DNA of 64,000 bases from assembly GCA_964016885.1 (NCBI GenBank), contig OZ024754.1, positions 4,278,001 to 4,342,000 on the forward strand. Direction: 5' to 3'. The stretch's first letter is position 1, and each line of letters opens with the position of its first letter. The DNA comes from Eledone cirrhosa. Its lineage: Eukaryota. Made by a program: the position numbers and the translations under genes. Below the pieces are notes generated by a model, which saw only the letters and a program-made list of their open reading frames with translations, did not search any database and was not told the DNA's origin. This document shows positions 1 to 64,000 of the stretch, piece by piece.

Positions 1-171
1 AACGTGAATACTGATAATAAGAATAAAAATATAAATATAAAACATCTCTTTATCAATCGAATTTTCTCTACTGTTTTGCTCTAATTTAGGAGGGCAGTAG
101 CCCAGCCCCCACATACACACACAAACACCACACACTCACACTCACACACGCCAGCTATGAGACGTGTGTTA

Positions 172-575
172 TTGTTGCGTAGCTCCAATTCAGCCCTTAT
201 CAAAGAGACATATAATTAACGACATTCAAGCTGTGGCCATCTAAGTCTCAAATATAGGCCACAGCAACAAACATTATCCACTCTGTCCTTCATTTGCTAC
301 GCAGTCGAGTGTTATTTAAACAAGACTTAGTGTGCTATATCTAGCAATTCAACCCTGATAAACAGACCTATAGGCGAGTGTTGTGCTATAACTAGCAAGT
401 CAGCGCTAATCAACCAGACCTAAATGTAAAGACATTCCAAATATGACCATCTCGTCTCTATTGTAGGTAACAGGAGCAAAAATTTTTAAATCTGTCCTTC
501 ATTTACTAGACAGTCAAGTGTTATTTAAAGGATATTTGGTGTGCTATAGCTAGGAAGGCGAGTGAAACCGTAGGT
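172..575 (+). mobile_element. Two tandem degenerate copies of an old interspersed repeat (SINE-like)
   Basis: 172-345 and about 395-575 share blocks (cagcccttatcaaa/cagcgctaatcaa, gacattc, ctgtccttcattt, gtgttatttaaa, gtgtgctata). Related copies lie at about 12990-13070, 18425-18625 (-) and 25570-25680. Confidence 0.6.
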
Positions 576-769
576 TTCCTACTTTGTTTGATAGGGTTGT
601 AAGAGTTCTCAATTATATATAGTTCCTAGTTTCTGATGTCGTCTGCTGTAGAGGTTTAAGGGTTTGCGGTTGACAGATACATATTATAAAACATGATAAA
701 GCAGAAACTAATAAAAGGATGATCAGTGATCATTGATTAGTGATAGAGTTGATAATATGGGTAAGATAC

Positions 770-1620
770 AGGTTGTTGATGTTATTGTTGGTGTTAGTTC
801 TGGTGATGGTGGTGGTTTTGGTCGTCTATTTGTGTTGTTGTTGTTGGTGGTGGTGGTGGTGGTGATGTCGACAGTGGTACTGTTGCTGTCGTCGTTGTTG
901 TTGTTAGAGATGGTGGGGGTGGTGGTGAGTTAGGTTGCCTATTTGTTTTATTGTTGGCGATGTCGGTGGTAGTACTGTTGCTGTTGTCGTTGTTGTTGTT
1001 GGAGGTGGTGGTTTTAGTTGTTGTATTGATATTGTTAGTAGTTATAGAGATGGTGTCGGTGCTGTTGGGGGTGGTGGTGCAGATAATGTACGAGATAGGT
1101 AGGCGGCGGGGGGGATTGTAAATGCAGTGGTTCTGACAATGGTATTTGTAGTTGCAGGAGAAGTTATTCGCGGCGCAGCGGTGAGGGTGATACTGATAAG
1201 GTGGGAGGGCCGTTGTTGTTCTGGGGGTGGGCTCTGGTAATGAAGGTGGTGGTGATGGTCGCAGTTATGTTCGTGGGGGTGAAGTTGTCAGAGGCGTTGA
1301 AGGTAGAGGTGGTAGAATTGGGGTTAGTGGTGATGTTGTTGTTGATGGTGGTTATAAAGGTGATGATGCTGGTGGTGTGGTGGTGGTGGCGGTGGTGTGG
1401 TGGCGGTGGTGTGGTGGTGGTGGCGGTGGTGTCGTGGTAGGGGTGGTGGTAGTGGTGGTGGTGGTGGAGATAGCGGTGGCAAAGTTGTTGGTAGTGGTGG
1501 TGGAGATGGTGGTGGCAAAGTTGTTGGTAGTGGTTATAAAGGTGGTGTGTTAGTGGTGGTGTGGATGGTAGTGGTGGTGGAGATGGTGTCGTGGTAGGGG
1601 TGGTGGTGATAGGGTTGATT
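770..1620. repeat. Degenerate (GGT/GTT/AGT)n trinucleotide low-complexity tract
   Basis: Visible repeats; source of the Val/Gly/Pro-rich spurious ORFs. Confidence 0.95.
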
Positions 1621-2397
1621 GGATGGCTGTATTAGAGGTAGCGGGTGTGTGTGTGAGTGTGTGTGGTAATGAAAAGACGAGAGATTAGTCAAGCTTTAAA
1701 AGCAGGCGCGGGCGCAACAATAGATTGCAACAATGAAAAGAGGGGGGGGGGTAATAGAAAAGAAGGAAAGCTAGAAGAGGGAGGGAGGGAGAGATTGTGA
1801 GAGAGAAAGAGAGAAACAAACAAACATAGAGAGGGAGGGGTGAAGCGTCATGGTAAGGAAAGAAGAAAAGAGCGAGACAGGAGTAGTTGTGAATGAGAGG
1901 AGGAGCAGTATGAGGTGATAGTGTGAGGTGGTAGAGTGTATGAGAGAGGAATATAGAAGGGCTAAACGACTTGACGAAATACAAAACAGTATTGGAAAAT
2001 AATTGGGAGAGAGAGGGAGAGGGGAAGGTTATGCATACCTGTAAATGTGTGTGTATATATATATATAAATATATATATTGTGTGTGTGTAAATATACTTT
2101 TATGTGTGTGTATATATATCTATATGGAATAGAATGAAACGAAATTTCATTTCTCACTCTTTGTACGGCAGTTACTTAAATGTATGTATGTATGTATACA
2201 TACATACATATATATACATACAGACGTACAGTAGTATGTATATATATACATACATGCACACATATATATATGCTCGTATCGGTTTACCGAACATCTATTA
2301 TAATGCCCGGTTTGTTTGTAAATAAACAAACAGCCCGAATTACGCGCTACGGTGTTTAGGCAACCACGACACCTTTTTGTTCAACACTGTCACAGGA

Positions 2398-2440
2398 ACA
2401 ATGTACTAGTTTCAAGCTTATTAGCTATCGCCAGCATCGT
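2398..2440 (-). ncRNA. Minimal type I hammerhead ribozyme motif, A6G lesion
   Basis: Minus strand reads ACGAUG CUGGCGA U-AGCU-AAUA-AGCU-U GAAA CUAG UA^ CAUUGU. Confidence 0.65.
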
Positions 2441-2721
2441 ATACCTTCCTGCCAAAAAGTTGAAAATCTGAAAGTATATAGTTTCCTTATGCATATTAAC
2501 GACTGAGCATCCTAATTTGCATATCGAGCGAGTTTAGTCGGCCGGGCGCACCGAAAACGATAAATGGAATAGAATGAAACGAAATTTCATTTCTCGCTCT
2601 TAGTACGGCAGTTACTTAAATGTAAGTAACTCACTCGATATGCAAATTAAGCTGCTCAGCCGTTAATATGCATAAGGAAAGTATATACTTTCAGACGTTC
2701 AACCGTCTGGCAAGAAGGTAT

Positions 2722-2763
2722 ACGATCTGACGATAGCTAATAAGCTTGAAACTAGTACATCGT
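2722..2763 (+). ncRNA. Minimal type I hammerhead ribozyme motif
   Basis: ACGAU CUGACGA(2727-2733) U-AGCU-AAUA-AGCU-U GAAA(2748-2751) CUAG UA^ CAUCGU. Helix III is the palindrome ACUAGU. One G is missing from helix I relative to the other arm. Confidence 0.72.
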
Positions 2764-3045
2764 TCCTGTGTCAGTGTTGAACAAAAAGGTGACGTGTTTG
2801 CCTAAACACTGTACGGTGTAATTCGGGCTGTTTGTTTGTTTAGAAACAAACCGAGCATTATAATAGATGTTCGGTAAACCGATACGTGCATATATATGTG
2901 TGCATGTATGTTTATATATGCATACTACTGTACGTCTGTATACATGTATGTATATACTTTTATGTATATATATATATATACAGAGAGAGAGACAGAGAGA
3001 GAGAGATAGAGACAGAGAGAGAGAAAGATAGAGAGAGAGAGAGAA

Positions 3046-3214
3046 AAAAGGCTTCTACAGGACCAAAACTGATTCATTCGGGACAAATCATCAGGAAGCC
3101 CGAATGAAACAGTCCTAGTCTTGTAGAAGCCTTTTCTATATTAAATATTTATACTCTGCTGTGTATTGAGTACCCTACTTACTGTGGTTACCCCCGATTG
3201 AACCCGGGAAAAAC
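3046..3214. mobile_element. HHR element family B, partial palindrome
   Basis: Minus 3051-3099 reads GCUUC CUGAUGA UUUGUCCCGAAU GAAU CAG UUUUGGUC CUG UA GAAGC. The plus arm starts at about 3099. Homologous to 6752-7117 and 19968-20135. An inverted tail fragment lies at about 3414-3449. Confidence 0.75.
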
Positions 3215-3479
3215 TTATATATACATATATATATATTTACGTATATACATATACACATATGAATGTATATACATATATAAATGTATATAGATATACATAT
3301 ATAAATGTATATATGTATATACATTTTTATATGTATATGTATACATACATAAATGTATATACATATACATATAAAAATGTATATACATATATATAGCTAT
3401 GCATATATATAATCTGGGGTAACCACAATAGGTAGGGTACTCAATACATCCACTATATATATATAATTTTTTTAAAAAC

Positions 3480-3983
3480 AACTCGATAGAGAGATTTATT
3501 CGTTTTGTGCTATTTTTGCAAATTTTTGCAGTAACTACACACGCTGAATTATCTGGCCAAAATAGGGGTTTTCTCCCCTTAGAACCTCACATGTGCTTTC
3601 ACAACCTGTGAGATTCTGGACCACTTAGAACAAAATGCCTGTTGAGAGAGAGATGCCTAGTTCGATCATTATACGAAAAGCTTATTTTTTATAAGTAGAC
3701 AGTATTATTGATTTAGGTGTTGCAGAAACCCAAATTCGGAGTATTCCATCTTCCCCGAGGGTCCGGGTAACTATTTCAATCATATCTTATTTTGATTGAC
3801 CCGTTTAGCTTGTCCGCTTATTTGGCTCTGGTGGTTAATGGCTTCTTAACCATCGTCTCAGTTTGTATGACCTTTTTAACTTATGTTTATAGCTCTGGTA
3901 TCTTCATATCCATGGAGCGCTTGTCTACACATTACGGAAGTTGCGTTTGCTAATATCTACCCGCCGCCGAAATGCGATTCTCG

Positions 3984-3986
<3 letters not shown>
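3480..3986 (-). mobile_element. Unclassified TA-flanked interspersed repeat
   Basis: The reverse complement of about 3780-3986 aligns by eye with 28997-29200 (tagcgagaatcg.atttcgg ... caagcgctc ... actgagacgatggttaa ... cgggtcaa). A third fragment lies at 20157-20222. Confidence 0.65.
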
Positions 3987-4024
<38 letters not shown>

Positions 4025-4029
<5 letters not shown>

Positions 4030-4127
4030 TAATAAATAAACAGAGAACAAAAAACAGAAAAAAGAAGAGGCAATAAAAATGATATTAGTATTAGTTTCAC
4101 GGTTTCACGCTTGAGAGTGGAGGGTGG

Positions 4128-4130
<3 letters not shown>
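4025..4130 (-). mobile_element. 3' fragment of HHR element family D
   Basis: The reverse complement (ccactctcaagcgtgaaac ... aaactaata ... tgcctct ... ttgttc) matches 41459-41535. Bounded by (TA)n on both sides. Confidence 0.6.
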
Positions 4131-4158
<28 letters not shown>

Positions 4159-4161
<3 letters not shown>

Positions 4162-4275
4162 CGAGTAGGACCCCGGGGTCCTACTCGCTCCTATTACCCA
4201 CTCTACTACCCTAAGTATTGAGTACTTTGGTGCGTTATGGTCCACCTGGTTCCTTACAACATTTCCTCCGTTATA
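4159..4275 (+). mobile_element. Element family C fragment beginning with a 26-bp perfect palindrome
   Basis: cgagtaggacccc|ggggtcctactcg (4162-4187), then tcctattacccactctactaccctaagtattgagtac..., nearly identical to 58054-58138. Confidence 0.7.
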
Positions 4276-4296
4276 TTTATATATATATATATTAAT

Positions 4297-4332
<36 letters not shown>

Positions 4333-4335
4333 CAT

Positions 4336-4364
4336 GGCTTTTACAGGACTAGAACTGTTTCATT
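4336..4364 (-). mobile_element. Family B fragment (3' half of the HHR)
   Basis: The reverse complement reads cgaatgaaacagttctagtcctgtaaaagcc. Confidence 0.6.
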
Positions 4365-4642
4365 CGAATTAAGTACCAGTAAAGTAATTGGTTCTATATG
4401 TTATTGGTATTCTGAGGAATTATGTCAATTTTAGAAAGAATTGTTAGTTTGAAGAGCTTTATATGAGGTGTTTAAAAATGTAGATATATCATTTAAAATG
4501 CTAATGGTTTATAATTAGAAATATACGTTGATTAATCTTGCATTTAAGAGAAACAAGGGGGACTTAAGTCATATTAACATCATCTATCTATTGGTGTGTG
4601 TCCAATTGTTCGTATACATGGACGTGTACATTAATAGGTGTG

Positions 4643-4644
<2 letters not shown>

Positions 4645-4716
<72 letters not shown>

Positions 4717-4821
4717 CATACATGTGTGTGTGCGTGTGGTTAGCTAGACCGATAAATAAATATATGATCATACATATATACATATATAGAAAAATGCATA
4801 CATACATGCATATATATGTTC

Positions 4822-4877
<56 letters not shown>

Positions 4878-4935
4878 ATATTCATATACATATATATATA
4901 TACATATACATATATTCATATACATTTATATATAC

Positions 4936-4990
<55 letters not shown>

Positions 4991-5109
4991 CATATACATA
5001 TACACATATATATATATATACATATACACATATATACATATATACATATATATACATATACATATATACATATATACATATATATACATATATACATATA
5101 TATATATAT

Positions 5110-5155
<46 letters not shown>

Positions 5156-5613
5156 TCATATATATATATATATATATACATATTCATATATATATATATA
5201 TATATATACATATTCATATATACATATATATATATACATACATATACATATATACATATATACATACATATACATATATACATATACATATATAAACATA
5301 TATATATACATATATATATACATATACATATATATATACATATACACATATACATATATACATATACATATATATATACACATTCACATATATATATACA
5401 TATACACATATACATATACATATACATATATATACATATGCTTATATATATACATATGTATATACATATACTTATATATATACATATATATATACATATA
5501 CTTATATATATACATATATATATACATATATATATACATATACATATATATACTTATATATATACATATACATATATATACATATATATATACATATACA
5601 TATATATATATAC

Positions 5614-5658
<45 letters not shown>

Positions 5659-5930
5659 CATATATATATACATATATATATATACATATATATATATACA
5701 TATATATATACATATATATATATACATATATATATACATATATATATACATATATACATATACATATATACATATATACACATATATATATATACATATA
5801 CATATATACATATATATATACATATACATATATATATACATATACATATACATATATATATACATATATATATATATACATATACATACATACATACATA
5901 CATACATACATACATACATACATACATACA

Positions 5931-5960
<30 letters not shown>
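4645..5960. repeat. 1.3-kb (TA)n/(TACA)n compound microsatellite
   Basis: Directly visible; ends in a pure (TACA)n run. Confidence 0.98.
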
Positions 5961-5961
<1 letters not shown>

Positions 5962-6366
5962 CAAGCTATTTATTTATTTAATTGTCTATCCATTTCTTTT
6001 TTTTTCCCTAGTTCTGTTTTGTTGTGTAGGTTAGAGCAAGGCCAGGCAGTTATTGAAGAAATTAATCAAAACCTATGTTCCCTGTAGTGGCCAGAGTCTC
6101 TCTCATTTTGAACTTTACAATACTCAATCATGCCACCATATTGGCACTGTGGAGTGACGTCTTATTGGAGATGGTCACCCTCAGACGTAAGTTCACTCCA
6201 TCAACCTTCTTCCTACGTATCCATCTACATATCTTTATTGCTTTCTCTCTCTCCAACCTCCATCATTCAGTTCCATGATTCTGATTGGTTGTTAGATTTT
6301 TTAATATATTTTTGTAGTATTGGTTTTCCTTTCTGAAATCCATGTCTCTCTATGTAAAAGGTGTAA

Positions 6367-6432
<66 letters not shown>

Positions 6433-6466
6433 ACACTCACGCAGATACACAGATGAACACATAAAT

Positions 6467-6508
<42 letters not shown>

Positions 6509-6899
6509 TATAGATACACAATCATACATATATATATATATGCATGTATATGTATGTGTATATGTAAGCACTTTTACAAATGAGAATGAAATACATACTA
6601 ATAATATATAGTAGATTAAATTATTTTAAACATATATACAATAATGTACATACACACAAACACACGCACATATGTGTGTGTATGTATATATATATATATA
6701 CATTTATAAGTGTGTTTGTGGGTGTATGTTAATGTATGTACATGTATGTATGTGTTCCTGGGTATGGTTATGTATGTAACTGGTGTATATATATATATAT
6801 ATATATATACATAAGATAAGTTATTCCGGGTTGAATCGGAGGTAACCACAGTAAGTAAGGTACTCAATACATAGAGTATAAAAGTCTTATTATAGAAGA

Positions 6900-6948
6900 G
6901 CTTCTACATGACTAGAACTGTTTCATTCGTGAGAAATCATCAGGAAGC
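6900..6948 (-). ncRNA. Type I hammerhead ribozyme motif (family B)
   Basis: GCUUC CUGAUGA UUUC-UCAC-GAAU GAAA CAG UUCUAGUC AUG UA^ GAAGC; one helix III mismatch. Confidence 0.7.
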
Positions 6949-6995
6949 TTCCTGATGATTTCTCACGAATGAAACAGTTCTAGTCCTATAGAAGC
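6947..6995 (+). ncRNA. Type I hammerhead ribozyme motif (family B)
   Basis: GCUUC CUGAUGA UUUC-UCAC-GAAU GAAA CAG UUCUAGUC CUA UA^ GAAGC. Other copies have CUGUA, giving a 4-bp helix III and a GUA site. Confidence 0.7.
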
Positions 6996-7507
6996 TCTTC
7001 TATAATAAAACTTTTATACTCTGCTATGTATTGAATACCTTACTTACTGTGGTTATATATATATATATATATATATACACCAGTTACATACACAACCATA
7101 ACCATACCCAAGAATACAAATTACTGATCTAGCCTATTCCTCAAGATGTATTGACCAAACAAATACAATAAAATATTTACCGAATTGTTTTATCGTTTTA
7201 ATTCAAAATTAATAATAACCATGCATGTATTTCGTCTTCTTGAATTTTGTATTTTCGTATTAGGGTTTTGTTCTATTTATTCCAGCCACTGTTTTCGTTG
7301 ATATTGTTTTTCTTCTGGTTGAGGTTGGGGCCGTTGTGTGTTCTTGTTTAATTTTCAGTCTGGAAGGCTATTTGTTCTGCTACAACCTTTGTCAAGGGGT
7401 CGGCACATTTTAACCTTTGTTTTAATATTTGTCTGTAAATTTTCGGTGAAATTAAGTATTTATATATAACAGTTAGTTTCGAATGGAAAAGACGTTTATA
7501 GGCTTCA

Positions 7508-7555
<48 letters not shown>

Positions 7556-8577
7556 TATGAGAGAGAGAGGGGGAGAGAGAGAGAGGGAGAGTTTTGGGGT
7601 TGTGCGCGTGCATGAGTGTTATGCCTGCACGTACATATGTGTATACATCTTCTACGTATAAATATATATAGATTTAAGCATTTATGTGTATTTACGTATA
7701 TATGTGTGTGTATACGTGTATATGTTTGAGTGTACGTATATATGCATACGTAAATATATATATGCATATCTAGCTATGTACATTTATATAATACACATAT
7801 GGGTGTGTGCATATGTGAGTGTCTTCATTGTGAGAAAGAGAAATATATATTTATGTCTATATACACGTACATATGCATTTAACAAAAGGTTTTCTATATA
7901 TGCTGACATATAGCAATTGTCATTCTTCGATTCTCACACAACCCCTGACTCTGTGCCAAAGCCATAGGTCATTATTGGATATTTAATATAATTTATCACT
8001 TTGATATAATGAAAAGCCATTTATAAAAAGTAGATTGTATTTTAATTTAGACGATTTTCCAGAATTTTAAACAGCACTGGTAGTTTAGTCTTTGTGTATT
8101 GTTGTTTGTTTCTATGTATATAACAGTATATAAGTATACTATACATTTGTTGTAAAGGTACAAGATATGTGTGGTTTTTTTTTAACTATATACATTTGAT
8201 ATTAAAGGTACATAATATATTTGATGAATTAAGTTATTAAATTTCGGGGGTTGTGGAAGATTTGTAGAAAATCATCGATGCACAGTTACTTGTTACACTA
8301 TTTTTTAATTCAAAGACTTAATCCTTCGCCAGTTTTAATGTCACTAATTATTCCTTGAGTAATTTTAGTTGTACCCATTATAGTGCAAGGATTTAGAGTG
8401 AGTTTCCGGTTTTAAAAATGTCTTTTATCCTTCCTTCTAGACTTAGAGCCGCTGAAAATGGTCATAGGTTACCTTCTTAATTCTTCGGATTAAGTCATAT
8501 AAAAGGCAAAAATATATATTTTTAAGCTAAATTAAATATTTTAAGTTCTATATCATCTTTTAAACTAATAAAGATAT

Positions 8578-8890
8578 ATTGATTTATATAAGGCTTTAAG
8601 CTTTATAAAGCTTTAAGGTTATATAACATGTTATAAATAATATAACATACGTTGTCATATAACATGATTTAAATTATAAAGCAAGATTTAAGTTATATAC
8701 CACGTTTAAATTATAGAATTGATTTATATAAGGTTTTAGCTTTATAAAGGTTTAACTTTGTATAACTTCATTGACGCTATATAACATATTTTAAATAATA
8801 TAACATACTTTGTTATATAACATACTTTGTTATATAACATGATTTAAATTATAAAGCAAGTTTTAAGTTATATACCACGTTTAAAGTATA
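8578..8890. repeat. AT-rich tandem duplication (about 140-170 bp, two copies)
   Basis: attgatttatataagg ... atataacatgatttaaattataaagcaag.tttaagttatataccacgtttaaa occurs twice. Confidence 0.85.
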
Positions 8891-9221
8891 TAATAGAATT
8901 TGTAACACGTATTCCTTATAGAAGGCTGCGCTGTCTCAAACTCATTATACGAGAAATAGATTTGAGTATTTTAGCTATCTTTAGCGCCAGGTAAGGATCA
9001 ACATAGTTATGAACCTGTGAGCTTTATTGACACAAGATATCCTTTCTCAGTTTATCACTGTATCATATCAATAGGGAGGAGATATTCCATAAAGTGTGCA
9101 ATATATATAGCATATAGAATTCTGCATGCGGGTTACTGACTTTGTTTTAGTTAGTGCCGGTTTCTATGGACTTATGGAGCGAGCCATCAAACATACATAC
9201 TTGCATACATACATACGAACA

Positions 9222-9262
<41 letters not shown>

Positions 9263-9474
9263 TTGTGTGTATGTGAGAGCATGTGTGTAATGTGTATGTG
9301 TGTGTTTGTGAGCTTGTTTGTGTTGTAGTCTGATTCCTACCCATAATTGCAATTCCAATGTACAGAGGAATGCTGAAATCTACTTGACTTCATTATCTAG
9401 TTACTTCTCTACATCTATTTATCTAACGCTGAATATGTTTAGCTCCCTCCCATTTATATGCATGTATAATATCA

Positions 9475-9655
<181 letters not shown>

Positions 9656-9834
9656 ATGAAAAATTGGATATGATTCAAGAGAATGGTTTGACTATGAAGA
9701 TGTGAATATATATATATATATATATATTAGTAAAAGGAAAAGAAAATGCTGACAAATTTTTCACTGGGAAAAATTTGTCAGCATTTTCTTTTCCTTTTAC
9801 TAATATATCACAACTCGTGTGTTACACCTCTATT

Positions 9835-9868
<34 letters not shown>

Positions 9869-10099
9869 GTACACAGTAAATCCATAATTTATCTAAACTT
9901 CAGCTTCTTCGTTCTCAGGTTAGGCAGGGCAGTGAAACCAAAGCCTAAAACACTATCGATCTGTCTAGTCTGTTTGAAAAAGAAAGGGCGATAATTCACA
10001 AGTACCGCTATGTGCAGAATAATGTTTCTAATAGACGGCACATCTCTGAAGGTAAAGAAAAGTAACTAGCCCTTTCAAATATATGTACAATGCGTCTGT

Positions 10100-10235
10100 T
10101 GAGATTCCAAACAGACTCACTCACAAAGCAAGGGTCGACCTGAGGCTATGGTAAAAGGGATCATTGGGACTTGCTTTATGTGCTACACAGCATATCGAAC
10201 TTGACATCAAATTATTGTGAAGCGAACTCATTCAA
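10100..10235 (-). mobile_element. Degenerate tRNA-derived SINE (second family)
   Basis: The reverse complement resembles 41593-41757 and 25376-25530. Another minus copy lies at about 15515-15668. Confidence 0.5.
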
Positions 10236-12422
10236 CCTTCTGTTTAAGCTATAAACCTACTGTCTATTTATATGCGCAGTACTACTTTAAACTGACTTTA
10301 TATTCGTTTCTGAGTGTGTAATATTAGATTTGAAAAACAAATAACGACCATATTATATCATTATTACTGCATGAACAGAGATATTATAAAGAAAATTAAC
10401 GATATTTGGTGAACCTGCGGCAGTCGTCTAATACGCCAAGAATATATGCACCTTTGCGTGTGTGTGTGTACGTATCTAGGTGTGTGTGACCAGGTGTTCT
10501 TTTGTTCGGAACCTACATCTCTGGTATAATATGACTAAGAATTATTCATATTATCTTGCGGCAATTTTAACAAAACTTTATCTTTGTTTCTTAGTCTGTA
10601 TTATTTGATTTGGAAACAAATTACGAACAGATTATATGATGTTTCTCGAGAAATGAATAAAAAGGAAAGAAAATGTCTCTTTAACTTGACATAGATTTGT
10701 AGTCATCTTAACACGCGGCTTGTCTTGGCCATTTAAAACTTGAGGGAACACTTTACGTTTTAGGATTCAATCCAATCGATTCCTTACAGAGGGAGAAGTG
10801 ACAAAGAATCAGAGCTAGAAGGCAAATCAATATTAGTATTGAACTGATTCTTTATTTATTGACCTCGAAAGGATTAAAGACAAGTTCGTGGTATTAATTC
10901 CGGTTCTCTGCGTATTTGGGGTTCAAAATCCACTGAGATCAATTTTGCTTTTCATCATTTCGGGGTGGATAAATAAACGACTATTTCAGAAGGAGGCCAA
11001 CCGTTTCTCTCTTCTTCTCTTTATTTCTCCTTCTCTGGAAGAAATCATCTGTGTTGAGATATGGAGAGGGAATGAACTCCGCAAGGTTTACTACGTCACA
11101 ACTGCGCTCCTACGAACCAGTCCGTTACGTGGTTTTATATACAATATAATTATAACAGTACACATTTTTATTCTTTACTAATTTAATTATAATATAAAAT
11201 AAACTGAATTTTATTTACCAACGTCTATTGAATAGTCACACTGGACATAATCAATTAGCTGTAAAACTTAAATAAACTACAAAAAAATGATATCGTAATA
11301 TAATTATATCAACGATTTCTTATGTGGTGTTATAAGAGAAAAATAATAATCTGATGGACTATTTTGTTCCAAGGTTTCTAAGATAAGACAGTAAAGTAAA
11401 TTTCTTGATCACAATTTTAAACAGATTACAAGAAGAGGTTATTATGTGGCTTCGTAGATAAATTAAAAGGAGGTAACTGTGGGAAGGATTAAAATATTGA
11501 CTGTAATTACACAGCATATTAGTTATCGCCTTGCTGCACATACTGGTCATCTATCTGGACAAAAGACACCATCTTTCCACTACTGATTGTCTAAGTAGAT
11601 TTAAGGCAGAGCAAAAGAGGGTGAAAATATACAAGTTTCTCTATATTAGTGATCGTAAATTGAATTGGCTGCTAAACCGTAAAAAGAAGGGTCTTTTATG
11701 AGGTGAAATGCTTTTGTTTGAATTTTGTTTTCTATTATCAAGAATTGAGGAACCAGAGTTTCTCAGGCAGCAAGAGCTTAGGAAGTGGCAGAGAAGCAAG
11801 TAAATTAATGTCTGTCAACATAATTTATCGAAGCTTTGATAACGATGCCATGTTGAAAATGTAGTTATAAGGAATGATACCAGTTGTCCGCTGACACAGG
11901 AACCGTCTACTGTCAATAGCCTTGTCACATCCTAAATCTCTTTTTGACCCACTTTTCACTAGTGAATGGAGAAAGAAGGGAATCCTTGCATTATATTCCT
12001 ATGTTAGATATTACACCAATTATATAACTAGTGATATTACTGTCAACTGTCCAGTAATGAGAAATCTATGAGCAATTCTTTGGCGAGAAAATTCCTTAGT
12101 TCTTGGTGTCAGCTTAATTATCTTTGCAATGTAAGAGGATGATCTTACTTTGCGAGATAATCCTTGCTTGTTTGAGCTACGTGTAATGGATCTGTCAAAT
12201 ACTCAAGATAGCTAATAAGATATTAGAAATGATCAGAGACACTGTCGAGTTTGAGTTAAATAATCAGAGTATATAGCAAAAAAAAAAAAAGAAGAGACAA
12301 TATCAGCAAATGGACAGGACCGTTATTGAATCCGTGGAAGGACAGTCGGAATACTAAAAGGCTTCACCACACTAAACATTGTTAATAGACTTATCAAAAC
12401 TCAGTTCATCACAATTCATTAA

Positions 12423-12843
12423 CCCTTCTGATACCAAACCGCTTGAAACTGCTCCTGGTTTATCACACAAAGCTGTTTGTTTTAAAGTGTGTTATTTACA
12501 TTTTAACTTAATGTTATATTTCAACATCAGCTTAAAAATCAAACCTTTAATTATTTTACAAAATCCCTCAAAATTCTTGATTATTTTTCAAGGTTAATTT
12601 ACAATCATACGCAGGGTTTTTCATTAGAAATTCCTTTGCCGCGGAAAGTTCTGACAGTGGTTTCAGTTTTAGGATACAAAAGTGTTTACTTTAATATGAT
12701 TATATCTATATAAAAACTTTCCACCGTAGAAGAAATGTTGTAATGTTATGTTCCAAATAAATGCGGAGGTTAATTTTATTACTAAATCTCTCCTCATATT
12801 TTATTAGTCTGTGCTATTCATTATAAGTATAGTAAGGAAAGGG
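12423..12843. mobile_element. piggyBac-like non-autonomous element
   Basis: TTAA(12419-12422)-CCCTT ... AAGGG-TTAA(12844-12847). Termini and TSD are typical of piggyBac; the TIR match beyond 5 bp is poor. Confidence 0.5.
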
Positions 12844-14912
12844 TTAAACTAACATGATTATTAACTTGTTCTCACTATCAGAAAACAACGAAGGTTATAT
12901 CTACATAAGAGATATATGCTTCTAGTCATTCCTACCAACCTACATGTTATGTTTGTTTACCTTATACATGTTCAGATTTAAAATAGTTATTTTCTTGTTG
13001 TTTCGGTCATGATCAACCTTGTTTAAATAAGTCTATAATCGAAGGCTTTCTAGACTAGATCATCCCATCCCATGTATAGAAGAAGCCGATCGCCAAATCA
13101 AACCAGAGAAACCAGGAATGATAAAGCACTCAAGCGTTATCTTGACACCGTAGTAATTATTTATTCGATGACTCCTTAATGACTCTACCAATTAGCCGCC
13201 TCTTAACGAAGGTATAGAGTTTAATTGGTAAAGAAAAAATGAACTTTATATTCTTATTTCTAACAAATGATTTGGGATAGTCAGCCCAAAATTCGAAACG
13301 TAATCACCCACTCGGTTCGCCGACAATGCTACACATACACAAGAGTGGTGCTTCCGTAGAACCACTGATGATTGATTTCACTCCTAAATTATATGGCGTC
13401 TGTATAGTTTCTAATAATGTTTGAAATAACATGAAAAGAGATTGGTTAGGAAAACAGATGAGTAAAATATATATAAATGTGCTTTTGATATCTCTCACAG
13501 ACGGTCTCACAACTATATTTACGTATGTATGTATACATAACAACACACATATATATATACATACATCATACTTATATACACATTTTTTTTGTATGTACAT
13601 ATATATATGTGTGTGTGTATGTGTATATATAGACATATATATATAGAGACATACACAAATATATATATATATACATAATCACATACATGCATATCTATGT
13701 GTATGTGTGTATGCGTATGTGTAAGAGTGAGAAATGGAGAGAGAAGGACAGACAGACAGCGAGAGAGGGGGAAAGAGAAAAACAGAGAGAGAGAGAGATG
13801 AAGGCATAAAAATATATGATGAAAAAGCCATAATTAAATAGAAAAAAAAAAATTTTCTGTAAGATTTTGGCAAAATATTTCATAGTATTTTCTCTTCCTC
13901 CGGATATTTCCATACGTCTTATCTGCAGTTTAATTTATGTTCGCTTTGTTTTTACTTTCGCTAAATTTTTTTTATTTTTTTTCACTTTGATTACAGAAGT
14001 AGATTTACTGGCATATGAATAATTGAGTGTATAGATTTTTACATTTCTCAACTGTGATTTTTGCTAATGAATACCAAATCAATAAACGATTCTTGGTGCC
14101 AAGACCATTAGAATTATATATATGAAAAAGGCAAGAACAAAATATAAAACAAAATTAATATCATTCTCTTATTAATCAAAGTTCTTTTTATATTCTTTTA
14201 TTTTTTTCAACAGAGAGTATGTTTCCCAATAATTGGCAAAAGTATCTTTCTACGAATGTATGCATTTGTGTTCACCATTGGTAACCCTGTCCATGTAGAA
14301 TGCGTACGTTTATATACAGACCGAGTCAATATTTATAGAATAGCTGTTGCTGGTTGTTTGGTTTTTAGAGAACTTTTATTACAAATAAGTGCATAAAACT
14401 TCTCAGATATTTTAAAGATAGTGATGGAAGCTCAAAAACACAAATCAAATGAGACGTTCGTTGGATCGGTTAAAGGAAGTTATGCCTCATGACTGATTCT
14501 ATCAATCGAATACAGTTCCTGGCAAAAAATGTCACCATGTATACGTGAAAGGTGTCATTTGTACTAAGAATGCAGAAAATCAGGATAGATAGCGTAAATC
14601 ATCCCGGTTAACACCTTACTAAATCTTCAAACCCGGCGTCTATGGTTTTCTACTTTATTTATCAACCTGAAAGTTGGATTCAGCGAACTTTGAAACCAGG
14701 GCGTTGAGAGCTAGAAGGCATACCAAAGAGCATTCCTGCCGACGTCTAACAACATTGTTATATATATATAGATATATCTGTGTGCGTGTGTGTGTGTGTG
14801 TGTTTGTGTGTTAGTCGTCTTTGCACATATAAGCTCGCATATCTATCAAGATGTGTGTGTAAGTATCATATCACAAATCACACCCACAATACTATCTTAC
14901 ATTATCTATTGT

Positions 14913-15084
14913 GGATTGGCAGTATCGGTAGAGGGTCGGACGCCAAGCTTTCTAGCATAGTTACGTCCCTTTACAGACTGAGTTCAAATCCCACCGAGGC
15001 TAACTTTGCCTTTCATCCTTACGGGGTCGATAAAATAAAGTACCAGTAATGTACTGAGTAATTGCTGGCCCAAATGTAGAAACG
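14913..15084 (+). mobile_element. Main SINE, short variant, with TSD
   Basis: ggattggcagtatcggtag ... gagttcaaatccc (B-box-like) ... gtcgataaaataaagtaccag ... tagaaac. TSD attatctattgt(14901-14912)/attatgtattgt(15085-15096). Confidence 0.9.
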
Positions 15085-15202
15085 ATTATGTATTGTACAA
15101 TGTCACTGATCTACAAAGAGACAGAATAGTTGGTCACAAGTGCAACGCTTGTTCTCTGAGATGCACCGAAATTAGGTACTGCTTCTGCTTTTGGGTTAAA
15201 TA

Positions 15203-15352
15203 ACTGTTTCTATTTTAGGCACAAGGCCAGCAATTACCCAGTACATTACTGGTACTTTATTTTATCGACCCCGTAAGGATGAAAGGCAAAGTTAACCTCG
15301 GCGGGATTTGAATTCAGATCATAAAGGGACGTAACTCTATGCTTCAAAGCAT
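15203..15352 (-). mobile_element. Main SINE, short variant, 5'-truncated
   Basis: Reverse complement of the same consensus; forms an inverted pair with 14913-15084. Confidence 0.9.
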
Positions 15353-15367
15353 ATGTATTCAATCCAT

Positions 15368-15510
15368 GGACGAACAGCCTACTCTTGAAATTAACCTGTA
15401 GGTATCCGAATATTCAACACATTCTTTTACCCTAAACATAATTCTCAGGAGGATTAAGCGTTACAGAAGGTGTGCTAAATCTAGCGCTTTGAAGTACAGG
15501 TAGATTTCAT
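15368..15510 (-). mobile_element. Old SINE central domain (third family)
   Basis: gaacagcctactcttgaaattaac ... shared with 18805-18895 and 55480-55600. Strand inferred from the 55420-55715 copy. Confidence 0.5.
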
Positions 15511-16067
15511 TATACAGGTTTCCAAACAGTCTCCGTATACCCAGATTAAATCACAAGGCATGGAAGACTCCGGTTCAATAATAAATGTACTTGCCCACGA
15601 TTCCAAACCCTTTAATCAAACCTGAGACCTAATGATTGTGAAGTATATTTCTAAGCAATTCGGCCACTTTATGTCCCCAAAATGTATAACAAACAAGAGG
15701 AGAAACCCCAGATCTCGAATCTAGTGTGATTGAACTTTACTTTATATATTTCCATTGAATTTGAATTGAAAACCTGACAAGACTCTACAAATATAGCGTA
15801 TAGAATTTTCAGATTTACATCTTTCAAGATAAGAATGTAATTTGCAGTAGAATCCTTAGCAGTTCTGTCTCCAGACATTTTAAGCTCAATTTTGGCTTTA
15901 ACTAGACTTCAATATAAAACAATAGAAATATACTTAAATATGTGTAATTTAAACTTTAGACAGCTGTAATTCTATGCTAATAGATGTTTCCTTTCACTTG
16001 AAAGTTTATAATTTCCTATTCCACACTGCCTATTATAAAGTCTGAAATTAGAATTATACAACGCAGT

Positions 16068-16180
16068 GAGAGGCAGAATTGGTGGAGCGTTGAATAAAAC
16101 ATCATGTGACATTTTGTTATGTCAGTTTGCGTTCAGAGTTCATATAACGCCCAAATCGACTTTAATCTTCATATTTAGAA
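16068..16180 (+). mobile_element. Old diverged copy of the main SINE lineage
   Basis: ggcagaattgg ... cagagttcatataacgcc ... gttgataaaataaa. Similar decayed copies at about 10800-10985, 14645-14755(-), 16615-16750(-), 19250-19430(-), 21645-21795(-), 22630-22930(-), 23300-23450, 34795-34995(-), 35440-35570(-), 41880-42045(-), 53590-53700 and 54625-54730(-). Confidence 0.6.
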
Positions 16181-17449
16181 GGTTGATAAAATAAAATGAA
16201 ATAGATTATACAAATACTTAGGCTCATATAAATGACTATACTCTCCAATGTGCGTTTGTGTGTGTTGAATGTACGTTGATGCTATTGTTCCAGATGTTTG
16301 ATCAACGAGAGGGTCGTCTCGTGATATGACCGTACAAGTAGATTTCTCAGCCCACACTTTTCTACGACCTCTTCAATCATGTATGAGATTGTACCAAGTT
16401 GCTTTTGGTATGTACATAAAACGACATGTATGAAAGACATTTGTAGGTTTATAGCTACTGCTGGTCTTTTCGAAGTCGATACTATAACTAATCCTCCGTG
16501 TGAGCTTAACTCCTGATAGATATACGGTGTATTCTGGGCATATAACTCTGATGCAACCCATCTTTGTCCAGTTCGGCAAACAGTGAGAGTGAGAGAATAA
16601 AAAAATATATATACAGGAAGAGTATTTTATATATCAACCGCGAAAGAATTAAAAATCAAAGATGACTTTGGCGGGATTTGAACCCTGGTCGCTTTTAGCC
16701 GGGTTTATTTAAACCGCAATCCTAACAACTCTGACAATTCGCTGCCTTCCACAGTTGCTGTTAGACCAGTAAACTGCTTAGCACATTAAATTACATTTGC
16801 GACTGCACGAAATAACTTCAGCAGAACATTTTATGATAATTGTTTCTTACAGAGATATGAGAGCGCAGGTTTTCCTTTGTTATCATTATTATTATTAGCA
16901 TCTTCAATCTCTCTCACACATACACACACAGCGAGAGGCTCGCACACACAAATGAGAATATGTGCTGTTCATGGCTTCTGCATTAGAAACATCAGTGAAT
17001 TGAAATATATCTAAATAGAAATGGAATTTGTCTCATGAATTGAACTTGCCACAAGGATATTTACAGCTACTTTAGTTTTCTCGGTGACTTTAGTTCCATA
17101 AATAAATTTAAAAAAAAAATAAGGATTAAATTAAGCTAAAATTAAAACCCCAAAACAAAAAAAGAAATCTGGTTTGTTTTCAGGGTTAATATATATAAAA
17201 AAATGGCTATCTTTATATTAGAAAAGAAACCTTTTAGCTTCTGTAAATTGTTACTTTTATAATCTAAATTTTCGAACATTAACAAAACTTATCTACTGGA
17301 TTGTCTGTTTTGTGATGGTTCTATTTATTCTGGCTCGTCTATCCTGAAGGCTTCTACCAACCATTTACGGACGCTTTCCATGCAGCCAACCATGCACACA
17401 TATACACACAGACATACATGTATATACATATATATACACATACATACAT

Positions 17450-17483
<34 letters not shown>

Positions 17484-18652
17484 GCATGTATATATACATA
17501 TATACATATATACACACATACATACATACACACACACATATAAACATGTGCATGTGTAGGCGATTGTTTGTTGTTGCTGTTGTTATTCTTCTCCATTAAT
17601 GCTATGGCGCTTTCCCCTCACGGTAATATTTTCTACGTACGACTGAAGTTTCAATTAAACGGCTTGTTTTTCAAATTTCCAAATATCCTATACTCCCCAC
17701 TCCTTCTCTATTTCTTTCTCACCCTCTCCCTGTCCCTCTCTCACTTATTCTCTCGATACATCTATCTAGCTATCTAGCTATCTCTCTAGCTATCCCCCTC
17801 TCTCTCTCTAGTTATCTTTTGCTCTCTCTCATCTTTTCTTAAAGTTATTTTTTGTAATTGTTTTTTTTTTGTTTTCATCTAGTCCTTTTTCAGTAATCCT
17901 TCTTGTAGCCATTTTTGTAATTTCCATTCTTTTTACCATTCGTACTGCCACCACCTCTTCTTCTTATTATTATCATTATTATTATTATTATTATTATTCC
18001 TTTTAGATTTTCGAACGTGTATTTAAAGAAATTACACGTAAAACCCTTCCAACCACGTGACCTAATTGCTCCCTTGTTTATTTGACTTCTTCTTCCAGAA
18101 CACTTGTCCCCCTTACTTCCTGTTTTGTTGCTCCTGTCCTTAAGATACGTTCGTCATAGCGTAAAGATTGCGTAATGGAGTAATCATCTTTTCAATCTGT
18201 TTGCGATGCACGTAGGAAATAAACGTAGGTTTAGTTGCTCTTTTAACTGCACTTCTATATAAGTGTAGGACCCAGAAAAAAGACATGGAGAAAAGACGTG
18301 ACGATAGCTCCTGGCACACCATTCAACTGAGTTTTTTTCTTTCACTTCTCTGGCAGTTGCTACATGGTTCCTGTTCCCTTGAAAACTATTAGTATGTCCA
18401 CATCCTACTTAAAGAGAAGAGAGAGTCTGCGTGATTACTCGACTTGCTAGAAATAGTAGGAGAATCTTCCATAAATTATATTAGCCCCTTAAATATGTAA
18501 ACTGCAACTTTAGAAAATGTAGTCCTATCTACATCTAAAAAGGCACGATAGTCATGGTTGAAACGTTTGTGATCATAGTTCTGGATCTGGATTTTCTCAG
18601 TGATCGTTAACCAGAGCTCAACATCATTATCCTTTAAACATATATATATAAA

Positions 18653-18725
18653 CTTACGGGGTCGATAAAATAAAGTACCAGTAATGCACTGGATAATTGC
18701 TGGCCTTGTGCCTAAAGTAGAAACA
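18653..18725 (+). mobile_element. 5'-truncated main SINE with a 22-bp TSD
   Basis: cttacggggtcgataaaataaagtaccag...tagaaaca flanked by attatcctttaaacatatatat at 18626-18647 and 18726-18747. Confidence 0.92.
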
Positions 18726-18922
18726 ATTATCCTTTAAACATATATATGACTTTATTTTCTCCATCATGAATATCGTATTTGATAATTAAGATGCGAAGAA
18801 ATGTTTCTGTTGTTCGATCAAAGGAACAGCTTGTTCCTGAAATTAGTGTGAAAATGGCCTACCATTCCACAGACACGTGCACTCTCGGCGATTCCACTAT
18901 GTAGCTAATTTGTACTTTAATT

Positions 18923-19109
18923 CAAGGTTTCTCAAATATTTTCAAACGTGGGACCCTTTTTTTGGTTCTGAAACTTTCGGGGGAACCTCAAAGTCTAATA
19001 TTGTTATATGGTCGTAATATGAATATACTCCTCTACCTTTTTTCACCGAACCCCAGGCACTCCTTTTCGGAACCCTTGGGTTCTGCAGAACCCACTTTGG
19101 GAACCACAG
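18923..19109. mobile_element. hAT-superfamily (Charlie-like) MITE, 187 bp
   Basis: Imperfect TIRs caaggtttctcaaa / tttgggaaccacag. Perfect 8-bp TSD ctttaatt (18915-18922, 19110-19117). Confidence 0.85.
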
Positions 19110-19845
19110 CTTTAATTTATCAACCCCATGAATGTGAAAGGCGCGGTGGGTTTGAACTCAGGAAGTTAAGATCCTTTGATTCCATCAAGTCACCGCAATT
19201 TAAGAAAAAATTGTTTCAAAATGAGGGACGATGTTGGTAGAGGCCGGGGAAGTAAAAATCGATAATATCGACTCAATCGTTTGACTGCTACTTTCTTTTA
19301 TCGACGCCAGGAGGATGAAAGGCAAAGTTGACCTCGGTGGGATTTGAAACCAGGAGGTAGCAGGTCATAAACAAACAAATACGATCCCCTACATCTGACA
19401 CACTAGTGATTCGGTTAACACAACGCCTTTTCTTTTAAATAAACAATAATTATTAGAATATTTAATCGGAAATAACTTCGGGAAAGGCGTTGAATTTGTA
19501 TATTTAGACATGAAATCTTACAATTAAAAGAAATAAATGTTTCAACTAACGAAAAATATTCATTATCTCTACCTTTCTTTCTCTCTTTCAACTTTAATTT
19601 TTTTTTTCTCTACCTAATTTGAGGGAATGAATTAATAACACATTAATAGCCCCAATCGATAAATTAATACAACACTACAAAATATAATGTGATGATATAA
19701 ACAAAAATACTGCACATTTAGCATTTCTCTTTGTTTTCCAATAATAGAGATAGAACAATAATAAACCATCCTTAGAAGTCATAAAGACTTTCTTTCGACA
19801 TGAAAAACATAAACCTATATAACAATTATTGTATTGTCTTCTTTA

Positions 19846-19943
<98 letters not shown>

Positions 19944-19967
19944 CATGTATATATATATATATATATA

Positions 19968-20135
19968 CCGGGTTCAATCGGAGGTAACCACAGTAAGTAA
20001 GATACTCAATACATAGCAGAGTGTGAATATTTAATATAGAAAGGCTTCTACAGGACTAGAACTTTTTCATTCGGGAGAAATCATTTCTCACGAATGAAAC
20101 AGTTTTAGTCCTGTAGAAGCCTTTCTATATTAAAT
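19968..20135. mobile_element. HHR element family B, palindrome truncated within the ribozyme core
   Basis: Centre at about 20081 (gagaaatcatttctc). The right arm keeps gaatgaaacagttttagtcctgtagaagcc. TA-flanked. Confidence 0.78.
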
Positions 20136-20239
20136 ATATATATATATATATATATATATCGGACGTTGATTTTCGTTAATTCCTGAACTGAAAACGATTC
20201 TCGCTAATTTATATTTGTATATATATATATATATATATA

Positions 20240-20376
20240 AAGATGGATTCAGTATGAAACTGGTTAGGCGATTACTCACTAGAATACTCGATACTTGCGG
20301 TAGTAGAGTATGTGTATATGAACGAGTCAGGACCCCACCCCGACGGCTGAGCTCTTGCCGTTCCAACACCTGAAAG
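20240..20376 (-). mobile_element. Element family C copy with the HHR 3' half
   Basis: Minus strand: GGAA CGGC AAGAGCUCA GCCG UC^ GGGGUGGGGUCCUGACUCGUUC ... actctactaccgcaagtatcgagtattc. Confidence 0.65.
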
Positions 20377-20935
20377 TATGTATATATATAAATATACATA
20401 TATATATATATACATATATTTGTGTGTACATATATCCAACTACATGTGTGTGTGTGTGTGTTTTATTTTTAGCAATTTCTCTGTTTGAAATGACATGGGC
20501 CACTAATTACAAACATCACTTTTCGTACGCCTTGACCATTACATTTTTTTTTATTCAGACATTTTATAGCCAGTAACACATTATCCAATATAAGCTTCCC
20601 TATTAACACCATAGGGTGTTAATAGGTTTACAGATTTGCCTTCTATTTCTAGCAGATTAAATGATTCCGTTTGTGTGAGGTGTAAATATTTGTTTGTTTG
20701 TTTTGTTTTTGTTTTGTTTCCTGTGTATTAAGATGATTAGCTGGTGTTGCTATAGTTTAGCCGAAGGTCAGTCGAATGAAAGTGACTTACCACCAATGTG
20801 TGCCACTCCTGCGACAGTGGGAACCTTATATCGTGCCTGTGTATTGAACGTGTTAATAGCATAATTACGGCCGGACCGGCACGTAAATGAGGTGTCGGTG
20901 TTATTGTCAATACATATGTGCACACCTACACCCAA

Positions 20936-20986
<51 letters not shown>

Positions 20987-21056
20987 GTGAAAGAGAGAGA
21001 GAAAGAGAGAGAGAGGGGGAGAGACATAGAGAGAGAGAGAGAGAGAGAGAGATATA

Positions 21057-21130
21057 CAGTGTGTCTCAAAAAAAAGTATACACACTTTGATTATCTGTAC
21101 AGGCAATATTTATTAGAATGCTGTTTAAGT
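21057..21130 (+). mobile_element. Tc1/mariner-like transposon end
   Basis: TA-cagtgtgtctcaaaaaaaagtatacacactttga...ctgtacagg..atattt..agaatgctgtt. A homologous end lies at about 36706-36772. Confidence 0.5.
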
Positions 21131-21166
21131 TTTTGTTTTACATGTTTCGGGACAGGGACACACACA

Positions 21167-21208
<42 letters not shown>

Positions 21209-21216
21209 TGTGTGTT

Positions 21217-21270
21217 AAAGTTAAATTCTCAAATTTGACCAATTTACTCTTAGACATACCAGTTACACAC

Positions 21271-21334
<64 letters not shown>

Positions 21335-21380
21335 CTGGTATGTCTAAGAGTAAATTGGTCAAATTTGAGAATTTAACTTT
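21217..21380. repeat. Perfect inverted repeat (about 55 bp) enclosing (GT)n
   Basis: aaagttaaattctcaaatttgaccaatttactcttagacataccagttacac and its exact reverse complement ending at 21380. Confidence 0.92.
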
Positions 21381-24219
21381 TTTCTTTTTCTTTTGGCTAT
21401 TTTATACTCGAGTATATCGCTTAAATTGCCCATCGAGAGAGACAAATCGGTGCGGAGTTGCTTTCGGGAGTCTTTCCATTGCCGATACTATCTGCCGGTT
21501 GTAATTACTAGCAGAATGTGCGAAGGGAAATAAAGTATTTTGTTCAAGAAGACAATCTGCCTAGTCCAAGAATCGAACCTATGAACATGTGAATAAAAAA
21601 AAATATAGAAGAAGAAGAAGAAGAAGAAGAAACCACAATGTTTGAATCGTAATTTAGTTATCGATGCCGGAAGAATAAATTTATAGTAATGTTGACCTGG
21701 GCCAGATTTGAACCAGGAGCGCAGAGCCGGAACAAATAATATAAGACATTCGTTATATTCGATGTTCGAACGACCATTCAGCCAATTTGCTGCCTTAAGT
21801 ATTGACTATTAATCATGATTTATTGAGACAGCCTGGCATGACAAACTAGAAAATATTCCAAAACTAGTCGCTTGTTTAATCATGCTTTTTTCTGTATCAT
21901 TTGTTGTTTTTTTTGTTATGTTTTGTGTCTTCTTTATTTCTTTCCTTCGATCTCTCTTCCTTTCTTTCTTTCGCTGTCTCTTTCTTTTGCTATTCCATAT
22001 ATTCTTCGTCCATACGTCCTCAATACTACTCCGCATGTCTTCTTTCTCTTTGGCACTCCTTTTTTTTCACCCCTCTTTCTCTTCCACCTTTATATCTCAC
22101 TTTCCTTCACACACACACGCTCACAGACACTCACACACGCACGCACACACATACATAAATAGAATCATTTCTTTCTTTCTGTCTTTCTTTCGTTATCACT
22201 CTCTATTTTTTTTAATTCCTCTTCTGTCCAATCGTTAGCATTTGTAACGCTTTTTAAACATCGCATCAGTTACACGCCTAGAATAACGAGGAAAGGCTTT
22301 GAAGAGAAATGGTTTATCTTTCATGGTAGATTGGTAAATAAACAGTGGGTGGTGGGGACCAGGTGGGGGTGAATACTATTTTTATGGACGTTTTATTGAA
22401 TGATAAAAATTGCAGTTCAAACATTTGAACAAAGGTTATACGGGATGTGGGATCTGCTAAGGAAGAAATAAAGGTGGGTGGGGGTTAAATCGAAACGAAA
22501 GAATTTATCATCGAAATGTATCTTTACTAGAGAGATACAAAGACCAACAACACAAAACATAAATAGGAATACACAAAGGAAAAAACAAGATATAATAATC
22601 TCTTCTATTGTTGGCATATAGCTACATATTTAGACGAGGGGCACAGGAGAGTGGGGTCGGATAATTTGACCCTAATATTTGAAATATACTAATGTCATCG
22701 ATCTTGTAAGGATGAAAGGTGAAGCTGTACTCAGATGGATTGGAACTCAGGTCCTGAAGGGAAGAATTAAATACCAGAAAGTAATTTCTTTCGTTTGTCC
22801 ATTATTCTGGCCTTCACCCCACTATAGTAATAGCAGTAATAATTTCTATATTAGGCACGAGCCCAGCAAATTAGGGCAGGAGGAAAGTCAATTAAATTGA
22901 CCCTAGTATTTGACTGGTACTTTATTTCATTGGAGGAACCTGCTCGTTAGTGCTTCGCTTTGTCAGCCCATCGTGGTAGTAGGTTTTGTGTCATATTTCT
23001 TTTAACATGGCGTCCACAACGGGACATAGCTTTGTAATGACCTTGAGAATATGACGTATCATAAGGACTAGCAAGTCCATGTTGACCCTTCTTGACAACA
23101 TATTCTTAGTATTTTCCCATTAATCGCTTGTTCATATTAAATTACAAAGGCAACAACAACCCAACGGGTCTCTGTCTCTTACTAATCATTTGACTATCAC
23201 ACTTGTTTCTTTTACAATCTCTGCCTGACTTCATACTTCCTCATCAGTCCCAAATCTTATTGAAGACAGTACCACAGCATTTATCATTCTCTATACACAA
23301 CATAAAATGGTTAAAACATGGGATAGAATACTTTGTGTTATTCATTCCGACTCGGTGAGTTCAAATCCTATGGTATCAAAATTTCCTGGCATCCTTTTGA
23401 GATCGATAATCAAAGTAACATTCCTGTTCTGGGGTCGATTCTTCCTCTATATCACTTTTTCACTTCCTCTCTTCTCTAGAAGAAATCGGCTGTGTTCTCA
23501 CCTGCAGAGGAGATGGGCTCCACCAAGTTTTAAAATGCCAAAGAAATACTGTATATCACTGCGGTGCCCTTAAGACTGTGAGTTACAGGTGAACTAAGAA
23601 GACTAAAATACATAATCTACTAGCCTAGACATCTGACAGATCCCTATTTAATCTTGTTTACAGTTCACAGTAGGGGCACAGCTATAAGTTAAATCCTTGC
23701 TTCACACTGAATTGCTTGAAATGTTGAAGCCTATTTTTCTTAAATCAAATTGCACCATTTTAAAAATATTTCTTTACAACGAAAACCTTCTTTGTTTTCA
23801 TATTATAAATCAAGTTTCTGGAATAAAGTACTGGGTCACTGTTATCCATTATCACTCTTTGCAAAGGCATTTGTGTAGACGCTATTTCTTACTTCTAACA
23901 AGGAAGAGACGAGAAATACCCTGGGTAGTCTGCACACTGCGTATACTCTACCTTTATAAACATCGGTTCAGTTATTGTTGTTGTTTTTTTAGATCCTCTG
24001 TTACTTTTACTTTGTTCCAGAGATACACTGGGTTATATTGATGGATCCCTGTGAGGAGAATTTAACAACCATATTTGAATTTGGTGCAAACGAAATATCT
24101 ATTTTCTCAGATAGCTGTATATGCCTATTTCTGACGTAGAAAAACGTTTTGCTTGCATACACTAGTGTGTGTGTGCGTGTGTGTGTATGTATAATAGATA
24201 AAGTAATTTAGAAATTTAG

Positions 24220-24261
<42 letters not shown>

Positions 24262-24619
24262 TATATATATGTATAGTACGAGAAATAAAGAGAGAGAAAA
24301 TGCGTGTTTATTCAAGAGGGACATCATACAAATTAATATAAATGAGGGAATTTATAGTAGATGTAAATATCCCCAAAGTGAAATGGTCCCCAAACTATTG
24401 ACCAATATATGGAACTGACCTCTCATAAAACATGTCACCGAACACGAACTGACATTAAAAATATATACTCTGACTAATCTCTCTACTAATGTAAAGAAAA
24501 AAAACGGGACCAATAAGATGTGACCAGCTAAAAAGAGATGGACAGATGAATAAAACATAACAACATCTAGATCAATGATAAAAGGTTCAATATCATACTT
24601 CTCATCAACACAACAATCA

Positions 24620-25130
24620 TCATCAGCATCACATACATCACCAGTATGACTATCATCCCTTCATCCTCATCTACGCCGTCGTCTTACCATACATCATCAT
24701 CACCATCATATTCACCACCGTCGCCCCATGTCACACCCACTTCCCCCTCCATTCTCTGCATGATCACCAACGCCATCACTAGCCCCCAAACCACCACCAT
24801 CATAATCATCATCATCATAACCACCGTTGCCCCGTGTCGCCCCCACTACCCATCCATCCTCAGCATGATCACCGACACCATCATCATCCCCAAACCACCA
24901 CCACCAACGCCATCATCATCACCTTCATCTTCACCTCCGTCGTCCCCGCTACTCCCTATCCTCTGCCATGATCACCAACACCATCATCATCATCCTCCTC
25001 CAAACCATCACCACCAACATCATCATCTTCACCACCGACGCCCCCACTACCATTCCATCCTCAGCCTGATCACCACCACCACCACCACCACCAACACCAA
25101 TCTGGACCCTGAATCACCTCACCATTACTA
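24620..25130. repeat. Degenerate (CAC/CAT)n low-complexity tract with an internal recurring motif
   Basis: A motif like cccccactac.c.tccatcctc.gcatgatcacc recurs about four times. Confidence 0.85.
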
Positions 25131-25375
25131 ACACTATGATCAGTTAATATTAAACATTAATGTCCTCCTCCCCGGAGACCATTAATTCCCATCCCCATCC
25201 CACGGCACCTCCCCACTGGCATTTCTCTAAGATTTCCTTCTATCACCACATCATAGAGCAAAAAAAACTACAAAAATATTAAAAAAAACATACCTAACTC
25301 TAGCACCAACATTACCACTGACACTCAATATATATGTACTTGGTACACAGTCATAGCTGTATGATTGGCACGTTT

Positions 25376-25530
25376 GCATGGCTGAGTGGTTAATGAGGTC
25401 ACTTCGTAATCATGAGGTCTTGGTTTCGAACCCACAACCTGGTATTTCGGGCCATTATCTTCACCAAAACCCCCGGTGGACTCAAACCTTGCAAGTAAAA
25501 TTGGATAAACTGATGGATTCTCTCTGTAAT
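25376..25530 (+). mobile_element. tRNA-derived SINE (second family)
   Basis: A-box-like tggctgagtggt and B-box-like ggtttcgaaccc; body related to 41593-41757. Confidence 0.6.
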
Positions 25531-26014
25531 CCAAGGATCCACCATGAAATCTTATTTTAAAAGACACAGAATCTATTCCTTTATGGCCTTCATATATAAG
25601 ACGATATCTTTTGATTAAATTGAGGTTTAGCTACTATTTCTTGTAGGTCAAACGACCACCTAAAGCCCCATCGCTGCTGTAGTTTAATCATTGATGTATT
25701 GTTATTGTTGCTGTCCTTATTTATTTTTTTATAAAATTATATTTTAAGTGACACAGTATCTATTCTTGTTGCTATGGTTACTAGTACTGATACTCTTACT
25801 ACCGCTGTATTTGTGACTGTTGTTGTTGTTACTGATAATTTCCTTAGTCTCTATTGTTATCGTTGTAACAATTCGCTGCTTTTGTTAATATTTAGCTCGT
25901 CCAGTTTTTTATTTTTTTTATTTTGGTACAATTACTGTTTCCATAACAACAACAAAATCTTCAATAATAGTAATAACGGTTTCTGACTTAAGCACAAGGC
26001 CATAATAATAATAA

Positions 26015-26196
26015 TAATGTCTTTATTATCCACACAGGGCTCACATTAAGGAAACATTAAAGACAGTAGAAGACGATACAGTGTGCGGGATTTTTTTTTT
26101 GTGTAAAATAAAATGTATAACAGGGACTAAGAAAAATAAACATTAAAAAAATATATATCAATTCCCCAAAGATGGGGAGACTCTAAGGGTCACTCA
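26015..26196 (-). mobile_element. LINE 3' tail fragment in (AAT)n
   Basis: The minus strand ends gccctgtgtggataataaagacattattatt, similar in layout to the 57633-57916 tail. Confidence 0.45.
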
Positions 26197-26221
26197 ATAA
26201 TAATAATAATAAAAACAATAA

Positions 26222-26430
26222 TGGTTTCTTATATAGGCACAAGGCCAGCAATTTGGGGGGAGGGGAAAGTCGTTTCAAACGACCCCAGTGCGTGACTGGT
26301 ACTTTATTTTATCGACCCCATAAGGATGAAAGGCAAAATTAACCTCGGCGGGATTTGAACTCAGATCGTAAAGGGCCATAATTCTATGCTGCAAAGCATG
26401 GCGTTCGACCCTCTACCGATACTGCCAACA
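26222..26430 (-). mobile_element. Main SINE, long variant
   Basis: Full consensus, including the gggggaggggaaagtcg...cgaccccagtgc segment. Confidence 0.9.
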
Positions 26431-27587
26431 AGGGCCTAAGACATTGGGGGCAATATGAGGACGATAACAACACATTTACCTAGCGTAAAAAGGGTCAAAA
26501 TAAAAAATAAATATATTTCTAACAACAATAACAACAGCAACGTAATGACGATGATTTCTTAATATATGATAAAGAAATTATTATTATTTTATTGTTGATA
26601 TTATTGTTATTAGTGTTATTGTCATTAGTGAAGATGTGTAGCTGTCACCATATTTTTTTTCTCTATTTCCATAGGGGGTCAACTGTATCCAAGGACATTA
26701 TAGATGTAGGGCAGTGATGAAGGAACTCACAGATATTTATATTCCCCCCGCTTACCAGCTGCTCATGTGACATAGTTTGTTTTTTTATTGCCATCATCTT
26801 CATCATCATCACCGCCACCACCTCCATGATCATCTCCATCACGAAAATTATTATCACCATTATTATTATTATCATCGTTATTGTTGGGAACATTATTATT
26901 ATTATTACCGTTGTTATTTTTTTCATTGCATATTTAGTGTCGAGGGTATATAGTTCGCTTATATATACAATTTTTTGGTCATTATTCTATATTTGTGTTT
27001 CGTCTAATATAACATATATGTTTATTTCTTGTTTGTGTTTTTTTCCCGAATATTTCTAATTTTTTTATCTCCTCCATCTAATTTATTATTTTTTTCTATC
27101 GCTTCCGATTAATCTTTTCAAAATTTTATTTTTGCATTTGATTTTAACTACATTTGAATGAGATTTCCACAATTGTATATTTTTTTATTTTTTTATTTCT
27201 GCATTAAATATTTTAACACGCAGCAACGATTTAACAGAAATTCTTTAAGAATGTTTATAAAAACCTTACTAATGGTCAGATTGTTGTGAAAATTTGCAGT
27301 ATTTGAGTACAGACTTTACTGTTTAATACAATAGACTCATAATTTTGCTATGTACTTTTTCAAAATGCTTTGCAAAAGCGGCATTATGCCGTACAGGATG
27401 TTAATATTTAAACTTTAGTTAAAATGATATATTTTTCCCTCGCTCTAAAATACAAAAGCAAAAATAACAAAAACACTCCAACATTGACCATCTCCTATAT
27501 TCCCATCAATATCGTCAAAATCACTTTCCCCTTCTTCCAAAATGTTGGCCTTGTGCCTAAATCAGAAATCATTATTATTATTATTCG

Positions 27588-27715
27588 CTGAGTTCAAATC
27601 ACGCCGAGGTTAACTTTGACTTTCATCCTTACGGGGTCGATAAAATAAAGTACCAGTAATACACTGGATAATTGCTGGCCTTGTGCCAAAAGTAGAAACA
27701 ATTATTATTATTATT
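27588..27715 (+). mobile_element. Main SINE, short variant, inserted in the (ATT)n tail of an older SINE (about 27480-27585)
   Basis: ctgagttcaaatcacgccgagg ... tagaaacaattattatt. Confidence 0.88.
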
Positions 27716-27793
27716 ACTGTTATTATTAGCTTAAGCAACATAGCGCACTATTTATTCCTACCGCTTTGAAAATGAGATCTATTGAAAAATAAT

Positions 27794-27970
27794 TATTTCT
27801 ACTTTTGGCACAAGGCCAGCAATTAAATCAGCGCATTACTGGTACTTTATTTTATCGACCCTGTAAGGATGAAAGGCAAAGTTAACCTCGGCGTGATTTG
27901 AACTCAGAATGGCAAGGGCCGTAACTTTATGCGTCAAAGCATGGCGTCCGATACTGCCAATCCACCGCCG
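27794..27970 (-). mobile_element. Main SINE, short variant, with a 16-bp TSD
   Basis: TSD tctattgaaaaataat(27778-27793)/tctattgaaaactaat(27971-27986). Confidence 0.9.
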
Positions 27971-27992
27971 TCTATTGAAAACTAATATATAT

Positions 27993-28038
<46 letters not shown>

Positions 28039-28109
28039 TTCAGGCGCCAACCTAACATATTCCTTCCATATACTGTACCGATTGTGTTGTTATTTCTGTT
28101 TACCTTTTG

Positions 28110-28185
<76 letters not shown>

Positions 28186-28802
28186 AATCCTCATGTCTCT
28201 TGATATGCAATGATATACATATTTGTATTATTTGTATTGTTGTTATTGGTGTTGCTGGTGTTGTTTTCAAGCCCATTATCTGTTATAGATCTAGCAAGCC
28301 CATAATGTCACCACAATGATCCAGCACATACATTATCAGTCTCCAGAGTCTCTTGCCCTATGTATCAAGAGTTCCATCCAATTTCAGGCTTTGTGATCGA
28401 GCCTGAACAAATAATAATAATATTTATGATGATGATGACAATAATAATGATCATAATAATAATAAAATAAATATAAATAAAGGACACTTAAGTATGTTTG
28501 ACGAAGGCATTCTGTCCGGATAAGACAATATGTATTTTATATTGTTGCCATTAATCTTTAGTCAGCCATTGTGATTTGAATCGTGGCAAAAACATTCATC
28601 TTTACTAAAGCGACGAGTCTTTTATAGTTATGTTGTTGTTTTTTTTCAAAGATGGAGGCGCATTAAACAGTTTTGCTTGTATTTTTTTAAAAATCTACAT
28701 TGTTGTACGTAAGCGTACGTAAAATGTTTGCCCACACAAATACATGTATATGTATGTACGTATATCTAAGCTCCCCTCTCTCTCTATATATATATATATA
28801 TA

Positions 28803-28882
28803 TGAAGATTCAGGACCCCAACTATAGTACCCCTGTTCGAGCGGCGGGAATCTAGCTGAACTTATCAAGGGGTATAATCCAT
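28803..28882 (-). mobile_element. TA-embedded hairpin fragment, possibly related to family C
   Basis: Minus: tacccc ttgataa gttcagc...gctcgaac aggggta ... ggggtcctga; shares ggggtcctga with 20327-20336. Confidence 0.4.
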
Positions 28883-28939
28883 ATATATATACACACACAA
28901 ACAGACATGTATATATGTATATATACATACATTCACACT

Positions 28940-28984
<45 letters not shown>

Positions 28985-28987
<3 letters not shown>

Positions 28988-29200
28988 AATATAAATTAGC
29001 GAGAATCGTATTTCGGTTTAGGAATTAACGAAAAACAACTTTCGAGATGTGTGGCAAGCGCTCAATGATTCAGATGAACCAGAACTACAACATACGTTAA
29101 AGGCCAAACACACTGAGACGATGGTTAAACAATCATCCGTACAGCCACAAAAACTACCAAGTAATTCGGGTCAAACAAATAAAAATATATGTGATTGAAA
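28985..29200 (+). mobile_element. Unclassified TA-flanked repeat (same family as 3480-3986 and 20157-20222)
   Basis: caaatataaattagcgagaatcg is the exact reverse complement of part of 20195-20218. Confidence 0.65.
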
Positions 29201-29659
29201 AAAAAATATATATATATATAAATGAAAGGTATAGAAAGTATTGTAGCAAGAAGCCAACAGTATTCCATTATATATATATATATATAGATATTTCTCTTTT
29301 GCTGTGAATACATATCCGGTACGTGTATGTGTGAGTTGTATACATGATGTTGCTTATTTTTAGCAAGTATAGACAAAGGAGTGTTTGATGTAATATGTAT
29401 ATTTCTCAAAGACGTATTCTTCATTCAATATATGTCAATGATGGAATCATCATTCCACATCCCCTCATGAATGGCGTAGATAACTTTACGAAACAAATTT
29501 TCCTTATTATTACCTCTTCCAGTATCATATCGGAAAAGAACCTGTCTGAATGTTGATATTATTTCGAAACGGATCAAAGATTTGATAATATAACTAACTT
29601 TCTCTTTATTAATCAATAATTTGAGGGTATGTAGTTATATAATTGTTTTCATTATTGGT

Positions 29660-29838
29660 ATTGGCAGTATAGGTAGAGGGTCGGATGTCATGCTTTGCAG
29701 CACAGAGTTACGGCCCTTTACGGTCTGAGTTAAAATCCTGCCGGGGGTAACTTTGCCTTTCATCCTTATGGGTTCGATAAAATAAAGTTCCAGAAATGCA
29801 CTGGGATAATTGCTGGCCTTGTGCCAATAGTAGAAACA
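29660..29838 (+). mobile_element. Main SINE, short variant, with a 9-bp TSD
   Basis: TSD attattggt at 29651-29659 and 29839-29847. Confidence 0.9.
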
Positions 29839-29868
29839 ATTATTGGTCTTTGGAACAGAATGATGACT

Positions 29869-30051
29869 TGGATTGGCAGTATCGGTAGAGGGTCCGGCGC
29901 CATGCTCTCCAGCATAGTTACGTCCCTTTACGATCTGAGTTCAAATCCCGCCGAGGTTGACTTTGCCTTTCATCCTTACGGGGGTCGATAAAATAAAGTA
30001 CCAGTAATGCACTGGGTAATTTCTGGCCTTCTGCCTAAAGTAGAAACAATT
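29869..30051 (+). mobile_element. Main SINE, short variant
   Basis: Consensus match, about 30 bp downstream of the previous copy. Confidence 0.9.
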
Positions 30052-30850
30052 AAGATGGTAGGCTTTTTTTAATTAATATGAATCTATGATGTTTTCAACA
30101 TTACTTATGACTAAATAAAAATAAAACAGTTACACACTTAGGCCTGTTGAGATTCTGGGTTTGGAATATTCCTTGAGACTATCGGGTAGATGAGAGGAAT
30201 GGATTACAAATCTCTCACTCTTAAGAATTCATGCTCATATCCTCAAGAGATTATATTCCACTGAAAACAGCTCTGGGTTAGTTGGTGCAGTTAAAACAAA
30301 CTACGGATTAATACTACGCCGGAGAATACTAACAGTCATAAACTACGTTTCAAAATAACATTCTACAAAATGTTACTCATATTGCAATGGTCAACAAGAA
30401 ACGCTGCTAGATAACAATTCTCTCAATGAGTCACACAGTAAATTGGACTCCTTTTACACGTAGTTGCAAGACGAATTATTTTTTAACCCCATAGTTATAT
30501 ATGTACATATTGTAGTAATCTATATCAGGCTGGAATTGTAATGGATTTGCAAAAATATAAAGCAACGTATCTAAATCTAATTTGAGAACACACCATTTCA
30601 CAGACAACAGAAAAAATTAACATTTACAGATAAAACTATATATATCCACGTTGAAATAATAAGAGATGGCATCGTTAAAATATTCTAAAATAAATTATCC
30701 GATTATGTCTATGCATGCATGTGTATATATATATATATATATATGAGAATATTTCCCTATGCAGTTATATATATGTGTCTCCGAATCTCTCTCTCTAAAT
30801 AACACTATGTACTAGACACCTGCGTTTATTGTTTATTTGTCCTTTTGAAG

Positions 30851-30889
<39 letters not shown>

Positions 30890-31253
30890 GGGGGAGAGAG
30901 ATGTATGCATGTGTGTTTATGTATGTTTTGTAATGATAAGGTAGCCGTTCAAACAACGACAAAATCCTTATTTCTGATATAACAGTTCAGTTTACCTAGT
31001 TTAAATTTATATTATATATTTATATAATCATCACGTCAGAACAATAAACAACGTTCAAATATGCATACGGCTTCGAAATATGTTCAACGTGAAATGAATT
31101 TATTCCAAAAATATTATTAAAATGGTCAAATTATAGCAATCCACAATTTTCTATTTACTGGGTTGTCAGTGAAGATTACAACTGACGGATATATATGTAT
31201 ATATATACACACATACATATATATACGTATATATTTATATGTATATATATACG

Positions 31254-31295
<42 letters not shown>

Positions 31296-31836
31296 CGTGT
31301 GTGCGTGTGTGTGTGTGTGTATACGCAATAAACATATAACTAAAATCTGGTAATGAAGGTTAGAGTACAAAGTGAAGTGAAATATATTTGAAAATTATGA
31401 TTAATATGCACAAATTATAGCAATTCAAACTTTATTGTTTACAGGGTTGAGAGTGAAGTTCAAGATTGATATAAGTATATATATATATTATATATATATT
31501 ATATAATAAATATATGAGTAAAATTTGGTAATGAGGGAAGGAGTACATTGTGACGTTTCGGATTTGGAAAACACAATTATTCAGTTTTTTAAATTATTTC
31601 GAATTTTACCGATATACGTAACCTATATATTATACGTGACAGAAAATAACAAGATATTTACACACACGTGCTCTAGCTTACATGCACAAAGATACGCAGA
31701 CACCCACACATGCGTATATATATATAAAATTGTGCAATCAACTCATTCGTTGTTTCGTTCCAGTTAAAAATGATACGACAGTCTATACATATATATATAT
31801 ATATATATATATAGGCTGTCATATCATTTTTAACTA

Positions 31837-31928
<92 letters not shown>

Positions 31929-32187
31929 GTAGAAAGATAAGATAGAGAGAGAGAGAATGTATATTTGTATACATACATTTGTGCATATATATATATAAAT
32001 ATATATATGTTTTTCAAAAGTGTGTTCGTGAATATGTGTTTGATTAGTTATTCCGTAAGGATATATAAATATATGTATAGCGCATATTTGAGATATATAC
32101 TACAATTTCATATATTCTCATATATATGAGCGTGTGTGTATATAGATACTTATTTATACATACATATAAGTATCTATATACACACAC

Positions 32188-32241
32188 GCTTGTTTTTATC
32201 TCTTCAGGAAGTTGAAGTTTGTTTTGTATATATTTGCTCCT

Positions 32242-32279
<38 letters not shown>

Positions 32280-32384
32280 TTATTTATACATACATATATA
32301 CATATAAATATATATATATATATATGTAGTGAGGAGTAAATATATACAAAACAACTTCAACTTCCTGAAGAGATAAAAACAAGC
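32188..32384. repeat. Inverted repeat (about 62 bp) around (TA)n with an outward CUGAAGA motif
   Basis: gcttgtttttatctcttcaggaagttgaag...tcactacat / atgtagtgagga...cttcaacttcctgaagagataaaaacaagc. Confidence 0.88.
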
Positions 32385-32596
32385 ACACAAAATATATATC
32401 TTATGCATTTTAAACAATATGAAAGCAACGATTTGTGCCTTATTATCCTAAAATGCTAACATATAATTATATGCATAGAAGGACTCCATATGAAAATATG
32501 TTGGTTATAAATATATATATATATATATATATATGCGTACATATACATATATATATATATATATTTATTTACATATACATACACACATACACATAT

Positions 32597-32627
<31 letters not shown>

Positions 32628-33314
32628 ATACTTATATACATATATATATTTATTTATCTACATATATATACATATATATATAGATTTATTTATTTACATA
32701 TATATATAGATATATAGATTTATTTATTTACATATATATAGAGATATTTATTTACATATATATATATACACATATATATATACACATATATATATATATA
32801 CGTACATATGTATCTATATAATTTCAATGTTCATGGTATATCTTAAAGACATTCAGTTCTAATTGTATATAAAGTTACATTAAAATGAAAATATGGAAGA
32901 TATGTTTTTTATAGAAAAAGTATTATATTTGTTGATATAGTTCACGTGATATACTGGAATCATACATCATAGATCTCAAAAATATTGTAATATAGGTCAT
33001 GTGATCCTGTCGTATGCTGCCGAACATTCAAAGATTTATCCAAAAATATACATGCGCATATATATATATATATATATCTTCCTCACTTTCTGTTGCTTCA
33101 CCATTTTGTTTGTTTACCCTCGTGTCCCCTTTATTTACGTGTCCCAACGACTTTTTTTAGCCGTTGCTTGCACGAACCGGAGGTATATGGTCTTTAAAGC
33201 GATGAAATGCCTATGATAGTTGGAAGATCACTGATGAAGGACAAACTTTTTTCATATGTAACCCATTTGCAACTCCGCAGCGCCCTTATTATCATATATA
33301 TATATATATATATA

Positions 33315-33570
33315 TATACAAGACCGTTATTCCTCGATAACTACCCTGAATATATATATATTAGGGCGGCCCTTATTTTTTTAACTTTTTAACAGTTTAG
33401 CTCCCAACCCCCAATCTTGTTCCAATTAACGAAAAGCCATTCTATACAAGACCGTTATTCCTCGATAACTACCCTGAATATATATATTAGGGTGGCCCTT
33501 ATTTTTTTAACTTTTTACAGTGTAGATCCCAACCCCCAATCTTGTTCCAATTAACGAAAAGCCACTCTAT
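33315..33570. repeat. Tandem duplication (about 128 bp)
   Basis: tatacaagaccgttattcctcg...gaaaagcca.tc occurs twice (33315-33442, 33443-33570). Confidence 0.92.
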
Positions 33571-33982
33571 GCAAAACTTTGGCTCAAGCAGACAACTGCA
33601 ATGGGACCCTAATCGACCATGAAATTTTGATTAAGAAAACCTAATATTTCTTTAGTTTTTTCCTGTTATTTCAAGAAATTTTAGAAATTAACTATTGGTA
33701 AATTTGCTGGGGTTGCCTGGAAGTGTCCACATAAATTTCTCTAAGAAAAAAAAAAAGAAAATTGTCCAGATAGGGAACAGTATACCGCTTTTGATCAAAT
33801 TAATCGTTGCGTATACTATGTTCCAACTTTAAGGCGTTTGAGGGTCGCTTACAATTGTCCGATTGAGCTGAAATTTTGCACATCTCGTTTTTTTTTCGTT
33901 GATTGAAAGAGGATTAGGGGGTGGGAGCAGCAAAACTTTAACTTCCGGGAAATTACCTATTGCTAAGGGCCACCCTAATATA
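33483..33982. mobile_element. Non-autonomous TIR DNA transposon (about 500 bp)
   Basis: Perfect 19-bp inverted match tatattagggtggccctta (33483-33501) / taagggccaccctaatata (33964-33982), including flanking TA. Superfamily not assigned. Confidence 0.75.
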
Positions 33983-34030
33983 CACTTATACTATACATAT
34001 ATGAAAGAAATGCAAGCTATCATAGAATGT

Positions 34031-34069
<39 letters not shown>

Positions 34070-34113
34070 CCTCTTTTTCTCCCTTCGTAGCATAAGATAC
34101 CACCGATTACGTT

Positions 34114-34260
34114 ATGAGTTCAAATCCCGCCGAGGTTAACTTTGCCTTTCATCATTACGGGGTCGATAAAATAAAGTACCAGTGACGCACTGGGGTCGAT
34201 TTAATCGACTTTCCCCCTCCCCTTCAAATTGCTGGTCTTGTGCCCAAAATAGAAACAATT
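34114..34260 (+). mobile_element. Main SINE, long variant, 5'-truncated
   Basis: tgagttcaaatcccgccgagg...gcactggggtcgatttaatcgactttccccctcc...tagaaacaatt. Confidence 0.9.
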
Positions 34261-36409
34261 AGTATTGTTGCTGCTGTTGTTGTTGTTATAAACAGGACAA
34301 TGTAAATGACCGTCCAAATGTCACTATAAATACACCACAGAACTACTGCGACTTCTAAGCATGTTTGTCCAAGACGAAATCATCTATATGATTTTTTTAT
34401 AATTATCTTTTTCAGAAGCCATAAAAAGAAGTTCCAAAATAATCTAGTTTTTCCTACATCAAAAGACATTGCCATAAATATTGTTAATACAATCCGGGGG
34501 GATAAAAGAACGAACTGAAAGAGAAACGTTGTCGTTCAGCTAAACATGTAAATAAAATAATAGACCGCCATTGGTAAGACAAAGTAGTCTCTAGAGATTG
34601 GTGAAGATAATTTGGCCAACGCTGATATTCAAGTACACACAAGAAAACAAACAAATAAACCTATCAGTTGGGAGGCACTCAAACTGCACTTATTAAACTC
34701 TTAGCAAACAGCCAGATAATAAAGAGACTGCAGCAAACAGTAAGAAGAGAAGTGAAGGGTGCTTTATGCCAGAATCAGTACTAAAGTAGGAATGGTTTCT
34801 ATTTTTTTGCAATAGACCAGTTATGTTGAAGGCAGAAGGGTTAATTGCTACATCAACCTCAGTATTTGACTGCTATGGTATTTTATCGAACCCAGAAGGA
34901 TGTAAGGCAAAGATGTCCTCAGTCTGATTTGAAATCAGACTGTAAAGACCCGGAACAAAAGCTTTTTTTCCCGACGCCCTAACGATTCTGCTGATACAGA
35001 AATGTGCTTGTTGTGTGCCTACATTAGTTCAATTATTTATGTTATTAATTTATAAACAAAAGTAGGGAGGTAGAAAAAATATATTGCGATATTTAGTTTG
35101 GTCCCTTTATATTGTATTTTCAAATTCGGCTCGGAAGTTTTTAAATCAGGAAATCAAGGGTCATAATTAGTATAAGGCATTTTCTGGTACCATATGGATT
35201 TTACTACCCACTCATGTTTTTATCCTTAAGGTTTCTACATCAATTACACATCCAGACAGTTTTAGGAAAACATTTTATCCGATGATCGACATATTTTGTC
35301 ACCAAACTGCATCTAAGAGACCCTACACCCGATGTAACTGTAGGGGCAGTATCCTGATATCAGTTATATCTTGGGCGTTTTAAACCTAGCGGGCCTTATT
35401 ACTCTCTGTGTTAAATCGAGAATGATACTTCCAGAGAAAGGGAAAAAGGGGGAAAGGGTGATGAAAGGTAAATTTGACTTCGATGGAATTTGAAATGAGA
35501 GCGCAGACAGCCGAAGCAAATAACGAGACATTTAGAATCGGACACCCTAACAACTCTGGCAATTCGCCCTTTAAAAAACAATAATAATGTATTTCCTGAT
35601 GTTTGGATTTCAAAATCGATTTTGGAGACAAACGAAAAAAAAAAAAATAATAAATAATAAAAAAGGGGGAAGGATTATAACATAAATCGAATAAAGTGTC
35701 TGAAAAAGAAATGAAATATGTAAATGTGGAGGCGATGAAGAAGAAGAAAAAGAAGAAGGAAGAAGAAAAAGAAGAAAGAAGAAGAAAAGGAGAAGAAAGA
35801 AGAAGAAAGAAGAAGAAGAGAAGAAAGAAGAAGAAAGGAGAAAAATAAGAAAATAAGAACATGAAGAACAACAACATAAACAATAACAACAGCAACAAAT
35901 CAAGACGAAGAGGAAGAAGACATCAAGAAGAAAACGAGTGTGTGAGATTGAGGTGGAGGGAGAAGAGAACATGTGAACGTACAACAACAATAATAATAAC
36001 ATCAACAAGAACGACAACCATGACATAACTACTACATGACAGCTTGAGTTATCTAACATGATTTATCCCAATTAAAACGCCGTATTTCTAATTATATTGA
36101 CTCATTTAATGTTCTATTAGTTGCTCTTCTTTCAATGAAGGTATTTTCTGTGTGTTTTCCCATATTTTTGGTAGGGTTCTTCACTGTTTGTTTTAATAGT
36201 TCGAGCACAAGCGCTCCTCTTCCTCGTCTCATCTTCGCACGTTTCCAAGCAGTTTAAAAGATGGACGTCTGGCCTTTTTAACGCTCGTACGATTCCATAT
36301 CATTCCTCTCACTCTCTTCTTCCTGTTTCTTCATCTTCTGGTTTTTTATATATGCGCGCGTACACACATACACAGTTTTTTTTCTCATTCTCTGCTTTAG
36401 TCACTGTTG

Positions 36410-36456
<47 letters not shown>

Positions 36457-36587
36457 GTGTGTGTGTGTACGTGTGTGTGCGTTTATGTATCATTTGATGA
36501 ATACATCATTCAATATCCGGCTATAGCGCTCTGTGTCTCTCTCTCTCACACACACACAGAATATTATATATAAATATATACAGAGCT

Positions 36588-36696
<109 letters not shown>

Positions 36697-36983
36697 AAGA
36701 TATATACAGGTTGTCCTAATGTATTTACACTTTGAACACCTGTACAGACCATATTTCTAAGAATGCTGTTAAAATATGTATATATATATATATATATACT
36801 ATATATATATATACAATTTTTTTATATACTATATATATATGTGTGTGTGTGTGTGTGTATGTACGTATCTGTATATTGAAAGCGTGTTGGACAACACACG
36901 TGGGTAAAACGGTCAAGCATTAACAGTATGTGTAATCAATAGCTGAGCAGAGTATAAGTTTAAATTTCAGAACTAACATTTGC

Positions 36984-37020
36984 TAGTGACCTTTTTTGGC
37001 AGTGCTACCTCTTCAGACTA
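36984..37020 (-). ncRNA. Degenerate minimal hammerhead motif (family E)
   Basis: Minus: UAGU CUGAAGA GGUA-GCAC-UGCC AAAAAAG GUC^ ACUA. Helices I and II are intact; the GAAAC segment has decayed. Confidence 0.45.
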
Positions 37021-37206
37021 TATACAGTATATACATAACTCCCTCTTGCACCAGTGGCCAACCAATACAGGCTGGAGATAAAATGTGTAGCAACAAGGTA
37101 GGTGCCCCGGCATGGCCTCAGCCGGATGGCTGGAACAGGTAAAAGAGTAAAAGAGTATAGATATAAATGGAAAAAAATGAAATTTCATTTCTCACTCTTA
37201 GTACGG

Positions 37207-37284
<78 letters not shown>

Positions 37285-37290
<6 letters not shown>

Positions 37291-37515
37291 TATTAGAAAT
37301 GTAAGCTATCGCCGTATTTTTTGACTAAAGAAATTAAAGAAATTATTTAGCCTGATAGTGGGGTTAAGGACCCTCGGAGAAATGGAAAAAAATGAGTATT
37401 GACGTACAATCTTTTTCTATTTATCTGAGGGTTCTAAACCCCACTATCAGGCTAAATAATTTCTTTAATTTCTTTAGTCAAAATACGGCGATAGCTTACA
37501 TTTCTAATAATTTCA
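37285..37515. repeat. Fold-back element of about 230 bp (arms about 105 bp) between TA tracts
   Basis: tgaaattattagaaatgtaagctatcgccgtattt... / ...aaatacggcgatagcttacatttctaataatttca. Confidence 0.9.
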
Positions 37516-37542
37516 AACCAACTCGCTGTTTCGAAAATATTC

Positions 37543-37586
<44 letters not shown>

Positions 37587-37642
37587 TAATGTGTGTGTTT
37601 GTGTGTGTGTATAAGTATATATATATATTATGTGTGTGTGTG

Positions 37643-37692
<50 letters not shown>

Positions 37693-38224
37693 CGCGTAGC
37701 TATTTCTGGGACTGTTCATCTATGAATATGTCTTCAATTTTTTTCTCTGTCTCTATCTGCATATCTTTCTCACCTATTTCTGTTATTTTCTTGTACAGTT
37801 TTCAGTTATCTGTACCTCTCCTCTCCCTCTTTCTCCTCCAACTTATCATCATCATCATCATCATCACCCCCTCTTCTCTATCTACTCCTACATGCTTTTC
37901 TTCTTTCTCAACATCTACCACCTCCTCTTCACCAATCTTTTTTTTTTTCTTTTCATGAAATTTTCTTGCTTTACTTTCTAATTTATATTATTTTAATTCG
38001 TTTCATTTTATTTGTGCTTTTATTTAGCTCCATGTTGCTATTAATTCAATTGACTCGTGAAATTAGATTGGACTAAATTTTTGAATTAACTGATTTTAAT
38101 TTAGGATCAATATGGCGTTTCGACTTTTGATAAGAGAAAGAAAGATGGCGGCAAAAAGGAAGTGAATAAAACTGAAAAAAAGAAATTGATGGCAGAGGAG
38201 AAGGAGGGAGAGAACATGGGAGCT

Positions 38225-38292
38225 AGACAGAAGGAGTGAATTAGGGAGAGAATGAGAGAGAGAGCGTGACAGAAGGAGTGAATCAGGGAGGG

Positions 38293-38346
<54 letters not shown>

Positions 38347-38450
38347 AGGGAGAGTAACAGAAGGAGTGAATCAGGGAGGGAATGAGAGAGAGTGAATCAG
38401 GGAGGGAATGAGAGAGAGTGAATCAGGGAGGGAATGAGAGAGAGTGAGGG
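38225..38450. repeat. Purine-rich minisatellite (gagtgaatcagggagggaatgagaga)n
   Basis: About five or six copies interleaved with (GA)n. Confidence 0.88.
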
Positions 38451-39216
38451 GGACAAAGAGAGAGAAGGAGAGAGGGAGAGAATAATGTAACAAAATCAAA
38501 AACAACAAATACAAAAGCAATTGAATAATAAGATAAAAGGAAATAAAAGCCAAGTGAAGAAAAGAAGGGGGTGAAATAGAATGAGAAGAAAGAAAGGAAG
38601 GGGACAGAATTAAATAGAGAAAGAAAACGAGAGAGGGATTGTGGGAAAAGGAAAGGAATAGAGAAAGGAAAAATAATAGAAAGAAGGTGAGGAAGGAAGC
38701 ATGAAAGAAAGAATGAAAAAGATTGGCTGAATGAATGAATGAATGAATAAAAAAGGAAACTAAGTCGGATAAAATAGAAAAAAAAATGAATGAAAGGAAA
38801 AAGGAAGAGAGAGAGAGAAAGTAAATGGACAGATAGAGATGCGGAAAGGAAAGAAAAGAATAAAAGAAAAGAATACGTGAACATCTTAGTGAATGAATTG
38901 AGAATGAGGAAAATGGGGGGGGGGGGGAGTCTGGAACGAATAAATAAAAGAAAGATAAACACGAAAGAAAAAAAAGAAAGAAAAATAGAAAAAAGAAAAA
39001 TACGTAGAAGTGATATGATTCTAAGATAAAATTTCATACATACAAATTTAAACATACACACATACAGAAACACATATACACATCTCTCTATACACACACA
39101 CGCAAACACACATAAACCCTACCTCCCTCTCTCTTTATATATATATATATATATGTATGTTTATCTACCTCTATCTCTCTCTCTCTCTCTACACACACAC
39201 GCACACACACATATAC

Positions 39217-39250
<34 letters not shown>

Positions 39251-39485
39251 CACACACACATATATAGTATATATGTGTTTATATATATATATATATATAC
39301 ATATAATAGATGCATATATACACGTACAATCAGTCATATGCACAAATATATTCAAATATATTCACACACACATATGTGTGTGTGCGTGTGTGTGTGTGTG
39401 TTTAAACAGGCAAACAAATAAACATATATACACAGACATAAACTAAAATACACCCAATTATGTGTATCCAGGCGTATGTATATGT

Positions 39486-39525
<40 letters not shown>

Positions 39526-39839
39526 TCACACATTTACATGTATATACATACACACATTTACATGTAGTAAATACACGTATACACACAGAAACATAAGGTC
39601 ATAAACACATGTCATAACACACATGCAGTTACATATACAAACACACACACACACGTAAACATATAAACACATATAGACATGTACATACTCTACAAACACA
39701 CATACAAATATAGAGATATATAGGTATACACCCACTTATACACACACACAAATATATACACATCAGATGTTTAAATTAAACATGAATGTGAAGTAAAGAG
39801 CAGGAAATAGATATTTAAAGACGAACAGCCAAAACAAAC

Positions 39840-40260
39840 ACATACACACAGACATTCACACATATACACACACATACACACACTCACACAGACCTTCACA
39901 CACATACACACACAGACCTTCACACACACACATACACACACACACAGACCTTCACACACATACACACACACACACACATACAGACATACACACAGGCACT
40001 CAAACACATACACAAACACACAGATACACACACACAAACAACACACACACACACAGACATACATTTACGCACATACACACAAAGACCTTCACACACATAC
40101 ACACACACACAGACCTTCACACACATACACACACACACACACATACACACATACACACAGGCACTCAAACACATACACAAACACACAGATACACACACAC
40201 AAACAACACACATACACACAGACATTCACACACATACACAAACACGCATATGCACAATAC
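39840..40260. repeat. CA-rich higher-order tandem duplication
   Basis: agaccttcacaca and caggcactcaaacacatacacaaacacacagatac recur. Confidence 0.8.
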
Positions 40261-40364
40261 TATGTTTTTACATACACATATTGTCACACATTCCGAGACA
40301 CGGAAAACACCCAAACACACACACATACACACACACTTGTATACATACACATAGAAACATACAT

Positions 40365-40870
40365 GTGCACACATAAACTCACACACACATTCACGCAAAC
40401 ACCTACGCCGTAATACATATGCGTACACACACAAACAAACATGTACATACATAAATACACACACACATTCACATACACACAGAAACATAGTGCACACAAA
40501 CTCACACACACACTCACACAAACACCTACGCCGTAATACATATACGTACACACACAAACAAACATGTACATACATAAACACACACACACATTCACATACA
40601 CACAGAAACATAGTGCACACAAACTCACACACACACTCACACAAACACCTACGCCGTAATACATATACGTACACACACAAACAAACATGTACATACATAA
40701 ACACACACACACATTCACATACACACAGAAACATAGTGCACACAAACTCACACACACATTCACACAAACACCTACGCCGTAATACATATACGTACACACA
40801 CAAACATACATGTGCACACATAAACTATCACATACACTCACACAAACACCCACACCGTAATACATATACA
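40365..40870. repeat. 123-bp minisatellite, four copies
   Basis: cctacgccgtaatac at 40402, 40525, 40648 and 40771. Confidence 0.95.
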
Positions 40871-41081
40871 TAAAAACATACATGTACATACATAAACACA
40901 CACACAAACAAACACACACACTCACACTCAAAGTATGTATTGCTGAAGGTGTGTGAATTTCAATTATTTTACTCCTATATTTTTTCGACTGGCAGTGATG
41001 TCACTGTGGCCATGCTGGGGCAACGAATGTGTTCAAGCGTTTAATCGATCATATCGACTTCTGTATAAATACATATATATA

Positions 41082-41238
41082 GTCTAACAAAGTTCTTTCG
41101 TTGCAACATCATCAGCAACATCATCAGTGGTACTATTATCATGTTTCCCCTGGTGTATTGTATGTATTGTAATGTCTACGCCATTTTTATTTACCACTGA
41201 TGATGTTGCAGATGTGCAACGAAAGAACTTTTTTAGAC
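41082..41238. mobile_element. Head-to-head inverted repeat with an HHR-like core (family F)
   Basis: Plus: CUGAUGA(41197-41203) U GUUGCA-GAUG-UGCAAC GAAA(41221-41224). Mirrored copy at 41082-41132. Helices I and III are not evident. Confidence 0.55.
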
Positions 41239-41409
41239 TTCCATATATATTTCCATCAACTATATATATATATATATATATATATATTCTTTATTTTTTA
41301 TTCTGCTTTTATATTTAATTTCATTTGTACCGTTTCCTCTCACCTCCTTTTTTCTATATGTCTCTCCACCACTCCCCAACACACCCTTGGAACTCTCTTC
41401 CCACACACT

Positions 41410-41478
41410 TTTCACCTGAAGAAGGGCTTATGCCCGAAACGTCGTCCCCACCACCACCCCACTCTCAAGAGCGTGAAA
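41410..41478 (+). ncRNA. Penelope-type minimal hammerhead core (family D)
   Basis: UUUCAC CUGAAGA A GGGC-UUAU-GCCC GAAA C GUC. The full helix I partner GUGAAA lies 30 nt downstream (41473-41478). Sits in a TA-bounded element at about 41290-41535. Confidence 0.6.
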
Positions 41479-41532
41479 CTAATAAACCTTTGTTCGTACT
41501 GCCTCTCTGTTTGTTCCCGTTCAATTTGTTAC

Positions 41533-41563
<31 letters not shown>

Positions 41564-41592
41564 TCGTTATCTATTTCTCGCAACGTTTGAAG

Positions 41593-41757
41593 TAGAGTTG
41601 GCTCAGTGGTTGAGAAGTTCGCTAGCCAATCATGAGATACCGTTTTCAATTCCACATACCACTGCATGACATCCTTGGGTAAGTGTCTTTACAATAGTTT
41701 TGGGTTAACTCAAGGTTTGTGAGTGACATTCGGTAGACAGAAACATTGTGGAAGCCC
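41593..41757 (+). mobile_element. tRNA-derived SINE (second family)
   Basis: tggctcagtggtt A-box-like; ttcaattcc B-box-like; ccttgggtaagtgtctt...ttgtgagtgac. Confidence 0.6.
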
Positions 41758-42062
41758 ATTGGATGGATTTGGCCTGAAATTCAATGGGAGTTTTACATTT
41801 GGCGGGAACCCATCTCATACTCGAATCTGGACTCAGCCGATTTCTTCCAGAAAATGAGAGAGAAAGTGAGAAGATATAGAGGAATAATTGATCCCAGTAT
41901 TAGACTGGTATTGTTTTATAGACCTCGAATGGATCATAGGCAAAGTTGACGGTGAGGGGATTTGAACTTAGAGGAGACAGAAGGTTGGGAATAAATACGG
42001 CAAAGGGTTCTATCCGACGTTGTAACTACTTTAGCAATTCACCTCCGACTTTAGTAAATAAT

Positions 42063-42255
42063 TGGTTCTACTTTTGGCACAAGGCCAGCAATTATTCCAG
42101 TGTATTACTGGTGCTTTATTTTATCGACCCCGTAAGGATGAAAGGCAAAGTTAACTTCGGTGGGATTTGAACTCAGACCATAAAGGGCAGTAACTCTTTG
42201 CTGAAAAGCATGGGGTTCGACCCTCTACCGATACTGCCAATCCACCAACCCATAT
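42063..42255 (-). mobile_element. Main SINE, short variant, with a 15-bp TSD
   Basis: TSD actttagtaaataat at 42048-42062 and 42256-42270. Confidence 0.92.
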
Positions 42256-42994
42256 ACTTTAGTAAATAATGACTCTTATATAAAAGTGTTGGCTTTCGTT
42301 GTACATGAATGAGACCAATCTACTGTGCCAGATACTAGTGCACTACATTAATAGTACTTTTTCATGGTTAATCAAGTAATTATTTCTTAACTTACTGCTT
42401 CGTATTTAACCGACAAATAACTAAAAGCTCGTTAAGAATGCATATATCCAAACACGTAGTGACACATATAAACGTACACATATATATATGCATACAAACA
42501 TACAAACATACAAACATACATGTACATACATACAAAAGCAAAAAATAAAATACTTCTAATTAATTAGTTATGCTTTATTAGACGTGGAACCGGACACCTG
42601 GTTTTCCAATGTTGCTATTTATTCTGCTTCATTTACTGGAGATATTTTCAAAATCATTCACGGATCGATGGCTTCTAACATCCGTAATAGGCGGGAAATT
42701 ATTGCAGGTTCGATTGTAAAGACACGATTGTGAGAGGAAATATGGTGGAACTGAAGGTGGAGGGGTGACGAGATGGACAGAGAGAGTGTCTAGAGAATTG
42801 ATTAGCTAAACCAATGGACATACTCCTGGACATTCCGTTTAGCTACGGCTGTGTTGATCTGGATAAACAATTTGGTTCTCTTATACAAATCCACAAATAC
42901 TGTATTTAAATAAGGTCATATTTCTTTTATAGCAGTAATAGTATTCAATAATGGAGCAGATGGAGATAGTCATATATGTATAATAATATTAACT

Positions 42995-43028
<34 letters not shown>

Positions 43029-43057
43029 AGCACGTACACAGAGATACAAATATTAAT

Positions 43058-44791
<1,734 letters not shown>

Positions 44792-45029
44792 ATATGTAGA
44801 GAAGATAACACACCGGAGAGAGAGATGGTGCGCCATCAGTCAAACAGGGAAAAACCAGCAGCGTACCTTCTCTACATATTATATTATAAAGGGCTCGGGA
44901 TTCCTTCTCCTCTGAACACATTAATGACAGGAAAGAGCGAGAGTCTCTGGCTCCGTTAATTTATCGTGATCGGGCAGGAAAAGATATATTTACAAAGCGT
45001 GAGGATTTATGCCCTATAGAATGGAAATA

Positions 45030-45108
45030 GCTGTCTGAAGAGCTGATCTTTCCATTGGAAATTCTCTGCATTTCCAATCTTTTGATAAGCGAAACCGTTG
45101 GTAACAGC
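45030..45108 (+). ncRNA. Canonical type I hammerhead ribozyme with extended helix II (family G)
   Basis: GCUGU CUGAAGA(45035-45041) [GCU-G-AUC..AUUGGAAAU/AUUUCCAAU..GAU-A-AGC] GAAA(45091-45094) CC GUU GG UA^ ACAGC. All core nucleotides are present; predicted cut after 45103. Confidence 0.85.
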
Positions 45109-45460
45109 ATTAGAGCAGGTGAATATTTAAATCGTATTTTAATTTATTTAAAAGATTGTTTAATGTTTGCTTGTTCCGCTCATTTATATATATATATATA
45201 AAAAATGTTAAAAGTCGGCAAAGACAACGGAAATACGGAGGATACAAAGGGCAGTCCCTTTTCATGAATCGACTCCTAAAGATACTTGCGATTTCGGTGC
45301 ATTTAGGGCGAATCCCAAATGCAGATTCGACTTTAATGACAGTTGATTACTATAAATACTAGCCTAGAAAATCAAGTAAAACCTCCACATAGCCAACATA
45401 TCCGACAGCTCTGAACCATCCGAACCCATACAAAACTAAGTTAATCAAACAGCAACGTAT

Positions 45461-45493
<33 letters not shown>

Positions 45494-45765
45494 TAAAATT
45501 TACCAAAAAGGAAAACTCATTTCTTCATAACTTAGCAAAGAAATCAAAATTTAGAAAAACGATTAAATTAAATTTCAAATTAACAATTAATTCAAGATAT
45601 TGTATCAAAACCTTAGATTCCCCAAAACACTAGAATCAGGAATTCACTCTCGCATCCAAGTCATTTTCACCATTTAACCCATGAATATAAAGTTCAGACT
45701 TAACAATTATATATATATATATATATAATAAATTTTATAAGTTGATAATACAACAGTAATATGTG

Positions 45766-45815
<50 letters not shown>

Positions 45816-45984
45816 TATATAGTTTCATAAAAGCGTAAAATTGCTTAACACATCTTTGTGTTTGAAATGTATAGAGATTATTTTCTTCCGTTCGCTGGCG
45901 TGAACAGTCAATCTAACAGAAAATTAATCGGCACCGTGATCTGCGTATATAATCCCTGTTTATCTTACACATGAATAAACCTAT

Positions 45985-46195
45985 GTATGTGTGTATGTGA
46001 GTATGTAGGTGAATATGTATCTATGTGTGTTTGTTTGCAAGTATGTACATATGCATGTATGTCAGTATATGTATTTTTATGTATGTATATTTGTATGTTT
46101 CAATTCCAAAAAATACATGCATATGTACATACATGCAAACAAACACACATAGATACATATTCACCTACATACATACATACACACATACACATATG
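45985..46195. repeat. Inverted duplication (about 75 bp) of microsatellite-like sequence
   Basis: gtatgtaggtgaatatgtatctatgtgtgtttgtttgca.gtatgtacatatgcatgtat is mirrored at about 46113-46175. Confidence 0.85.
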
Positions 46196-46210
46196 TATAC
46201 ATATATATGC

Positions 46211-46252
<42 letters not shown>

Positions 46253-46427
46253 GGGGGTAGGGGAGAGAGTGGGGTGGCTGCATGGAAAACTTTGATGGAT
46301 GGATTGGTGACACACTAGATGTGGCGGTGGATGACAGGTTGTCGGGGGAATAGATATTGTATGTAAGGAATAACAGAGAGAGAGAGAGAGAGAGAGAGAA
46401 AGAAAGAGAGAGAGAGAGAGACCAGCG

Positions 46428-46522
46428 AAGAGTAAGATAGAAAGTGTATAAGGAGGAGGAAGAGTAAGATAGAAAGTGTATAAGGAGGAGGAAGAGTAAG
46501 ATAGAAAGTGTATAAGGAGGAG
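46428..46522. repeat. 32-bp minisatellite, three copies
   Basis: aaagtgtata at 46441, 46473 and 46505. Confidence 0.92.
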
Positions 46523-47353
46523 AAAGAGTGGGAGGAAGATGGAGAGAATGAAGGAGAGATAGTGAGAGAGAAGTGTGAGGGGGGGGGGGGGATAGAGAGA
46601 AAGAAAGAGAGAGAAAGAAAAAGAAATATGTGGCGTGCAGTAGGGTGAGGTAATGTGTGTGTAATGTTGATAGAATGGGGTGTTTGACGTGGGTTACTTG
46701 GACCCACTGCGAGATATGTAAGGGAGGCACAGTTCACTAGATGGACAGAAAAAAAAGAGGGGGGTGGGACAGAGGTGTAGAAACAATGTCGTCCGGTGTA
46801 TGGCTATGGTAGGGCTTCGGTGGTGGTGGTGGTGAGGGTGGGCTGTCGGACGTATGTTGAAGTCGGTGTGAGAGAGTGCATAGGGGGGTAGGGTTTACTG
46901 CCTGAGAGTAAGAAGGGCTAGGGAAGGAGACAGATAGCTGAGGGATGAGGGACGGGATTGAATGATAGATCTATGGTGGTTGGAAGTGGTGTTGGCGGTG
47001 GCGGTGGTGGTAGTGTTGGTTGGAAATGGTGGTGGTGGTGATGGCGGTGTTGATGGCGGTGATGGTAGTGATGGCGGTGATGGTAGTGATGGTGGTGGTG
47101 GGACGGAAGTGAATGAATTGTGTCTGTATCGTAGTTGGAGAAGGAATATTTTGTGGGTGGGTGAGAGGGCTTTTAGAAAACAAAAAAACACAAAAAACAA
47201 AAAGAAACAGGCAGAAATGGGAATGGGGCGACAGATCGATTGATATAATGATAAATCGATAGAGGAAGAAAGAGAGGGAGAAGGTAGGTGTGAGGGGTGG
47301 TTTCAGTAAATATACAGATTTACTGACTTTAAGATGGGTAGAAAGTGTCTGGT

Positions 47354-47446
47354 GAAGAAGAAGAAGAAGAAGAAGAAGAAGAAGAAGAAGAAGAAGAAGA
47401 AGAAGAAGAAGAAGAAGAAGAAGAAGAAGAAGAAGAAGAAGAAGAA
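47354..47446. repeat. Pure (GAA)n tract
   Basis: About 31 uninterrupted units. Confidence 0.98.
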
Positions 47447-48029
47447 GCATAAGGTGGAATAAAAAAGGGAAAGGCAAAAAGGAGAAGAGTGAAAAGAGAA
47501 GAGTGAAAAGAGAAGAGTCATAAGAGAGAGAGAGACAGAGAGAGAGGGTAAGAGATAGTGACAGAGAGAGAGGGTAAGAGATAGTGACAGAGAGAGAGAA
47601 ACTGAAGGTATAAGGGTGTCAGTCATTAAACTGTGGCCATACTGGGGCAGTGCCTTGAATACCACGATACTTATTATGTTGTCAGGCCTGAAACAACCAA
47701 ACATTAAACGTAAATGCGCACACAGACTCACGCACACATATATATGTATGTATGTATATACACACATACACACACACACATTGTACGTTTCTGGTCTTGT
47801 GTGCCTGTGTGTAGTCCTATGTATTTATGTATGTGTCTGTGAACGTGTATTTTGTGTGTGTGTGCCGGGGCTGGCATGGGTGAGCATATTTATTCGTAAG
47901 ATCTCATTTGTGTGTAAATGTGTGAGTGTGTCTACATGTGTGTATGTATGTCTACATGTGTACGTTCATACAATCTCTTCTGTGTGTGAATCTGAGTGAG
48001 TGTGTGTCCACATGTGTGTGTTTGTACGA

Positions 48030-48074
<45 letters not shown>

Positions 48075-49406
48075 ATTGACATCAATCAAGGACCACATGC
48101 CTCAACCCACTGGGTTGCCGAAGTGGCTCAATGTCACATTTACCTTCCTCAAATTTACTGCACCACCTCAACCACAATTAGTATCTGCTATCATGCCCAC
48201 CACGAACATCGCCGCTAGCAACACACTTACTAAAACTACTAACAACCAACCCCACCACAACTACCCCCGCAGCCAGATGGCCGGCCCTCCCATGGACGCA
48301 ACTAATCTTCCGCTAGTATCACCAACAAAATTAGTAACTTTTGCTGTCATCGTATATTATATGTACCAAACCTACACCTACCCCATCACCATCACCACCA
48401 ACATACAACACCAACACCACCACCACCACCAACATACAACACCACCACCACCACCAACATACAACACCACCACCATCTCCACCGCCACTAGCTCCAATAA
48501 TACCAACCAGAATAAAAATTATATCATTCTCACCATACTTCACGACGGCTCCCTTAAGTTAAAATAACCATCACACCATCAACAATAACAACACCACAAC
48601 ACCACCAACACCACAACACCACCACCACCAAAACCACCACCACCACCAACGCTACCACAGGTACCACCACAGGCACCAACAACAACAATAACCCTATCAC
48701 TACTACAACCATCGCAGTCATAACACTACCACTACCACTGCCACTGCCAAAACTAATCGTGGTGACACCACAGCCACCAACCAAACAAACAACAACACCA
48801 CAACTATCACATTTACTCTAAATTACACTACACCACACTGGACTGCAGATTAGGGATTGAAACGACCATGCATTATTAATTCATCCCTTGTGAAAGCTGC
48901 CAAGAAAATTAGCCAAAAAAAAAACAAAAAAAAAAACAAAGAAGAACAACAACAGCAACAACAACACCAATAACAGCAACGACAACAGCAGCAATAACAA
49001 TAATATCAATAAAAAGGACATGCTAAACAAAACACCAAATCAAAAACAAACGATAAAATAATATAAATGTACAAGAAAGAAAAAAAACCATAGCAAGAAG
49101 GAATAAAGAAACAATAAGAATAGAGTGAAAATAAAGGACTGGACATGGCTAGTCTAATTATCAGTGGGATGATGGTTCCGTCCATCAAGTCATTCGTGTA
49201 GTTAGTTGCTTAGTACGTTCATTAGCAGTTTAGTTGATCGGTCGGTCAAACGGGCTTCTTAGGGAAAAGACGACCTGTCACCTTTTTGTGTGATACGGCC
49301 GATTACAGCGTTGTTAACAGCACGCAGCGCCGCCTAGAAGCATGCGTGTGTGTGTATATGTATAGATATATATATACACACATATATATGTCTACTCACA
49401 CATGCA

Positions 49407-49482
<76 letters not shown>

Positions 49483-49544
49483 TGTGTGAGTAGATATTTA
49501 TATGTGTATGTGTGCATGTGTGAGTAGATATATATATGTGTGTG

Positions 49545-49590
<46 letters not shown>

Positions 49591-49695
49591 TTTGTGTGTG
49601 TGTAGGTATGAGTGTGTGTGAATATACGTATCTATATGTATGTATAGATAGATATAGATAAAGATGTATGTAGTATGTAGGTAGGTACATATAAA

Positions 49696-49786
<91 letters not shown>

Positions 49787-49945
49787 GTATATATGTGTAT
49801 GTCTGTATATATATATGTATGTATATACGTATATATATATATATATGTGTGTGTGCAGCGTGTTCATATCAACGCTTACTCAGAGAAGGTGCTAGAGAGT
49901 GGGAGAGCCGGGGGGAAAATGAGAAGAATCAGATAGTCAGATGTA

Positions 49946-49978
<33 letters not shown>

Positions 49979-50129
49979 AATGGTCATTAGAAGCGACGTG
50001 GTGCCGTTCGTTGATTTCTGTGATGGGAGAGCAGAGATGGTTGTGGTGGATATTATTGCGGTAGCAGGGAGAGTCTGATGCCAGTTGGTGGTTAAATGTC
50101 AAATGGTCAGCTCAGTTCCCTTTGTTAAA

Positions 50130-50314
50130 CATATATATATATATATATGTGTGTGTGTGAGTGTGTGTGTGTGTGTGTATATATATATGTATAGGTGTTT
50201 GTGTGTGTGTGTGATTTGGATATATGCATACACACATATATATATATATATATATTTGTGTATATATGTATAGGTGTTTGCGTGCGTGTGTGTGTGTGTG
50301 TGATTTGGATATAT

Positions 50315-50361
<47 letters not shown>

Positions 50362-50510
50362 AGTGTGTGTGTGTGTATATATATATGTATAGGTGTTTGT
50401 GTGTGTGTGTGATTTGGATATATACATACACACATATATATATATATATTTGTGTATATATGTATAGGTGTTTGCGTGCGTGTGTGTGTGTGTGATTTGG
50501 ATATATACAT

Positions 50511-50530
<20 letters not shown>
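50130..50530. repeat. Higher-order tandem of compound TA/GT microsatellite
   Basis: gtataggtgtttg...gtgatttggatatat occurs four times in alternating variants. Confidence 0.85.
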
Positions 50531-50551
<21 letters not shown>

Positions 50552-50584
50552 CACATACTTACAAACACACAAAAAACACACAGG

Positions 50585-50618
<34 letters not shown>

Positions 50619-50732
50619 CACAAACACACACATATATATATATATATAAATATACACATACAACCATATACATAATCGTTACGTGTGATCCTTAGAGTGA
50701 TAAGTATCCAGCGAAGCTGAAAGTTCCCGCAC

Positions 50733-52600
50733 ACCAGTACCAACACCACCACCACCACCAACAGCACCACCGCCACCATCACACCACCACCACCAACACC
50801 GCCACCACCACCAACAGCACCACCGCCACCATCACTAACACCACCACCGCCACCGCCACCATCACCAACACCGCCACCAACACCACCACCGCCACCAACA
50901 GCACCACCGCCATCATCACTAACATCACCACCGCCACCATCACCAACAGCACCACCGCCACCATCACTAACACTACCACCGCCACCACCAGCACCACCAC
51001 CACCATCACTAACACCACCACCGCCACCGCCACCATCACCACCACCGCCACCACCACCACCACCACATGTACGTTTTATATTAGCAGTTGTTAACATCAA
51101 TTTACTTGATGGCAAGGAAAAAAAGACAAGGAATCGCAGAGGAACAACACCACCGCCACCACCACCATCGCCACCATCAACACCACCGTCACCACATCAC
51201 CAACACTACCACGACCACCAACACCATCGCCACCATGAACAACACCACCACCATCAACACCACTACAACCGCCACCACCACCATCGCCACCATCGCCACC
51301 ATGAACAACACCACCATCAACACCACTACAACCGCCACCACCACCATCGCCACCATGAACAACACCACCACCATCAACACCACTACAACCGCCACCACCA
51401 ACACTACCACCAACACCACTACAACCGCCACCACCACCATCGCCACCATGAACAACACCACCACCATCAACACCACTACAACCGCCACCACCACCATCGC
51501 CACCATGAACAACACCACCACCATCAACACCACTACAACCGCCACCAACACCATCGCCACCATGAACAACACCACCACCATCAACACCACTACAACCGCC
51601 ACCACCACCATCGCCACCATGAACAACACCACCACCATCAACACCACTACAACCGCCACCACCAACACTACCACCAACACCACTACAACCGCCACCACCA
51701 CCATCGCCACCATGAACAACACCACCACCATCAACACCACTACAACCGCCACCACCACCATCGCCACCATGAACAACACCACCACCATCACCACCATCAA
51801 CACCACTACAACCGCCACCACCAACACTACCACCAACACCACCACCATCAACACCACCACCACCGCCACCATGAACAACACCACCACCATCAACACCACT
51901 ACAACCGCCACCACCACCATCGCCACCATGAACAACACCACCACCATCAACACCATCACCACCACTAACAACAGTACCGCCACCAACACTACCACCGCCA
52001 CCATCAACAACACCAGCACCACCAACACCACCAACGACAGACACAGAAAGACCAACAACAACAACAACACCAACACCACCAATAACAACAACAACACCAC
52101 CACCACCAACAACAACACCACCACCAACAACAAGACCAACAACAACAACAACACCACCACCACCAACACCATGGTTGTTGGTGGTGGTGGTGGTGGTGAT
52201 AGTAGTAGTGGTGGTGATAGTAGTAGTGGTGGTGATAGTAGTAGTGGTGGTGATAGTAGTAGTAGTGGTGGTGATAGTAGTAGTAGTGGTGGTGATAGTA
52301 GTAGTAGTGGTGGTGATAGTAGTAGTAGTGGTGGTGATAGTAGTAGTAGTGGTGGTGATAGTAGTAGTAGTGGTGGTGATAGTAGTAGTAGTGGTGATAG
52401 TAGTAGTGGTGGTGATAGTAGTAGTAGTGGTGGTGATAGTAGTAGTAGTGGTGGTGATAGTAGTAGTGGTGGTGGTGATAGTAGTAGTAGTGGTGGTGAT
52501 AGTAGTAGTGGTGGTGATAGTAGTAGTAGTGGTGGTGATAGTAGTAGTAGTGGTGGTGATAGTAGTAGTAGTGGTGGTGATAGTGTTGTTGTTGTTGTTA
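50733..52600. repeat. (CAC/CAA)n tracts with a 57-bp higher-order unit, then a (GGT GAT AGT) 18-24-bp array
   Basis: The unit atcgccaccatgaacaacaccaccaccatcaacaccactacaaccgccaccaccacc repeats about ten times in about 51225-51960. Composition flips at about 52170. Confidence 0.95.
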
Positions 52601-52855
52601 CGCTTTCGGCATCTGCTAGAATGATTTAGTTTGAAATATTAACGACGTCATCCAAACGATTCCTTTCTTCTTCTTCTTCTTATTCTTATTCTTATTCTTC
52701 TTCTTCTTCTTCTTCTTCTTCTTCCACTACCATCGAACCTTCTGCTTTACTTCCAGAAACATCTATTTGTCTTTTGTCTTTTATTTTTTGTTTTTATTTC
52801 CCCCTCCGACATTAAAGTTCCTCAGTCTCTTTATAGCAATCATTATCATCTCACA

Positions 52856-53044
52856 AGGGCGGTGGATTGGCAGTATCGGTAGCGGGTCGGGCGCCATGCT
52901 TTCCAGCATAGAGTTACGTCCCTTTACTATCTGAGTTCAAATCCCGCCGAGGTTGACTTTGCTTTTCATCCTTATGGGGTCGATAAAATAAAGTACCAGT
53001 AAGGTACTGGGATAATTGCTGGCCTTGTGCCAATAGTAGAAACA
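52856..53044 (+). mobile_element. Main SINE, short variant, full length, with TSD
   Basis: agggcggtggattggcagtatcgg...tagaaaca. TSD attatcatctcac(52842-52854)/attctcatctcac(53045-53057). Confidence 0.92.
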
Positions 53045-53059
53045 ATTCTCATCTCACTT

Positions 53060-53440
53060 GGTTGTGATGATGATGGTGATGATGGTGGTATTGGTGGTAT
53101 TGGTGATAGTGATGTTAATGGGGATGGTGGTGGTGTTGATGATGTTATTGGTGAAAGTGGTGGTGGTAATATTGATGATATTGGTGATGATGGTATTGGT
53201 GATGATGATGATGATGATGATGATATTGGTGATGATGGTATTGGTGATGATGATGATGATGATATTGGTGATGATGGTATTGGTGTTGATGATGATGGTA
53301 TTGGAGATGGTAACGGTGGTGGTGGTGGTGGTTACGTTATTAATGAAGGTGATGGTGATAATGGTGATGATAGTGATGATAGTATTTATGGCGATGATGA
53401 TAGTGATGGTGGTAGCTAAGATAGTGATGGTGGTGGTGGT
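53060..53440. repeat. (GAT/GGT)n tract
   Basis: Directly visible. Confidence 0.95.
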
Positions 53441-53473
53441 GCTTTTGTTTGTTCTATATACATTTATTGTTGC

Positions 53474-53504
<31 letters not shown>

Positions 53505-53506
53505 AT

Positions 53507-53545
<39 letters not shown>

Positions 53546-54066
53546 ATATCTATTTCATTCCTTTATTACTACTGTTGTTGTTGTTGATGATCTGTGTTCA
53601 AATTCTGTCGAGGTCAACTTTGCTTTTCATCCTTTTCTTAGTTGGTGATAAAATAAAGTATCTAACAAGTACTTGGGTCGATTTAATTGGCTACATCACT
53701 CCAGACACTCTAATAATTCTTGATAACTGTGAAGAGGATAAGGTAAGTGACACGGAGAAGGGGATAAGGGTGAGGAGGAATGGGAATGAAATATCAGAGC
53801 CACTTTCATTTCTAGACTTGTATTATTGGGCTTTTAGTTTCATATTAATTCCGAGTCCAAAAATCTATAAGACCCGATTGTTATCTTTCATCTATATATT
53901 CAATTCCAGCCCCTACACTTCCTGTGCAAGTCACCTTTCCCGCATCTATGTTCTTCCCAACAGACCACTTTTCGTCACCAACAACACCATTTATTTTTTT
54001 CTTTTAAAAGACAGGCTCTAACCTAGAAAATCATGAAATATAAGGTAAACGTGTAACCCGTTCATT

Positions 54067-54172
54067 ACCGTATTTCGAATTAGATACAGTCTATATAGAT
54101 ATTTAAATTAATTAAACATTTGTTTAATTAATTCAAATATCCATATAGACTGTATCCCATTCGAAATACGGT
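54067..54172. repeat. 106-bp imperfect palindrome
   Basis: accgtatttcgaat..gatacagtctatat..aattaattaaaca-tt-tgtttaattaatt..atatagactgtatc..attcgaaatacggt. Confidence 0.9.
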
Positions 54173-55149
54173 TTTAGTTAAATATTTGTATCATAATTTA
54201 ACAAAAGGTTCTTATAACAAATTATGTTGGAAGATTTAAATTTACATAGGCGGGCGCTTTTATTTCATAGAAACAGTTTAAGGTGGGTGGTTTTATTTCA
54301 AAGAAACAGTTGGGCTGGTGTTAAGAGTGCTAAACTACTGTTTTACTTTGTTTTACTCACTCTACTTTGGTTTTCACTATTGTATTTTCAATTTTCATCA
54401 ACCTGCTTTCATAAACAATGTGCCAGCCTGGTGCAGTCTGCGACTAATCCGGGCTCTGCTGCACAAATAGATACAGATAGATATCTTTCTTTAATTCGAG
54501 ATACAGATAGAGAGAGAGAAAGGCAGAGACAAACAGAGTGAGAGAGAAACAGTGTAGGAGATTTAAAGAGAGTGGGAGACTCTACCCCAGGAAAAGGAGG
54601 CCTGTTTGTCGACAGGTTGATTTGGACTTGACCTCGGTAGGATTTGAACTTAAAATGCGGAGAGTTGCGACAAATGTCGCACGGCATTCCTCTTCTATCG
54701 GACGCTCTAACGACTCTGAGAATTCACCGCCATTTGACATGATATTATTAGAGGTTATTTAATGAACTTCTACGGATGACCTAACGTGATATAACCTAGG
54801 CACTTTCCATATATAAGTGAATGTTTTACTCCAGTAAACTTTAGACGAACATGATAGTAGACATTTATTAGAAATGTATTAATGCAACATCATGTCCCTG
54901 CTACCCTACAATTTAATATATCCTTGATGCATGTGTAGCACACATAATATATATAATAATATAATATGATGTAATATACGAAATGTAATCTAATCTAATA
55001 TATATATGAGTGTATATATATATATGTGTGTGTGTGTATATATATATATGTGTATATATATCAGTGTGTCAGTGTGTGTGCGTGTATATATAACTATATA
55101 TATATAAAATATATAACTACATATATTCATATATATACATGCATATATA

Positions 55150-55203
<54 letters not shown>

Positions 55204-55260
55204 GATATACATATATACATATGATACATACATAGATATACATATAAACATAGACATATA

Positions 55261-55294
<34 letters not shown>

Positions 55295-55419
55295 AAGACA
55301 TATATGCAAATATATATATACATGTATATACATATATACATGCATATACATATATATATATATGTATTCATATATGTGAATATGTGATTTCCAATGAAGT
55401 CCACCTCTTCTTAGACATT

Positions 55420-55715
55420 TACTCAGTCAGTCTCATGTTGTGTATTTGTCCCTTCCGACGACCACTGATCTAATTACTATAAAATAACGAAACAACCTAG
55501 AAGTGAAATTAACATGCAAACGACTGTGGTTTTCACAGACACGTGTATCCTAGGCCTAGTTCTCGGGGAGAGTCAGCGTGATACAACATGTGACTGGGAT
55601 AACGTGAAACAAATTTTACAAATTTTTCCTGCTCAGCCACCACACGGGTGACCGGAGATAGAACGCATGTCCTTAGAACCGAGTACTATAAGTACTAAAA
55701 CCTTGTGCCTTCACA
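55420..55715 (-). mobile_element. Old tRNA-headed SINE (third family)
   Basis: Central block gtgaaattaacatgcaa...cacagacacgtgtatcc...cagcgtgatac; decayed tRNA-like head at the right end. Confidence 0.5.
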
Positions 55716-56767
55716 CCCACCGTCATACACCACGGCACACCGTCACTAAAATATTATACAGCCTCACCCACACTCATGCACCATCACTGATCCCTCATAC
55801 ACGCCCCTCAGCCTCTCCCTCACCCTTATACACGTAGAAACACAACCCCAAACACACACAGACACACACACAAACACCTTCATTCACCCTCATGCACGTT
55901 GATACACAGCCCTCCACACACAGATACACACACCTCCTCTCACCCTCATACATGTACATACACAGCCCCACACACATAGACACCTCCCTCAACCTCTCAC
56001 CCACTCCCATACACGTAGATACACCTCCACACACAAATACATACCCTCACTCGTCCACATACACGTTGATGCACCACGCCACATACATACACACAAACAC
56101 ACACACAGCCACATGCACCCTCATACCCATAGATACACCTTCACACATACACGTTGATACACCCCACCACACAAAATACAATACACACCCTTATTCGTCC
56201 ATATGGACGTTGATACATCCCCACCACACACAAACACACTCACACTGATCCTCATCCACATTCATATACCCCTCACCCCACACCAACCTACCCACCCATA
56301 CACTATACCCCACCCCACACCCACCTACCCACCTATACACTAAGCTTCACATAAGATGATCTATTTTTCATTACTTTCTCTATATGTCCAGCATGACGCC
56401 TTTTTTTTTCTTTTTTTTTTCTCTAATACGTTTTATTTAATGTTTACTTTTATTTTCTATATTCTTCCCCTTTTTCTCCATTTTGGCCGCTATGTCCCTA
56501 ATGAAGCATTAAATCACCACAGTAGTGGACGACAGTTCTGAAGCCAAGTGTCCTTCCTTAACATGGAGCACGCTGTTAAAACAATCAGTCATTTATGGCA
56601 AACCGATTGCTTCATTGAATTATATTCCAATCTAGTTCTCCAGTTGGAAGTACACCATTGTTACTTACTCTAAACTAGGCAATATATGTAAGTAGTGAAC
56701 CAATGGAAGCATCCAGGCATCAGGCAGGCAACACGGCACCACCGGATAAGTGGCTTATATAAATAAA

Positions 56768-56776
56768 TAGTAGTAA

Positions 56777-56819
<43 letters not shown>

Positions 56820-57415
56820 TGTTGTAGTAATAGTGGTAATAGTAGTTGGTGTGGTGGTGTTGTAGTAGTGGTGGTGACGATGGTAGCAGGGCTAGTAACA
56901 GTAGTTATAATAGTAGTAGTGATAGTAGTAGTAGTAGTAGTCGTAGTAGTAGTAGTGGTGGTGGTGGTAGTAGTTGTTGTAGTAGTGGTAGTAGTTGGTG
57001 TGGTTGTGACGATGGTGGTAGGAGTAGTAATAGTAGTTATAATAGTAATAGTAGTGATATTAGTAGTATTAATAGTAGTAGTGGACGTAGTGGTTTTAAT
57101 CTTCGTGGCTATGTGGTGGTTGCAGTAGTAGTACTAGTAGTAGCAGTAGTAGTTATGCTGGTAGTAGTAGTAACAGTAGTTACAATAGTAACAGTAGTTA
57201 TAATAGTAGTAGTAGAGATAGTAGTAGTGGTTGTGTTGGTGTTAATAGTCGTGACCATGTGGTGGTTGCAGTAGTAGTAGTACTAGTAGTTATGATGGTA
57301 GTAGGAGTAGCAGTAACAGTAGTTATAATATTAGTAATATTAATAGTAGTGGTCATGTGGTGGTTGCAGTAGTAGTACTAGTATGTGTTGTAGTAGTACA
57401 CGTAGTAGTAGTAGT
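56768..57415. repeat. (AGT/GGT)n tract with internal duplications
   Basis: atgtggtggttgcagtagtagta occurs three times. Confidence 0.95.
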
Positions 57416-57616
57416 ACCGATAGAGCGTTGGACAATTTACTGTGGCATAGAGTTACATCCCTTTATGTTCTGAGTTCAAATCCTACCGAGATTAGCTTTG
57501 CCTTTCATCCTTACGAGGTCAATAAATTAGAGCACCAGTAATATACTGGGGTGGATTTAATCGACTTTCCCCTCCCTTTCACACTGCTGGCTTTGTGCCT
57601 AAATTAGAAACCATTA
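57416..57616 (+). mobile_element. Main SINE, long variant (diverged)
   Basis: ctgagttcaaatcctaccgag...gatttaatcgactttcccctccc...tagaaaccattatt. Confidence 0.85.
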
Positions 57617-57632
57617 TTATAGGGTTATATAT

Positions 57633-57916
57633 GGCCCGTGTGAGGGGGCCTATTCTGATCATGCGCCTGTAGGAAGGTGAATTTGGGGAGGAGAGGGGTG
57701 CCCTTCCCGGGTGCTCTCGAAGCGCCGGGTAGTTCAGGATTGGTGGGATACGTGAGTGAAACCTGGGTGGTTATTGGGGAATTTTCCTTGTATTTTTATT
57801 GTTATTTTGTTTTTGTTATTTATATTGTTTACACGTTGTATATGTCAACCCCCACTGTCCTGTCTTTTGTATTGTCCCCTATATCTCGGTCCATGCGGCC
57901 AATAAATGAAACTATC
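57633..57916 (+). mobile_element. 5'-truncated LINE 3' end with a 16-bp TSD
   Basis: TSD ttatagggttatatat (57617-57632, 57917-57932); AATAAA at 57901. Begins with ..ARVRGPILIMRL*, possibly an ORF2 C-terminus (L1/Tx1-like, inference). Confidence 0.8.
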
Positions 57917-57938
57917 TTATAGGGTTATATATATATAC

Positions 57939-58135
57939 AGGAAAAATGTTAACCCCGACGGCAGAGCGAGCTCGATCTGTTTCGAAGGCTATTTCTGGAC
58001 GCCACAAATAGCCGTCGAAACGGCTTGAGCTCTGCCGTCGTGGTTAAACTTTTTCCTATTACCCACTCTACTACCCTAAGTATTGAGTACTCTGGTGCGT
58101 TATGGTCCATCTGGTTCCTTACCACACCTCCTTCG

Positions 58136-58138
<3 letters not shown>
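57939..58138 (+). mobile_element. Element family C: 119-bp palindrome plus tail, HHR 3' half
   Basis: Palindrome 57939-58057. GAAA(58017-58020) CGGC uugagcucu GCCG UC^. CUGANGA is not intact at the inversion junction. The tail matches 4189-4275. Confidence 0.72.
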
Positions 58139-58180
<42 letters not shown>

Positions 58181-58394
58181 ATTGTTTAGAACGCGGCGAG
58201 CGACGGCTAGAATTGAAATAGAAGTTTCAGCGTATCAATGATATAATATAGTCTAGTAATGGGTCATATAAAGCATCGATTTCTCTTTTAATTCATATAT
58301 ATCCATCACTAACCAATAAGCGTAATGAAGGTGTTTAACCACTAGTCCTTGTTTTACATTATATATATATGTATATATATTTATATATATATAT

Positions 58395-58654
58395 ATAAAT
58401 ATATACACACATATATATATAAATACACACACACATATATATATAAATACACACACACATATATATAAATACACACACACACACATCTATATATAAATAC
58501 ACACACACACACACACACACATATATAAATACACACACACGCACACACACATATATAAATACACACACACACACACACATATATATAAATACACACACAC
58601 ACACACACACATATATATAAATACACACACACACACACACACATATATATAAAT

Positions 58655-58691
<37 letters not shown>

Positions 58692-58722
58692 AATACACAC
58701 ACACACACATATATATATAAAT

Positions 58723-58765
<43 letters not shown>
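58395..58765. repeat. Minisatellite (atatataaata-(ca)n), about 12 copies
   Basis: Directly visible. Confidence 0.93.
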
Positions 58766-58770
<5 letters not shown>

Positions 58771-58996
58771 CCTTTTACTGTTTTGATAAAAGGTTTAGCA
58801 TAACATGACATCTCTTTCCTTTTACGTAATTATTTTCACCAGAGATATTTTCCTGTATTATGTCCATATATTTGGTACACCACGTCTTCTGGCTTTTATT
58901 GTTGTTTCGTTTGTCTCATCTCACACCTCACTGAACTGTCCGTTAAACAGTTTTCCTTTTCCTTTCAAGCAATGCCCGTTATATTTGTTAGACACA

Positions 58997-59039
<43 letters not shown>

Positions 59040-59107
59040 GTGTATATATATATATATATTTATTTATTTATTTATATGTATGCATATATGTATATTGATC
59101 AATGGAG

Positions 59108-59280
59108 TGATAGATAGATAGCTACATAGATATATAGATATATAGATAGATAGATAGATAGATGATAGATAAATAGATATTTGCCACAGGGGTGTACAAA
59201 AATCGGACATTACAAGACGTGACAGCGGGTTTTTTACATAAAATCTTTAACAATGATTAATAATAATAAACTATATATAA

Positions 59281-59333
<53 letters not shown>

Positions 59334-59550
59334 CAGATAGACAGATAGATAGATAAAACAGATAGATAGATAGATAGATATCTTTCTTTATTTGCCACAA
59401 GGTTGTTTCTGTCGCAGAAACGACAAAGCGGAAAGACAACGCTTCGTGGTTTCTGCGACGGAAACGCCCTTATGGCAAATAAAGAAAGATTTATCTATCT
59501 ATCTATCTATCTGATAGATAGATCGATAGATAGATAGATAGATAGATAGA
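59108..59550. repeat. (GATA)n region containing a fold-back of about 110 bp (59380-59490)
   Basis: atctttctttatttgcca.aagg..gtttc.gtcgcagaaac / gtttctgcgac.gaaac..cctt.tggcaaataaagaaagat, with mirrored GATA/TATC flanks. Confidence 0.88.
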
Positions 59551-59582
59551 AATATTCCAAACAGTAATATTTAATTAAAGCT

Positions 59583-59771
59583 AGGGCGGTAGATTGGCAT
59601 TATCAGTAGAGTCGGACACTATACTTTGCAGCATAGAGTTATGGCCCTTTACACTCTGAGTTCAAATCCTGCCGAGGTTAACTTTGCCTTTCATCCTTAC
59701 GGAGTCGATAAAATAAAGTACCAGTAATGTACTGGGTTATTTGCTGGCCCTGTGCCAAAAGCAGAAACAAT
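59583..59771 (+). mobile_element. Main SINE, short variant, full length, with a 12-bp TSD
   Basis: TSD tatttaattaaa (59568-59579, 59772-59783). Confidence 0.92.
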
Positions 59772-60811
59772 TATTTAATTAAAACTTTTTAAATAATTTC
59801 AGAAATAATGAAGGAGGTTTAAAGCTTTCTCTGCAACACGTGTAGCTCATGAGATGTTCCTGCCGACAAATCGTTTAGTGCCCCAGAAGGAGGACAGTTA
59901 AGACATGTTGATAACGAAATCATTTGGCAATGTTTTCCTTTGATTACTCACACAAGTTTCTATTTCACAATTCGGTATTTAACCCGCTGCATCCTCGTTT
60001 GTCCCCCAACGTCGCTTATCTTGCCAGTTAGAAAGAGAATATTGTTTATGAGGCACACAACGTTCTCTTCCTCCTCTCTCTAACTAGCATCCTCGTTTCC
60101 TCTCACTCTACATCTCCCTCAAGCACCTATCGTCACACTGATACGACGACACTTGGCAGGAGGAAGAAGATATATTCATTTGATTAGCGTGAGATATTTC
60201 CGCCTCTATCCATCTATATACATACAAACATGTATACATGTATACGACAGCTCAGTTTGTACCCAAAACCGATGACAGATTAGATCCGATAAAGCACAGT
60301 TTACACACTGCCCTTCCATCGTCATTGAAGCAAAGTTGACAGAAGCCAAGCCAAAACAAGACTATACAAGACAAGGCATGTTGTCTAATTGAGGAAACTG
60401 ACGTCTGCATGCAATTTTCGCAGTAACATTTGCAGCGACTGCCAAAAGCCTACACGCTTTCTCTCCCTGATTGGCAACGAGTATATAAATGCCAGGATAT
60501 GAAAGAGAATCTGCCTATTTTTATATTCTTCGTCTCAATGGAAAATCAGCTGCCGCACTGACCAGGTCAAGTGTGCACCTTATAATAACTCTAGCAAGCG
60601 AAATGTGTGAATGAAAGATTGATTGAGTGGTAAGCAGAAGGTGTGGGTTAGAAGGCTTGTGGGTTACGTATTTGCTTTGCATTTACGTTACATGAACGCT
60701 TCTCTCGTAAGCTTCAATGATGTGAACACAAAGTAGGATTTATTACCAGAAATATCATCTTTAACAGCTAACAAAAATATAAAAATATCCACCGGTGAAT
60801 ACATAAATATA

Positions 60812-60856
<45 letters not shown>

Positions 60857-60909
60857 CTGCAGTAATAGTAGTGGTACAACTACTACTAGTAGTAGTAGTA
60901 GTGGCAGTA

Positions 60910-60987
<78 letters not shown>

Positions 60988-61060
60988 GTGCAGTAATAGT
61001 AGTAGCAGCAGTAGTAGTGGTACAACTACTATATTACTAGTAGTAGTAGTAGCGGTGGTA
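60812..61060. repeat. (TAG)n tract
   Basis: Directly visible. Confidence 0.97.
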
Positions 61061-61249
61061 GTCGTAAAAGCAGCAGCAGCAGTTTTGGTTGAGAGAAGAA
61101 AGGAAAACAGAATTACACACTTCTCATTCATAAAATTTGATGATGGTGATGGACTGGTAGTTTATAGCTATGAATTAACAGCCTGCAGTCTATTCGTATA
61201 ATTCATTGAGCCATGTTTATGATATCATATGTTAATATACGCAAATCTG

Positions 61250-61293
<44 letters not shown>

Positions 61294-61706
61294 AAATATC
61301 TACCCTTTTATTTATCTTTCGTTCTCTCTCTGTCTTTCTTCCTTCTTTCTTACCCTCCTACAATTGTTTATCCTTTTATTCCTTCGGTTTCTCTCTCACA
61401 CTCTCTTTCTTCACTCATTTTACCCTCGTTTATTGTCTCTCCTTCCTCCATTCTATCTCTATCTGTCTGTTACTCTCTCTCTCTCTCTCTCCCTCCTCAC
61501 ATTCACTCTTTCTCTCTTTCCTCCTTTCTCTCTCTTGCCATATTTACCTTTTATTATCTCTTTATCTCTCTTTTAATTGTTATATAACTTAACCATCCTA
61601 TATGTACCAATAAATTCCTATATGTTGATCACCTTAGAGCAAAAAGTTAATCTTCTGGAATAGCCCGAATCTGTGATATACTTTCAATTCCCTAAAGACG
61701 TATTGT

Positions 61707-61838
61707 CGCTGAGGTTAACTTTGACATTCATCCTTACGGAGTCGATAAAATAAAGTACCAGTAATGCACTGGATTCGATTTAATCGACTTTTCCCTCCCC
61801 TTAAATTGTTGGCCTGGTGCCTAAATAAGAAACCGTTA
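61707..61838 (+). mobile_element. Main SINE, long variant, 5'-truncated
   Basis: cgctgaggttaactttg...gatttaatcgacttttccctcccc...gaaaccgtt. Confidence 0.88.
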
Positions 61839-61857
61839 TATTATATTATACTATATA

Positions 61858-62042
61858 TGGATTGGCAGTATCGGTAGAGGGTCGGACGCCATGCTTTGCA
61901 GCACAGAGTTACGCCCCTCTACAGTCTGGGTTCAAATCCCGCTGAGGTTAACTTTGCCTTTCATCCTTACGGGGTCGATAAAATAAAGTACCAGTAATGC
62001 ACTGTGGTAATTGGAGGCCTTGTGCCAAAAGTAGAAACAATT
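61858..62042 (+). mobile_element. Main SINE, short variant
   Basis: tggattggcagtatcggtagaggg...tagaaacaatt. Confidence 0.92.
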
Positions 62043-62457
62043 ATATATATATAAAGATTATATAACAGGCTGAATGAGTTGGGGTGCATAATCTAACGAA
62101 ACTTTACCTGTATATGTCGCTGGTGTAACTAATTTTCATTAATTCGTCCTATGGACTGAATGTTCTTAACCTATATATACAATTATATCTGTATATTTCT
62201 AACTGTTGGTCAATTAATGATAAACATTGATTACCAGATTAATTAACTATGGAGATATAAATGATACAGAAGCGAAACCAACCCAAACCAAACAGTGAGT
62301 GTCTTTTATTATTATTTCTGGCAATATTATAACAATATGACCCTCCCCAAATATAACAATATATAGGCTTAAAAATGGAATGAGAATAAGAAGAAAGCAA
62401 GAACGGGGTGGGGGAGTTTTCCTCATCAGTTGTCTACGTTTCAACGCTTTAAAGACA

Positions 62458-62495
<38 letters not shown>

Positions 62496-62496
<1 letters not shown>

Positions 62497-62754
62497 AAGA
62501 TGAAATCGAAAATGCAACTGGAGTCTTATTTTTAAAAAAAATATATATATTTATTTGGTTCCTTTACCGGTTTCGCAGTTCTTCTGCTTTTCAAAAGTAG
62601 AGTTGAGATGGAGGGTCTGTGGTTTTTCTCACAGACCCTCCATCTCAACTCTACTTTTGAAAAGCAGAAGAACTGCGAAACCGGTAAAGGAACCAAATAA
62701 ATATATATATTTAAAAAAAAATAAGACTCCAGTTGCATTTTCGATTTCATCTTT
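62496..62754. mobile_element. Near-perfect 259-bp palindrome carrying a variant HHR in each arm (family H)
   Basis: Arms 62496-62621 and 62630-62754 with an 8-nt loop; they differ only in a T/A homopolymer run. Confidence 0.85.
62654..62689 (+). ncRNA. Minimal hammerhead motif with U3-A8 core covariation
   Basis: CUU UUGAAAA GCAG-AAGAA-CUGC GAAA CCGG UA^ AAG. Helix III is the palindrome ACCGGU. A mirror copy lies on the minus strand at about 62562-62597. Confidence 0.62.
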
Positions 62755-64000
62755 TTTTCTTTATACTTTCACTCGTGTAGGACACCTCGGTTATTTTTCA
62801 TTTTGTAAAAAAACCCCTCACTTTCTAATATATCTCTCTCTATATATATATGTGCCCAGAGATATTGAGATAGAACACCATTAACTAAGAAGGGTGATTC
62901 TGACTCGAATGAAATCGTTTGCAAACATATAGAATAAATGCGCACACCTTCGTCCGTTTATTTCGTCATAATTTTATTTGAGTTCAATTTTAGAACTTTC
63001 TTCTGGGATAGTTGTGTTCGTGTGTGACGGGCGGAAACATGTTGTACAGTTAATATAATATAGATTGTTAATATTATTATTATCATCATCATCGCCGGTT
63101 GTTCTCGCGCTGTCGTAACAGCCGGATGTGAAATGCAAAAGACATATTGTGTGTCAGGATGGCGCCCCTACGTCTCCATTAGGGGTTAAGGACCTTTTTA
63201 CATTTACCTATATATATAATTAATCTTACGTTTGCATGCAACAAAATACATGCACACACACACACACACATATGTGTGTGTGTGTATAATTAATCTTAGG
63301 CCTTATTACATACATGCATCGAAATACACACACACACACACACACACAATGTGAGTGCGCAATAGCCAGCAGACAAGAAATACACTCACACCCTGCACAC
63401 ATAGAGAGAAAGACCAACAGACACACCGACAGACAGGCAGGCATACATACATACAGACAGACACGGGTACATGCGGACAAACTGACAAACTGACAACAAG
63501 CAGAAGGACCAACAAACGTATACATACATACAGCATGTAAAAACAACAACAACAACAACAACAAAATAGACCATCATTTAGTGACATCCTTATGTTTCCC
63601 TCCCTCTACCAACCCTCCTCCTTTCGATGGTAGCAGTGAGAGGTGTGGCGATCCATGCTCGAGAGTTTATTCTCATTGTTTTCTTTTCGCTTCGTTTTAT
63701 TTGTTATTATTATTATTTTTTCTATGTTTACTATTTATATATTATTGTTTTCCGTATTTTCATCTGGCATTCATCTAATCCGCTCAGTTGTCCTTTGCCG
63801 AAGAAAGAAGGGCAAACATATGCCAAGAGGCCATACAGAGGCGGTAGTATACACTATGATTAAAGACTTTCACCTGATCTATCGCGTTTCATTGCTTACG
63901 ACGCCATTTTGTTTATATATTTTATTTATTTATTACTAGTTTTATATTCTTTTATATCATTTATTTTGTCTTTTCTTGTTCCTATGGGATGGGCGGTAGT

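Follow-up and report, generated by a model that had tools for sequence, protein, structure and literature searches.

A decayed, probably Penelope-mobilized hammerhead element of retrozyme size in Eledone cirrhosa DNA

The palindrome at positions 2124–2951 of a 64,000-nucleotide stretch of Eledone cirrhosa DNA (hereafter, the window) carries one hammerhead motif on each arm and a short repeat spaced by exactly 440 bp, raising the question of which machinery inserted it: reverse transcription of a circular retrozyme RNA, or the enzyme of a Penelope-like element (PLE). The sequence features described below suggest that this non-coding, decayed element is probably a non-autonomous unit mobilized by a Penelope enzyme and resembling a retrozyme in size and ribozyme. 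Arguments for a link between animal retrozymes and PLEs have so far drawn on ribozymes common to both, on their co-occurrence, and on trees (PMC7229834; bioRxiv 10.64898/2026.07.22.740005). A retrozyme-sized unit with a Penelope footprint, and with its tail found on two unrelated bodies, provides a concrete test of that link, and the element also bears on how the inverted arm of Penelope insertions arises. As one decayed copy with a layout that is already known, it should be useful to specialists rather than surprising.

Architecture of the element

The window consists of AT- and microsatellite-rich, animal-like non-coding DNA. The segment at 2124–2184 recurs at 2564–2624 with 59 of 61 bases identical and a spacing of exactly 440 bp (blastn E = 8e-25 within the window), reproducing the repeat claimed in the preliminary description. 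The direct part of the element (2124–2624), whose RNA sense is the minus strand, amounts to 1.14 units and is composed, in the RNA sense, of a tail, a spacer, the body with a hammerhead, a microsatellite-like stretch, and a second tail. The inner 61-nt tail (2564–2624, minus strand) forms a partial tandem resembling a pseudo-LTR (pLTR). The spacer (2535–2563, minus strand) is GC-rich, 29 nt long, and located between the inner tail and the body; it is missing from the inverted copy. The microsatellite-like stretch between the body and the outer tail (2185–2275, minus strand) is largely common to both arms in their alignment and thus belongs to the element. The outer 61-nt tail (2124–2184, minus strand) has a small predicted hairpin and is the 3′ end of the insertion. 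The unit is 440 nt long with a GC content of 37%, as determined from one copy only: no further copy of the hammerhead body is present within the 64-kb window, and a head-to-tail array with the hammerhead in at least two consecutive units was not found at this locus, which holds 1.14 units.

The inverted copy, previously estimated at about 320 bp, is borne out as a 5′-truncated, tailless copy of 324 bp (2628–2951) with approximately 91% identity, whose RNA sense is the plus strand. The right end of the element is at 2951, not at 2957 as first given. The right arm stops in a microsatellite-like stretch, just short of the position where the 61-mer would start, which makes the 61-mer a tail confined to one arm. 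The inverted arms align across 2181–2982; 234 of the 257 aligned bases are identical in the non-microsatellite core, and the longer arm contains 26 substitutions over approximately 306 aligned positions, with three gap columns.

The junction of the arms should be noted. The locus had been described as a hairpin with a loop; the inverted arms are indeed present, whereas the supposed loop is really an 85-nt skip in one arm of a palindrome centered at 2619–2622. The junction hairpin (2610–2631) has a fully paired stem of 9 bp and a loop of 4 nt; past this stem, the right arm skips approximately 85 nt of the unit and resumes at a shared microhomology, AACT.

Five differences between the arms are clustered within 12 nt (2692–2711 in the right arm and 2452–2471 in the left), all of them changes to T in the sense strand of the left arm, and they break a hairpin that the right arm has. 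An octamer-like ATGCAAAT is located close to the 5′ end of both arms (2515–2522, minus strand, and 2640–2647, plus strand), with a TATA-like box approximately 40 nt downstream of it and upstream of the ribozyme. The 8-mer has one other occurrence in the window. The octamer-like sequence and the TATA-like box are possibly an internal promoter, a candidate that we take to resemble small-nuclear-RNA promoters and newt satellite 2; a literature search for this resemblance found no support for it.

Direct repeat flanking the element

TA-rich sequences at 2092–2123 and 2952–2983 (both plus strand) flank the element. They are identical over 14 bp (up to 2965 in the right copy) and match at 26 of 32 positions overall, and the match extends through the microsatellite until the outer 61-mer starts. 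The window has two exact occurrences of the 14-mer, at 2092 and 2952; with one mismatch allowed, three matches are found in the window versus 0.40 expected. In 782 TA-rich control windows, informative runs in common with the left flank are 9 long at best, and none reaches 10. The direct repeat is likely to be a target-site duplication enclosing the outer 61-mer and both arms, and this enclosure indicates that 2124–2951 is most likely a single insertion. The duplication is longer than those of Adineta Penelope elements (up to 32 bp versus 8–10 bp; PMC3846280), and it is partly microsatellite here.

The richness of the window in palindromes and microsatellites would also be compatible with a fold-back artefact of assembly or library preparation, or with an inverted duplication at the DNA level, in which case the outer 61-mer would be a separate microsatellite insertion. 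However, the 26 positions and three gap columns at which the arms differ exceed by far what a fresh artefact would show, the tail and both arms lie together within the direct repeat, and the layout recurs at 37163, making such an origin very improbable.

Hammerhead motifs

Two hammerheads had been claimed, one with an A6G change and the other missing a G in helix I. Both are present with these lesions, and both are of type I. The left one (2398–2440, minus strand; predicted cut after 2404) has A6G in the core and, beyond the earlier description, a second change, from C to U in helix I, that leaves a G·U pair. The right one (2722–2763, plus strand; predicted cut after 2757) has an intact core, and its helix I lacks the core-proximal G. 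Helix I consists of 6 bp, helix II of 4 bp with an AAUA loop and a U·U base, and helix III of 2 bp that are palindromic. The two motifs, one per arm, read outward from the center of the palindrome. In the minimum-energy folds, the core is mispaired in both natural copies. The minus-strand hammerhead at 2398–2440 is likely to be inactive, and the 2124–2951 copy is probably dead.

A relaxed type I descriptor, which tolerates both lesions and was written with the lesions already known, detected three motifs on both strands of the window, whereas 200 local dinucleotide shuffles averaged 0.02 motifs (zero in 196 of them). Rfam gave no match at the gathering score across the window. At E values up to 10, the 75 matches in 2050–3050 include no hammerhead family, and the best ones are driven by microsatellites. 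The hallmark of plant LTR retrozymes, a type III hammerhead in both LTRs, is absent: the motifs here are of type I and lie outside the direct repeat.

The non-microsatellite part of the unit folds better than shuffled sequences (z about −3, 60 shuffles). In a circular fold, 68% of the unit is paired with a z score of −6.0, a value that is inflated by the microsatellite, and the antisense circle gives −4.5 (60 shuffles each). The size, the GC content, a type I ribozyme with a 6-bp helix I and a 4-bp helix II, and the paired circular fold are all in line with a classical non-LTR retrozyme, a sub-case of our preferred explanation in which a circular RNA was the template and was reverse-transcribed 1.14 times round. 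Circular retrozyme RNAs are on record for a mussel, a coral, and the axolotl (PMC7229834). Nevertheless, the locus has no tandem hammerheads, and the z score loses weight through the microsatellite. The 3′ end shared with the element at 37163–37547 (see below) suggests that synthesis began at a defined site, and a linear read-through RNA would account for such a site just as well. The anole element uses mainly uncut RNA as its substrate and can dispense with ribozyme cleavage (PMC11167929), and one of nine tested dimers cleaved in the preprint (bioRxiv 10.64898/2026.07.22.740005). We consider a circular template doubtful, with roughly the standing of a substantial minority reading.

A second element with the same tail

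A third fragment of the 61-mer had been noted beside a (TA)n tract. Its homology stands (84% over 50 columns), but it is not a lone fragment; it is instead the tail of an element with the same layout (37163–37547, element C). Element C consists of the homologous outer tail (37163–37207), (TA)n, an unrelated body free of hammerheads, a partial tail, and an inverted copy. The partial tail is an exact 16-nt copy of the tail 3′ end at 37380–37395, giving a period of 215 bp; this 16-mer has two matches versus 0.00 expected. The outer tails of element C and the 2124–2951 element end within 4 nt of each other, and the best mutual match between the two bodies is 10 nt. Between the arms of element C, all seven mismatches are located in the 30 nt nearest the center, and the distal part differs by a 2-nt gap only.

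The presence of two unrelated bodies between copies of the same tail raises another interpretation, namely that mobility resides in the 61-nt tail as the signal, the intervening 380 nt being captured cargo, like the host DNA captured between pLTRs with a target duplication in Adineta (PMC3846280). However, random host DNA would not be expected to carry a well-formed hammerhead oriented like the tail and surrounded by extended pairing, and capture is an improbable origin of the body.

Head-to-head palindromes of another hammerhead family

Three head-to-head palindromes in the window (about 3047–3261, 6759–7104, and 19922–20137) belong to a hammerhead family unrelated to the 2124–2951 element (family B), fragments of which are also found near 3415–3450 and 4336–4370. 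Its hammerhead is of type I with a longer helix III and a U·U at the base of helix II. The long arms share an end motif 79–82 nt past the predicted cut, whereas the short arms have three different end points, and the centers differ among the copies. Family B looks like Penelope 3′ stumps. Element C and the family B palindromes together indicate that mirror-image insertion is routine in this genome. Neither element C nor any of the three family B palindromes showed a non-microsatellite flanking duplication. An internal (TA)n in family B was also considered and was dropped, as the alignment ruled it out.

Coding content and searches beyond the locus

Neither a reverse transcriptase nor a GIY-YIG domain was detected in the 163 filtered ORFs of the window, a search that very short or frameshifted remnants could escape. 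A single ORF had a Pfam match, which is below the cut-off (E = 0.007) and was taken as noise. No recognizable ORF is present in 2124–2951, and no long one runs through the body. An autonomous PLE, with an ORF for a telomerase-like reverse transcriptase with or without GIY-YIG, was thus not found in the window, and the link to Penelope is accordingly one of architecture.

These results bear on the possibility that the locus is the 5′-truncated 3′ end of a full-length coding PLE, in which case there would be no short unit, and 440 nt would simply be the length at which this copy happened to be truncated. After 440 nt, the enzyme would have started again at the tail, copied another 61 nt, and inverted. 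PLE copies are mostly 5′-truncated and form partial tandems and inversions (PMC8557442 and PMC8969392), the junction following the inner tail is seen only once, and family B looks exactly like such stumps. The lack of a long ORF through the body speaks against this explanation, as does element C, in which the same tail is joined to an unrelated body; this is unexpected from two stumps of one element. A coding parent of this kind is rather unlikely, in our estimation.

Exact scans with a hammerhead 22-mer (metagenome and viral contigs) and a tail 25-mer (metagenome contigs) gave no match in these collections, where animal repeats are not expected. Part of the sampled words is contained in 11 of the 14 public sequencing runs listed (seven studies), none of which contains half or more; the largest share, 0.33, is reached by three runs from a single sample. 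The runs listed include no RNA run containing the sampled words, and they were not counted as evidence. A literature search with limited coverage of subscription journals yielded no description of this element family, which may already stand in Repbase or Dfam.

Comparison with Penelope-like elements and retrozymes

The published signature of PLEs comprises partial tandems, an adjacent inverted 5′-truncated copy, a one-sided tail of 30–40 bp, and a preference for microsatellites (PMC8557442). The corresponding features here are a partial tandem forming a pLTR (61 nt at 440 bp, and 16 nt at 215 bp in element C), an inverted 5′-truncated copy adjoining the 5′ end (2628–2951), and a tail at one end, on the left arm only, though of at least 61 nt versus the published 30–40 bp. 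In Adineta, the inverted pLTR is shorter than the direct one, the tail is on one arm, and palindromes of 18 and 38 bp are located at the pLTR 5′ ends (PMC3846280). The Penelope protein of the anole cuts and extends both strands of AT-rich DNA; reverse transcription of its RNA starts 111–118 nt into the ORF, the ribozyme cut being at 26, and two start sites inside the RNA bound the tail (PMC11167929). Dual minimal hammerheads on opposite strands, 100–700 bp apart, have been assigned to truncated PLEs in Schistosoma, and small palindromic helices III imply that hammerheads act as dimers (PMC4209133).

The element thus shares with Penelope insertions (Adineta Pen2a/Pen3a, PMC3846280; PMC8557442; anole Poseidon, PMC11167929) the partial tandem, the inverted 5′-truncated copy, the one-arm tail, a short palindrome at the 5′ junction, a likely target duplication, a TA-rich target, and a type I hammerhead with a small palindromic helix III. 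It differs in having no ORF, a period of 440 nt rather than kilobases, a tail of 61 nt, a duplication of up to 32 bp, and a predicted cut 280 nt from the tailed end; the last feature is also unlike family B.

Metazoan retrozymes are 150–450 bp in length with a GC content under 50%, one family has a U·U at the base of helix II, and the non-LTR ones have been proposed to be moved by PLE enzymes (PMC7229834). Animal retrozymes have further been argued to derive from pLTRs (bioRxiv 10.64898/2026.07.22.740005). The unit here resembles the non-LTR retrozymes of these two sources in being non-coding, 440 nt long, and low in GC (37%), in its near-canonical type I hammerhead (two motifs with complementary lesions), in its structured RNA (predicted here), and in the proposed dependence on Penelope-like enzymes. 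In contrast, it is dispersed, comprises 1.14 units plus an inverted copy, and has a microsatellite inside, rather than forming a head-to-tail array; both ribozymes are damaged, and it is known from DNA sequence. Membership in the non-LTR retrozymes is not established, as the locus has no tandem array, and in the terms of the preprint, the element counts as a monomer rather than an active retrozyme.

Non-autonomous Chlamys elements are also comparable. Those such as MRC1 are non-coding PLE derivatives that form pLTRs and have 3′ ends in common with autonomous families (PMC8557442); unlike the present element, they are green-algal, and most Chlamys elements have no hammerhead. The labels mini-PLE and retrozyme monomer largely coincide for the present unit. 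A bolder interpretation, which we regard as possible but clearly the less probable, is that the 440-nt unit is a true circular-RNA retrozyme, preserved in a single insertion with all the Penelope hallmarks, and the 45–61 nt tail shared with the ribozyme-free element C a portable start signal for Penelope reverse transcription. If so, the locus would provide direct structural evidence for the hypothetical Penelope mobilization of animal retrozymes, together with a short cis element.

Possible insertion mechanism

The preliminary description had proposed reverse transcription of a circular or tandem RNA with a template switch. A longer-than-unit template and a switch agree with the flanking duplication and the fold-back junction; a circle, on the other hand, is not needed for a Penelope layout (PMC8557442 and PMC3846280). 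Under the preferred reading of a Penelope-mobilized unit, a Penelope-like reverse transcriptase-endonuclease would act in trans on a short hammerhead-bearing RNA and nick a TA-rich site on both strands, the left nick serving as the primer. The template would be an RNA longer than one unit (a tandem read-through or a circle), within which reverse transcription would begin at the tail 3′ end and proceed for 500 nt before stopping at the next microsatellite. The cDNA end would then fold back through the 9-bp stem, slip about 85 nt at AACT, and copy itself for about 325 nt. A TA-rich microhomology would allow the other target end to capture the new strand, and gap filling would generate the duplication. 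In multimeric transcripts of intact source copies, processing would fall to the hammerhead, probably in dimeric form, considering that helix III has only 2 bp and is palindromic. An intact ribozyme in the middle of the unit is expected from an uncut multimer and from a ligated circle alike.

For the inverted arm, we lean slightly toward formation by fold-back, which is supported by the junction hairpin and, in element C and family B, by 5′ ends that nearly coincide between the two arms. Renewed priming on a different unit or RNA molecule is a less probable but serious candidate. The arms differ by 8.5%, while the tails and the duplication core differ at 2 of 75 positions (Fisher p = 0.09, binomial 0.04); this gap is expected from two different templates and is a weak hint against simple fold-back. 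Twin priming on a single dimeric RNA was also considered: it explains why the direct arm stops beside the end of the inverted arm, but element C and family B are without such adjacency, and it is not the favored model.

Other repeats in the window

More near-perfect palindromes with unrelated sequences are located at 9722–9808, 21217–21380, 31758–31839, 54067–54172, 57939–58057, 59359–59513, and 62490–62760. Motif scans detected no hammerhead in these seven, several of which are centered on or flanked by microsatellites. A motif search of the literature found nothing for an abundant SINE-like family of approximately 190 bp, which presumably resembles octopus SINEs. Its copies, often in inverted or tandem pairs in the window, include those at 14893–15353, 27588–27969, 29634–30052, 42055–42248, 52856–53050, 59583–59789, and 61707–62048, among others.
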